DNA of 63,496 nucleotides, the filler included, from Licmophora abbreviata (taxonomy: Eukaryota), in NCBI GenBank assembly GCA_900291995.1. It is 11 parts of 11 records of this genome, joined end to end, with 100 filler letters (N's around TTAATTAATTAA, not from the genome) between each part and the next. Parts side by side here need not be neighbours in the genome. Positions count along the whole stretch, not along the records: positions 1 to 26,081 come from OLMU01005338.1; 10 more parts are not named here. One strand, given 5' to 3'. Both the position numbers and the translations under genes were made by a program. The notes beneath the pieces are model-generated. The model saw only the letters and a program-made list of their open reading frames with translations, did no database searches and was not told the DNA's origin. The number at the start of each line of letters is the position of its first letter. Position 1 is the first letter of the stretch. This document shows positions 1 to 63,496 of the stretch, piece by piece.

Positions 1-634
1 CTGAAGGTTCTGCTCCTTGATCAGTGGACAAGTCAGTCGCTCTGCTCCGAAGAGACTTTTCGACAACGTCCAGGACAGCACTCCGTTCGGCATCCAAAAT
101 CGCGAGCCACTCGATCGCTTCCAGAGCGTACGGGTTTCTTCTCAAAGAGTCGAGAAATGCTTGAATAGCATCGATTTGTCTTCCACTGGCCACTGACAAG
201 CGTCCAAGAGTCATACACATGCCCAGGGTACGCATAGGCCGTGGGACCATCTCGAGTACCGAAGATGCCTCGACGACACTGCCAAGCGACGCCAAGCACT
301 GAGCTTCTTTCCAACGGAGTTTCGCTTCCGTGGTGCTGGATACGGTGGACGAAGCCCTCTTGAGCACATGGCGCTGCAGAGCCGCTTGGCGAAAGAAGGA
401 AATGGCTCTCTTGTACTGCTGTGTTTCTTGGCAGCACTCCCCCATGATTTCGAGTAGTGTAGCCGTAGTTGACTGTTCGGACAGGCGGGAAAGCTCCAGA
501 GACGCCAGAATTTCACAGCTCTTGTACTGCTTTGCCTTGAGGAGGTCCAAGCATTCCTGTTCGACCGCCGTCAAGGAAAAAGTGCTCTGCATGGTCGCTG
601 CGTTCGCCTCCATCGCGTCGTCCCTCTTCGTCAT
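1..634 (-). CDS. APC7: Anaphase-promoting complex subunit 7-like TPR protein, N-terminal part (runs off window start)
   Basis: Not in the ORF track because no stop lies in the window. Manual translation from ATG 634 is open to base 1: ...EAKLRWKEAQCLASLG...VLEMVPRPMRTLGMCMTLGRL...FLDSLRRNPYALEAIEWL, which resembles the ANAPC7 N-terminal TPR region. Confidence 0.7.
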   Translation of the reverse strand, partial: MTKRDDAMEANAATMQSTFSLTAVEQECLDLLKAKQYKSCEILASLELSRLSEQSTTATLLEIMGECCQETQQYKRAISFFRQAALQRHVLKRASSTVSSTTEAKLRWKEAQCLASLGSVVEASSVLEMVPRPMRTLGMCMTLGRLSVASGRQIDAIQAFLDSLRRNPYALEAIEWLAILDAERSAVLDVVEKSLRSRATDLSTDQGAEPS

Positions 635-992
635 TGCGATGTTACATGTTGTCGCGAGAGTTTCAATTTCTAATTTCTGCCTTGTTTTGTGTGTCTGTCT
701 GTCGCTCGTGCGGTTGATGATTTCAATCTTGCTGTCTTTCCACAAATCTAAATTGAAAAAGTTCACCGTATCGACTGTCGAAGCGCGTTTCGCTTATCGA
801 CTGTGAATTTCAGCAGCTCCGCTTCCAGTTCGCTTGCCCGCGATACACATTCGCCAAGGAAGCTCTACCACAGCGAAAAACAACGAAAGGACAACAAACA
901 AGCGCAGAAATAAATACAAATCATGGCCAACTACGGTGTGTGCTGCCGGCGGCAACTCGTGTAGAACTTGTACTGCGGTCTACTTGGCAATT

Positions 993-1005
993 TTTGGCGC
1001 GCCAA
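993..1005. promoter_or_regulatory. Palindromic E2F-like site TTTGGCGCGCCAA in the APC7/RPA2 divergent promoter
   Basis: Matches the TTTSSCGC consensus about 95 nt upstream of the RPA2 ATG. Confidence 0.45.
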
Positions 1006-1097
1006 TGCCGAAAAAAGGTATCCAAGCTTATTGTGACATGTCGTCATTCTCACTTGTGTCTTGGTTTTTCGTACTACCACGTCAACACGCAACAGGA

Positions 1098-2057
1098 ATG
1101 GACTATCAGGGCGATACGGGAGGAAGTGGAAACTTCGGAGGAGGCGGTGGATTCAACGCCGGCGGCTCGGGCGGCGGCTTTGGAACCAGTCAAGGCGGCG
1201 ATTCGGGTCGCGCTCGTCGTAGTTACGATGAGCAGACTCTCGTGCCTGTCACGGCTCTCATGGTCTCATCAACACGCTCTGCTTCCAATGCCGATGGCAC
1301 GGGCAGCTTGGCTCTCCCCGATGGAAGAGCACTCTACCGCGTCAAACTCGTCGGGGCAGTTCGATCGGTCGAAGAAGCTAGCACCAACATTGTCTTCCAG
1401 ATTGAAGATGGGACTGGACTTGTCGAAGTCAAACAGTGGCTCGATGCCAACGATAACATGGCGCTCATAGAAATGCGACAAGAGTGTATGAAGGACCACG
1501 TCTACCTTAAGGTTATCGGCCAGATCAAGGACTACGATGGCAAGAAGACTCTTGTCGCCGACACGGTCCGCAAGCTTCAAACTTCAAACGAGATTGCATA
1601 TCATATGCTTGAGGTTGTCTATTCTGCAGAACGTTTCCAGAAGAACGAAACTATCGGTGGTTTGCCCAGCATGGCAGCACCGACGGGCGGTGTTGGCTTT
1701 GGCGCAGGAGTTGCAGGTGGCGCTCCCATCGGCCAGGCCACCAATTCGGGAAGCGGAAACCCGCTTCGCGATGCCGTTTTGAACTTTATCAAGGTTGAAG
1801 GAGGTATGCAACAATTGTGTCGTCGTAGTGCTTGGCTCTTTTTGTCGATTTTCAACTCACGCGGATTCATCTTCTTTCCTCCCTCTCCTCTCAAAGAACA
1901 ATCGGACTATGGTGCCAGCATGCCGAGATGCATTCAGCTCCTGACTGCAGATGGAAAGTACTCGGAGCCGCAGATTCGTCAAGTTATTGAAGACTTGGCT
2001 GGCGAAGGACATGTCTACTCGACCGTGAACGAGGAGCACTACAAGTTTGCCATGTAA
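1098..2057 (+). CDS. RPA2: Replication protein A 32 kDa subunit
   Basis: Gly-rich N-terminus, OB fold (VKLVGAVR...IEDGTGLVEVKQW...HMLEVV), C-terminal winged helix (LAGEGHVYSTVNEEHYK). Predicted 93-nt intron 1804-1896. Confidence 0.93.
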   Translation: MDYQGDTGGSGNFGGGGGFNAGGSGGGFGTSQGGDSGRARRSYDEQTLVPVTALMVSSTRSASNADGTGSLALPDGRALYRVKLVGAVRSVEEASTNIVFQIEDGTGLVEVKQWLDANDNMALIEMRQECMKDHVYLKVIGQIKDYDGKKTLVADTVRKLQTSNEIAYHMLEVVYSAERFQKNETIGGLPSMAAPTGGVGFGAGVAGGAPIGQATNSGSGNPLRDAVLNFIKVEGGMQQLCRRSAWLFLSIFNSRGFIFFPPSPLKEQSDYGASMPRCIQLLTADGKYSEPQIRQVIEDLAGEGHVYSTVNEEHYKFAM

Positions 2058-2298
2058 TGTAAGAACGCGGTCTCGTCAATGGTTTCCAGCGATGATACGA
2101 CTCGGACCTACGGGCACGTGAGTGAATCAGGTAGCCTTCGTTGCGTCCTATGGTAGTGTTTGAAGCATGGATAAGCGTGCTCTACGCAATCTCTACTGTA
2201 GCACGGAATCAATCGTTGCTTGGTCTTTTCGCTCCTCTGATGTCACACGCACTATACTACCCGCATGTACGAATGTTGACCACAACCGACAATCAATG

Positions 2299-3158
2299 CT
2301 ATGCTGTGTTGAAACTATTCGTCAGGCACTCCCGAACCACCTCGATAATTGTCTCCATTGGCGCTAGCGCCCCAGTCCCAACTTCTCCACACGCGAGGGT
2401 CTTGACTTGCGGTTCAACAACCCGAATCTCAGCACGAGCCAGTGAGCCTGAGATCCGACCAAAGCTCACGATCGTCTCGAGCTGCATGCTAGTCACTGGA
2501 TGTTCCCACATGGCAGTGTTCATGGCCGGTGCCAATATGATGGGTTTTCCAGGTCGCACATGTCCAAAGTCCCATGCTCGCATGACACAGGTTAGGGTAT
2601 CGTCACAGAGTCCATTGGCGAGTTTCGCGAGCGTGTGAGCTGATAGAGGAGAAATCACGGCGATGTCGGCCCAATCTCGAAGTTCAATGTGCAGCACCGG
2701 ATCTCCGAGTTTATTCCATTCCTTCCATTCTTCTTCTGCCGCTGATGAGATAAGCAGACGGAGGTGCGACAAAAGTAGTTTGAGGGCGAGCGACGACAAA
2801 TAGAAGTGTGCGGGGCAGTTTGAAAGTTGGGAGAGTAGTAAAACTTACAAATGACGTGGATCTTGCGTCGCTCGTCAGTCCTGTTCCCATCATCAGCTCT
2901 GTCGATGGAAGAAGTTTCGTCGCGACTATGCAGTTCTTGCCAATAGCGATGGTCGTAATCCCTCGCTTTGGTCCAGAAACTTTGGCCGCCGTGCGTCAAG
3001 AGCACTTTGACGTGCGCATTCAGCTCTTTTGTCAATCTCACTGCTAGCTCGGGTCCCTTGACAGCAGCAACCGATCCAGTCACTCCCAGCAGAATGCGAG
3101 GAGCACGTCGCTGGGGCGCGATAGGTCTGGCACTGGCGATAGACTCGGAGGTCTTCAT
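2299..3158 (-). CDS. PPCDC: Phosphopantothenoylcysteine decarboxylase (HFCD flavoprotein)
   Basis: ILLGVTGSVAAVK, LHIELRDWAD, PLSAHTLAKLANGLCD, APAMNTAMWEHP, LACGEVGTGAL. Intron 2742-2848 joins two ORFs in frame. Confidence 0.93.
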
Positions 3159-3564
3159 GACACTTTCCAATCGTATTTTCGAATCAATCTTTTTTTCAAG
3201 CCCTTCTTCAGTCTATCATGGGGTATTGGCAAGGAGCATGCATGCCGCACGTCACAGTGGTTACCGTTTTCATCGTCAATGTGGAGTGCGTCAAAGAAGA
3301 GAGGTGATGATGTTGTGATTTTGAGATGTTTCAGTTTTTAGAGATAGTCCGACCGTCTCCCGCAAAAAGGCGCGCCCCAGAACAAAAATGTTTGACTTTC
3401 ACTTCGACGACACACGAAAACAACAATGCAATGCGATTGGTCTCGGGCCTGACCTGTCAGTTGACAGTGTGTACCTGTAACACCTTTTTTGAGCTGCATA
3501 GAGCTACATTTACTCTTTCTGTTCTGCTCGAGTCGAATTCTTGTTTAATTTTGGCAGGGTAGAA

Positions 3565-3609
3565 TTCAGATTTCAGATTTCAGCTATCAGATTTCAGATT
3601 TCAGATTTC
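3565..3609 (+). repeat. Short tandem repeat (TTCAGAT)n, about 6 imperfect copies
   Basis: ttcagatttcagatttcagctatcagatttcagatttcagatttc immediately before ATG 3616. Confidence 0.85.
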
Positions 3610-3615
3610 GTCGTC

Positions 3616-6033
3616 ATGTCTTCGGTTGACCACGACGACGAGCCGATGGGATGGTCCTTGCGATTTCGGGAATATCGACACAACTCTTGCTTAATGAGGC
3701 CCTTGTCAGCTCTCATCACGGCAGTATTTTGTCTCTTTTCCCTCGTAGTGGCGATCTTTCACATTCCAGGCGTCGTTTTGGGGTTTCTTCTTAGTCCCAT
3801 CCTGCGAAGAACGCCGTGGCTCATTGAATTCGTGTATCCCACAGGCATTGCGCGCTGGGCTCACTTCTTTCTACTTAAATCATCCATGAGCGCCAAGAAC
3901 ATAACTCCGGACAAGGGCCATTCAAGGACTGCGGAACAAAGGATTGAAGTAGTCAAGGGACGAGTCTACATTCATCCCATCACTCAGCTACTTGATAACA
4001 TCGCATACCTGGTTGTATGTTGCCCGCCTCCATCGTCCGCAACCAATACGATTGTTGGATTCCTACTGGACTGCGGGGATGCCACAGCCGCATTACACCA
4101 AATTCATGCCGTTCGGGAACTGCATTATCCCAACGCTGCTTCGCTCGAGATACAGGCTATATTATGTACGCACAAGCACCACGACCACACTGCCGGTAAC
4201 AAGGACCTTCTTCAGCACAAGCAGCTAGGCCTTCACATCACATCTGTCTTTGGAGGAGCCGTGGAGAAGGTGCCGCACTGTAACTCATTCGTTAAGAACA
4301 AAGAGATACTCTCATTACCGCAGGTCGAGGGGAACGATATGAACGACGTTGTGCAGGTCGAAGTCATCGCAGTTCCTGCGCATACGAGGGGAAGCGTCGT
4401 CTACGCTCTCCGTCCAACTGGAGCTAGTCACATAAACCTGGCTGCATCGTATCTATTCACGGGTGACACCATGTTTTCCGGTGGAGCCGGAGTGCCGTTT
4501 GAGGCTGATGTTGAGTCGTCACGCGAAAAACGTACATCAAACAAAAACGCCAACAGTCCTATCCGCGCGTCTGCAGGGAGCAAGGCCGTCGAACGGTGTT
4601 TTGTCGAAATACTACATCGGGGACTACCGACTACTCAAGACAGTAATGCCAAGGATGCCACCTCCCGTATGTTGATCTTCCCAGGCCACGAGTATACGTC
4701 AGATATTATTGGAAGACAGTTTCACATGCAAGATGCAGAAACAGCCCGGCTTAGCAGGCAGCCGCCTTCGGTGTTCTTTGAAACAGCGTCGCAGCTGTTC
4801 GTGTCGCTTCATCGCCGGAGTCTCCCCCAGGGTGGAAAACTCCTTTGTATTCCTAGTCCCATGAGTCGAGAGCTTGTGGTCAACCCGAGTTTTCGGACCC
4901 TTACGAGACGATGCCAACACGTTGTTCGCGCGGTTCGCCTCTGGCATCGCCTCTTTGCAAAGTCCGAAGCTGTCGTGGACGGAGCGAAGCCCGAACGGCG
5001 CCGACAGCTGTGGCTTAATAAGGAATCCAATGGACTCCGGTCGTCGCCACCAGAAGATGTCCCAGATAAAACGCCGTCAACCGCAACTCACTGGAACGTT
5101 TCTGCCCAGGACGTCAACCGTCCCGTCTTTACAACCGTTTTCGCGGACGACCTCCAAACTCTTATCCACGATCTAGCATCGAGCCGCGTTGAGGGTACGG
5201 AGGCAGCCGAACGCTTGGTGGAAATGCAGGCGAAACTGAATGAGCCGGCAACAGGGCGGAGGCCCATTCCCAACACCCTGCCTTCTGAGAAGAATATGTA
5301 TCTCGGTGTGCTGGCGTTTGCCATGTTGGGCTCTCCGCCGTGTGCTATGACTCTATCCGACAGCCGCTCCATGAACCTGCCGGCTCCGATGCGAGGGGGT
5401 AACAGCGATCCGATTCTAATCAGCAAGCGTCGCCTGTTGTCGATGCTGGACTGCTTTGGTTTTCTGACTGCCGACGACGGCGGTGATAGCGTTATCCCGT
5501 TGATTCATTTGCTGTGGAAGGAAGCTCTTGAGTATGGTGCTTTTGAACGTGGTGGTGCGAGTGCGAAGAAACGTGACGACGTGGAAGTCGCCGACGATGA
5601 GGAAAACTCAGATCGGGCTGAGCTCGGTGTACTTCGGTGGATGTTATATGGTGTGGAAACGAACCAGCCCTCATGGGCTGCCAAGTTATGCATGCCTTGC
5701 AGTAACGATAGTAAACAGGTGGCCGACAAGATGCCGAGAAATCATCCCATCGAAAAGCTTAGCTTGCGACGCACCGGTGGAGAGCTCGTCCGTCATGATG
5801 TGTTGACGTGCTTGCTTTGCCGGCACGCCACGGGGTGTCCAGAGGCGACGCATGAGGCTCGAAACAATGGCAAAATGGCCAGCTTGACGTTGGAACAAAC
5901 ACGGGACGTGGCGCCAGAAGAGAACGGTATTGAGGCCTTTCCGTCCGTTACAGAGGAGGCCGACGATTTATTGACTGCCGAAGGCATGGAGCTCGTCCAC
6001 CTGCCAAAGACATTGCTCTTGCAGAAGACTTAG
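3616..6033 (+). CDS. Glyoxalase II-like metallo-beta-lactamase-fold protein with N-terminal membrane segment and long C-terminal extension
   Basis: DNIAYLV, THKHHDHTAGN, VPAHTRG, LFTGDTMFSGGAG, IFPGHEY, PS..SRELVVNPSFR; hydrophobic N-terminal stretch; intronless ORF. Confidence 0.8.
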   Translation: MSSVDHDDEPMGWSLRFREYRHNSCLMRPLSALITAVFCLFSLVVAIFHIPGVVLGFLLSPILRRTPWLIEFVYPTGIARWAHFFLLKSSMSAKNITPDKGHSRTAEQRIEVVKGRVYIHPITQLLDNIAYLVVCCPPPSSATNTIVGFLLDCGDATAALHQIHAVRELHYPNAASLEIQAILCTHKHHDHTAGNKDLLQHKQLGLHITSVFGGAVEKVPHCNSFVKNKEILSLPQVEGNDMNDVVQVEVIAVPAHTRGSVVYALRPTGASHINLAASYLFTGDTMFSGGAGVPFEADVESSREKRTSNKNANSPIRASAGSKAVERCFVEILHRGLPTTQDSNAKDATSRMLIFPGHEYTSDIIGRQFHMQDAETARLSRQPPSVFFETASQLFVSLHRRSLPQGGKLLCIPSPMSRELVVNPSFRTLTRRCQHVVRAVRLWHRLFAKSEAVVDGAKPERRRQLWLNKESNGLRSSPPEDVPDKTPSTATHWNVSAQDVNRPVFTTVFADDLQTLIHDLASSRVEGTEAAERLVEMQAKLNEPATGRRPIPNTLPSEKNMYLGVLAFAMLGSPPCAMTLSDSRSMNLPAPMRGGNSDPILISKRRLLSMLDCFGFLTADDGGDSVIPLIHLLWKEALEYGAFERGGASAKKRDDVEVADDEENSDRAELGVLRWMLYGVETNQPSWAAKLCMPCSNDSKQVADKMPRNHPIEKLSLRRTGGELVRHDVLTCLLCRHATGCPEATHEARNNGKMASLTLEQTRDVAPEENGIEAFPSVTEEADDLLTAEGMELVHLPKTLLLQKT

Positions 6034-6156
6034 GAATTGCTACTTGCAGCGGCAGGATGTAAGACACAATAAGTTATAGCTATTGGCACTTTCTGTCGAT
6101 CTTTGAATCGCACTGTGTGGTTTTGATCACATCCGCGGCAGCATACCCTGGTCACA

Positions 6157-7032
6157 TCACAAACGGGACATGCGGTACCGTGGTCCCGACACGCACAGTT
6201 CGAGAAATGCCAGAAGAGCTGTTTCGTACTCGACCGGATGCTTCAAAAGATGGCAACAGTGCGGTGACGATTCCCATTGTCGCGAAAAAATACGATCACA
6301 CCCAAACAAAGACTGTCGGTACCCCACGAGTTCCGTTAGCGGCTCACAGGGCGTCAGTTCGTCGTCGCGGCTGTACAGGTATAACTGGTGTGTGTTCGAC
6401 GCGTCTCGTTTCAGCCCTTGCCAGAACTCAGTGGCCCTTCGTTCCCGTTGACGCACAATATCTTTTTGATTTTTTGTTGCATAATCTATGAAAGTGGAGA
6501 CATAAAACCGAGCGCGCTCCCACCAAGGGCAATACGAGAGAGCCTGTCCCAGATTATCGTGATCCGTCGGAGAGTAGTACGCCGGACTGGAGTCGAAGAC
6601 AATTCCAAGTAAACTGTCCCTCAGTTCCTTGATATCTTTCTGTACTTGTGCATCCAACGTATCCAAGCTGGTGGTGCTCGCGAAGAGAATCCGCCGAATC
6701 TGTTCCCACAGAAAAGCACCTCCATTGGAGAATCCGTGATAGACATAGAGCGAGCACTGGCTAGCTTGAACATGTCGCAGAACGCTCCACGCTAGATGAT
6801 TCATAGTTTCAAGTCTCATATTCTCGTTTGAAGAAGTATTATGCAATTTGAAAGAAAGAGTGCGTCTTGAAGCCTCAACGACCATGGTAGGTGTTGGTAT
6901 GCGAGTGATGACTTGGAATCCCAGGTTTCGATACAGATTCTCGTATCGACGCAGAGAACGCGGCTGGCATCCAAGCCAGCCAGCTAAGACAACCAGTGGT
7001 CGCCCTGGAATGATTGGACCGCCCTTATTCAT
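6157..7032 (-). CDS. TMEM53/DUF829-like alpha/beta hydrolase with C-terminal PTS1 (SRL)
   Basis: LVVLAGWLG, HGFSNGG, IVFDSSP, LYLYSRDDEL, WESSPHCCH; ends in -SRL. Confidence 0.8.
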   Translation of the reverse strand: MNKGGPIIPGRPLVVLAGWLGCQPRSLRRYENLYRNLGFQVITRIPTPTMVVEASRRTLSFKLHNTSSNENMRLETMNHLAWSVLRHVQASQCSLYVYHGFSNGGAFLWEQIRRILFASTTSLDTLDAQVQKDIKELRDSLLGIVFDSSPAYYSPTDHDNLGQALSYCPWWERARFYVSTFIDYATKNQKDIVRQRERRATEFWQGLKRDASNTHQLYLYSRDDELTPCEPLTELVGYRQSLFGCDRIFSRQWESSPHCCHLLKHPVEYETALLAFLELCVSGPRYRMSRL

Positions 7033-7172
7033 CGATGGGCTTTCTTTTGTCTTTTGGCAGACCGCAAGGTGAACAGATTCATTCAAGATCGTCCTTGACG
7101 CGCCTCGCCAGTCGCCATCATTGTGTTTCGACGTCGGAAAGAGTGTGGGCTGACGGCCAGACCGCCATGCGT

Positions 7173-7240
7173 TGAGTGAGTGAGTCGAGTCAGTCGATCG
7201 AGTGAATCAATCCGACGAGTCAGTCGAGTCGAGTCAGTCG
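7173..7240. repeat. Degenerate GAGTC/GAGT microsatellite-like tract in a divergent promoter
   Basis: gagtgagtgagtcgagtcagtcgatcgagtg...gagtcagtcgagtcgagtcagtcg. Confidence 0.7.
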
Positions 7241-7549
7241 TACCAAATGAGAGATGCGCGCGAGCCGGCCCTGTGCGTTTTGCGGTGTGAAGAATGCTCG
7301 CGCCCTGCTTTGAGAGAGATTTCAGATTGAGTGAGGCCTACGAGTAAACACTAATAAAATTAACAATGAACATGCCAAACTTTGATGAAACTCCGCAGTC
7401 CGCAGATCGAACCGTGGGATTGAGATTGGTTTGACTGACGAGCACATTGATTGTACCGGTACCAGCCCTCGTCGAGTGCAGATATCATCAAAGCGCATCC
7501 TGATCCCGATTGGCTTCCCTTTTCCTGCCATCTTTTCACTTCTCGACCC

Positions 7550-9794
7550 ATGGCTCCGAAATCAGACAGACGATGCTGCACGTGGCCCAGATGTAGCGTG
7601 TTCGTACTCGTACTAGGCGGAATCATCGCACTCGTCTATTTCTTGACTCCGCTCGGTGACGAGGTTGAAAACCTTATCAACGATGGCCAAGGCAATAGTA
7701 CGAGCGACGACAACGATACCGGCAATGAGCCAGGTTCTAGTACAGCGCCTCCCACGCAAGCACCTACTTTAACGCCATATCAGTTCTTTCAGTGCGATGA
7801 AGTGAATCTTGACGGATGCTGTAATGGGCTAGACGGACTTTGTGATCTGCGCATCGATGAGGTGCTATGGCCCATGTCACACAACGCAATGGCCACCTTG
7901 CAGGATGGCTTTCTTCTTTTTCCCAATCATCTTTATCCTCTCGAAGAGTCGTTGGACGCGGGCTACCGTGGACTGGATCTAGAAGTGTGTCTCTGCGGAG
8001 GGACGTATACCCTCTGTCATGGACAGTGCAACTTGGGCACACGGGATCCCATTACAGTCTTCACAAATATTGTCTCCTTTCTGGACAACAATCCCACCGA
8101 GTCGCTCCTAATTAATCTCGAACTGAACTCAGACGCTGACGGCCAGATCGTCTTGGGCGACTTTGCTTCACTCATGCTCGAAGGTGTCCCTAGACTGCGA
8201 GGATTCTTACACATACAGGAAGATACAACGCAGCTGTGGCCCACGTTTGGAGAGCTCATAGCGAGTTCAACGGTACGTGAAACGCCGTGCCGCACGCGCG
8301 TTTGCCGATTCACCCTTCTCACGTCGTACCTTCGACCTGGTCTGTCGCCCTTCTTCTGTAGCGGTTGGTCTTGTTCCATCACCGGGGTCCGACTTGTAGG
8401 GTGATCGGTGATTGCCCGGAGGGCTTTCACTATTGGTTCGACAGTGCGGTGGAAACCCCGTTCAGCTTCTCAAATGAAAATGAACTGCTTGACAGCGCCA
8501 CCTCGTGCACCATTGATCGAGGCGGCGACGGTACTCGCTCCTTCTTTGCTGTCAACACCTTCACAACGCTCCCAGATATCACTGAAGCTCGAATTGTCAA
8601 CCAACGAACCTTCCTGGAGGGCCGCGTGGAGGCGTGCTCTCGGCTGAATGGTGACGCCGATGTCAATGTTGTGCACGTCGATTTTTGGCATGAAGGTGCT
8701 GTGCTGGAAACGATTCAGGAACATAATCGATTGCTAATTCAGTCTCGTCGCCAGCTTAGTGCCAGTCGTGATCTTCAGCCGTATCAGTTCTTTCAGTGTG
8801 GCAACAATCTCGATAATTGTTGCAACGGCCTCGACGGCCTCTGTGATCTTCGTATCGACGACATTCTCTGGCCCATGTCCCACAACGCCATGTCGACGAA
8901 GCGCGATGGATTCGCCTTCCCAAATCACAATAAGCCTCTCGAGCGATCCATGAAAGAGGGGATTCGTGGGATCAACCTCGATGTGTGTAATTGCGGAGGG
9001 GAATATACGCTTTGCAGTGGTTTTTGTAATCTTGGCCGACGAGATCCTGTGAAAGTCTTCAAAAAGATTGTCAGGTTTTTGAAAGACAATCCGACTGAAT
9101 CGATTATTGTGAATCTGGAGCTGGACAGCGGGGCAAATCTTGACGTTGTGCTCGACGATTTTGCGGAACTCATTCTCGGAGGAGTGAGATCCTTGCGAAA
9201 GAACTTGTATGTTCAGGAAGATATTGCACAGCCATGGCCTACGTTGCGAACGCTAAAGGATAGCAACAAGGTACGTCACACGATTGTTTTTGTGGCTATT
9301 AATGTGAATCGCACGTGCGCTATGAGCATCAACTGATGATAATCCTCCGCTCCGTTCGGCAGCGCTTGGTGTTGTTTCATCAAGGCGGTCCTACCTGTAG
9401 GACCGATGGTGAGTGCCCGGAGGGCTTTCACTATTGGTTCGACAGTGTGGTGGAAACTCCTTTCGAGTTCTGGACGATAAACCAGTTGCAGAACACGGCG
9501 TCTTCGTGTTCCTTTGATAGAGGCAGCGACGGCAATCTCAACTTTTTTGCAGTGAATACGTTCATGCAGCTCCCAAATCGTAGGGTGGCCAGGGCTGTCA
9601 ACGGGCAAGACTTTCTGGAATCTCACATGATGGCGTGCTCGAGCCTGAACTTCGGAGCCCTCGTGAATTTCTTGATAGTTGACTTCTGGCACTTCGGCAA
9701 CGTGTTGGAAACTATCCAAGACGACAATAGGCAGCGCATTCAGCGCCGACGACAGTTGATGGACGGCGAGTTCAGAACGGTTCGTCGTCAGTAG
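7550..9794 (+). CDS. Membrane-anchored PI-PLC-like phosphodiesterase with two tandem catalytic domains
   Basis: N-terminal TM, then two copies of CCNGLDGLCDLRID..LWPMSHNAM...PNH...LCxGxC...DNPTES...RLVLFH...ETPF...VDFWH. Introns 8273-8361 and 9271-9362. Confidence 0.8.
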
Positions 9795-9955
9795 CTGTGG
9801 GGCCCGCCGGTACGAGATTTGAGGAGTACCCGGTATGAGATTGCGTGAGACAAACCAGCTTGAATTAGATTTCCCTACGTATACATAGATATGACTACTA
9901 TACGCCCAAACAAGAATACTGCATGGTGTTCCCGTACACACTCGCCTCGTCAACT

Positions 9956-12066
9956 TCAGGTGTCCAAGATGGAAGGGGTTGTCACCTTTCCGTACGACGC
10001 TTTTTTCTGGAGCATGTGCTGTTCGAGCTGGGCGAACTTTTTGTGGACGTAGTCGTTGTGTTCTTCAACAGCCCGCAGCGCAGCCTCGATCTCTTCTTGA
10101 ACTGCCTTCTTCTGCGTAATATTTTCCTCCTCGTGCTTCATTCGGAGGGCTTCAAGCTGAGTACATTGTCGCTGGTAGCGTGTGATCTGCTCCTCGATAG
10201 CCACCGGGTCTCGTAGGGAAGCCACCTTCTCTCCAAGAGCTGACACTTCTCGGAGTCGGACTGCGAGTGCTGCGTCTTGCTGCTCCTTCTCGCGATGTGT
10301 GGTCTCATCGCATCGTTCCTTCTTGTCTTCCACGATCTGTGGAGAAAAATCAACACACGACAGCAGTGAGCAAGGGTGCGACGCATACGGCGATATTTGA
10401 AACGGGGCGACGGCGGCGTACCTTGAGCCTGTCCTGGGCTTCTGTGAAGGCTTCTTGACTAGTTTCCATCGCTGACAACTCTTCCTGCAGTTCACGTCGG
10501 CTATTGCCTATCTCTCTCTCAGCATCCGACTTGGTCTGCGAGAGATACGGTCGTACATCGGCGAATAGATCAACGCCGAGAAGGAGACTCTGGTCTGCCG
10601 CATCCGCGTGTTGCTTGATTACTTTCATCTTGAAGCTCGACAGTTTGGCAGCGTCCGGTAGAACGCGCTCCAGCGCGGTGATATTGCCATTGTAGATCTC
10701 GACTGCAGCCTCAAGCTCCTCGAATAGCTTCGTGAGCTCCACATCCGACTCCCAAAGGGCATCCTTCTGCTGCTGCCGTGTTGCGATGGATCGATCGAGA
10801 GCCTCCTTCACACGAAGCTGCTCGCTTTGCATCTTGCGAACGTCCTCTACCGACAAGTCTTGATTGTGCACCTTTTCCTTCAACGAGGATATCTCATCCG
10901 CCATGACTGCAAGCTTGAGAGTCGTGTTGTCTAAGTCGGCCGAGCGCTCCTTGACCTTTTGTTCCAAGGCAGTCTTGTGCTCCTCCATTTGTCGGACCAG
11001 GTCATGGAACTGCTCGAGATCGGTCGTGTAATCCTCACGCTTTTTGGCGAGAGCCGGCAGCCTGGACAGTGGATATTACGCACAAATTAGCACAGGACAA
11101 GAGTTAAGATGACATTAGGATTGGCCAGACAGACGATGACTAACCAGTCAAAAAGAGACGACACACTTACGATTGCGAGTGCTGCGTGAGCTGATTCATC
11201 TTGTCGTCAATGGCCGTGTTCAACTCGCTGATGCGTTCGATTTCCCGCTCAATGATGCCGTTATCTTGCTCGAACGCTTCGACGAGACCGTCCTGGAGCT
11301 GGTCCGTCATCGCTTGGTCGCCACGAAGGAATGCGGTATACGCGCCACCAAGAAATTGAAAGAACATTTTTTCGGACTTTCGATCGAGTTCCTCCGTGGA
11401 TTGAAACTGCGTCTTGGAGGCATCAGTCTGCTCTGTCGCCTTGAGATCAACTTCCATGCACTTGAGGTGTTCCATGAGCCACGTGAGAGCGGCCAGTAGA
11501 GCAGGCCAAGTATGCGGTGACCCGGCGGCGACGAGCGCCGTCTTGGAGATCGGGTAGGGGTATCCCATGGCCTTGAAGTTCATCGCGACTTCGTCCTCAA
11601 ACTTCATGGTTCCATCCTGAAATGTGGGATCGAGCTTGCGCAGCATGAATCCGACGATGTTGGAGAAATCCTTGGCCGATGGCCTGGCGAGACTCTTGGG
11701 CGAGACGGGATATTCGTATCCGGTCTTGGCAAGGAATTGGAGAAGTTGCTTGATGCACTGGTTCTGATAGCTCTTGTCAGTGATGGGGCGAGGGTCGGTC
11801 TTGACCGAAGGCACAGCGTTGGGTGGGGGGACAAAGGAGTGGCGACGACGGTCACCGCCGACACTGCGACGGCGATTGGAGGTCGAGGATACGGAGACCG
11901 CCGGACTGGGAGGAGGAATGGAGCTCTCGCGATTCACACGAGGCAGCATCGACGCGCGCCCCTTCGGTGGCTTTTTGGCGTTGCGACTGGGCGTGGCACC
12001 TCCCCCGAGAGACGTGCGACGATTGACATTGACGGGGCCGAGCGTGGTTCTTCGAGACGCAGGCAT
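9956..12066 (-). CDS. NDC80: Kinetochore protein NDC80/HEC1
   Basis: Basic tail, KTDPRPITDKSYQ, PSAKDF, GYPYPISKTAL.AAGSPHTWPALLAALTWL, long coiled coil. Introns about 11063-11170 and 10338-10421. Confidence 0.93.
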
Positions 12067-12621
12067 GACACCGGTATGATACCTGGTAGGCCTACGAGCA
12101 CGGTAGGTACAGTGTCACTGAGTACTGACGTAGTTCCGACTTCAGTGCGTGCACAAGAGAAACGGGTAACACCTCGATTCTGACAGATTCCAGCTCAATC
12201 AAAGGACACAATGAGACTCTCCGAATCACAGAAAGACCTCAGCAATACCAGCGACAAGTTATACTGCTTCACACGTCGATACGATCGCGCTACTGGTACT
12301 ATCGTATGGTACTACTCGTAGTAGACTAGACGATGTTCAAATTGGTCTGCGCTGCCTCTTGTGAGCTGAGATTTAAATTGTTGCCATGCGAACTCCGAAA
12401 TGTCATGACGTTATCTACTTTTCAAACGGGCTTATCCGGGTTACGTGAGTGCCGCGTCGGTGCGGGGAGACGGCCAGACTTTCCCGTCTGGACGACGAAA
12501 GTTGAAAGTTGGATTGCAACTTCCGATCTTCCGATCTTTCATCCTTGATGTTTCATGTTTCCATGATATTTCGACTTTCACTGTAGTGGACGTTGCATTG
12601 CGCTGTTTCCATACAGAGAAA

Positions 12622-15271
12622 ATGGCATCCAGATGTACCACCGGGCAAGATGACTCACTCTCCCCCTCGTCCAAAAGGGCCAAGATGTCAGCCAATCTGT
12701 ACAGTGCTAGAGATACCGGTATCGCGATTGAGCCGGAAGAATTGCCTTCTGGACTTCGCGCGTGTCTCGCGTTGATCGAGACTTCCAGCGAACAGCCACT
12801 GCCGAACGTTCCGGGCAGTCTAACAACCTTCCAGACACAAAACAATCTCGGAAAATTGAAACAAGTCTTCGATGGGCATGGATTCCGAACGTCGGTTGTC
12901 ATGTCACCTCGCCTGGCGCTCTCAATCTACAAGGATTCTTGCAACCTCGATTCTGTGCCGAACGCGGAGGCCGACGCTCAGGTTGACGGAAAATCATTCC
13001 TTCTCATCGTCCTTGGATTGCATCCTCATCAAGATGAAATGGAAAAATGGTACGAGACGTGTGTCAAGAAGATATACTGTCTCTTACTATTCTGTAATCT
13101 GGTGCGAAAGCTCTGTCCGAGAGCTGCGTCGGAGGCGCTTGAAGACGCCATGCTGCGCGAGAGTGAGAACCTCAGCAGATCGATACTAACATTTAAGGGG
13201 AGGGTGGTCGATGAAGCTCGTCGGATTGCCTCGCTTGTACCCGATCGTGTAGCAAAACTTGCTTTAGTGGCTGTCGAGGCGGATCGACGCCTCCGTGTAG
13301 CCCAGTTTGAGCATGAGTTCAGGCGAATCATGTACCAAAACTCTTCCCTGTCCAACGCCATGCTCCAATTGTTTCTCGACGCCCATGATTGTTGCATCAA
13401 GGATGTATACTTTAAGCGCAGTCATGTCGAAAAGTATGAACGAATAACTGTATTTCTCTACGATCCCGAGGTTGACATGGCTCGCCCCTCGCGCTTCACG
13501 TTCTTGCCAGCAGCACGCTCAATGCTACGCGAAGGACCAGAATGCGTCGTCGGGTTGATGATCCAGTCCTTCTGGCGCTCAATGTTACGTCTTGGGTACC
13601 ACGCATCGTTGGTCGTCAAGGAGAAGCTTACCCCCGGACTCGAAAGGTATCTTCTTTCTGGTATTGCGCATGATCTTAAGGTTCCACTACTCTTGTAAGT
13701 GGACGAGTCGCGTCGATTTGACGCCGTATCTTTTCTATTTCTCGCGCCCTTTGCTAATGGCTCACACTCCTTCCCAACGTTGTAGAAACGCACATTTCGC
13801 ACCTACATACCCGTTATCATTCTACTTTGTTGGAAAGGCTGGATCCGGGAAATCGTCTCTCGTCAGAAACTTTTCGCCTGCTCTCAATACCGCCATTGAG
13901 GAGTACGCTGACCCAGCAATTCTGGTGCGATTCGTCAAGCAGAATCTGAATAAGCCATTGGAACAGCTGCACTTAGAACTTGAACTTCGTCCTAACAACA
14001 ACGATCTCAGTGTCATGAGCATCATTCAAGGGAGACGAATGACAATGGGCCAGAGCAAACCAGGCTTGGTCGTCGTCGACCTCGAAGAGATGGCAAGTAA
14101 CGAGCCCGACGCTGATCCGAACCAACTCGCGATAGCTAAACTGATTAGTCAGCGTTTCTCAGGGCGGAATGGAGACTATCAGGCTGGCGTTGTAGCGCCT
14201 CCTAGGAACTCTGCGAAGCGAGGTACGAACCTGTCGTAGGACGACGAGCCAAGTTGAAACGGTTGCTGCCGTGCTAACACATTCGTTTCTACCATGCCCT
14301 TTGCATATACCCTTAAAGGAATCAGTGGGGACGCTTCACTTATTGTTCTATTTACTTCTAACTACAGCTTGGATCTGACATGTGCAGATGCGCTCATGCG
14401 ACTGGACATGTTCTCTAATCTCAAGTCAGTGGAGATGCATGCTATCCACGGTAGCGACCGCCAAGCATTCGCGATCGCTTACCTGAACCAGTGTGTACAG
14501 GATCGATTCGACGATCTGGCGCCTCTCGTCCACTTGAGGCTTGACATTGCGCTTGGAGAAGGTGACACAAGGCCTCTAGTCCGTTTGCTTCGTATGTTGT
14601 CATTCTTCATTTGCCGTCTCGTGCAAAGTTCTGCTACCGTGGGCATGAAAGTTGAAGGCTCTGTCGAGCCCGACGAGAAAAGGTTCACAATCGTTTCCGT
14701 TTGTGGTCGCACGATCCGTTTGAGGTCGGACTCTCTTCAGAACTTGTATCCCGTTGTTCCACAGGAATGTGATCATCGAGTGCGGGAAGCCGTAACTGAA
14801 TTACGGGCGAGGATGGATGGAGCGTCCAAATCGGTTGACTTTGATGAGCTGTCTCAGATTCTTGACTTTTACTTTGCAAAGACGCTAGCGCCAACGGTGA
14901 TCTTGTCAAAAGACTCTAATATTTTACAGAAGATTGCGCAGTCCGTCGGAGCACGACCGGGGATCCATTCAATCGCAGCTGTTGATGTCAACAACTATAA
15001 ATTGATGAAGTCGCTGTACGACAAATGTGACACACCGAATTTAAGAGACGACATTTTGAAACTGGGCAAGGAAGCATTTGTTGTGGTCGAGCTTCATTGT
15101 CCAGATCGCGACTCGCAGCTCAAGATCCGGGAGCTAATTGAGGACAACCCTTCGATGACAGCGTGGTCAAGTAGCAGCTCGGCGTTGCTCAAGGGCGGGC
15201 TTTTGTTTTGCGTCCACGTCACCGGCGACATAACTCCCGAGGTTCTATCGCGTGCTTCGCTTGTCATTTGA
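12622..15271 (+). CDS. Uncharacterised P-loop/AAA+ ATPase with distant Lon-like ATPase module
   Basis: Three ORFs joined in frame by introns 13695-13785 and 14223-14318. Walker A GKAGSGKS, Walker B-like VVVDLEE, sensor-1-like VLFTSN. Confidence 0.6.
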
Positions 15272-15548
15272 TGGTGTCCGCCTTGCGCTACAGCGTCGTC
15301 GATGAGTGTGTCGCCGAGTAAATAGAACGTCGCTGCATGGCATGCGTGCATGCGCTGCTGTATGTTTCTTCTCGGCAGTCACGGTGTCGTACCAAGTAGT
15401 TCATTTTGCTGTGGCTACGAGTCGGTTAGAGGTACCCCTTTCGACAATAAGCTGATGTATTTTATTGTAGCTAAATACGATAGTCGATTATTGCTGCCCC
15501 CTTCGGAAACAATTACGGATAAAAGTGTGCTTTTCATTTGTGTATTGA

Positions 15549-18500
15549 TCAAGTGACGAGGAGTCCTATTCGATCCTCTTCAAAATCGTCCATCATTTGC
15601 ATGTTGTGCACGGCTTGGAAAGCGTCCGACCCGTCCGTACCAGCAAGCTCGTAGATTGATTCCGGACCAGCAGGGTGCTCTCTTGCAAAAGCTGTCAAAT
15701 CGTAAACCAAACCACCAATTGCAACCCAGCAATCGCTCGGGCTCCTGTGCTCGGCAAGCTCATCAAGCGTGACCTCACGATCATCGTTTGGGTCTTCCTT
15801 GACAATGTCTCTCTTGTAGACTCCGTTTTGGTCGACTGAAGGCCTTGAAGCGATAGGAATATTGTTTCCCACTATCGAGCCGAAGACAGTGCATTCCAGA
15901 AGAGAATTACCACCAAGGCGGTTGTTGCCGTGTACCCCTCCTGTAACTTCCCCAGCCGCGTGCAGCCCCGGCATGATCTTGCCTCTTTCGTCCAATACAT
16001 TGCCCGCGGTGTCGATCGTTATGCCACCCATGCAATAATGGAGAACAGGGATCACCTTTCCGGCGTAGAAAACTTCACTGTCCAAATCTTCCGAAGGCAC
16101 GCCACGAAAAGATGTCTTGCCCCACGAGTCGACGCCTTCTTGTGACGCTTGTCGATAATCTCGAAGAGAGGATCTTATCGTCTCTACGTCGACATCCATC
16201 CAATCGGCAAGCGCTGAGACACCAGACAGCTTTTTCATGAGATTTTTGTGAGTGTAAAGGTCGACGTGTTTCTTTCCGTCAAGCGCTGCCGACATGGAGA
16301 GCACCAATGAAAACGTCGGTATTTCGTTGTTAGAGTCCCAAGTTTTCGTTGCAGCATAATGCGCATCATGTGAAAGCATCGTGTCGGTAACGTATGCACG
16401 CGTCCCCAGCTCGTTGCAAAAGCTATAGCAGAACAAAACCATGCATGTGAGGATCCGATATCAGCCAGACGTGGTCACAACGAGAAAAAGGCGACCTTAA
16501 GCTCACCGTTTCCCTTCGTCATTCAGGAGAATGCCGCCGACACCTCGCATGAGCTCGGCCGCAAGAACTTTGGTCGGATTTGATGGGCAAGAAGGATCAA
16601 TCCATCCAGTAGGGTGTACCTGAACCTTATCCATGTCGACGGTACCGGCTCCAAGCGACTGCGCGAGAACGACGCCGTCCCCGGTCGAGAAGGCTCCGGC
16701 CGTTGCAGGCATGTTGAGAAGCTCCGGCCGATACTTCGCCAGCAGAGACCCATGGCTTCGGTCCGCCGCAAAGCCGCCTGTCGCTAGCACCACGTGCGCA
16801 GCCTGTTGCAGCTCCTTTCCATTGCCGGCATCGTATTCGACGCCAACGACTCTTCCTGTCTCGTCTCGAAGGAGTTGGTCAACGCGCGTGTCCACCATAA
16901 TCTTAACCTTTCCCGCTTTCTCATATGAGCGAACAGCCTTTTGTATCCCGTACATAATCTCAGCGCCAGCCATACCGTTACTAGGCCTATGGGTTCGTTT
17001 GTGTGAATGTCCACCGAGTTGCGCCAATAGCGAAAGATCGACACCTACACGGTCTTTCAGCCACATCACCGCCTTAGCGCTGTCGTTAACTAAGATGTCG
17101 ATGAGCTCTGGTTTCGCAGCTTCTCCCGCGGAGTTTATCGTGTCGTTCCGAAAGCTCTCGAGAGCGTCGAATGTGCGGTTGTCTGGGTTCCATGCGTTGA
17201 TGCCGGACGATGCCTTATTTGAGTTGCCGCCCATAAGGTGCTCTTTCTCCATGATAACAACATTCCCGCCTCGATCAAGAATGTTTAACGCAGCGGCAAG
17301 TCCAGCCAAACCGCTGCCAATGACTAGCGCATCCGGTTCGCCTCGTTTGAGACCCACGTCAATCGCTTGAGAAAAGGCAAGAAACTTCTCTGCGTCTCTT
17401 CCGTAATGCTTTGCGAGCACAAGAACGTCAGAATTTCGAGAGAGCGCTAAATGGATGAGCTCTGCCTCTCGAGGTTCGTCAATACGGCCTTCCCTAGCTA
17501 AAAAGGCGATCACGCCGATCGCGGTGTCGAGGAGATCAGTCGGCGATTCGGAAGCACCGAGTAAAACGGAATCTTTGACGGCGCCTCCGACGGAAGTGCC
17601 AGCTTCTCGATTCGCGTTCGAGTCCCAGTAAAGATGCGTCAATTCTCTTACCTCTCGGATTGACTCGGAAAACTTGGCAATTGTGTTCACAAAGGCTACG
17701 ATCTCATTTCGCTCGAGCGATGAAGCCAGACGATTCGGGCTCATAAATAGAATCTTCAGCGCAGTTCCGTATCCGAGCATTGCCATTTTCCCATGGAGCT
17801 TGCACTGCTGACACTGAACGCAGTCAAGAATCGATGAGCAGTTCTTGAAGACTCCCTTGAACGATCGTTTGAGCGAAACGATGTCTGATGTAGCCGACAC
17901 TTGCTCCTTGAACATTAGCGATTCGTCGAACGCCGAGAAGACGCTTTGACACGACTGGAGAATCGAGGAGTCAAGAAGTCTCTTCAAGAGAATAGCTGAT
18001 GTCTCGTCCTCCACAATGTCGCCAGTCCGAATTTCGTAATTGTGCAGCAAGGGTGAAGCTTTCTGCAGCGCTCGGAGTAGGACTACGTACGAGAAGTGAA
18101 GATTCCGGACATGCTCTGGGTTGTTCTCGAACTTTTCCATGAAATACTGAGGATTCGGTTCCCATCTGTCACGTCCCTTCCGCTTCGAGGGTGCATAATA
18201 ATTCTTGGCAATCGAAAGAGTTGTGGAAGTGTGGAGTCCGCTGAGAAGCCTGTACAGGACGCGTTCTTCATAACACATGTCCCCAGGAGCCCCATCAATA
18301 CAATTTTCTTCATAGATCGCATTCCAAATGTGTGTACCATTGTATCCAGTATTGCGCTCGGGGTTCAACGCGAGATTGACAACCTTTGTTGTTTCGCCGG
18401 CAGTGATGCTACTGCACATGTCAACCCAGAATGTATCAGGTAGAGTGTTCTCGTCACAACTAGCGTCGATGAAAGCACTTTCATCAGTCACGACAGGATC

Positions 18501-19271
18501 GGTCTTTTGTGACCAAGAGAAAGCATCTTTTTGAGCCTCAGACTCCCATCGTTGGAAGGGAAGCGACTGGAAGGCGGATGAGATAAGATCTTTGAGGGGC
18601 GTAGAGGACCCAAAGCCGTCATCTGTCAGAGAGCACAGCGGCGCAGCATCGCCATCATGATCTTGGTCCTCCCCATCACACTCATAGTTGCCTTTATCGC
18701 CAATTTGTTGCTCTGTCAGGTCAGACTTATCATCTAGTGAGGCGGTGAGTCCAGGCGCGGCGCCCAGTTGTCGTTGGAATGGAAAGTCTCCTTCCGTCCC
18801 GCCACTAACAGAACATGCAGGTTCCGCGTCGGGGTCCATGTCAGGCAGTCCGTTGCACGTTTTAGAATCGTCGGCATCCGTTGCGCTCTTCGGTTCGTCT
18901 TGAGATGTAGCAAAGGTGGTCTGTACTTTTTTTGATCCAGCTGTTTTGGACCAGGTCGAAATGGGGCAACGCTCGTCCAGGTCGACGACAAAGTGTCGGA
19001 AGAAAGCAGTCCGTACAAGCTCCTGGAGAATAGTGTGAAGCTGTGAGTCATTGGCTTGCTCTAGATCTTCCACGTTGCAAGAGAGATCATGGATCGGACC
19101 CTCTGGGACGAAGAGGGACGGCAATGAGGACGGAGGAGCTGCCAAGGCGAAACGTGCACGGGATAGGAGGCAGACGAGAATGCAAAGACCGAGAGGTAAT
19201 TTGTGATTTCTGCAATTTCGAGTCCATCGTTTCCGTCGCCGCCTTGCTATGAAATGTTGACCATCCATCAT
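15549..19271 (-). CDS. Ero1 / fumarate-reductase-type flavoprotein / cytochrome b5 fusion protein
   Basis: Ero1: NPERNTGY, IWNAIYEENC, YRLLSGLH, LDCVQCQQCKLHGK. Flavoprotein: GSGLAG, GGNSNKASSGINA, GGHSHKRTH, VQVHPTG, AELMRG, HYCMGG, GEVTGGVHGNNRLGGNSL. b5: CWVAI..VYDLT.F..HPAG...AGTD.S.AF..VH. One intron 16423-16506 inside the flavoprotein domain. Confidence 0.92.
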
Positions 19272-19493
19272 GAAAAACTCAGTGATGTGCACTTGTGAGT
19301 CCAGAAACACTCCAGAGACTCTAGGTCTTGTGAGAACTTGGCTGTTGTGAGACGAGACGAGATTATTTGTGTCCTTCTTCTACTTTCTCATCATCAAATT
19401 GAAACTCTTCCGAATTCCGCGATGACTTTTTTCTCTCTCTTCTTTGTCCACGCGTCAATTTTGCCATCATTTCGACTGACTGTGTGGGACTAG

Positions 19494-19515
19494 CTCGACT
19501 CGACTCGACTCGACT
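19494..19515. repeat. (CTCGA)n microsatellite in a divergent promoter
   Basis: ctcgactcgactcgactcgact. Confidence 0.75.
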
Positions 19516-19763
19516 AGTGACAAGAGTTTCAACGTCTGGCATTCCACCGAAAAATGAACGGCTGAGATGAGACGGCGATAGCGCGAGTGGCGCGAAAGAA
19601 GACGGCCAAAGTTCAAAGTTCGAGAGTTGAAAGTTGAGTCCGGTCGACATTTCGCATTGAAAAGGAAGCAAAGCACCAAGCACCGATAAAACACAATACC
19701 AACACAGTTGACTGTGAACCGAACGGGACGAAGAAACAAGAGCAAGAGAGAGAAACTTGAACA

Positions 19764-21962
19764 ATGGCTACGTCAGCGGAGGAAGCTATGGCTCGGGCGA
19801 AAGAGATAGCGGCTCGACTCTCCGGTTCGACTGCACCGCCGACTGCCGCTGAGCCACAGAGTGCCGGTAGCGGGAACGACGCGTCCTCCAGTTCGAGTAA
19901 ACGCAAGCGCTGGGGAATTACTCCCGATGCCGAGGGTGATGAGATCCTCCCAGGGCTCAGCGATGTCGCCAAGAAGCTGAAAGCAGGAGCGGAACCAATA
20001 CAGCGACGGGTGTGGGTCGAGACTTCACGCAAGCCAAATGCTCACTTTGTTGGCTTCATCAACGACGGTGACAAGCTGAACGCGATCCTCGAAAAGATAC
20101 CTGGAGGCGACAGTATTTCCATCCAGCTCAAGGGGCGAGGTACCAACCCCAATCCGATCCTCGGCATGCCCGAGGAGCCTTTGCATGTTCTGGTTGAGGG
20201 GTCTCCTGATCTTGTCACGAAAGCCGAAACTCTCATCGACAAACTAATCAGTGATGCGGAAGCTGCACCTCTACTGGAAGACGCCGCATCGATTGCTGAT
20301 AAAGCTGCCGATGCCCTTGCTGCTTCCATGGCCGGTGACACGGCGAATAATACTGCGAACTCAGTCGCTCCCGGATACAAACCAGCGCCAGTGGCTTCGC
20401 TTATCCACGGTAACCCCACTGGAGCTGGGATCTATGGCCCCGCTGGCGGAGAAATGCTCGAAGAGCAGATTGGGGTGCCAAACGGTGTCGTGGGGTATAT
20501 CATTGGTCGGGGAGGAGAAAACATTACCTCTATGCAAGGGCGAAGCGGATGTAAAATCCAAATCCAAAAAGAACATGAAATGCAGCCTGGGCAATCACAG
20601 CGAGTTATTACTTTGACGTCCTCCTCCAAGGAGGCTATTGACCAGTGCCGAGGGATGATAGAGGAAATGGTCTCGGAACGTATTCGAACAACTGGATCGT
20701 CTGTTTCTATGGCCAGTGCCATGGCCACACCAGCATTGGCCGGTTCAAACCATACGTCCAGACTGCAAGGCGCCGTCGCCTCGGGACACCAATTGATCAC
20801 TATGCAAGTACCTGATGGCGATGTTGGACTCATCATCGGCAGGGCCGGCGCCACAATCAAGAGCATTCAGGATAGAAGCGGTGCGAATATACAGATTCCC
20901 CAGGAGGCAGATTCCGACAACTCTTCAATTAGAACTGTCAGCATCACTCACCCTCACATGGAAGGGGCACACATGGCGAAACAGATCATTGAAGATATTC
21001 TGGCCAGCCAAGCCAATCGACCTGCACGAGTGCCCCATACGACGTTAGAACTTCCGGTGCGTATGTGCAGTATTTTCGTGGCTCGTTGGCGGTGTATGTT
21101 AGGTCATCACAACTCACACGTAGCGGCTGCGGTCGTTCTCTCCTAGATCCCTGATCAAGACGTGGGCTTGTGCATTGGTCGCGCAGGGTGTGTCATACGT
21201 GAGATGCAAAACAAGACTAGTACCAGGATCCAGATTCCCTCCATGTCGATGCCGGGATCGACGCACCGAATCGCTACAGTAACTGGTCCTGCCGAAGGCT
21301 GTAATCAGGTGAAGCAGATGATCGAACGTATCAGTCTTGAGCAGTCCTCTCAGAGCGTCATGGCAGGAACTGCTTACACGAATCAATCCGGTGGATATGG
21401 TGGCGCACAGCACGGCAGTGCATATGGCGGCGGGCAGTACTCGCAGCAGGCCTATGGGCAGCACGGGGGTGGTCAAAGAGACTATTCTGCGGAATGGGCT
21501 GCCTACTACGCTGCTCAGGGTGGCTCAAATGCGGTGACTGCCGCGGCGGCCAGTGCACCTGCTCCCGCCACGGCAATGGCGACGTCAGCTGGTACGCAGC
21601 AAGGTGCAGACGCTTACTATGAGCAATTCTTTCGGTACGCCTACTACTATGGCGATGAAGCGGCTCGAAAGTACTATGGTGCGTGGTCGCCCCCTGCAGG
21701 CACTCCCAATCCATACGGGACAAATCCTGCTGGGATTTCGGCTGCACCACCGGCAGCTGCATCGGCTGCGCCCGCTTCCGGCATGTCACAAGCTTCGAAT
21801 GGCTCTACTGTGCCACAGCAAGCCGCGGCTATCACTACACCAATCGCGTCGGCACCCGCAGTGGCATCCTTAGAACACGCGCCGGAGTCCGCTCGACCGC
21901 GGGATTCTGGGCGTCGAGGTGTGTCCAATTTGCCTGCTTGGATGACGAAGGGCCAGGGTTGA
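19764..21962 (+). CDS. FUBP/KHSRP-like KH-domain RNA-binding protein
   Basis: AMARAKEIAARL N-box; three GxxG KH domains (GYIIGRGG, GLIIGRAG, GLCIGRAG); DYSAEWAAYY motif. Intron 21057-21146. Confidence 0.85.
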
Positions 21963-22670
21963 CGGCCATTGCTCAGTACTAGTAGTTCGATACGGCACCG
22001 CTGACTAGATGTTGATGCTTCGCTAGGACACTGAAGGACGTTGTGCGCGTGCGTTTTGCTTTCGCTTCATTAAGCCTCGCATCGCCGTTCGCAGCAAAAG
22101 GCCATGGTCTCGTAAAAGAAAAGTATTTGTCTCATACTTGTGTATAGCGTCTAACTTTCTCTTGCAGCCCTGATCAAGAGGCATGGCGCCTCGTTTGCGA
22201 TACTAGTAGGACTCATTGTGACTTGCGCTCGCCTCCAAGAGATGAACGCATGTTTCTTTGCTCGTAGCGCATGTGGTCCACCATGTTGCATCAGTCGACG
22301 GATATTCTCGAATGTCAGTCGAGATTCAGTACGTGATCGAGAGAGTCGAGTCGTCTCTTTGTTCTCTGCTGTACTGGCAGTTGAAAGCAAGTGAAGCTAG
22401 AGTACCTACCTACTCACATTCCTAGCTATCTACTCACCTTTCCCCCCTGTTAGGTCTAGGCCTATCCCCCCGCCAACAAGCTATCGTACTTCGGCCGGTT
22501 TCTATTGACACTTTTATCGGCTACAAACTTCGACTCTAGGGCTAGGGGCGGCAGCGCGGTAGGCTTCTCCACGCTCAGCGAGCGTCTGCTGTTGTTATTG
22601 AAAAAATGTAGCAGGCCCTGATGCCCTGACAGCTTGTTTCCGTTTGCCATGATGTCTGAGTTCAAAGGGA

Positions 22671-24555
22671 TCATGCCCTCGGGTACTCTGTTGCGAGTTC
22701 AATGGCAGCCGATCGTTCCCGACCCACAGCCGTACGCTGTAGTTCCTGCAAGGCCTGTACCTCATCTTGTTGCTCCACGACACGTCGATCGTGCTCCTCC
22801 GCGACGCGAGCCAGCTCTTTCTTTCGCGCATCTAGGTCTATTTCGTTCATCAGTATCTCGGCGCCATCGCCAACACCGTAGTAAGACAGCGAGCGATCGT
22901 CATCCTCTAATGGTGAAGGGAAGGGGTCATTCTATGGCAGAAGGGAAATACAACAATAAGAATAAAAAAACAGCCCACCTATTCCAAATCAGGCACCATC
23001 GAAACACAGGACGCACCTCGACGCGAAAATGGAGAATTTGCAATTCAGGGTTCAATCCAAACGCCCGGAAGCACATTGCTTTGACTCGTCCTACTTTGAG
23101 GCCTCCGGGGAGCCTCTTGTGAAGCGGAGGCAAATTGCAGCTTGCCGATGCCATCGACATGACTTTAACACTGACTACGTGCTGAGCAACGCTTCCATGA
23201 GACAAAGCCAAGTCAGAATTCACCATCGTGTCCTTGTGTTTCGAGACGAGTTCCTGAAATCGCGCGTGGGAATTGATGACTGCCTCAGTCTGACTCGCAG
23301 CTTCAGTCGATGAAGCGATCAAGAGCTCCTTAGCCACGAAACTGATGTATCGACGCTCGGCCTCGATTCGCTCCTTGGATGATACTGGTGACGAATTCAG
23401 ATATTCAACGTTGGGGAGTCGAGCAATGATTAGTGCGCGCGACTCCGCAGCTCCCATTGTTGCCGAAAGTGGGGTATTTCGGAATCTGAGCGATACAAGC
23501 GATGGGAAAAAGGCAAGACCATCCAGCTCAAGCCAGGAAGAGATCAGGGTTCCAGACAGCTGTAGCAGTGAAAGGCTAGAAAATCCTCCCCTGGATTCGT
23601 CATTGTTGGGAAGGTGCTCGATGGGGTTGTCCTCCAGCAAGAGCTGCTCAAGGTTGGGAACCGCGCCGAGCCACTTCAAATGCTCACTCCAAGAGCCAAT
23701 CCGACAGTCAGAGAAGTCAAGGAAGCGTAGGCGATCGAACCCACAGATGGTCGAATTTTGTGGAAGACACGACATGTCGTTGTGCGCCACGCATAGCTCT
23801 TCAACGTTCGGTATGTAGCGGGCAATCCAAGGAAGCGTATTTGAAGAAAGCGAGCAGCGGTTGAGATTCAGAGTTCTGATTCGCACTAGACTGGAGCGAG
23901 GCACCAAGTCCAGTGGAATGTCACATAGACGATTTGATGCCAGGCTTAGGTGTTCCAGGAGCGGAAAGTTTACAAGGATCTTCACGACCTCGGTCCACTG
24001 GCTCAATAGATTGCCAGCTAGGTCGATATCCCGAAGGCCCACGAAGTCGACCAGACTCTCATCAGCAACGACACCGGAAATCCCCAAACTCCGCAGCGAG
24101 ATCTTGTCAAGATCTTGAAGCTGCTGTCGTGTTCGAATCTGGAGCTCACCGAGAAATTGAATGGGCTTCCCCCTTCCGCTCGCAGTTCGGGCCGAGTGGG
24201 GCAACACATTGTCCGGAGCAACGAGAGGTGCGTCTTGCGTGACGTATTTACTTTGCATGAGTTGGCGATTGAGCTTCGTGCCAAGATCTATCTTTTTGAG
24301 TCGCATGAACGAGCCGCCTTCGCAAGAGAAAAGCCGCACGAGCCGATTCGTTGTGCGACAAATGACAGAGCCATCGTGCTTCCCGCGTGACGCGTCGTCC
24401 CAGGCGATCCCAGCATAGATCTCGTCGGGATCTTTGGCACTTGGAACAGGACCAACGTACAGAACCGTCCCGACGAATCCGTCTCCGTCTCGTACGCGTG
24501 TCGAATTGACATGCAAACTACTTGCGATGCTATCGTTTGTTGCTTCGTTGGCCAT
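22671..24555 (-). CDS. TBCE: Tubulin-specific chaperone E
   Basis: CAP-Gly (GIAWDDASRGKHDG), LRRs, ERIEAERRY, ubiquitin-like C-terminus completed after an intron at about 22932-23016 (PLEDDDRSLSYYGV). Confidence 0.9.
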
Positions 24556-24813
24556 CGTCAGTCGACACTCTTCAGCTTGGTGAATGTTTGCAATTTTTTA
24601 GTTTTTCGTCACTTTTCTATCCTGAGTCGAGGCAGTCAAATTGCTAGTACCGGTAGGTATGATACCACAGAGCGCGGCATCTTCAATCTTGTCTGACCGG
24701 CACATTCGATATGCGCTGCAGATCCCGATGTCGATGCAGGCTGCAGCTACAGTTTCAATGCATAAGCTGCTGATTCTTTTATTGACAATCCCTTATAACC
24801 TACCTACCCCTTC

Positions 24814-25668
24814 ATGCCATCCAGATTAGAGCGATCGTGTGAGCTGCCATCGTCAGGGGCTCCGGCGTTGGTGGCGGATCTTCAATCGAGGCTGGCTGTC
24901 GTTGTGACGCACCCATGGGGTCCGCTTGGCGGAAATTTGCACAACAATGTCGTGAACGCAGCTGTACTGTATTTTCAGAGCCTCAAGATAACGACACTGA
25001 GATTCGATTTTGTGGGGTGGCAGATCGGAGGAGGCAACTATCAAGTACAACAGACACGAGAGGCTGCCGACTTTCTCTTGACAGGGAACCACATCGCCAT
25101 TAAGGGAGCTGGTACTACGAGTAGTAGAGAAGACGAAAGTACGACAAAAGCAGAGCCACCGGCACATATTCTTCTGGTAGGATACTCCTATGGATCTTTG
25201 ATCGCCGCAAGTGCCACTACCAGTATTCCTCAGTGCATCGGATGCGTCTCCATATCGCCTCCCCTTACCATCAAGCACTGGTTGCTTTTCTTTCACTCCA
25301 ACTACCACATGCGACAAGCGAAAAAGCGTCAAAACATGCCAAGGTTAATGATCATTGGATCGAAGGACAACTTTACTTCCGAGAATAAGTTTCACGACAT
25401 GGTCGATTCCTTTCCGGAAGGCTCGACGACCGGGGCAGTTTTGAAAGGTGCAGATCACTTCTACAGACGGCGCGAAAAGGATCTTATGGCCATTGTCGGC
25501 CAGTGGTTGCTCACGACGTACGCTATGTGTGATGGCGACTTACAGAATTTGGCGCAACTGCACTTACAAGGGTACCAAGAACCGAACGCAGAGGCAGAGT
25601 GTACGGCGCCAGATGCGATGCCAGCAACGACGCTTAATTGCGCAGGTGCGCTGATGGGCGGCTACTAG
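24814..25668 (+). CDS. Alpha/beta hydrolase
   Basis: HPWGPLGGNLHNNVV, LRFDF, nucleophile GYSYG, GSKDNF, GADHF. Confidence 0.85.
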   Translation: MPSRLERSCELPSSGAPALVADLQSRLAVVVTHPWGPLGGNLHNNVVNAAVLYFQSLKITTLRFDFVGWQIGGGNYQVQQTREAADFLLTGNHIAIKGAGTTSSREDESTTKAEPPAHILLVGYSYGSLIAASATTSIPQCIGCVSISPPLTIKHWLLFFHSNYHMRQAKKRQNMPRLMIIGSKDNFTSENKFHDMVDSFPEGSTTGAVLKGADHFYRRREKDLMAIVGQWLLTTYAMCDGDLQNLAQLHLQGYQEPNAEAECTAPDAMPATTLNCAGALMGGY

Positions 25669-25824
25669 AGAGTGGACGATCGAGATGGGCGTGACAAGTT
25701 CCGAGTGTTTCCAATCAACATCAGCGTGACAACTTTCAATTATTTCCAAGTAGAAAATATGGCGCGCCGCGACGTGAAGCGATGAACGCGAGACCTACTG
25801 GCACACAGACTGCTGTCCGTTTCT

Positions 25825-25870
25825 GTATCATATCATACCTGGTACGCGTATCATATCATACCTGGTACGC
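25825..25870 (+). repeat. Perfect 23-bp tandem duplication GTATCATATCATACCTGGTACGC x2
   Basis: Read directly from the sequence. Confidence 0.9.
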
Positions 25871-26081
25871 GAACTCGGTATGTACAATCCCTAACAGCTG
25901 GGTTTGGGGTTCCCTGTCTATCCTCTGGATAACGTACCCCCATCTCTTGGTCTCGCCTTCACTTGAGAATTCAAATTTGAATCTCTCTTGACCATGACAG
26001 CCTTTCATAATTTCCTTTCTCTTAAAATAGTAGATTCAAAATCACTCTAGTATGATACTTTTCTGCCTGTGCCTTGTACGG

Positions 26082-26181
26082 NNNNNNNNNNNNNNNNNNN
26101 NNNNNNNNNNNNNNNNNNNNNNNNNTTAATTAATTAANNNNNNNNNNNNNNNNNNNNNNNNNNNNNNNNNNNNNNNNNNNN
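26082..26181. other. Artificial scaffold spacer (N-run/TTAATTAATTAA/N-run); also at 28759, 30576, 32627, 34162, 35578, 44976, 46577, 50157 and 61521
   Basis: Ten 100-nt blocks, each with a six-frame stop linker. Confidence 0.98.
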
Positions 26182-26408
26182 GGTGAATACCTGCTAGCTA
26201 AGTTAGAGAGGAAGGACGCACATGGTGGTAATCGGAGATTTACGATGGCGTATGCGCCACCACCTAGCTACCTGACCGTAGTGCCAGGTAGCTGCACCAC
26301 ATGCTGGATGTAGGCCAGTGTATTCGGGAGGGTGGGTGCTGCAGCGCGTGTCGCTAGCAGCGGGAGATTGTAGTGTTTTTTTTTGTAGTGTAGTGTGTTT
26401 TGGCGTAG

Positions 26409-27557
26409 TCAAAGCACAGGAGTAATAGGAACCTGTTGATTTGGCAATAGGGTGAAGGAGCCGCCTTGGAGCATGCGTCGGGCGAAGTTGCGCATGAGAG
26501 GTTCAGCTTGGACATGAAGGTACCGGAGCATTTCATCACTACGCCAGCGGCCGACAAGGCGGATGCGACTGGTATCGACGTCAGCGCAGAGCAGTGCCAT
26601 GGCGCCGCCGGCTCGTAAGGAGCGTGCGGTAATGTCGGTCGGAAGGAAACCCACGGAAGGCCCCACAACAGTTGTACTGGTACGAAGTGCTGTAGTGATA
26701 TCCTTGGGGGTGACCGGGTGGCGGCGACCGTGTTCGAAGTAGGTCGCCAAGGGTGTGTCAAGGGTGGCTGTGGATTGGCGCAGGTGAGCGACGCGACGGG
26801 TGAGAGCGAGGACGGGACACAGAAGTGGCTCGCCGCTGCGACCCAGACCGATGACCTCGTTGCGCACACCGTTCTTTTGCGTAGTGAAGGTGAGCGTGGC
26901 AAAGGTGACTCGGCCTAGGTCGGGGATTGGGATGGTCGCTGCTTGATGCCGCTGTCGGCCGATCCAGAACTGGACGTCTTGGAGGGTGAAAGGTGTGGTG
27001 TCAGACGGGGCGCCAGTGTACTCGCCGGGCCGGAGGAGAAAGAAGAAGGCCAGGACGATCATGTCGGCGATCGCTTGGTTACCTGGAGATTCATTGGCGA
27101 AGGCGACGTTGAGCACATGACGGACAATTTGGATGGGAATCGGTTTTACCCGATCAGGAGGAGGGTCTTGGCGTTTGTAACCGGCTAGCTGACGTTGGAG
27201 CCGGAAATCTAATTTGCCGAAAGTGTTGAGGCGCGGGTCCGGGGCCCCCATGGACGCGAAGTTTTGACCGACCGCCCGTATGGAGTCCTCCACCGTTCGA
27301 GCTCGGACTGGTTGGTGACGGGGGGCAATGTCGCCAGTTCGGTAGCGGTGCATGTAGACTTGGAGAAGGGTGGTCGGGTCTTCGATTTCCGTGAGGGATG
27401 GATCCAGGTGGAGGGACTGGCAAAAGTTGGTCCAGGTGCGCCAGTGGGAGTCGGCGGCGCTGGCGCGTGAAGAAACGACGCCGGATCGGGCCGCTTTCGT
27501 CGCAGCGCGGAGATCGTGGCGAAAAGCATCGCGGAGGTTGGCTGGTAGAGCTGCCAC
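26409..27557 (-). CDS. Tyrosine recombinase of a DIRS-like element
   Basis: FFFLLRPGEY, TQKNG, LLCPV.AL, ARSLRAGGAMAL, GRWRSDEMLRYL. The ORF begins at a non-ATG codon. Confidence 0.88.
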   Translation of the reverse strand: MAALPANLRDAFRHDLRAATKAARSGVVSSRASAADSHWRTWTNFCQSLHLDPSLTEIEDPTTLLQVYMHRYRTGDIAPRHQPVRARTVEDSIRAVGQNFASMGAPDPRLNTFGKLDFRLQRQLAGYKRQDPPPDRVKPIPIQIVRHVLNVAFANESPGNQAIADMIVLAFFFLLRPGEYTGAPSDTTPFTLQDVQFWIGRQRHQAATIPIPDLGRVTFATLTFTTQKNGVRNEVIGLGRSGEPLLCPVLALTRRVAHLRQSTATLDTPLATYFEHGRRHPVTPKDITTALRTSTTVVGPSVGFLPTDITARSLRAGGAMALLCADVDTSRIRLVGRWRSDEMLRYLHVQAEPLMRNFARRMLQGGSFTLLPNQQVPITPVL

Positions 27558-27797
27558 GGGAGGCGCTGCGGGTAGTGGACATCAAAATGTGTTAGTAACG
27601 CTTCGTCAGTCAGGTGCCACAACCGGGACGCATCATCGGCCATGGCGTTGAGGGGACCGGGGAGATAAGACAGCGTCGGGACATAGCGGTGGTATCGTTG
27701 GTGAAGCGCTTGGAGCCGGAGCAAGTAGGCGGCGGCAGCGTTCGTGGAGATGGATCCCCGCCGGTGCCAGTGGTAGGCTGGAGTATTGTCGGTACTG
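27209..27797 (-). pseudogene. C-terminal fragment of retroelement pol (RNase H)
   Basis: TDNTPAYHW..RGS...LLRLQAL...YLPGPLNAMADDASRL, typical of the DIRS RNase H end; truncated upstream. Confidence 0.72.
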
Positions 27798-28520
27798 GCC
27801 CTTCTTGATCACACCGCACAGCACACATCATCATGACCAGCAATGTCCGACAGACGAATGTATCTCTCGATCCATCTCTCTATCTGTTGACCCCAAGAAA
27901 GAGAGCCATTCCTTTTGTTTCCGCCTCGTTTTGTAACGCTAGCGTCTGACAGTCACGCATCAAGTGATGCGGGAACGAATGACTCGTGACTCAAGGAACG
28001 TCGGCGGCCAGTGACTCGCCAATGACTGCCCTGCGCGCGACTACACTTTTGAACCCAACACTCACAATCAACAATCCACCAGAGGAAGTCATCACGTCGT
28101 CGTCGTCTATCGACCCTGTGTGTGTTAGTCTTCTGACGTTACAGTTTGTCGTTCGACGATCACCTCGTCATTGTCACAAACAAACAGTGACGATCGAGTG
28201 AAATGTGAAATGCCCCGCGCGCGCGATCCGCGATCTAGTCGAGCTTTTAGTCGCGGTTCACGCCGGCCCGTCGTCGCGCCACGTACGTACGTATGAATTA
28301 GTATGCTTTTACGTACTACTCAGAGTAATGTGGAAGGTCAATGTACCACGCACTATCGTACGAAAGACGAAAGGAAAACAGCAGCAACATCACGCAACGG
28401 CGTTCCGAATGGATGGATGGATTCATTCGGATCCAAGACAACACATTTTTTTTTTCTTTCACTTACTTTGGATTCTTTCACTTTGATCTAATAACTGTAT
28501 CAGCACTCTGCTCCAACAGC

Positions 28521-28758
28521 ATGTCTTCCAGCAAAAAGAGCCGAAAGCAAAAGGAAATTGGTGAGCTTTGGAACGCTTGCGTGAATGGCGATTTATCCAC
28601 CGTGCGCATGCTTGTCTGGCAGGGCACGGATATTAATGCGCAGGATGACAAATGGGGAAGGACACCACTTTACGTTGCGGCGGAAAATGGACACATTGAC
28701 GTGGTGAAGGTTTTGGTGGAGAACGGGGCCGACCAGGACCAACCTACTAAGTATGGAA
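28521..28758 (+). CDS. Ankyrin-repeat protein, 5' part (cut by gap)
   Basis: GTDINAQDDKWGRTPLYVAAENGHIDVVKVLVENGAD. Confidence 0.88.
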
Positions 28759-28858
28759 NNNNNNNNNNNNNNNNNNNNNNNNNNNNNNNNNNNNNNNNNN
28801 NNTTAATTAATTAANNNNNNNNNNNNNNNNNNNNNNNNNNNNNNNNNNNNNNNNNNNN

Positions 28859-30504
28859 CACAATATTGCCAAGAACACTTCTCGAAGTACCATGACATCG
28901 AATGCAGGTACTACTCCGTACATGGCAGATGAGTATATTAATTTTCCATACAAGTTTACGGAGAGGAGCGAAGTGTTCTCGGTGGGAGTTGTGCTGGTGA
29001 CACTGCTCATCGGCCATTGCAATTTCGAAAGGTTTGATCACCGTGGGTGCAGTCAAGAATCCCTCCTCGACCACCTAGACAGCTCTGGTGGCAAGTGGGT
29101 CTGTGATGGAAGTAGGGGCTTAGCTGCGCTTGCCTCGCGATGTGTTGCCGCAGACCCGATCAAGAGACCGACGTTGATGGAAATCTACCAGACAGTGCAA
29201 GCCCTGCGGTTTACTGAAGGAGAGAACCTGTCTACATCGCGCCAGTCTACTCTTACTCGATATGTGTCTCGGTCACGGCCATCCCGTCTACCATCTGCCA
29301 AGCAAAATCAGGAGTGTGTGGTTTGTGGAAGATCCACTACCGAGGGCGTCCTTTGCAAAGCACGACATCTCACTTGCTTTGTTGGAAACTGTTTAGAAGA
29401 AACTGTGAGGAAGCAGATCGAGTGTGAGCAGTTCGAATGTTGTGCCTCGGGCTGTCGGCGTCGCTTTTCACCAGACGACGTGTATGGTAAGATCCCCCAC
29501 GGATGTTTTGTTGAATTGCTGGAGGCGCAGACTGGCAGCAAGGACAGGGTAGAGGCTGGCCAAGAGTTGCAGGAGATGATGGACGATGTGGTAGCGAGGC
29601 TAACGGAAGAAATGGATGCGAAGTTTTCGCATATGACAGGGGAAATCCGGGAATCGAAGCAAGCTATGCTTTCGGAACTCTCCGTGACAAGACTCAATTC
29701 CCACAATTCCGAAGAGACACCTACCTTAGAAAGTATCCATGTTATGGTTCAGAATCTCGTATCTGAAACAGGCAAGATCTCAAGGCAGCAAGAGAAGAAT
29801 GAAAAAGAGTGTGAAAAGCTCATGGAGAAGATGGAAGAGGGCGACGACAGTGTAGTGTCAAGGTTGAACGAATTAAGGGGGATGATGCAAGACTTGTCGA
29901 TACAGCAGGTCAAAAGTGTGGATGTATTGGCTTCCGGACGACTGCAATGTCCTCGGCTATGCATTTTCGTTCCAGTCCTGTCTAGAGGAGGGATCAAGAG
30001 GCGAATCAAGGGAATGTTTATGAAAGAGATACAAGTGTATTTCGTCTGCGCCCACAGTCGGACTCTGTCGAGTCCCTTCAAGGTCAAACACCCAGCAGCC
30101 TGGCTGAACGAGCGACGCCATATCTCAAGTTTGTGCTCTTCTCCCTTCGCATCGTGATGCAAACTTATGGGATTCCCATCCCCAACCTTCCCGAATTTAT
30201 CGCAGGTGAAACGGCGAAAGAGAAGTTTACGAGTGTGATTGAGTCTATCGAAGATATGATTGATATCGAGGATATACGTGATCTGGAAGAGTGGTTGCAC
30301 GAGTACCAAGATGGAGGAGAGGACTGGTCTCGCTTTGTTCAACAAAAGGAGAGTGAAATTCCCACCGATTCGTATGCCGCGCTGGTTCAGGAAGCCTACA
30401 AAGCGAAGAACAGGACCTGGATGGATGAAATGGCAATCGCGGGCAGGAAGGACGAGTTTGCTTGGGTGCTGAACAAGCATGTCCCGACTTGGACTGAGGG
30501 ATGA
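28859..30504 (+). CDS. Protein kinase C-lobe + RING-like + coiled coil + C-terminal domain (partial; frameshift near 30108)
   Basis: AGTTPYMADEY, SEVFSVGVVL, RCVAADPIKRP; CVVC...C..HLTC...C...CCASGC; CPRLCIFVP...YFVCAH. Continues in a second frame to 30504. Confidence 0.7.
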
Positions 30505-31072
30505 GATCTCTGGGAGGAGATGCGAGCGTCGATTGGTGGTTGTTGGCAATGTTTTCCACGTTGTATGTAGTCTGANNNNNNNNNNNNNNNNNNNNNNNNN
30601 NNNNNNNNNNNNNNNNNNNTTAATTAATTAANNNNNNNNNNNNNNNNNNNNNNNNNNNNNNNNNNNNNNNNNNNNGTAGTAGCTAGACAATACTGCGGAA
30701 GTAAAGTGTGAAATGTGAATGACATGCTTTGCGAGGCCGTGATGTGGTCATACCGGTATCTGTGGTAGTGTGACCCATTCGTCGTGCTGAGCGCGGTACA
30801 AGTCAATCTCGATACGAGTAGTAACGACAAGAGGATCTTCTCAATAGAGTTCGGTAACGTCAGCCAGAATATACGCGGGAAAGTCGGACCTCGGACGACG
30901 GGTGTCATAGTGCTTGCTGCTTGTCTCGCTCGTCATCGGAACCGGTGCGAGCGCTACAACCTCCTTCCTTTCGGCCGCGATACTAGATTGCATGATGGAC
31001 TGGTAGAATATACATTGATCTGAAAGTACAATGGCGGTGTGTCAGCTTCCTAGAGTATGTATTTTACTTCTC

Positions 31073-34000
31073 TCAGTCTTCTTCCTTCCTCGCACGCAGC
31101 TCATGTGCCACCACGTTCAGTTCCTGCGAGCTCAAACTTTCCAGAGGAACCGTTTTGCACACGCTCATGCGTCCCGACATGTCTCCCACCAGCAGCGTAT
31201 CCTGCCGTTCTCCCTCCACACGCAGTGCCGTAATGGCGCACGAGTGCGGATTCTCTGCCATCAAGTGCCGCAATACGAACTCTCCCTCATCATGGTGGAG
31301 TCCCCACAGGCGAATGTCGCCATTGGAATGACCCGTCACAGCCATGACACCGTCTTCCATCCATTCCGGACAATCAGTCGATACCGCGCAGGTAGGACGA
31401 TTTGCATTACCAAAGTCCTTGCCGGGCCCGGCCGTGGCCAATCTGTTCCCATTGATATCAAAGACGCTCAAGCATGACCCGACCAGCGTCACAATGTGAC
31501 CATTCTTGTGGTTGATCGACACGGAGACAGCTGGACAGGGAGAAACCGACCCAGGAAGCTTCTCAGCTTCGTCCCGAAACGGATGCCGGAGCCTTCGCAC
31601 GAATGTCAACGTTCGTAGATCCCACAGTAGCACTCTTCCATCGGCACTGCCCGTGACAATAGTTCCAGACACCGTGCTAATATCGATACAAGTGATACAA
31701 GCACCGTCGTGACCGCACAGGGTCGCCCGTAGGTCTACGCGCTGACCGTCAAACTTCCACACCCGTACCGATGAGTCGACACAACCTGTCACAAGCCACT
31801 GCCCATTGAGCGACACCGCTGTGACGGAAATGGGTGCGCGATGCATGCAGTCGTGCACGCTCAGCAGCTTGTTCAACTCTCGATAACGCGCGCTCGTTGA
31901 TGCCACGTGCACACTGACGCCGTTGTTGGGTAACCCGAAACGATAGTACTTCTTTTCAGGGATGATCAAGGAACAAGCGCGACCGACTCCAACAATCTGG
32001 CCCTTGACCATGCACACATCACCGACGGATGAATCTATCTGATCAATCATGCCAGCGCGGCAGACGTCAGTCGCCGTAGGACGAAGCAGGACGCGATGCG
32101 GCGCTCCCACAACGCAGAAGGGGGGAGTAAGGGTTGTGGCATACGTCAGTGACCCAAAGTCAATGCTCCGATCTCTCAGTATGGGGACTACTGTCCGTTG
32201 TGGGAACGGCTTTCTCTCCAGGCGACTCGGTGTCTGCCCAAAGTTTTGAATCTGGGCGAGCGTTGACGCCCGAAGCACTGGATCTTCCAGAGCGTCGAGA
32301 TCCACCTCGCCTTCGTACGTGACATGCATAAAAACGTTCAGAGCAGCAACGGCTTCACGACCGAGCTGCTTGTAGCCGAAGACAAGATCGACCCAATGAT
32401 GCAAATTCCTGCTCACATAATCGCTTTCAAGAGCCTTTTCCAACGCAGAAGAAAAAGGAATGTTAGGTACGAAAGAAAACGTCGAGATGTTGAAGACAGC
32501 CAGTCAAGCTTACCTGGCGATTGATGCGGACGAAGCGTCGCGGGTCACCCTTGGCCCAGGTAGGCAGAGTAACATCGTCAATCGTTTTTCCCGACTGCGT
32601 CACACCGAAGTCAAAGTTATTGGTATNNNNNNNNNNNNNNNNNNNNNNNNNNNNNNNNNNNNNNNNNNNNTTAATTAATTAANNNNNNNNNNNNNNNNNN
32701 NNNNNNNNNNNNNNNNNNNNNNNNNNACAACAAACACTCGATCAGGGTCGTCCATTCTAGAAAGGTCGGGGTATGCACTTTTCACATCCGGCTGTTGGCA
32801 CCTGGAAACGCTCGTCGATTGCCACAGAGGATAGAGCTTGCTTGAATGCGGAGGCGTCGGAAACCCATTAGCGGCGCCGCTTGTCAACGATTCTCGGCGG
32901 CTTTTTTGCTGGCCGCTGCCCGTTGGCACCAGTAGGAGATGCTGGATCTTGCTCTCGATGATGTCAATAACCGCCTGTTGCAGATCCGAGTCTCCGGCAT
33001 CATATTCGTCGACTGGACGGCTTCTCTGCAGAGCCGTGATGCAAGTCAACCGCGCGAGATGGGCCGCGTCCAAAGTCAACATATCTCGCTCTGCATTATC
33101 CAGAGTGCGGGACGCGACACTTCCGGGCGTTGTGAAGCAGGTCAGGGATGACATAATGATGTTTACAGCTTCAAGCACCGGTTCCGACATAAAGAAGCCT
33201 GACATTAGCCTGTCCAAGAGAACCGAGCTCACGCCTACACAGTTTGCTAAAGCAACGGGGTCCCCTCGCTGAAAGGTTTCTTCAACTACCGACCTGCAGT
33301 GTTCAATCAGCACAAGATGAAAGGCCTCTACTTGTTCTGGAGAAGCGTGAATGGGAAACGATCGAAAAAGAGCGCTTACGAGAGAAGCCGCTAGAGGACC
33401 CGAGAGAACGGCATGGGACACGACCAGGCGAAGAAGCTGAACCATACCAACACCAGTGCTTCCTGTTTCCTCCTCAGGCTTTCCAACAAATCTCTCTGTT
33501 GGAGTCTCACCTGAAACGACCAAAGCAAGACTCCCTCGCCTAGCCGGTTTCTTCGGATCCAAACTGGGTTGAAAGGGGTCGGATAGCGCTGGGGGACCAT
33601 CCCCGTCGACATTCTGCAATCGTTGGAGTTTCTCGTCATGAACTAGACAGAGTGCCTGCGCCAGAGGCTCAAGAAAGTCCGGGGTACGGCAAAACTCTTG
33701 AAAGGTCGAAGAAAACGCATGCCGATGAGCAAGTAGTCGTAGAACGGCGTCGTTCGTTTGTCTGGCTTTGCGGCCCATTTCATTGTTGAACGGAGCTAGC
33801 TGAATATTACGACCAATGCACTCAGCCAAAAGGGCGAAAATTCCACAGGACGGATCGGACAAACCACGACGACGCACTCGGATGCGATCAGCAATTATCA
33901 GTTCCGCCGCGTCGCCTTCCGTGTCAAAGATTTCGTACAATTGATCCGCATCCAAGACTGCAAGACATGGCAAATGGAGAATGTGCGCGTAGAGCAGCTG

Positions 34001-37000
34001 GCTTAGCATTGATATCGTGATACTGGGGCACGTCGAATACTTCGGAATGCTGAGCACTAGCGGTGCAAAGCCTCCGGCCTCTTCGAACGTTTCAGCGAAC
34101 ATTGGCGAGCTCTGCAACATGAGAATCATCAGGCGAAGCACTGCTGATGCCGAAGCTTCCTNNNNNNNNNNNNNNNNNNNNNNNNNNNNNNNNNNNNNNN
34201 NNNNNTTAATTAATTAANNNNNNNNNNNNNNNNNNNNNNNNNNNNNNNNNNNNNNNNNNNNCTGTAACCACCGCCGGCCTGCAGCATTTCCAGGTTTGGG
34301 GGATGTCGACGGACACTTTCTCTTATGAGGCGAAGTGCCAAAGTGAGACTTCTTGTAGAGCGTGCCGCGTTGACGATAGGCATCATCACACTTGGACCAC
34401 CAACCCACTGAATATTGTCGGCAAATGACCGAGGGCAAATAATGCTTCCGTTCCCGTACACCATTGCGTCGGTGGATATCGCATCGTTTGAAGGGTTGAT
34501 CCGGGCTATGTTCACAAGACGTAGAGAGGAATTTCGCCTGCTGCTCGGATACGAGCCGTCTCTCGTGCCTGTATCCGCAGTTCCAGCTCGATACCCAAAG
34601 AGAATTTGATCCGGAGAGACAACATATTGTAGCCCCAGAAAAGACAGCGAGTCCGATTCTGACCCTTGCCCCGCAGCATGTGCAGACCGTCGGTCACGCG
34701 TGACGGTACCCGCTGCTTCCAGTCTAGGAATACCCCGTCTTCTCAAAGCACCAGCCACGCTGCCTTGCTCGCCATTCTCAGCCAGCATTGCAAATGTAGT
34801 GGTGCCTGTTGCCGCCAGCGAGAGTCTCTGCGGTCTATCGCCCCAAAACATTCCCTCAAAATCCGGACCGAGCGTGAACACAGCAGTCGCATCCAGGTGG
34901 GAAAGAATCGTGGACAGCATCAACGTCGGGCCCAGCTCCCAAGCTGGAAGGGACCCCCGAACATGGCCACTAACGGCAAGGCCAGGATTCGGCGATCCTA
35001 TATGAACCTTTGAATTAGGGGGCAAATTTACAGAATCGACCCGAACCTCCGCTTCAAGCGGTCGACCATCAACGCAAATCCCGAGCAATGACTTCCTGGC
35101 AAGCATCGATCGCTTAGGAGGTAGAAATGAAACAACAATGTGGTGCCAGACTCCGTATTGGAGCGGCGACACAGGAAACCACGTCGGCTCATTGCGATGT
35201 GACGCGGAAGTCAGAACAGAGAATCGCTGGTTCTGCACGTCATACCACAAAGACATATATTCTTTGGAAGGAGATCCTGAGCCTGTGGCGCCGGAGATGT
35301 CAAGCAGGAAAACACTGCCAGATGCATCTTCCTCTGATTCGCCAAGCCGTAGCCAAGCGCAGAAGCTGAACCCGGACGTAATGAGCGGGGTCCAAACTCG
35401 CTCTCCCGACGACGAAGCAGCCGCTGTACCGGCGGTCGCGATCCCTCCGGGCGTTTTCGCTGAAGAGTCAATACATTCTATCTCGAGAAACTTCAAGCTC
35501 CCTTCCTCAGCCATCGCACGAAGTCTTTCCTCTACTGGGATATTTTCGAAGTAAAGCGATGCATCGCTAAGAGAGCCNNNNNNNNNNNNNNNNNNNNNNN
35601 NNNNNNNNNNNNNNNNNNNNNTTAATTAATTAANNNNNNNNNNNNNNNNNNNNNNNNNNNNNNNNNNNNNNNNNNNNGTTAGTGGACGAGGCAGTTTCGC
35701 CATCTTGATTAGAATTGAATCGCACATGCAGAGCTGTACGCATCGAAAAGGTCGCCAACTCCCGCAAATTTTCTTGCGTACTAATTTCGGGGCGTTCTCC
35801 ACCGTAGACTTGGTCGTATTCACACAACAAGGGCACCGTCCGAACCATGAGATCTTCGACAATATCAAAGGCAGCTGGATTCGTTGCCAGTTTGGCGTCA
35901 TTTTGGTTATTGTCGTTGCCCTTATCTCTTGCACCATCGCCAAGAACGTCCCCTTCACCGCGGCGGTCTCCTGGAACAAAAGTCACATCCGTCTTGCAAC
36001 ATGCTAGTATCGTGACCAGCTCCAAGAGTTTCTTGGGGTACACTGCATTCAATACAGCATAGCAGAGTACATGATATCCCCCAGCCGCATCAAAGTCCTT
36101 TAAGAGTTCCAAACAATGATGATTGCACGAGTGCACCACAAGCTGCACCACTGTTGTGAATGCCACATTCCACAACCCACTCGTTTCTGCATTGCTCCCA
36201 TACAAACAGAGAGTTGTAGTACTAGAAGTACTACTACTCATGACTTGAGTCATACCCACGAGTTCCTTGACATCATCCGTCATGTGAACAATCATTTTCC
36301 GATCGTGCAAGAACCATACGAGCGATGTCGACAGACAATTTTCGCTAAAGGCCACAATTACGTCGCTCGCAGCCTTGGCCACGTGCACACCGGATTTGGG
36401 ATAACTGGCCCCGCTCAATGCCAAGAGTCCAAACAAATGAGGACGCAACTGTTCACCGACACTGGGGTCCGTACAAAGGAGACGAAGCAACTTGCTGACC
36501 TTTTTGGTGGCTCTCGTACTAATGGAAGCAATGGTAACAGAGGATGACTGAGTCTCGTCGGTGTTGTCATTTTTCTTGAGCAGTGTATTGGCATGTTGGA
36601 GTTCCAATACGCGCAGCAATCTCAAACAGTGAATGAGATTAGGAGGCAATTCATTCTCCACACATCGTAGTACAAACTTGTCGACGGAACAATTTTCCAG
36701 CAAAACGTCCATGTCAGTCGAAGTGGTAGAAGTACTTTCTGTAGCAGCACTAGCACCGAATCGTTCCGTCGTCGCAGCGGTGTCGGCTCCTCCAAGTAAA
36801 TGCAAAAGTTGTGACTTCCATTCTCCCTTTGAACTACTGCTGCTCTTGCCTCCTCCTCCCTTGGCCGCCATGACAATCTTTTGAACGTTGTCTCCCAAGT
36901 TTCGTGCAGCGACACTGACGCGTCGCTCCATTTCAGCGCTCTGCTGTGCCTGTTGATGTCCACCGCCTCTGGCCATGAAGGACATAAAGCCGCCATCAGA

Positions 37001-37427
37001 GGAACGCGTTGTATGCGAGGAAGAGCGATGAGAGCTGAGGATCATGGAAAGCGACACAAGTATGAAGAGAGGGGTGAGAGACAAGGCAAGAGACATTTCT
37101 TCCATCGAAACTAGAACAAACAAGCAAAATCGAAATCTGCTCTTTTCCTTCGACTGGCTCCAGGCCCGTCCTCAGTCTTCCCCATTGCTCTCTAGTGGCT
37201 TAAGGATCATTCGCCGATTTGCGGCAGCCCAAACAAACAGTCCATGGCGTGTTTCTTCCGACAATAAATTCTTGTACTCACACTGGTCCTCCCCGTGTCG
37301 TCGTAGAATTCTGCGTAGAATCGGTACTATCAGTGACAGCGGCATCCTCGCGACGACCAGTGGAAGGATTTTCCTGCGACGCCTCGTCGGTGTTTTGCTT
37401 GTTGCCAAACAAGCCCCACGACCTCAT
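31073..37427 (-). CDS. Large BEACH-WD40 protein (WDFY3/LvsA/SPIRRIG-like), fragments across four contigs
   Basis: TLPTWAKGD...[23 protein letters not shown]...QIQNFGQTP plus WD40 repeats (intron about 32436-32513); helical region 32727-34161; LamG-like region 34262-35577; N-terminal region with predicted first exon 37282-37427. Confidence 0.85.
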
Positions 37428-37799
37428 TGTGTTATTTAATTGAATGTGTTCAAAAACGGCAGCAGTCTCTCGGCTCTAGACGCCATTACTCATGAGATGA
37501 TAGATGACTTTGGTCTCGTTCCAGGATTGTCATCTCGTCGACTTGGGCGCGGCGCGCGATCGCGCCCGTTGAAAGACATTCATCCTTATGACTCTGATCG
37601 CGTATTGGGCCTTTATGATGTTTTGGGAAAGAGAACCCGGAATTCATTTTTTTGTCAACCTCCTGCGTACCGATAAGCAACGACAATCAAATGATATGAC
37701 GAGACAGAGTATTATACGCATAGATTACATGGAGGATAACGCAACAGTAACAGCAACAGCAACAGCTGCAGCAACAATAACACTAATCTTGCTTGCATC

Positions 37800-39385
37800 T
37801 CATATGTTCTCTCCCGAGTTTTCAAAGGACGCTTGTATGTGACTGTCAAAGTCGCTCGTCCCTGTCATTTGATTCATACCAATACTCGGCTGTTCTGTTA
37901 CATCCACAAATTGACCAATATTCTTCGCGGGAACTCCCACTGCCACAGAGTGCGGAGGAAGGTCAGAAATCACCAACGTACCCGCTCCTACTTGCGAACT
38001 TTCACCGATATGGACATTGCCCAAAACGGATGCACCCGCTCCCAGCAACACGCCGTTGGCCACCTTGGGATGACGATCGACTCCCTTCTTACCACTCCCA
38101 CCCAACGTGACGTGATGCAAAATACTGCAATTGTGACCCACCGTCGCCGTCTCGCCAATGACGATCCCCGTACCGTGATCCAACATGATGCCGGAGCCTA
38201 GCGTGGCATTGGGGTGAATGTCTATTTGAAAGTTCTGAGACACTTGCGATTGCAAGTAATGCGCCAACACTTCTCGTCGTTCCTTCTTGCGGTACATGTA
38301 ATGTGCCACACGGTGTGTCTGGAGGGCATGGAATCCCTTGAAATACAAGAATACATCGGGCAGACAGGTACATGCAGGATCGCGGTCGCGCACGGCCATA
38401 ATGTCTGCACGGAGACTCCGTCGAAAGTCGGGAGAATGGTCTAACGCTTCCAATATCAACGACTGGATCTGTGTTGAGATCATGGCAGGACTGCTCAGTC
38501 GGTTGGCCAAATGAAAGGCCAGAGCCGACTCGAGCGTGGGGTGATTCAAAATGGTAGAGTGCATAAAGCTCACCAGCAGAGGTTCTCGTTGTGCCTCTCG
38601 AAAGGCCTCGTACCGCATCAAGTCCCAGACTGCGTCGACCGTGTCGGAATAGACACTGGAAGGAATACTCAAGTCAATGTTGGGATATAGCAAGAGAGGT
38701 TGTTGTTGTTGTTGACCACCACCATCACTTGAGAGAATCGACTGTTGTGCACCAATGAGGGAGGCATCTTCTGGAATACCATTTCCGTGTCCATTTTCTG
38801 CTCCTCCTTGATTCAAAAAGGTTGTCACACTCTGTCGATGATCGTCGTGTGGATCATCATTGTTACTATTCGAATAATGTGCCTCATCCCAAACGGCACC
38901 ACGTAACAACTTGCTTTCTTCATTGCTCGAAACTAACTTCTTCGTTCGTACCCAACGTTCGGAGCGAGGCGCTACTGCAGCAGCAGTAGTATCATAGCTG
39001 GTGCTGGGTGCCAGCGTTCTCACTGGCATGTGTGCCATCCAATTTTGAGAGGCCTCGTCGCGGCTTGCAATACTATTGGTAGCTTCCGACTCGTCATTCA
39101 TACCGGTACGACCATGTGTACTCGCATCATCGTCACTCTGATGAATGGGAGCGTTCTTTCCCAATCCAAAACTATACATTCCACCAGTAGTCCTAGTATC
39201 TGGATTGTCATTCTCGTCATTCGATACGAATAAGCATGTGGACGACGTCGATGGACGGTCGTTTACAAGAAGTGCCGGTACTACCGCTTGTTGTGAGAAA
39301 GTTCGCTGTTTGCACAAAGTGAGCTTTTGTCGACCACCCCTCGACATGCACTATATTCCACAATACTATAGAAAAAACCGCAAGC
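37800..39385 (-). CDS. SAT: Serine O-acetyltransferase, probably organelle-targeted
   Basis: RDRDPAC, FKGFHALQTHR, DIHPNA..G.GIMLDHGTG.VIGETA, TLGGSGK...RHPK, VGVPA. Start uncertain (frame discordance near 39270-39330). Confidence 0.92.
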
Positions 39386-39726
39386 ATTGGGGTTGCTTGT
39401 AGAGTCCTTGGAAGGCCACCAAATGACAGTCGTTTCCACATGGTGCGTATGCGTTGTGGTTCCTGGTTTGGAATTATGTTGCTTCTGTTGGGATGTGTCG
39501 CATGCGACATGTGCAGAACAAGTACTGTGCGTGTGCTATCGTGGCGGTTCTATAGTACGATAGAGACAAAAAGACTTTCCCTCGAACATGCACACACAGA
39601 CAAGCGAGCTGTTACTCCTTACTAAAAACCGTCTACGTAAATTTCAGTACTCCATTGTACGTGCATCACTACCGCACGTTGTATTGCCTCCCCACACACA
39701 CTCGTCCCACCGGACCACAAGAGACC

Positions 39727-40928
39727 ATGGGAAAATACGTTCAGGTGCGTCAAAGGAATCGTTTTGGAGTAGATTTGGGACACAGGATAGGACCATTGTA
39801 GGAGTGTGCTGCAGCTCTCGAAAAGAGACTGACTGAAAAGGGCAGAAAACGAAGCAATGAAGCCGTGGTTGCCGTTGTCTGGTCCTTGTTGGGCTATCGG
39901 CAGGAGGAAGCTTGTTTGTAGACTACCGCCCTTTCTTTCGTCGATCTAACCTTTGCAGTGACTTTCTCTTTCTCTCTTTTCGTTCGAATTTTCCTTTCAC
40001 CGGTCGTGTCGTGTCTACTTCCCCCGCAAACCATCATGTGACACACTCGACACAATCCACTCTACCCCGTCTACTTCCATTTCCCTACAATGTTGGTTTA
40101 TGCGATGCCACTCCTTCGTTGACTGTGGATAATGCATACTTTCCCTGTACATCATGACTTCTACTACTACAGGCCCAACGTAAGGGTAAGGGATCGGTCT
40201 TTACGTCCCACACGCGCACCCGCAAGGGTGCCGTGAAGCTTCGGCCCCTGGACTATGCCGAAAAGCATGGTTACATTCGTGGCGTCGTCAAGGAGATCTT
40301 GCACGACCCCGGTCGCGGCGCTCCCATTGCCAAGGTGCAGTTCCTGAATGCCTACCGCTACAAGCGCGATACGGAACTGCTGCTGTGTACCGAAGGCATG
40401 TACACGGGACAGTTTATTTACTGTGGACGCAAGGCGACTCTGACGGTTGGCAATGTCTTGCCTCTCTCCGTTGTTCCCGAGGGAACCATTGTGTGCAATG
40501 TCGAAGCCAAGGTTGGTGATCGGGGCTCCTTTGCTCGTGGCAGTGGTGCCTACGCCATTGTGGTGATGCACGATGAAGACAAGGGTACCACTCGTCTTCG
40601 TTTGCCGAGTGGAGGTAAGAAGACAGTCCCTTCCAACGTCCGTGCCCAGATTGGTATCGTCGCTGGTGGAGGACGTACCGACAAGCCTTTGCTCAAGGCT
40701 GGACGTGCCTACCACAAGTATGCCGTGAAACGCAACTGCTGGCCCAAGATTCGTGGTGTGGCCAAGAACCCCGTGGAGCATCCTCACGGTGGTGGTAACC
40801 ATCAGCACATTGGTAAGCCATCGACGTGTGCTCGTGACCGGCCCTCTGGTCGCAAGGTCGGTCTCATTGGAGCCCGTCGTACTGGACGTCTCCGTGGTAT
40901 CAAGAAGACGGCACAAGATAAGGACTAA
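39727..40928 (+). CDS. RPL8: 60S ribosomal protein L8 (uL2)
   Basis: [52 protein letters not shown]. Inferred 18-nt first exon (MGKYVQ) and intron 39745-40172. Confidence 0.95.
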
Positions 40929-41079
40929 ACGCAAAAATGTACCTGCTGCTGCTGTGCGTGGCTACAACTTATGAGTCAAGTGATAATGCTAGACTTGCCG
41001 TTTCGAACAAAGCCTCTTTGTAGCAGTATGTTGGTTTCGTTGATGTTTACATTGGTTCTAGCTCTACAGTAGCTCGCTT

Positions 41080-43914
41080 TTATAGAAGTCTATCGGCGTT
41101 GGATAACCGCTCCAGTGCTCGACGCACGCCTCGCTGCGTGAGCTCCGTTACGATTTCATCCAACATGGTGCGTTCCGTCTCGTCCAAGTTCGAGATGGCT
41201 TCGGTCAGTGCATCTTCGAGTGCTCGGTCGCGACTCGAGTTTGACCCTTGTCGAAGTGTAGATACTGTGTTTCCCACAAACTGCACGACGCTCTGAGCTG
41301 CGTCGCTGCTCAAGACAGTGTTACTGCGTCCTAATGCTCCACTTCGAATGGCGGTCAGTAACAGCTCCGCACTGCGAGTGCTAAAGACTCCCTCTCCACG
41401 AACGAATTCAGCGACTTCATTTCCAAAGAACTCTTGCGCGGCCTCCGCCAAGCCAATGGCGTAAATCTCTTCGTCTTGCGAAAGTTTTGGTGCGGCCAAG
41501 TCAGCCAGTTCGTTCAAGGTCATGAGTGCGACTGCAGGGGTGCCGAGGCCCTCGCCAGAGAGGGTCGGCAGCAGCAAGGGAAGTGGAACCTCATCTAGTT
41601 TTGGGCTGGGAGGGAGAATATCACCCAGAAAGGGCAGAGACGGGAGTCTTGGTGGCGTCAGCGATACCACAGCCTCGCTGATTCCCTTGCGGAAGACCTG
41701 TCGGCTCAAAATGTCAACAATATTGTCAACTTCCGTTTCGAGCAGGTTTCGAAGACTCTCCGCCTTATCGGACAGAATAAACTTGAGGCCATCCGTAAAA
41801 CTGATCCCGCCCTCTGGGACAGCATCCAAATCGACAAAGGCGGCTCCTTCCTGCGTCGACACGGCACCCGCGGCATTGTTGAGAAGCGCCAAGAGACGCG
41901 ACAGCTTGAGGTCCTTGCTGCTTCCGTCGCTTCCGCTGTACAAGACCTGTTGCAGGGCACTTTGAATCTCGGGTCGATCTTCACGGAGCAACTTGCGGGC
42001 AATGAATGGATAGCTCTCCATGATCAGTCCATAGTCGGGGTTGCCAGTCAGGGCAACGCCTTCCAACGTGACAATGGCTCGACCGAGAATTGCAAAGTAC
42101 TGCAAATGAAACGAGAAATTCGGGGTTGTAAAATACAAATGTGAGATTGTTCCGCATGTCAATCTGCATCACATTAAACAAAAGCCATATAGCTGTTTGA
42201 AACTTACCGGAGGGATGCTAAAAGGGATGTCGTTCAAAACGGTCAAAGCATCCTGGGTCATGGCCTGGAAACCTCCCACCTGACTCTGCATGGATCCATC
42301 CTCCATACCGTACAGTCTCTTGAGTTCCTCTTCGTACTTTTTGGCACCGCCTCCCTTCACGTACGGGCTGAGCGCCTTGTCCATGAGCGGGATGATGGCA
42401 GCGCGATCCGAGTCGTCAGGGAGAATCTTCAACAGAATAAAGTCGTCGACAAGGCTCGCATAGTCCTTATTGGCCAAGTGAATAACTGCAGAGATCATAT
42501 TGTCGCGGTCTGTGGGGTCTATACTTGCCATGAGACCACAGTCGATCAGAGCCAATGTATGTCCCTCTTCCGTTGGTTCGTTCAAAAAGAGAAGATTCCC
42601 TGGGTGAGGATCCGCGTGAAAGAAACCGACCTCAAAGAGCTGCGTCAAGAAAGCCTCTTGCGCCGCCGGTGTCACGTTGGCAATCTCCTCTTCGGTACAA
42701 TCGCTCAACTTGGTCCCATCCATCCATTCGCTGACCAAAAGCCGTCTCGTGCAAAGTTCATCGTACACTTTCGGCACGGTCACGCCCTTGACTTTATTGT
42801 CAATCAAGTCTTGACGCAAACGCTTCTGATTCTGTGCTTCATTGTTGAAATCGAGTTCCGTGTAGAATCCAATCGCCCATTCGTTCAAGAGGGCGACGTA
42901 GTTGGTACGCTGCTGAGGTGCGAATCGTTCCACGAGTCCCTGAAAGACTTCAGCCGCACGCCGCAACACATACAAATCTTTCGACACGGTGGACAAGACA
43001 TCGGGTCGTTGCACCTTGACAGCGACACGCGTATTGTTGCCATCGTTGAGCGTGGCCAAATAGACTTGTGCCAAGGATGCGGCAGCCACGGGTTCTTCCG
43101 AAATGGAGGTAAAGAACTGTCCGAGCGGACCACCGAGTTCTCGTTCAATCTGCTGTACCGCCACGGTCGTGTCGAACGGGACAACCGAATCCTGCAACTT
43201 GGTGAGTTCATCCAATGTGGGTTGCGGCAACACATCCGGCCTCACGCTCATCATTTGTCCCGCCTTGATAAAGGTGGGACCCAAGTCTTGCAAGTCCACT
43301 CGCGCTTGTTGACTCAGCGCTGGAATCTCCTCATCTCGAATCTTGCCATCCTTGATGAAGAGGGCCGTGAGTTTGGTGAGAAAGGGCACCGCCTTGCCGA
43401 CAAAATAGGACCACCGTTGATTCAAGGCACCCCGTTCTTTGGTCCAGTACTGTTCAATAAGTTCCTTATCATAAATCAGTGGCAAACCATCTTCATCAAG
43501 TTCTTTTTGTGTCTTGTCGAGGGCAATATACGACTTTTCCACCGTGGGCGCTTCCAGTGTCTTCATGCTGACGGCAGCATTCACAGCCGCCGTGGCCATG
43601 GCAGCAGCCGAAGCGGCACCCGAATTGGCCAACCGCTCGGCGAAGGAAGTAGAACCGGAATGGCTTTCCTCCTTTTTGTTGACATGCGAGTCTGTCTTTT
43701 TGGTGGTCGTTTCCACGTCATCCAGTGTCGATGCTGAGAGTACAGCGCGGGGCGTACTAGTACTGCCCACGGGAGCATCCGGTGGAGTAGACCTCCTGGT
43801 AGAAGTAGCTGCGAATGCGTGTCTGTGAGAAGTAGAAGTAGTCACTGTAGTAAAGGCAGAAACACTCGTCACTGCTGCCATGGCAGCAAGGACAGCAGAT
43901 GATGGGATCTTCAT
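41080..43914 (-). CDS. Plastid-targeted ABC1/UbiB atypical kinase
   Basis: Signal peptide + VSA-F; LGPTFIKAGQ, AAASLAQVY, VAVKVQRP, FFHADPHPGN, IDCGL. Intron 42100-42207. Confidence 0.9.
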
Positions 43915-44382
43915 GGTTGATTTTCTTTTTCTGAGTTCGAAGAAATTAGAAAAGGAATGCTTTCGGAGACCTTGTTGCTTGCGGTGTTTGTGTCTCTTTT
44001 CTTTTTCTTCTATGAGACTCTCACAATGTCACTATACTAAGCTGACTGCCGATTGAACTGTTTCAGCAATCGTATGTATGGGAATGACAGTGTGTTATGA
44101 ACGAGTAGTGACCACGACGACGACGACAAGCACACGTTCCAAGTTTTGTTCTGTGCTGGAGAGAGCGGAAAAAAGCCACGTCATCTCTAACAGCCTTTTT
44201 GGCGGGAAATCTCTTGTTACAAGTTTTATGGAGCGCGAGCTCGAAAAGTAGAAACGAAAAGTCAATCCGAAACAGTGAGACGGAACACCCGTGTTGTGTA
44301 GCTACACCTGAAGTCTATATGATACCAGGTAGCATCGACAAAGTACAGCTTTAATTCCGACCTCTCTAGAGAGGTCTACTCC

Positions 44383-44975
44383 TCATCGTCCCAGTTCTCC
44401 CACATAAATACTCTTATCGGACGACCCGGAGGCAATGACATTCTCCTTGGGATGAAAGACAACCGTATTGACACAGCCCTTGTGACCCGGCAACAGATAG
44501 AGCTCTTCGGCACTGAGTTCATCCCAAATGTGCACCATACGGTCGGCACTCCCACACGTCACCATACTCCCATCGGGCGACCACGCGCACTTCAACAGTC
44601 CCTTCTCTGCATTGTGCGTGGCGCCGCGAAAGGTCTTGTCCAATCGCTTGTTGGGGTTGGTCGTGAAGGGACGAATGTCCCAAGACTTTAAGGATCCATC
44701 CATGCTGTTGCTTAATACGTGTGTTTGTTGGTGGTTGAGTGAAAGGTAAGTAATGGTGTCGTCGTGACCTTGGAGAGACATGGTCTTGTGCAGTTTCCGC
44801 GTATCCCACGCATGAATCGCATTGTCAATACCCCCCGAGTACACGGCATGTTGATTGTAATTGTAGGCCACGGACGTGACTGCACACGGATACGACTCAA
44901 GACTATCATTCTCATTCTGTAATACACCCGTAGCTTTCTTGACTCTCATATCCCACAGCAAGACGCTTCCATCGT
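44383..44975 (-). CDS. SNRNP40: U5 snRNP 40 kDa WD40 protein, 3' part
   Basis: LSNSMD..WDIRPF, HNAEKGLLKCAWSPDG, LPGHKGCVN...HPKE..IASGSSDKSIYVGEL. Confidence 0.88.
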
Positions 44976-45281
44976 NNNNNNNNNNNNNNNNNNNNNNNNN
45001 NNNNNNNNNNNNNNNNNNNTTAATTAATTAANNNNNNNNNNNNNNNNNNNNNNNNNNNNNNNNNNNNNNNNNNNNTCAGTCAGCAGTCTTTGAGTCACGA
45101 GTCGTTCAATCCACACATTCTCCCGAGCGACGGACGCGCAATGTGAGTTTTGGGAGTTGAGAGAGTACGTCAGCGGCCGGAAGAAGGAAAAGTGTTCGAG
45201 TGTGAGAAAGACAACCATTGCAGGTGTTGGGTCTTAGACAAGAAGGGCTCATTTGGAGACCCTTTAAAAAGGAAATTAAGC

Positions 45282-46576
45282 ATGATTCATCACGTTCTTG
45301 CTGGATGGCTGCTTTTGGTCACGCCCTGTGAAGCCTTTTCGCTCCAATTTCGTTTGAAACGCAGCGATTGTGCACATTGCAGCAAGCCGCTCACTGCCGC
45401 TGCACCTCCCGCCGTATCCAGCCTCCCGACTCGTCTTTGCGCGGCCACAGAAGAAACGATTGCCGAAGAGTCTGTGGTAGTACCCGAGGAGGTTTCACTG
45501 GATGAAATCGAGGCCATGCTCAGCAACGCTACCATCGCATCCACTACAACTACTACGTCTACGACCACGACTACCGTCGCAGGCATGCCCAATCTCATCG
45601 AAGCTCTAGAAAAAGAGGCTGAACAGGTTGCCTTGGAGGTAGTGGATGAGACTTGTGAGGTAGACATGATGTCAGGATTGCCTGTCGACGAGGAATGTGC
45701 CGATGAAGTGAAACGCGAAGGAATGCGCAATCGAATCAAGAACCTAATCAAGCGATCCATGGGAGCTGTAGCGGAAGAGGAGGAAGATGTCGATGAGGAT
45801 GACTTGGAATGGGAAGCGGAAGATGAGGCAGATGCTGGTATTGTGGGGAAATTCCGAGGAATATTCAAAAAATCGGCAGGTACGGGTATGTCAGGTACGC
45901 TAGACGGAGACGCACTGGAGAAGGGTTGGGAACGTCGTGGTAACTCGTCGGCACTCAAGCGCAACGCCGAGGTGTGGAAGTTTGCCTTGAAGGTCGTCTT
46001 TAAGACCTTGAAGTCACGCAAAGTTGGCCAAAAAGGGTGCTTCTGAAGAGGAAATCAAGGCTGCCAAAGTGTCTGCAGCGACGTTCCTTCGTGACGGGCT
46101 GTTGGAGTTGGGACCGACCTTTGTCAAGCTGGTAAGGGCCAAGCAAGCATATCATTGAGAGCATGCATCCAGCTTATCATCAACTCACCCGTTTCCCCTT
46201 CTTTTCACGCAGGGACAAGTCATTTCTACTAGGACGGATGTTTTGCCAGTAGAGTTCACCGATACGCTCAAGACACTCCAGGACGAAGTGCCAGGATTCA
46301 GCGGAGCGCGAGCCAAGGCAATTGTCTCGCAAGAACTCGGGCGTCCCTTTGACGAAATCTTTACCGACTTTTCTGCGAAGCCGCTCAAGGCCGCCAGTTT
46401 AGGTCAGGTACACACGGCATTCTATAAAGGGGAGAAGGTGGCCATTAAAGTGCAGCGTGCTGGGCTGAAAGAACTGTTTGATGTCGATCTTAAGAATCTT
46501 AAAAAGCTGGCAGAACTACTGGACAAGTTCGATCCGAAGTCGGATGGAGCGGATCGAGACTGGGTGGGGATTTACG
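45282..46576 (+). CDS. Second ABC1 atypical kinase, 5' part (frameshift near 46021)
   Basis: Signal peptide + CEA-F; LGPTFVKL/GQVISTRTD across intron 46132-46211; AASLGQVH; VAIKVQRAGLKELFDVDL. Confidence 0.85.
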
Positions 46577-47158
46577 NNNNNNNNNNNNNNNNNNNNNNNN
46601 NNNNNNNNNNNNNNNNNNNNTTAATTAATTAANNNNNNNNNNNNNNNNNNNNNNNNNNNNNNNNNNNNNNNNNNNNCGGTATCAGGTATGATAGACCATC
46701 TCGAAAACACAAAACACCGTAATATATCATAATCTCGTCCGCTCCCCCCCCGAGTCGTGATTTTGCGGTGTGTTTTGGGCCTTTATGATATTTTCTTGGC
46801 TGCATTTGTGTCGACGGCGAGGATGACAGACAAATTCTGATGGGATGTGGGTGGACCATGATGGCGCTCTTTACGTCGTTTCCGTTTGTTCTCGCCGCCA
46901 AGAGGGAGAGTGCCCCGAGAGCAAAAGGATGTGTAAAGGACGCAGAGGGAACGAGGACCATTTCGTCCTCTCAGCCACGTCTCCGCGTGTTTGTCGGCTC
47001 GGCACCCGCGTTCGCGATGTTAGTGACGCGTGACACCACGCTTCTCATCGCAGGAGGAGGGTTCGTACCATTCAAGACACAAAAAGTAACACACCATCAT
47101 AGCGATTTACTTATTAGAAAGAAAGATCGTTTACATCGTAGATATTCGCATGCGCAAG

Positions 47159-49859
47159 ATGAGCGAAGAAACATGCAACGAGTATTGTCTTCCGTTGGAC
47201 AAGGTCGGACTGGACGACATTCCAAGAGTCGGAGGGTGAGTTTTTCATGTACCCTTTCTACCACTGCACCCTTGAGCAACAGACTGACTAACTCAGCACA
47301 CGACTCTTGTCGCTCTCTGTGCGTCCAACAGAAAGACAGCATCTCTCGGAGAGATGATTCAACAGCTGTCGTCCATTGGAGTAGCCGTGCCGGGTGGATT
47401 TGCCGTCACTTCGGCTGCTTACGACTCTATTCTCGACCGATTTCAACTACGTCAACGCCTCAAGCTACTTCTCGATGGCGTTGACGTTACAGACCTCGAC
47501 GATCTGAGCGACCGTGGATTTCAGGCTCGTCAGATGGTCCTCAATGCGGGCCTGCCGGAAGAGGTTCGCAAACAGATTGTCGAAGCCTATGCAGCTCTTG
47601 CCGAAGACGGCGAAAAGGTCTCCGTCGCTGTTCGTAGTTCTGCGACCGCCGAAGATCTTCCGACCGCTTCTTTTGCGGGCCAACAAGCTACTTTTTTAAA
47701 CGTCAAAGGACATGCTAGCGTGGCCATTGCGGTACTCGAATGCCTGGCTTCTGTCTTCACCGACCGAGCCATTGCCTACCGTGTTCACAATGGATTCGAC
47801 CACATGGATATCAAGGGTGCCGTGGCAGTACAGCGCATGGTACGATCGGACCTTGCGTCAAGCGGTGTTGCCTTCACGTTGGATCCCGACACGGGTACGT
47901 TATGGCTTCGAAATGGTGTACGTAAGGCTGTCTGTCTGTATTGAGAGCCGTCGCACTCACTTCCTCATTGTTTGAAACGTATGCATGTAGGCTTTCGCGA
48001 CGTTGTCGTCATTACCGGGTCGTACGGTCTGGGTGAGAGTGTAGTGGGAGGAAAAGTGGACCCAGATGAGGTTCAGGTATTCAAACCTATGATTGGAAAG
48101 GCTGAGGACCCAATCATTCGACGTCGTATCGGAAGGAAGCAAACCCAGATGGTCTATTCTCGTGATGGATCCGACAAGCGCACCAAGACAATTGACACCA
48201 AAGAAGCCGATCAAGCTAAACGCTGCTTCTCTGACGCGGAATCCACCATCTTGGCCAAGTGGTGCGTGGATATTGAGAACCACTACAGTGCCAAGCATGG
48301 TCATTCGACACCATGGACATTGAATGGGCGAAGGACGGAGTTACAGGAGAGCTCTTCGTTGTCCAGGCGCGCCCAGAGACGGTGCGCTCGCGCCAGAAGG
48401 AAGGCTCTCTCACGAGCGTCCGTGTTGGTGGTCATGGTCCGCAATTGATGGAAGGCGTCGCAATTGGTAAGCTCCACTTGATTTGCTGTTACTGCTTACA
48501 ACTATTAGTGAAGCCGTTCGTTAATAGCTTCGCTCTCTCTCTCTTTCCTTCACAGGATCGGATGCCGCATGCGGAACCGCTCGTGTCATTGCCGACCTCG
48601 GAGCTATTTCTACCATGAAGCGAGGCGAGATCCTTGTCTCCGATATGACTGATCCGGACTGGGTTCCAGCTATTCGCATGGCGTCGGCCGTGGTGACGAA
48701 TCGCGGAGGACGAACGTGCCACGCTGCGATCGTTTCGCGTGAACTCGGCGTTCCGTGCATCGTTGGAACGAAAGATGCCACGGAGCGTCTCAAGACAGGG
48801 GAATCGTACACCATCGATTGTTCCAAGGGGAGTCGGGGCATCATCTACTGTGGACCATCGGAGATTATCAGAACTGAGATCGATATCAGCGATCTGCCAG
48901 CCACTAGTACAAAGATTCAGCTTATCCTAGCCGATCCCGATGCGGCCCTCGCTCACTCCAGTCTACCCGTCACGGGCGTCGGACTCGTGAGGCAGGAATT
49001 TGTAGTTGCGAACCACATTGGTGTCCATCCCAACGCAGTTCTCAAACCAGAACTCGTCAAAGCCGCGGACTGGGATCGTATCACCAAACGGGCCATCAAT
49101 GACTCTTCTCCCCAAGAATTCTGGATTCGAAAGCTGGCCGAAGGTGTCGGAAGTATTGGCGCTGCTTTTTACCCCCGTCCGATCATTGTTCGACTTGGAG
49201 ACTTCAAGAGCAACGAGTACAGGTCACTGATTGGCGGTGAGGGTTTCGAACCGAACGAAGAGAATCCCATGATTGGCCTACGCGGAGCCTCGCGTTACCT
49301 CCATCCTGACTTTCGCGAGTCGTTTGTGCTCGAGTGTCGTGCTCTGTCCCATGTTCGCAACAAGATGGGTCTTGACAATGTGCACTTGATGGTGCCGTTC
49401 TGCCGTACTCCTGAAGAAGGCAAGGAAGTGATTCAGACTCTCACAGAGAACGGACTCACACAGGGAGAAGATGGCTTGAAGATCTGGGTAATGTGCGAGA
49501 TCCCGTCGAATGTCCTTGCGGTGGATGAGTTTTCCAAGGTCTTTGACGGTTTCAGCATTGGATCGAACGATCTGACGCAGCTGGTGCTTGGAGTCGATCG
49601 TGATTCTAGCGAGCTGTCTAATCTCTTCGACGAAGGCAACATCGCCGTCAAGCGTGCCATCCAAATGGCCATTCGGGGCGCGCATAGACACAACACGCCC
49701 ATTGGCTTGTGCGGTCAGGCCCCGAGCGACAATCCAGTCTTTGCAGAATTCCTAGTAGGGGAAGGCATTGATTCAATCTCGGTCACTCCTGACTCGGTGA
49801 TTCCTGTTCTTCGGGTCGTCGCCGAGGCAGAGCGCAAGAAGGCGAAAATTGCAGAATAG
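47159..49859 (+). CDS. ppsA: Phosphoenolpyruvate synthase (pyruvate, water dikinase); frameshift near 48312
   Basis: VGG/KTASLGEM, AVRSSATAEDLP.ASFAGQQ, DIEWAKDG, VQARPET, GGRTCHAAIVSRELG, DFKSNEY, SIGSNDLTQ, CGQAPSD. Introns about 47236-47331, 47895-47990 and 48467-48554. Confidence 0.93.
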
Positions 49860-50419
49860 GATGTATTCACATTCATGCTTCGAGTGCCTGCTAGTCCAGA
49901 CTTCCATCTGTCGCATTCGCAGTTGGAAAGACAGAGAAAAGCAACAGAGTTTGAAACAGACACCGCATCGACTGTGGCCTCTCTCCAAACAGAGCTATTG
50001 TATAATCCAGTACCAGTAGGAAGCACGACATGGTAGACCTTGATGAGCTTACAAGGTCTTAGTTGAAGCCGTTTTGTCTATCGCTAGAGAACAAGGGATG
50101 ATGCGCTACAGTTGATGTTAAAAGTGTGGCCGCCCGCCGCGCGCCCCGAAGAAGATNNNNNNNNNNNNNNNNNNNNNNNNNNNNNNNNNNNNNNNNNNNN
50201 TTAATTAATTAANNNNNNNNNNNNNNNNNNNNNNNNNNNNNNNNNNNNNNNNNNNNTAGGGTTCGCATCCGCGTTCTGTTCGCTTCACCGCGTCACGAAA
50301 CTCAAAACAGAGTGTCACTGATGATGATGTGATGGCAGAAGCAACTCTGAAACTCATCAGTAGTCCCACACGCCCCTTGAAAGTGCCTCCTCCCTTCATA
50401 GCGATTCTCTTCTCATAGC

Positions 50420-50947
50420 ATGTCTGCTGAGATTCTTCACTACGGCGCCAACGAACGCAAGGCCGTCTTGCTCGAGAAACTCGGCGGTCCGACCGTCCTA
50501 CGACGAGCCATCGACACCTTTTACACCAAACAGCTGCACGACGCCGACCTCATGGTCTTTTTTCGAGGCGTCAACGTCGAAATCATCAAGTGGCATCAGT
50601 TCAATCTCATGAGCATTGCCTTTACGGCCGTTCCGCAGACCTTTGATGTCGGTGATTTGATACTCACGCGCCACCAGCGGCTCTTTGACGAGGGTGGACT
50701 CTGCGAGCGTCACTTTGATCTCGTCCTGGGGCATTTCAAGGATACGCTTGTGGAGATGAAGGTGGATCAAGAACTTATTGAGGAAGCAGTAGGGGTCGTC
50801 ATGCCTCTGAGAGCCATCTTTGAACAGGGCGCACGGGAGTCGGTCCAGCGTCGAAAGGTATTTCAATTCGAGCATCGAGTCGTAGTCGGCGTGCTGGTGA
50901 CGGTCGCAGCTATCCTGGCAGTGAGACTGGTCCGATCCAGAAAGTAA
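50420..50947 (+). CDS. Group I truncated hemoglobin with C-terminal transmembrane tail
   Basis: LEKLGG...IDTFY, FFRGV, HQ, proximal H (RHQRLF), ERHFDLVLGHF..TL; tail VVVGVLVTVAAILAV-RLVRSRK. Confidence 0.85.
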   Translation: MSAEILHYGANERKAVLLEKLGGPTVLRRAIDTFYTKQLHDADLMVFFRGVNVEIIKWHQFNLMSIAFTAVPQTFDVGDLILTRHQRLFDEGGLCERHFDLVLGHFKDTLVEMKVDQELIEEAVGVVMPLRAIFEQGARESVQRRKVFQFEHRVVVGVLVTVAAILAVRLVRSRK

Positions 50948-51082
50948 GATGGAAGGAGACATTGAGGTAGCGAGAAACGGAACCGGGAGATGCCGTCTCT
51001 GTCGACAAGTTTTGGGTGCTGGGACGCGTCAAGATGGAGCGAAAGTACGACATTGGTCTACCTAGTAAGGGACCAAGCGCTG

Positions 51083-53239
51083 CTACTCTTTGTATTGATA
51101 ACGATCGTTCAATCCGCCAATACCTGGATTCAACACGTTCAATGGATCCATGCTCTTCCATCTCTCTTGTGTTTCAGGAGGTGCCACGTACTCCATACCA
51201 TGCCCATGCTCCGCAGGCAGTTTGCCTCCACAGTCGCGTTCGACCGTCTTTTTCAATTCCATCTTTGCCTCGTGGATATCCACATTTTTCGGGTACGCCA
51301 AGTCTTCGTGTACCACATTGCACCCAAAGTGGGAGTATCGCATCCGCTTGACTGGTTCAGTCGACAGGGTTGGAGCCGTCCCTCCATTCTTGGGCAAGGC
51401 ATAGTCGACACTGAATCCTTGCAGACCCTGACCGACACACCATGTTCGAAAGGCTGGCGCTGCCACGAATCGAAAGGCCGTCAGACTGGCACTTTCCGAC
51501 GCGCTCTCACATTCGTGAATGACAATCTTGCCTGCACCATGCTGGGATGCAAACTTCTGCATGCGATCCAACAATCGATCCATGGTGCCTGAACCGAACT
51601 CTCCGACAGTCATTGCAACATGATGATCCATATTGCGACCAATATTCACCATGCGTTGGGGGAGCGTCGCGGGCACCCATGGATTCATGGCGTACAACAG
51701 GCGATCGCACCATAATGGAGCAGCCTCGAATGGCAAGGATTCAATCCACAGTTTGGCATTCCACAAGGTCCGTACTATAGGCGATGTCGGCCCAACAAAT
51801 CGTATTAAATTGCCCAACACGCGTCCCGATCGATCAATGACATCAAACGAGTCTCGATCCATATACTCCAAACTCATCGGCACATCCTCTGCATTGTCCA
51901 GGCATACTGTTCTCCGAAAGGTCAATGCCGTCTCCAAACTATCAAAGGACAACCAAAAACTCTTCGTGAACTTCGGTTTCGGAAATGTATCATGGACCGT
52001 TGCCAAGATCACGACTTTGCCTTCCGATCGATTACACTCCTGACCTCGCGTATCTGCATTACACCGACTCACACTCTCATCAGGTTGACAAAGTCGTTCC
52101 GCGTATCCCTCATCGCTCGCTTTAGCGGCAATCTGCTTACTCTTACTACTACTCACCGCCATGGCTCTGGAATACCCTTCCTTGACATCCTTTTGATAGA
52201 TATCCAATTGTTCCAAGGCACTTCCCGAATTGTACGGAAAGTCTTCATCTTCAATCCCATCAATCCCCAGAGTATTGACAACTTGTACGACCGTCTCCTT
52301 CCACTTGTTCTGATAGATTCGTAAGTACATGGCTCGATCCGTATAGGCTGACCCCTTGCGACACTGCGTCCCCCCTGACCCGAGTGCAACGCCCGCCGCC
52401 GCGGTGGGGTTCAAAAACGTACTCCCCAATGTACTGTGCGACTCGCGATGCGAAAATTGCGTTTCCAAAAAGCCATGTAAGCTCGCCAGACCTGCTCCAG
52501 CCAAGCACACGACGCGATTGCCATTGTCAATAGGAAAGATGGTGTCCAAATGTTTCGTCATGCTGAGGAGTACGACAGGACGATTCTGAGTACTAGTAGT
52601 AGTACTTTTTGGTCTCGGTACGGACCCACCCGTCAGTCCTGTATTGGCACCTTGTACAATGATAGTACAGTCGGCACTGACAATGAGTTGCACGCACTTT
52701 TTGACTGCCAGGAGTGATGTAGGAGTGACGACACAGAGGGCATCGCCGCCACCGCCTACTCGAGCACCTCTCAAATAGGAGGAAGATGCAGCCTGTGATA
52801 GAACATTGTCGCTTCCCACGATGCGAGCCAATTTCGCTGGAAGTTCCTGTTGTGCAAGAGTAAGAGGAGTGTCGCTTTGGTCATTGTCTTGGCAGCAAGT
52901 GCGGGGAAGGCCGTCGGGTAGTTGTAAGTTTGGATCTTGAGCAGGGTTAGACCGCGGAGGTGCGGAGAGACGTCCGATGGCGTAGCCAGTCGCGAGGGAA
53001 ACAGACACGAGAGCAATGGTTTTTCTAGCGGCAGAAAACGACGATGCCGATTGCGACGATGATGCTCTTTCTGCCGTCTTGGTGGAAGCTTGAGTAGAAA
53101 AAGAAGTGCGATGATGCCTGCTGATGCTTCGATTGTTGCGTCGACAGTGCATAATTCTTCTTTGCTTACTCGTCGCCGCGGCTCTCTTCGAAAGCGAACA
53201 AAGAGAACCAGTAAACTTCAGACGTCGTACAGAAAACAT
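51083..53239 (-). CDS. dld: FAD-dependent D-lactate dehydrogenase, bacterial Dld (quinone-linked) type, with mitochondrial-like presequence
   Basis: IVQGANTGLTGGSVP, RESHSTLGS, EYMDRD, YSHFGCNVVHED, PAEHGHG, DPLNVLNPGIG; Arg/Ser-rich leader. Confidence 0.85.
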   Translation of the reverse strand: MFSVRRLKFTGSLCSLSKRAAATSKQRRIMHCRRNNRSISRHHRTSFSTQASTKTAERASSSQSASSFSAARKTIALVSVSLATGYAIGRLSAPPRSNPAQDPNLQLPDGLPRTCCQDNDQSDTPLTLAQQELPAKLARIVGSDNVLSQAASSSYLRGARVGGGGDALCVVTPTSLLAVKKCVQLIVSADCTIIVQGANTGLTGGSVPRPKSTTTSTQNRPVVLLSMTKHLDTIFPIDNGNRVVCLAGAGLASLHGFLETQFSHRESHSTLGSTFLNPTAAAGVALGSGGTQCRKGSAYTDRAMYLRIYQNKWKETVVQVVNTLGIDGIEDEDFPYNSGSALEQLDIYQKDVKEGYSRAMAVSSSKSKQIAAKASDEGYAERLCQPDESVSRCNADTRGQECNRSEGKVVILATVHDTFPKPKFTKSFWLSFDSLETALTFRRTVCLDNAEDVPMSLEYMDRDSFDVIDRSGRVLGNLIRFVGPTSPIVRTLWNAKLWIESLPFEAAPLWCDRLLYAMNPWVPATLPQRMVNIGRNMDHHVAMTVGEFGSGTMDRLLDRMQKFASQHGAGKIVIHECESASESASLTAFRFVAAPAFRTWCVGQGLQGFSVDYALPKNGGTAPTLSTEPVKRMRYSHFGCNVVHEDLAYPKNVDIHEAKMELKKTVERDCGGKLPAEHGHGMEYVAPPETQERWKSMDPLNVLNPGIGGLNDRYQYKE

Positions 53240-53654
53240 AGGGGACGGGCGATGGAGGAGGCAAAGGGGATAGCAGATACCACAGAGGTCGTATGATATA
53301 AGGATGATGTTGGCGTGGAAGTGAAAATAAAAAATAAAAAAGTTTGAAATTGTTGGGTTTTTCTGTTTTCATGGTCTGTCCCTCGTCACGTCGTGAAGGC
53401 AAGATGGTTGCAAGCTCTATATTCAGATTTTACTTACGGTGGAGCTCGCATACAGCTTTGGACGAGTCACGAGTTAAGTCAGTCCCGTATCCAATGATGA
53501 CCGCACACGGCAAAAGCAAGCAGCAAAACTCAAACAACACACTTTTGCAAAAACTTTAGGCCTGACGAGCATGACCTCTATTTCATGATTGCTTGCCACT
53601 GTAGTCCATAGAAAAGAGACAAGCGACAATCTTTCAATCCCAACATTGAAGAAA

Positions 53655-55439
53655 ATGATCAAGACACGGGGAAGCAAGCAGCAGCAGCACTCTACCAGTA
53701 GCCTGGTCACGAGAAGAAGCACCGGAAGTATTGCTACTCCCACTACTACTTCTAGTAGTCTCGATACGGATTCATCTGCCAACAAGAGTCGTCGTTGGAC
53801 TATCTGTAGCTGCAAACTTCCAAGTTTTTGTCGTCTCGTCGTTTTGGCATCTCTTGTCGCCATGGTCGTTCTACTGGGTCCACCGCCCAACAGACAAACC
53901 TGGGAGGCGGCACTCGTGGCGACGAGCACTCTTACTACGAGTACTCCACTTTCTCCTCGCGACATGCTCGTCGCACTCTCCGACATGCTTCCAGGATTTC
54001 GCGGCAGCTGTCCCGATTTGCCTGGATTTCCTGCCAGTACCCTTCAAGTGGCGGAAATTTACGCCTGCGGCAATGTCCTCCAACACCATGCTGCAGCTAC
54101 TGATTCTAAAACTACTTCCTGTATCATTTACAACTTTGGAGTGGGCAAGACGGACCAATTCCTTAGTACTATGGGGACTGATCCAGCCTATGCAAACTGC
54201 CAAGTCTATGCCTTTGATCCCTTTGTAAGTGAACAAGAGGCACCCGCCTTTGGACCAAACATTCATTTCTTTCCCATTGGACTCTGGAACGGCCATAGCA
54301 ATCGGAATGTCGGTGTTGGGACGCTCAAGAGTCTCTTGGAGATTCAAGAAATGCTCAATCACACCAAGGAGACTGAAATTACATTCTTTCGATCCGACTG
54401 CGAGGGTTGCGAGTACGGCTGGGTCAAGCATGCCATGGAGGAAGATCCTACGATCTTTGAACGCATCCAGCAAATGTTCATTGAAATACATACGGTACCA
54501 GTGCGGGGTATGCCGGCATTGCCTTTGCCATGGAAGAACGGAGAACCGCCGGAGGACTTGTTGGAGCCACTCTACGACATGATGACCAAGTATTTTAGAG
54601 TCCTAGCGTCGGAAATGAATCCTGGCTATCCTACGGATCGGAACCGTGTGCCGCTGGAATTGCAGCGTGAAGGAGTCGTATCGTATCCGTGCTGTCGCGA
54701 GTTTCACCTTGTCAACAAGGCTCTTGCAGGACCTCAGAAGGAAGAATGGAAGGTCGACGATGCGTCTTGTCAAGAACGCGCCGCTCCAATCTTTGGCGGT
54801 GGCGTCAAAAAATCAGCTTTGATGAAACAAGACAACCACCTCTCGGACGAGTTTTCGACTCTATTCCATGGACGCCGTGGGACCTGCCCCGACGGTAAGG
54901 CCCCTCGGACATTCCAGGGCGATGCCTTTTGTCCCGACATGCTTCACAGCAAGGAAGCAACCGGCAAGACATGTATGATTTACTTTTTTGGTGACTTTGC
55001 CGTCGACACGGACTTTCTCGAATTGCTCGCCGACCAACACCCCAACTGCGTCATTTACGCCTTGGATCACGAGTGGAAGGAATCCTTCTGGACGAAAAAT
55101 ACTAGCACAGGTGCGACGAAGACAGTAACCAAGAGACCCAATATTCGCTTCTTTCCTTGGGGCATATATCCGGGTCATGGTCCACGGTCGACCAAGACGA
55201 CTGTGCGTGGTGAGGAAGTGATTGGGGAGTTGTATACTATGGCAGAGATTGGCAGGGCGTGGACAGGCCACGACTTTGCCCCGTTCAAGGATACTATATC
55301 GCCACCGGGGCAGATTGAGATGATACGAGTCGACTGGAAACGCACGCCGCAGTGTGTGTGGGAAAAAGAACTATCCAAACCATTCAAGACGTGGTGGGGG
55401 AGGTATCAGGGGATCAAGTCGATCGAGCAGGCGTCATAA
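53655..55439 (+). CDS. Type II membrane methyltransferase-like protein (METTL24/Methyltransf_22-like), two related domains
   Basis: TM; CIIYNFGVG, CQVYAFDP, FFPIGL, RSDCEGCE, QMFIEIH; second copy CMIYFFG, CVIYALD, FFPWGI. Confidence 0.7.
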   Translation: MIKTRGSKQQQHSTSSLVTRRSTGSIATPTTTSSSLDTDSSANKSRRWTICSCKLPSFCRLVVLASLVAMVVLLGPPPNRQTWEAALVATSTLTTSTPLSPRDMLVALSDMLPGFRGSCPDLPGFPASTLQVAEIYACGNVLQHHAAATDSKTTSCIIYNFGVGKTDQFLSTMGTDPAYANCQVYAFDPFVSEQEAPAFGPNIHFFPIGLWNGHSNRNVGVGTLKSLLEIQEMLNHTKETEITFFRSDCEGCEYGWVKHAMEEDPTIFERIQQMFIEIHTVPVRGMPALPLPWKNGEPPEDLLEPLYDMMTKYFRVLASEMNPGYPTDRNRVPLELQREGVVSYPCCREFHLVNKALAGPQKEEWKVDDASCQERAAPIFGGGVKKSALMKQDNHLSDEFSTLFHGRRGTCPDGKAPRTFQGDAFCPDMLHSKEATGKTCMIYFFGDFAVDTDFLELLADQHPNCVIYALDHEWKESFWTKNTSTGATKTVTKRPNIRFFPWGIYPGHGPRSTKTTVRGEEVIGELYTMAEIGRAWTGHDFAPFKDTISPPGQIEMIRVDWKRTPQCVWEKELSKPFKTWWGRYQGIKSIEQAS

Positions 55440-55531
55440 AGAATATTGATCTGTATTATCGTAGGTTGCTGTTGCGTTGTTGTTGCTTATTCTCTCTCTA
55501 GAAATGAATTGCAAGTACTACTGTACTTCTG

Positions 55532-55945
55532 TTAGCGCACTGCCCGCTTGCTACTCTGGGCGAGTACGAGTCCAAGGTGAGCTCCCAGTTGGTCTTGCCC
55601 CGAGGATGCCATTCGTTCCGACTGTTTGATTTGTTTTTGCTTTCTAGCTCGAGCATCGGAAACTTCGGCCCATATCACAAAGGCATTCGCAGCCACGAAC
55701 AAGCCCAGTGCCACGTAGCCCCATGCTTGACTGGCGTCTCCTTCTTCTGCTGCTATCGGCGACCAAGATGGACGAGCGGTGGGAGCAGCAGTCGGGGGCG
55801 ATAGCGTAGCCTGCGACGACGAAAGACTTCGTACTTTTGCTGGTAGACATTGCAGACATCGCGTAGTCGTAACAGCTGGCGGTGTCGACCGGAACATGGA
55901 AGCGGTCTGCTTGATTGGCAAGGACCGGAGTAGAAGCAAGCTCAT
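55532..55945 (-). CDS. Small hypothetical single-TM protein, possibly mitochondrial
   Basis: Presequence-like N-terminus, TM (WGYVALGLFVAANAFVIW), basic tail. Confidence 0.5.
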   Translation of the reverse strand: MSLLLLRSLPIKQTASMFRSTPPAVTTTRCLQCLPAKVRSLSSSQATLSPPTAAPTARPSWSPIAAEEGDASQAWGYVALGLFVAANAFVIWAEVSDARARKQKQIKQSERMASSGQDQLGAHLGLVLAQSSKRAVR

Positions 55946-56654
55946 TTTGGGTGGGCACGGAGTAGTTAAGAGTACGCCTACTGTCTCGAACAATGCGAAG
56001 ACAGGACTGATTTTTGTGCTTCGTCAGACTTTGTGAGCCCTTTTTCGTGTATTTTCAGTTCTTGCGTGTCTTGTCTGTGCACCCAAGATTTGAATCAATC
56101 AAGATGCAACGCCAATTCAGGGCGCCGCGATGGTAGTGTGCTTCCTACTACAATAGCAGTTTAGGACGAGACAGGCGTGACGGCAGAGCAATGCAAGAAC
56201 ACAGCGCGAACGCAGTCACAACTTTGCAGCAAGAACGGATGAGAAGTGGGTCGGTCATCATCCGAACCCGTCGCTGTTGCATGTCGTGGCCGTTGGTGCA
56301 TCTATCGGTCAGAAAATTTTCAGCGTACTTAATTCTAAAGATTCCTACTGTGTTATATCTTTGTCTTTGATGGACGCTAGAGAAACTTCCAGAGCGATGG
56401 AATGAATCGCACGACCGAAAGCTTCTCAGCCAATCATCAATCACCACGGATCACGATCAAATGTTCAAATGTTCGTCAAAATCGAGCTCCTACGTGAGCT
56501 AACAAACGAGAAAAGCGCGCGCACTAGCAAACTTGACTCGACTCCAACATTCAGAACAAAATCGAGCCACGACCATGACGACGGCATCATTCCTGCTCGC
56601 TAGAGGTCGTCCAGAAAACGCTCCCAACGCACTGCTGTCGTGTGCGCATCTTCC

Positions 56655-58142
56655 ATGGTGAAATTCAGAGCAAAGAAAGAGTACAACAGCACTTTGGCTA
56701 ACAAGAACAAGCGCACAAGTTCGTCCTATGTGCCGCCGCCCACATCGAAATCACGCTGCCGATGCCGGCTCCTATCCTGCGGCTTGCCGCTTGCCGCATT
56801 GCAGTTCCTAGTAGTATGGAGTGCCTGCCATTCCTCTTTTACTTTTTTCATGCAAGAAGCGGAAGAAGGTGGTGGTAATCAACGTCGTAAAATTGAAAAT
56901 AAGAACGGCGGCTTGAGAAAAAGTCAACGTCGTTCCACAACACACGCTGTTTCTTCATTGGCAAATGACAGCGTTGTGAACTCGACGTTGCAAAACGAAC
57001 TTGTCAAGGACGTTCTGCGGCTGAAACGGTTCTTGGTGGAGCTCCAAATTCCTCTGGGTGCTCTGTCTCGTAATCCAGATAATGGCAAATCTTACGTGAA
57101 TGTAACCGGCAAGTTTTGTGCTGTCGACTGGACCTTACAAAAACAAAGTCCCTTGAATGCTCCACAATTCAAGGATCTCTTGGAACAATCGCCTGGCTGC
57201 AATCTGGCCGACATCATGTACCGGTATGTCGACTTGGACATTCGATCGATAGTGACTCAGGCACGTACGTATGATCATCACCATCCCATCAGAACTCTGC
57301 CGGTTGGAGGACTCATTGTACACGAGTCGCGATGCGGATCGACCCTGGCCGCCAACTTGATCGTTGCTTCTTCTCCAGTCGAACACCGGGTATATGCTGA
57401 AGCGGGACCGCCTGACACTATATATAGGCAGTGCGCACAAGATGAGATGTGTGATTGGACCAAGGCGCAGGAGTTGCTCGCGGACGTCTTGTACCTTATG
57501 GGTCGCTCGAATAATCCCAACGAGCAACGTGTATTTTATAAGCTGGGCATGGACGGAACTCTTGGCCTAGGAGCCTTATGGAAGGGTTTGAACATACCTT
57601 GGGCTTATTTGTTTCGAGATTCTGTGGATGTCTATCAGAGTCACTACGATGGAGATGAGAAACTGCGACATCGAAATCGAGCGGCATGTTTGAAAGTGTT
57701 TACGCGAGAGCGCATACCCTCATTGATAGAGAACATTGCCAAACAACACCATCGGGACATGCACAGTCTCTCCAATATGGAAGCATGTGGCGTCCATCTC
57801 GCTGCACTGAATGAGGCAGCATTGCACCAACACCAAGAGCATGGCGATGGCCATTTTGTTGATTACGAAACGATGCCTCATGCCATGTGGAACCATGTGT
57901 TGCCGAATGTCTTTGGAATTCCTCTGAGTGCCTCTCAAATAGAACGAATGAAAGAAGTATCTGGGTTTTATAGCAAAAAGGCGAGAGGGAAGCTGTCCGA
58001 TATCGAGTGGAGCGAAGGTCGTAGAAAGCGGGCGGTGATGGCACCACAAGAGGTGCAACGAGTGGCGAATGAGTTCATGGCCGGATCGTATGCCAAACTG
58101 AACGAAATCGCCTGGCGAGGTGAGGACGAGATAGTTGTCTAA
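56655..58142 (+). CDS. Type II membrane sulfotransferase-like protein
   Basis: TM; PSB-like motif LIVHESRCGSTLAAN; YLFRDSVDVYQS; FVDYETMP. Confidence 0.65.
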   Translation: MVKFRAKKEYNSTLANKNKRTSSSYVPPPTSKSRCRCRLLSCGLPLAALQFLVVWSACHSSFTFFMQEAEEGGGNQRRKIENKNGGLRKSQRRSTTHAVSSLANDSVVNSTLQNELVKDVLRLKRFLVELQIPLGALSRNPDNGKSYVNVTGKFCAVDWTLQKQSPLNAPQFKDLLEQSPGCNLADIMYRYVDLDIRSIVTQARTYDHHHPIRTLPVGGLIVHESRCGSTLAANLIVASSPVEHRVYAEAGPPDTIYRQCAQDEMCDWTKAQELLADVLYLMGRSNNPNEQRVFYKLGMDGTLGLGALWKGLNIPWAYLFRDSVDVYQSHYDGDEKLRHRNRAACLKVFTRERIPSLIENIAKQHHRDMHSLSNMEACGVHLAALNEAALHQHQEHGDGHFVDYETMPHAMWNHVLPNVFGIPLSASQIERMKEVSGFYSKKARGKLSDIEWSEGRRKRAVMAPQEVQRVANEFMAGSYAKLNEIAWRGEDEIVV

Positions 58143-58424
58143 TAGGGAAACGACTGCGAACTCTTTACGTCAAGTTTATGGAAGAGACAGACGTCCTAGT
58201 AGCCTACCATTGTACCCAATCCATTGCCTCCCGGTGTACTACTATCGGTACAGTGGCAACGTGGCAACGAAACTCTCTCGCGACTTCGCGCGGCACCCCC
58301 AAATTCAAAATTCAAAAGAACATGACATCTCAACACAGCCATCAGCCATGGTGCAACAGGCTTTCCTTCGTCGTTGATGGGCAAGAAGCCTTGTATGGAC
58401 TTCAATCGTGCTGTTTGAGCAACA

Positions 58425-60624
58425 ATGATGCGTCGGTGGGCTGCGAGACTCGTGACGAGAGGCAGTCGAAAGCGACAGCGCCACCTTGGCAAACATCATC
58501 AGAATCAGCATCAGGCCCCATTCTCATCCAAAGACACTGCAGCAAGCATGTCGTCAATTTGGAACCGCCTCAAGGGTCTGGGACAGAACTCAACTACCGT
58601 CTCGTCTCACATATCAACTCAGAAACAGCAATCTCGAGCTCGGCCGCGTATTGCAGACGTTGCGGCTTCTCCAAAGCATAGTAGCAGCACCAGTGCTGAT
58701 GTCGGACTCCCCAACTGGTTAACGCCTTGGGACAAGGAGTTTCAGAAGACCCATCCAGATAGCCGAGGATGGGAGGCGAGTGTGCGCATTGCTCGTATTG
58801 CAGTCAATGGATTCTTGGAACCGTCAGCCGTAGCGTTGTTGGCAGCATCCACTTCGGCGGTTTTGGCCATTGGAGCTTTCGAGGGTTACATCCTTTGTGC
58901 GACTGAAATGCCACACTCGGCCTTTGTTCTTCGCTATTCGGTCGAGCAACTGTTACCGTCGTGTCTCTGGAGCACCCAAGATGCGTCGCTTGTGGCCACA
59001 GCTATGGGACTGGATCCTAGCGAAGTCTTGCAAAAGTTGGATCCCACTGTCCCGGCCGATGCACAAATGCTTCTTCGAGTGCAGACGCTTGCTGCGGCTA
59101 GGTCCATGGCAGCCGGCTTTATGTTATTGGCACAACTGGTGCGAGTCGGAACCATTGGCGCCGATGCGCCCAATGTTTACATGGAGCGGATCAGACAAGG
59201 ACGAGAACCTCCCGATGCTGAGTAGTCCTTTGATTGTACGACTCTGCGGGAGGGACTCGGATGCCACGACGACATCCTTGCATCGTATGGGACGTCACCT
59301 GCTTCCTGTCTACGAGGAACCAGACCGCGTAGCTCATTTGGCGCAAGGCAAGCGCTTTCCAGTGTATTGGTGTGTGAGACCGGGTCGGTATGGTTACGCG
59401 CACTGGTGGAGAGATTTTCCTGTCGATCAGCGCTGTTTGATCAGGAGTAGTACGGGACGGAAGGTATTGGTGATGGAAGCAGACGCCACCAATTCGCGTG
59501 ATCCGCTTGCTTTAGGCGAACGTTCGCTGGACTTGACTCTTGACGATGCATCTCAGGGCTTTCGGAGAATTGAAGAACTCTACGCTCGCCATCGTCGAGA
59601 GAGGATGCCCCCGTTTCGTACCTTGCGTGTGTTCCTGGGCAACTCGCTCGAGATTTCCAAGTCAGGTGGCGGACATTCCTACACCCTTCGACATCGCGTC
59701 CGCTTTGCCAAAGAGGTGGATGTCTTGATTGATTCACGTGCTCCAGTATTGCAGGAGATCTTGCAATGGTGCGATCGTGTAGCCGACAAGGATAGGAGAA
59801 TTCTGTTTCAAACAAGCAGTCAACAGTACTTTATGAACCTACGATTGTTGATGCGAAATTATGGGTACAGCATTTATGATCCGCTAGACTGGCACATGCT
59901 GGAAGGTATGGAGGCAGTGGAGGATGTAGAGGCCAATGGGGAGGAAGCTGCGGCCGATTATGAATCATTGCTTCAGGTCCTTGTCGACGAACAATTCATG
60001 GATTACGGCAGAGCAGGAGAAATGTCGCTCGGCAGCGAGAAGCCGAAATTAGGCGACGACAAGGCAATGAGACATCAGCTCCGTCAGATTACCAAACTAT
60101 CGCGGTTACCAAGAATTGTTTACTACGGAAACACTCCAGAAACAGTCAATGCTGTGCAAGCGCTTGTGAATGCGGGGGAAGTGGAAGTTGCCAACTGCTG
60201 TGCGATACTTGATAAGGAAGACGGCCTGAATTTCCTCACAGAGGTCTTTGACGAGCAAGCTAGCGAAGCTACAAGCGAGGAGTCGACCAAGACGTCTGAG
60301 AATCCCCGACAAGCTAGGAAGAGTCGACAGATGAGTGGTTTGCATATTGTGTGCTCATCGACAATTTATGATGATCTGTTTCGACAAGTACGACAATGGA
60401 CGCGAATGGGCCACACTGGAAAGGAGATACAGACGGAGTTGGATGCCCGCTTTGAAAAGATTCTCCAGCAAACACGGGAGGTAAAAGAAATCATTTCAGA
60501 TGCGATGGTCGAGGAGGAGGTAGCACACAGCGAGTCACCACCCGATACCGAGTCTTTTGAGGACACCACGGATGTACCACCAGCCGACAGCGAGGAGGAG
60601 TCGGATACGAAACCGAAGTCGTAG
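58425..60624 (+). CDS. Uncharacterised membrane protein (two ORFs joined by a frameshift near 59211)
   Basis: Two long overlapping ORFs with protein-like composition. Removing one C gives GREPP-MLSSPLIVRLCG. Confidence 0.6.
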
Positions 60625-60685
60625 ATATTCGCTGGCCTAGCTTACAACAGAGCGTGCCAAGATGCTTCATCACGTAGGGAATTCG

Positions 60686-61393
60686 TCAACGCTTCAGATA
60701 TCGTTTCCCCTTCGAAATGGCTTGCTCCAGCAAATTTTCTTTCATGATAACGTTGGACGCCACCCAGAGGCCCGCGGCGGTACTCCACTGCAAGGCACCG
60801 ACCGAATCTGCTTTGGCCAGTCCCACGAGTATGGATACGTGCATGGCACGCTGCAACATAAGTCGTTCGAATCTTGGTCGATCGTACCAGGCTCGAGTCG
60901 GTCTGACAGTGGACGCATCACCCCAATCGGCAACAGAATCCTCATCCCTTTCATATCCTGCCAATTGCAGGACCGCTCGAGCGGTCTCGGCAGATCGCAC
61001 TTGATAAATACCGGCCATTTTGATGCCAAACATATCGGGAGGAACCATGCTTCCTGACCTGCCATCTTTGGAAGATTGCTCAAGTTCTTTGTCGACTATC
61101 CGTTCCTGTTTGCCATCATTCCTCACTACGACGACATTGGGACCATCGCCACAGGGCCCGAGACAAGGACAGGCCACCACCTTCACATTGGCGTTGTCTT
61201 GACTGCTCATATGTTTGAAAAGCCGCAAGCAGTCCGATGCTCCATCGACGCGACAGTCGGCACCCGTGCAGACGCGTACTATCGTTGTAGCAGTCGACGC
61301 GAGACCATCAACGGTCACGTCGCGCATCTGGAAACGACAGCAGAACAGAGCCGCCATGACTGCGGCGGAGAAATTGACTCTTCGTATCCTCAT
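60686..61393 (-). CDS. Thioredoxin-like [2Fe-2S] ferredoxin-domain protein
   Basis: VRVCTGADC...GA...CPCLGPCGDGPNV; hydrophobic N- and C-terminal segments. Confidence 0.75.
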   Translation of the reverse strand: MRIRRVNFSAAVMAALFCCRFQMRDVTVDGLASTATTIVRVCTGADCRVDGASDCLRLFKHMSSQDNANVKVVACPCLGPCGDGPNVVVVRNDGKQERIVDKELEQSSKDGRSGSMVPPDMFGIKMAGIYQVRSAETARAVLQLAGYERDEDSVADWGDASTVRPTRAWYDRPRFERLMLQRAMHVSILVGLAKADSVGALQWSTAAGLWVASNVIMKENLLEQAISKGKRYLKR

Positions 61394-61620
61394 GCCTGCT
61401 TCAAGTATATTGGTTCCCTCACCATTAGATATAAACCCCTCCGTTGCTTCGCTCCACACCGTTGTTTGGAGGCGAAGGGAGTATGCTACAGTAGACACAC
61501 TTTTCGGGGCATCGGCCGAGNNNNNNNNNNNNNNNNNNNNNNNNNNNNNNNNNNNNNNNNNNNNTTAATTAATTAANNNNNNNNNNNNNNNNNNNNNNNN
61601 NNNNNNNNNNNNNNNNNNNN

Positions 61621-62389
61621 CGTTTGTGGACGTGGTCAGACGCTTGTGACCAGCAAGCAGTGGTCAAAGCGTGAGGCGTTTCTGAAGATGATTGAAGAGT
61701 CCATTGTTGAAGACACCTTTGCCAGTGGAACGTATTATCCCGGCAGCGACAAGGTCTTCGCGGAGTTCCAGAAGAAGTACCCGAACGCCAAAATTCTCGA
61801 ACCGGAAAATGGAAAGTGCAAGGATGCCAAATGTCTTTTCATTACGGGCGACACCCCGAATGGCTACTCTTGTTCCACTGAGGCATTCTCGCAAGTCCTG
61901 ACGGAAGTCCCTCTGGACGTTCCCGCGACGGCCGCGGACTTTTTGCCAGCTGCAGTCAAGTTTTCCAACGAGAAATTGCTTGGCACTCTCGGGGTGACGG
62001 TACTCATTGATGACAAGACGCAAAAGCTGAATGAAGAAGTGCTGAGCCAGGCCGTGACGGATCTCAAGTACGGTAGTGTCGCCGTCAATGGAACTGTTGC
62101 GATGGTGTGGTTCAGTCCCTACTTGATTTGGGGTGGCAACGAGGAAGAGAAATCTAACATTGAATCTGGAAAGGGACATTTTGGCAACCTGCTCGGATAC
62201 GAAAACGTCGAGAAAAGCATCGCCTACGATGCGTTTGTTTCTCCAGGACACTTGCTCTTTTTCAACAAGAGTGTCGTGGACGCAACCTCCGACGGCTTGG
62301 CGACGATCGCTGTTAATCCGTCCTGGTACCAGCACATCAAGTTCCTCGCAAAAGCTATCTTTGGTAGTATGAAGTCCAAAGACTTTTAA
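61621..62389 (+). CDS. Aldehyde dehydrogenase-family protein, 3' part
   Basis: CGRGQTLVT, TEAFSQVL.E, AVKFSN..L.GTL, LKYGSVAVN, WGG, SGKGHFGN. Confidence 0.75.
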
Positions 62390-62726
62390 GCGTGAAGTGG
62401 GAGCCATTGGTCATTCTCCAGACCACACACTGCAGTAGTAGCAGAACAGTTTTGAACTCGTGTTATTAATTGTATACCTTCGAATTCAGATTGTATCAGA
62501 TTGCCATCAGCGTCTAGTCAGAGCTCTGGCACTATTAGAAGCGCCTGCCGGGTACCTGCACTGGCAGTTTGATGTCACTTTCTCGCCTCAAGTCGGCGCT
62601 TGACCAGAAACGTCGCCTCGCTCGCCACCCCTGCTACTGCCTATACATCTAGTGAACCTAGATCACGAACGAGAAACACGCTCACACTAGTAGCTACATT
62701 ACAAGTCTGTGTACGCCCACCCCCGT

Positions 62727-63150
62727 TCACATACCAAGCTCAGCTGTCCAAAGTGATAGGCTAAGGACGCGACACTCGTAAGTTCTGTAAGTGCCCCAAA
62801 TAGCACGTCTCTGTGAAATTTTAGAAGTACGCCAGCAATGGTATAGATCAAAGGCTGACGTGCTCGTGCGAGTGCGTCGAACCATGCGTCGACGGAGCCG
62901 CCAAGCTTGGTGTTTCACCTCCTGTCTCGTCAGCCAGTATGCTGAAAGAACTGGAGCTGAAGCTTCAACGACTGAGAGAGGGCGTCTTCGGCGGCTCTCT
63001 GGTAGCGAGAGCGAGCTGGTGCTGCTGCCTTCCTCGTTCCTCGTGGCAATGGTATAAGAAGGAGGCGAGACCCCTGGCACTCGCTCCCCATTGTGGTCCA
63101 TAACACGCGAGTCTGCTTGTGTCAATCATCTTCCTTTTTCTAAGTTCCAT
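62727..63150 (-). CDS. Hypothetical small basic protein; model uncertain
   Basis: Two overlapping minus-strand ORFs, each partly protein-like; no recognised motif. Confidence 0.25.
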
Positions 63151-63496
63151 TGAAACAAAGGACGGCGGAGGGCATATAACTAGGACAAGGTCGGACTGGA
63201 TTTGTTCTTTGAAAAAGGGCGCGCCAATAAACAAAACCTGACGCCAACGGAATCCGGAATGCACGCGCAAATCGAAATAAGACCATCGGAGGCTGCTGCA
63301 CAACGGTCGCAACAGCACACTCCTCGACTGCCTCCTGCAGACTTATAACAATGAGAATCATGTTCACGAAAAGCCCCCTCCCTTCTTGCACTGTTCACGC
63401 AGTATTCATTCACACCTGGTACCTGGAGTCTGGCCTTTTTCTAGATCCACGATTTGATTCATCATGAAAGCAGTACTCTTCCTTTTCGCCTGAGTG

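Follow-up and report, generated by a model that had tools for sequence, protein, structure and literature searches.

Whether a single protein could carry electrons all the way from protein thiols to fumarate is the question raised by a locus in the window, our term for the whole 63,496-nucleotide stretch of Licmophora abbreviata DNA analysed here (filler included). To our knowledge, all that is known of O2-independent disulfide formation in eukaryotes, and of the limitation of Ero1 peroxide, comes from a single study of a weakly interacting pair of yeast proteins. An earlier note on the window had described a fusion of Ero1, a fumarate reductase and cytochrome b5, and Pfam detected ERO1, FAD_binding_2 and Cyt-b5 in that order. 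By ORF scanning and splicing, we assigned these domains to a two-exon gene on the minus strand (19271-16507 plus 16422-15552; all features below lie on this strand). Its 1212-aa product comprises, from N to C terminus, a predicted signal peptide, a full Ero1 domain, a four-helix linker (LINK), an Osm1-type soluble fumarate reductase (FRD) and cytochrome b5.

The gene was built from two stop-free frames, 16503..19379 (958 aa) and 15549..16460 (303 aa). Translation was taken from the first ATG, at 19271, as there is no in-frame ATG further upstream, and the spliced coding sequence of 3639 nt contains one stop, which is terminal. Exon 1 (coding, 16507..19271) starts at Met1, stops after two bases of codon 922 and encodes the signal peptide, Ero1, the linker and the N-terminal two thirds of FRD; exon 2 (15549..16422; coding 16422-15552, stop 15549-15551) holds the C-terminal third of FRD and cytochrome b5. 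The 84-nt intron that had been proposed between them (16423..16506, read from 16506 to 16423; GT..AG, GTGAGC...TATAG) splits the conserved Arg922 codon of the RFCNE motif between CG and C. The spliced junction, ...DEGKR followed by FCNELGTR..., is almost invariant in 79 aligned full-length relatives, and this conservation across the splice confirms the gene model. The Ero1–FRD junction had been placed inside an exon of gap-free sequence, and it does lie within exon 1: Pfam matched ERO1 and FAD_binding_2 in the same frame, and positions 15000-20000 contain no N. One RNA run (X1, share 0.06) gave two short contigs in the Ero1 exon (17759-17914 and 18268-18450), which leave the Ero1–FRD junction and the intron uncovered and are silent on expression.

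The Ero1 domain (residues 77-541; 17649..19043) matched the whole PF04137 profile (positions 1-354 of 354; E 3e-83, 280.2 bits against a cut-off of 27). It also matched yeast Ero1p (1RP4; E 5e-41, chain residues 81-382 of 389), making it homologous to the solved helical FAD-binding core. The active site C484-V-Q-C487-Q-Q-C490 falls exactly at 17802..17822, where the earlier note had located it, and aligns to CVQCDRC of yeast Ero1p; its CxxCxxC pattern is invariant in alignments of 79 and of 62 sequences. An acidic, cysteine-bearing loop is inserted at residues 108-290 (18402..18950; 37 D+E, 12 K+R), with cysteine pairs C139-x13-C153, C198-x14-C213 and C272-x13-C286. The conserved pairs C139-C153 and C198-C213 are candidate shuttle disulfides; the matching region is disordered in the AlphaFold2 (AF2) model of the orthologue P0162. 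Long acidic loops with one to three C-x10-38-C pairs are found in the fusion Ero1 domains. The C-x8/9-C-x4-C spacing occurred in no parsable row of the fusion clade and in most parsable stand-alone rows, many rows being unparsable. Since the loop cysteines depart from the canonical C-x4-C, the thiol partner may be other than a classical PDI. The module is thus Ero1 over its full profile, as had been claimed, but it departs from a normal Ero1, falling in a clade of its own in which no parsable row has the C-x4-C shuttle spacing. A query of the ESM Atlas with the Ero1 domain returned generic ERO1 clusters only (0.83-0.85) and was uninformative on stand-alone diatom Ero1.

Between Ero1 and FRD lies LINK (about 80 aa; 17352..17594), which our own HMM recovered in most fusions and which AF2 predicts as four helices (pLDDT 85.6). 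LINK matched no Pfam family, and the best of 48,161 chains reached only Z 6.3, a generic helical match that gives no fold assignment.

We found PF00890 (FAD_binding_2) complete across the splice, with profile positions 1-286 of 414 in exon 1 from residue 647 (E 8e-48) and positions 287-414 in the second frame (E 7e-22). The N-terminal part of FRD (residues 647-921; 16507..17333) contains the GSGLAG dinucleotide fold, HPTG at residue 886 (16605-16616) and ELMRG at residue 906 (16542-16556). The C-terminal part (residues 922-1110; 15858..16422) contains RFCNE at 922, HYCMGG at 1050 (His1050) and NRLGGNSL at 1089 (Arg1090). All the motifs named in the earlier note are therefore present, but HPTG and ELMRG precede the intron, in exon 1, and of those it had placed after the intron only HYCMGG and NRLGGNSL lie in exon 2. 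The motifs align to Osm1 and Shewanella Fcc3, and the catalytic and substrate motifs are invariant or nearly so in the alignments of relatives. We take the catalytic and substrate residues of Fcc3 to be His365, Glu378, Arg381, Arg402, His504/505 and Arg545. The positions mutated in deposited Fcc3 structures (H365A, E378D, R381K, R402A and H505A) are all kept in the window protein. The link drawn earlier to Osm1 is borne out by the closest solved flavoprotein, yeast Osm1 itself (5GLG; E 3e-56). Foldseek superposed the AF2 model of the orthologue P0162, as distinct from the window protein, on 5GLG with TM 0.88 and rmsd 2.2 Å over 468 columns at 37% identity. According to the yeast study, Osm1 has a second pocket for free flavin formed by K76, S78, P162, W295, F297, L298, N359, F362 and Y363 (PMC6242907). 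HMMER alignments mapped by hand place K, S, a gap, T900, V902, L903, H974, L977 and Y978 at these positions, so that four of the nine are identical; T900 and V902, which correspond to W295 and F297, vary among diatoms. With this pocket kept at four of nine positions, one of the two yeast routes probably does not apply here.

The cytochrome b5 domain (residues 1140-1200; 15588..15770) was identified by PF00173 (E 2.8e-18, 66.1 bits against a cut-off of 23.7) and by b5 chains in the PDB (E 1.5e-12). Both haem histidines that had been reported are there, His1171 (in HPAG; 15675-15677) and His1194 (15606-15608), and both are invariant in the two alignments of relatives. The c-type haem motif CxxCH is absent throughout the 1212-aa protein, so the label 'flavocytochrome c', given by one source, is inaccurate. 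With FRD-b5 as the query, the nearest named clusters were fungal proteins combining FAD_binding_2 and Cyt-b5 (feature score 0.97-0.98, a lead and not an alignment). These fungal proteins suggest that FRD-b5 already existed as a unit, one whose haem plausibly passes electrons to the flavin.

The N-terminal leader (residues 1-45; 19137..19271) has a basic stretch followed by a hydrophobic core (25-43) and is predicted to be a signal peptide or signal anchor. Its core is the sole hydrophobic 19-mer besides the Rossmann motif, and complete orthologues likewise start with typical signal peptides. Judged by its leader, the protein probably enters the secretory pathway, with the ER lumen the most likely location, although a C-terminal KDEL-type signal is absent from the window protein and from the orthologues inspected. 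A Phaeodactylum tricornutum N-glycoproteome lists a 'fumarate reductase flavoprotein B7FVF5' with four glycosites (PMC8678454). The B7FVF5 peptide had no match among the 140 proteins searched, and neither conserved fusion-family peptides nor the words ERO1 or oxidoreductin occur in one supplement file of that paper. We therefore dropped the glycosites as evidence of localization.

The architecture is not peculiar to this diatom. An architecture search, which the earlier note had called for, returned hundreds of database proteins across eukaryotic supergroups. Carriers include diatoms, labyrinthulomycetes, Chromera, Amoebophrya, chlorarachniophytes, Guillardia and Diplonema, and among green algae Prasinococcus, Mesostigma and one cluster containing Ostreococcus; heterotrophs and a parasite are among them. 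ERO1, LINK and FRD were present in all 120 matches listed for the exon-1 query, 84 of which also had b5, and PF04137 and PF00890 in all 120 listed for the orthologue P0161. Transcript-derived ORFs of the fusion marked 'type:complete' exist. In the diatom set, CxxCxxC, HPT, ExxRG, HYxMGG and HPxG were found in all 84 full proteins, RFxNE in 82 and NRLGG in 79, and all seven motifs recurred in another 12 of 12 full-length proteins, of which 8 come from named taxa, diatom or non-diatom. Our HMMs recovered the order Ero1-LINK-FRD-b5 from diatoms to Diplonema. This pattern of conservation indicates that the fusion is under selection as one unit.

Fusion Ero1 domains formed one clade with 100% SH-aLRT support, and likewise with FastTree. 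Stand-alone Ero1 proteins from fungi, plants, oomycetes and other ochrophytes fall outside this clade (100% support), and the window protein sits with diatom fusions inside it, among 52 rows. Several apparent unfused members were rejected: a 496-aa Corethron transcript ORF whose end resembles the start of LINK; P0167, whose 90% cluster holds a 1211-aa fusion; a 682-aa Bigelowiella model that is sister to a Norrisiella fusion; and several metagenome ORFs with low-complexity tails at their ends. Public labels for members range from "hypothetical" and "flavocytochrome c" to 'fumarate reductase (NADH)' and even, wrongly, mitochondrial succinate dehydrogenase. Our literature searches found no published description or characterization of the fusion, in agreement with the earlier note, which knew of no characterized protein built in this way. 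The available parts of diatom anoxia and proteomics papers mention a respiratory-type fumarate reductase only (PMC10407231, PMC5599023). We conclude that the window gene has nothing exceptional within its fusion family, which is old and widespread. The fusion is real and conserved, both of its component enzymes are known and the family is apparently unstudied; the lineages with the fusion may use it as their main Ero1.

What would such a protein do? We think it reasonably probable that the gene product is a protein-dithiol:fumarate oxidoreductase of the secretory pathway, most likely of the ER lumen, in which electrons move within the molecule from Ero1 to FRD and fumarate is the acceptor. Homology and conserved residues suggest that the Ero1 module would draw electrons from a PDI-type partner through the loop cysteines and its CxxCxxC/FAD centre. 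The electrons would then pass, instead of or in addition to reaching O2, to the Osm1-type FRD in the same polypeptide, either flavin to flavin or through the C-terminal b5 haem. FRD, with its catalytic motifs fully conserved, would finally turn fumarate into succinate. The direction from thiol to fumarate is downhill, as the potential of fumarate/succinate (about +30 mV) is well above that of PDI dithiol/disulfide (about -180 mV). In the yeast study, Osm1 re-oxidizes Ero1 anaerobically, Osm1, Ero1 and fumarate together make disulfides in vitro without oxygen, the two proteins bind with a Kd of about 150-200 µM, and docking puts Ero1 on Osm1 in the position that the haem domain occupies in Fcc3 (Kim 2018, PMC6242907). 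The fusion would put a tether in place of this weak bimolecular contact, with Ero1 N-terminal to the flavoprotein, the side that bears the haem domain in Fcc3. Fusion proteins may form disulfides without using oxygen, which might serve folding in hypoxia or without peroxide, as the earlier note proposed. A general role is more likely than one tied to dark anoxia in algae, given that heterotrophs and a parasite also carry the fusion.

A more far-reaching version of this proposal makes the family an ancient second Ero1 lineage and the sole ER sulfhydryl oxidase of diatoms, prasinophytes, cryptophytes, labyrinthulomycetes, chromerids and diplonemids. Oxidative folding would be wired to fumarate by an internal FAD-haem-FAD chain, with little need for O2 and no H2O2 produced, and the cysteine loops, long and in some cases duplicated, would represent a new type of shuttle arm. 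We regard this version as possible but rather doubtful.

The modules might instead be joined for targeting or stoichiometry, with Ero1 acting as a normal O2-dependent oxidase and FRD-b5 fed by another donor such as NADH, free flavin or a separate reductase. The label 'fumarate reductase (NADH)' that some sources give to family members fits such an arrangement, as do the fungal FRD-b5 proteins that stand alone without Ero1 (a lead) and the full-length P0162 model, whose relative domain placement is of low confidence (AF2 pTM 0.55). However, Pfam returned only ERO1, FAD-family and Cyt-b5 models, and hence neither an NAD(P)H-binding nor a b5-reductase domain, and NADH is not known to supply electrons to such enzymes in the ER lumen. 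Mere targeting would also not call for LINK and the domain order to be kept from diatoms to Diplonema, and yeast Ero1 and Osm1 do exchange electrons (PMC6242907). We consider simple co-residence of the modules unlikely.

Alternatively, Ero1 and FRD could be wired as we propose, with b5 passing electrons to or from an external partner, or tuning or regulating the enzyme, rather than acting as a bridge, and with fumarate as one of several sinks. Typical b5 potentials lie near 0 mV, above those of soluble-FRD flavins, which would make b5 an awkward intermediate. The domain also sits at the far C terminus after a low-confidence linker (P0162 residues 914-929, pLDDT <50), and b5 domains often transfer electrons between proteins, as in flavocytochrome b2, which was among the PDB matches. 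Against this, no candidate partner is known, and b5 adjoins FRD in 84 of the 120 matches listed and in all named full-length members, as it does in fungal FRD-b5; retention beside FRD fits a haem that serves the FRD flavin. We judge a port or regulatory role for b5 to be distinctly unlikely. It is improbable, too, that the flavoprotein reduces an enoate other than fumarate, be it urocanate, acrylate or some further unsaturated acid. Close structural relatives do include urocanate reductase (6T85/6T86, structural E about 1e-31 to 1e-32; sequence E 6e-33), but the best alignments were to Osm1 and Fcc3, and the mutated Fcc3 positions and the NRLGG arginine are kept. An artefact, whether a chimera of the assembly or read-through between adjacent genes, is effectively refuted by a junction that lies in a single unbroken exon without N and recurs in hundreds of independent proteins from many lineages, transcript ORFs among them.

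The natural fusion of both enzymes across supergroups lends independent 'Rosetta-stone' support to the yeast pathway, and it offers a single polypeptide in which thiol oxidation, succinate formation and H2O2 can be measured directly against one another. Should diatoms and picoprasinophytes rely on it as their main Ero1, the fusion would matter for the survival of bloom-formers in dark, hypoxic water and sediment, for the redox biology of the ER in algae that serve protein production and for annotation, given the hypothetical or wrong labels of its members. Were it an ancient second lineage, its carriers would include a large share of marine primary producers.

Among known systems, yeast Ero1p and Osm1 (PMC6242907) share with the fusion both catalytic modules and the proposed chemistry of thiol oxidation and fumarate reduction. 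They are separate proteins and Osm1 has no haem domain, whereas the fusion joins them covalently through the four-helix linker and adds b5; the shuttle of yeast Ero1p is C-x4-C and the window loop C-x13/14-C. Canonical stand-alone Ero1 proteins (yeast Ero1p, human Ero1-alpha and plant ERO1/2) likewise have the full PF04137 domain, CxxCxxC, the helical FAD core and a signal peptide. The fusion differs from them in forming a separate clade, in some 670 extra residues (LINK-FRD-b5), in lacking C-x8/9-C-x4-C and in a terminal acceptor presumed to be fumarate and not solely O2. Shewanella Fcc3 is also a soluble FRD with an N-terminally fused electron-input domain and the same catalytic residues, but its input domain is a tetrahaem cytochrome c, whereas that of the fusion is Ero1, accompanied by a C-terminal b5-type haem. 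Fungal clusters named 'Osmotic growth protein' or 'fumarate reductase (NADH)' contain the same FRD-b5 unit in 588-659 aa (by feature score, a lead), without Ero1 or LINK. In flavocytochrome b2, the yeast L-lactate dehydrogenase, b5 is again fused to a flavoenzyme with transfer between flavin and haem (b5 match E 2e-10), but the flavoprotein belongs to another family, the FMN TIM barrel, and electrons leave through the haem to cytochrome c. The overall type of reaction proposed here is also that of archaeal thiol:fumarate reductase, which converts thiols to a disulfide with fumarate as the acceptor, but with unrelated subunits and with the thiols of coenzymes M and B in place of protein thiols.

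Scanning the minus strand for open reading frames, we detected two long stop-free frames between 15549 and 19379, the upstream one starting with an ATG at 19271 and having no in-frame ATG further upstream. Pfam assigned to this frame a complete ERO1 domain (PF04137; residues 77–541, profile positions 1–354 of 354, E = 3e-83) and, from residue 647, the start of FAD_binding_2 (PF00890; profile positions 1–286 of 414, E = 8e-48). The downstream frame supplied positions 287–414 of this profile together with a cytochrome b5 domain (b5; PF00173, 66.1 bits, cut-off 23.7). Removal of an 84-nt GT..AG intron (16506–16423), which interrupts the Arg922 codon of the RFCNE motif, joins the two frames into a coding sequence of 3,639 nt for 1,212 aa. 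Since ERO1 and the start of PF00890 share one frame, the Ero1–flavoprotein junction is independent of splice prediction, and 15000–20000 is without any N. These results bear out an earlier note, which had placed the junction inside one exon of a gap-free contig, had the flavoprotein completed and followed by b5 after a single 84-nt intron, and had proposed a Pfam scan for the three families, all of which were found. Its coordinates for the CVQCQQC active site (17802–17822) matched exactly, and its description was accurate apart from one motif position: HPTG and ExxRG, which it put after the intron, both precede it. We conclude that the Ero1–fumarate reductase–b5 fusion is real.

The protein begins with a leader that is basic and then hydrophobic, the sole hydrophobic 19-mer apart from the Rossmann motif. 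The first Ero1 helix, with C102 at its end, is followed by an acidic loop (residues 108–290; 37 D+E, 12 K+R) containing the cysteine pairs C139-x13-C153, C198-x14-C213 and C272-x13-C286, and the Ero1 core carries the active site C484-x-x-C487-x-x-C490. Between Ero1 and the Osm1-type soluble fumarate reductase (FRD) lies LINK, a module of ~80 aa with four confident helices (pLDDT 85.6), which matched no Pfam family and for which structural comparison gave no convincing relative (best Z 6.3). The FRD has the motifs GSGLAG, HPTG, ELMRG, RFCNE, HYCMGG and NRLGGNSL, and a variable spacer of ~30 aa leads to b5, with haem histidines His1171 (HPAG) and His1194. Across 79 aligned full-length relatives, all of these motifs were invariant or nearly so and the splice-spanning sequence was kept; a separate alignment, of 62 members of greater diversity, returned the same invariant residues.

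In a search of solved structures, the Ero1 part matched yeast Ero1p (1RP4, E = 5e-41) and the flavoprotein best matched yeast Osm1 (5GLG, 5ZYN and 6KU6; E = 3e-56), with the Shewanella flavocytochromes c3 (Fcc3) ranking behind it (E = 1e-34 to 1e-29). The C-terminal exon matched Fcc3 and Osm1 at E of about 1e-21 and b5 chains at 1.5e-12. An AlphaFold2 model of P0162, a compact orthologue of 1,004 aa, was built from a 62-sequence alignment and reached a mean pLDDT of 81.5; Ero1, LINK, FRD and b5 were confident and the cysteine loop was disordered. With a pTM as low as 0.55, the model shows only tentatively how the domains are arranged relative to one another. The top Foldseek match of the model was again Osm1 (TM 0.88, r.m.s.d. 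2.2 Å, 468 columns, 37% identity).

With exon 1 as the query, 484 proteins were retrieved at E ≤ 1e-3 among 8,000 scored candidates, the top identity being 72%. Our own domain HMMs found ERO1, LINK and FRD in all 120 matches listed and b5 in 84 of them; the 36 listed without b5 include database ORFs of about 900 aa (P0001, P0003 and P0004) that seem to be calls of exon 1 alone, as would be expected if relatives share the intron. Named proteins among these listed matches came from diatoms only (Skeletonema, Thalassiosira, Cyclotella, Stephanodiscus, Mediolabrus, Detonula, Asterionellopsis, Leptocylindrus and Fistulifera). Several matches are MMETSP transcript ORFs labelled 'type:complete', and therefore one mRNA encodes all three domains in relatives. 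Querying 1.84 billion representatives with only the Ero1 domain, in a search that uses no word index, yielded 2,043 proteins at E ≤ 1e-3; among the best 150 of these, FRD was present in 47, LINK only in 5 and ERO1 only in 98, with fusions found down to 34% identity. Look-ups located fusions in Chromera velia and Amoebophrya sp., and a 134-member cluster of proteins of 1,153–1,293 aa includes a partial model from Ostreococcus lucimarinus, publicly annotated with FRD and b5 only. A further search, in which all 120 matches listed had PF04137 and PF00890, found fusions in Guillardia theta, Prasinococcus, Mesostigma, Hondaea, Mucochytrium, Norrisiella, Diplonema papillatum and the diatom Mayamaea. 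The 12 proteins added from it were all complete for the four modules and for seven motifs (CxxCxxC, HPT, ExxRG, RFxNE, HYxMGG, NRLGG and HPxG), and most start with a signal-peptide-like leader. The fusion is a family rather than a singleton, and the Licmophora gene is an ordinary member of this large, widespread family.

Family members are variously named in databases as 'hypothetical protein', 'flavocytochrome c', 'Fumarate reductase', 'fumarate reductase (NADH)', 'Cytochrome b5 haem-binding domain-containing protein' and 'Succinate dehydrogenase ubiquinone flavoprotein subunit 1, mitochondrial'. Public gene models (database proteins P0302, P0166 and P0471) split, truncate or misname the family: that of Bigelowiella natans contains Ero1 only, though it is sister to the full Norrisiella fusion, and the Hondaea protein carries the name of a mitochondrial succinate dehydrogenase subunit. 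Four N-glycosylation sites are reported in supplement file 1 of PMC8678454 for B7FVF5, a Phaeodactylum tricornutum 'fumarate reductase flavoprotein' that may or may not belong to this family.

We built three trees of the Ero1 domain, one with FastTree (98 rows, 384 columns) and two with IQ-TREE in quick mode (66 rows; 78 rows, 383 columns). Rows were hand-chosen to comprise every fusion whose Ero1 domain reached 300 aa, every named stand-alone protein and the first 28 (FastTree) or first 10 (both IQ-TREE trees) unnamed stand-alone representatives, leaving out rows tagged 'trunc?' or shorter than 300 aa. All three trees gave a two-sided split at 100% support, with every fusion on one side and stand-alone Ero1 only on the other (fungi, Sphagnum, Aphanomyces, Nannochloropsis, Chrysophaeum, a chrysophyte and others); on the fusion side of the 78-row tree, 50 of the 52 rows are fusions. 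The other two rows, candidates for an unfused Ero1, were read as truncated: a Corethron transcript ORF that ends in LINK-like sequence, and the Bigelowiella gene model. The fusion is built on a distinct Ero1 lineage. Within the fusion side of these unrooted trees, diatoms, chlorarachniophytes, labyrinthulomycetes and green algae each cluster together, a grouping that fits, but does not prove, an old and mostly vertical inheritance. The stand-alone query P0250, an ochrophyte Ero1, listed 120 proteins with PF04137, none of which had FRD or b5 families or came from a named diatom; they belonged to fungi, plants, oomycetes, Nannochloropsis, Chrysophaeum, Aureococcus and others, and two chytrid models had extra PF03725 and PF01138. 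No named genus was common to the stand-alone and fusion matches listed, a pattern suggesting, though not proving, that lineages with the fusion have it as their Ero1.

The two sides also differed in their shuttle cysteines, as read with a simple pattern that parsed about half of all rows: stand-alone rows mostly had C-x8/9-C-x4-C, whereas no parsed fusion-side row did, having C-x10 to x38-C instead, with two such loops in many diatoms including the Licmophora protein. The number of long loops (18402–18950, minus strand, in this gene) varies across fusions. Most fusions from outside the diatoms have one long pair ahead of the structural pair, as do some diatoms (Fistulifera, Leptocylindrus), two are present in Licmophora, Asterionellopsis and Thalassiosirales, and one representative, P0142, has three; this variation looks like tandem duplication of a shuttle arm.

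Elsewhere in the window, a divergent neighbour lies at 19761–21962 (+), some 490 bp from the ATG of the fusion gene on its upstream side. Two adjacent frames together carry its multiple KH_1 domains and weak FUBP_C match, so its product is a putative far-upstream-element-binding-protein-like RNA/ssDNA-binding protein. An ORF at 22930–24597 (−) combines an N-terminal CAP-Gly domain with leucine-rich repeats, an architecture that we take to resemble tubulin-folding cofactor E. Just downstream of the fusion gene, long open frames at 12409–13695 (+) and 14258–15268 (+), of 429 and 337 aa, gave no Pfam match at E ≤ 0.001. Within 26082–61620, none of them near the fusion gene, are ten pairs of N runs, each run 44 bases long and the two of a pair 12 bases apart (for example 26082–26125 and 26138–26181; 880 N in all); they look like masked or withheld copies of one repeated element. 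A GC-skew spike of 0.21 at 26001–28000, against |0.09| or less elsewhere, adjoins the first pair.

The biochemical reading of the fusion is plausible, if unproven. Fumarate/succinate, at about +30 mV, can take electrons from protein dithiols at about −180 mV. Electrons would pass from PDI-type thiols to the loop cysteines of Ero1, on to its CxxC and FAD, then to the FRD FAD through the b5 haem or by direct contact, and finally to fumarate. We consider such thiol-to-fumarate coupling somewhat probable overall, and a role of b5 in the route less so. Sequence inspection identified an N-terminal signal peptide in the Licmophora protein and in complete orthologues, and hydrophobicity indicated no further membrane segment in the former; we infer a location in the ER or secretory lumen. 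None of 46 C-termini inspected, Licmophora included, has a KDEL-type tail, so ER retention would need other means. Because the family includes heterotrophs (Hondaea, Mucochytrium, Diplonema) and the parasite Amoebophrya, its role is unlikely to be confined to algae in dark anoxia, and a general function in sparing O2 or peroxide fits better.

Searches across 8.1 million open PMC papers and 0.36 million preprints turned up no description of a natural Ero1–fumarate reductase fusion, in line with the earlier note, whose author knew of no characterised protein with this architecture. Within that literature, papers on Ero1 and fumarate reductase, judged by title and abstract, included none on protists or a fusion; ERO1, fumarate reductase and cytochrome b5 together, and Osm1 with Ero1 in algae, returned nothing, and Ero1 with fusion, diatom, Phaeodactylum, flavocytochrome, Ostreococcus or stramenopile nothing relevant. 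Excerpts of Kim et al. 2018 (PMC6242907) and Ugalde 2022 (PMC9516139) make no mention of a natural fusion. The family is seemingly uncharacterised.

The closest known system is that of yeast, as described in excerpts of Kim et al. 2018 (PMC6242907). Osm1 is partly ER-resident and, with Ero1 and fumarate, kept up thiol oxidation in vitro without oxygen; the two proteins bind weakly (Kd about 150–200 µM), docking places Ero1 at the position of the Fcc3 N-terminal haem domain, and a second Osm1 pocket lets free flavin donate electrons. Hand-mapping through alignments showed that four of the nine pocket residues are kept in the Licmophora protein (K, S, L903 and Y978); Osm1 P162 aligns to a gap, and W295 and F297 are replaced by T900 and V902, both of which vary among diatoms. 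This argues that free flavin is probably not an electron source for the fusion, in which electrons more likely pass directly between the tethered partners or by way of the haem. The nearest named clusters to the FRD–b5 part, a lead only, are fungal FAD_binding_2 and Cyt-b5 proteins of 588–659 aa, which have this pair in common with the fusion, and FRD–b5 looks like a pre-existing unit. Whereas yeast Ero1 and Osm1 are separate proteins, the Licmophora protein holds both partners in one chain, Ero1 N-terminal to the flavoprotein, and adds b5; judged from its sequence, the fusion would be a covalently joined, b5-equipped version of the yeast Ero1–Osm1 system.
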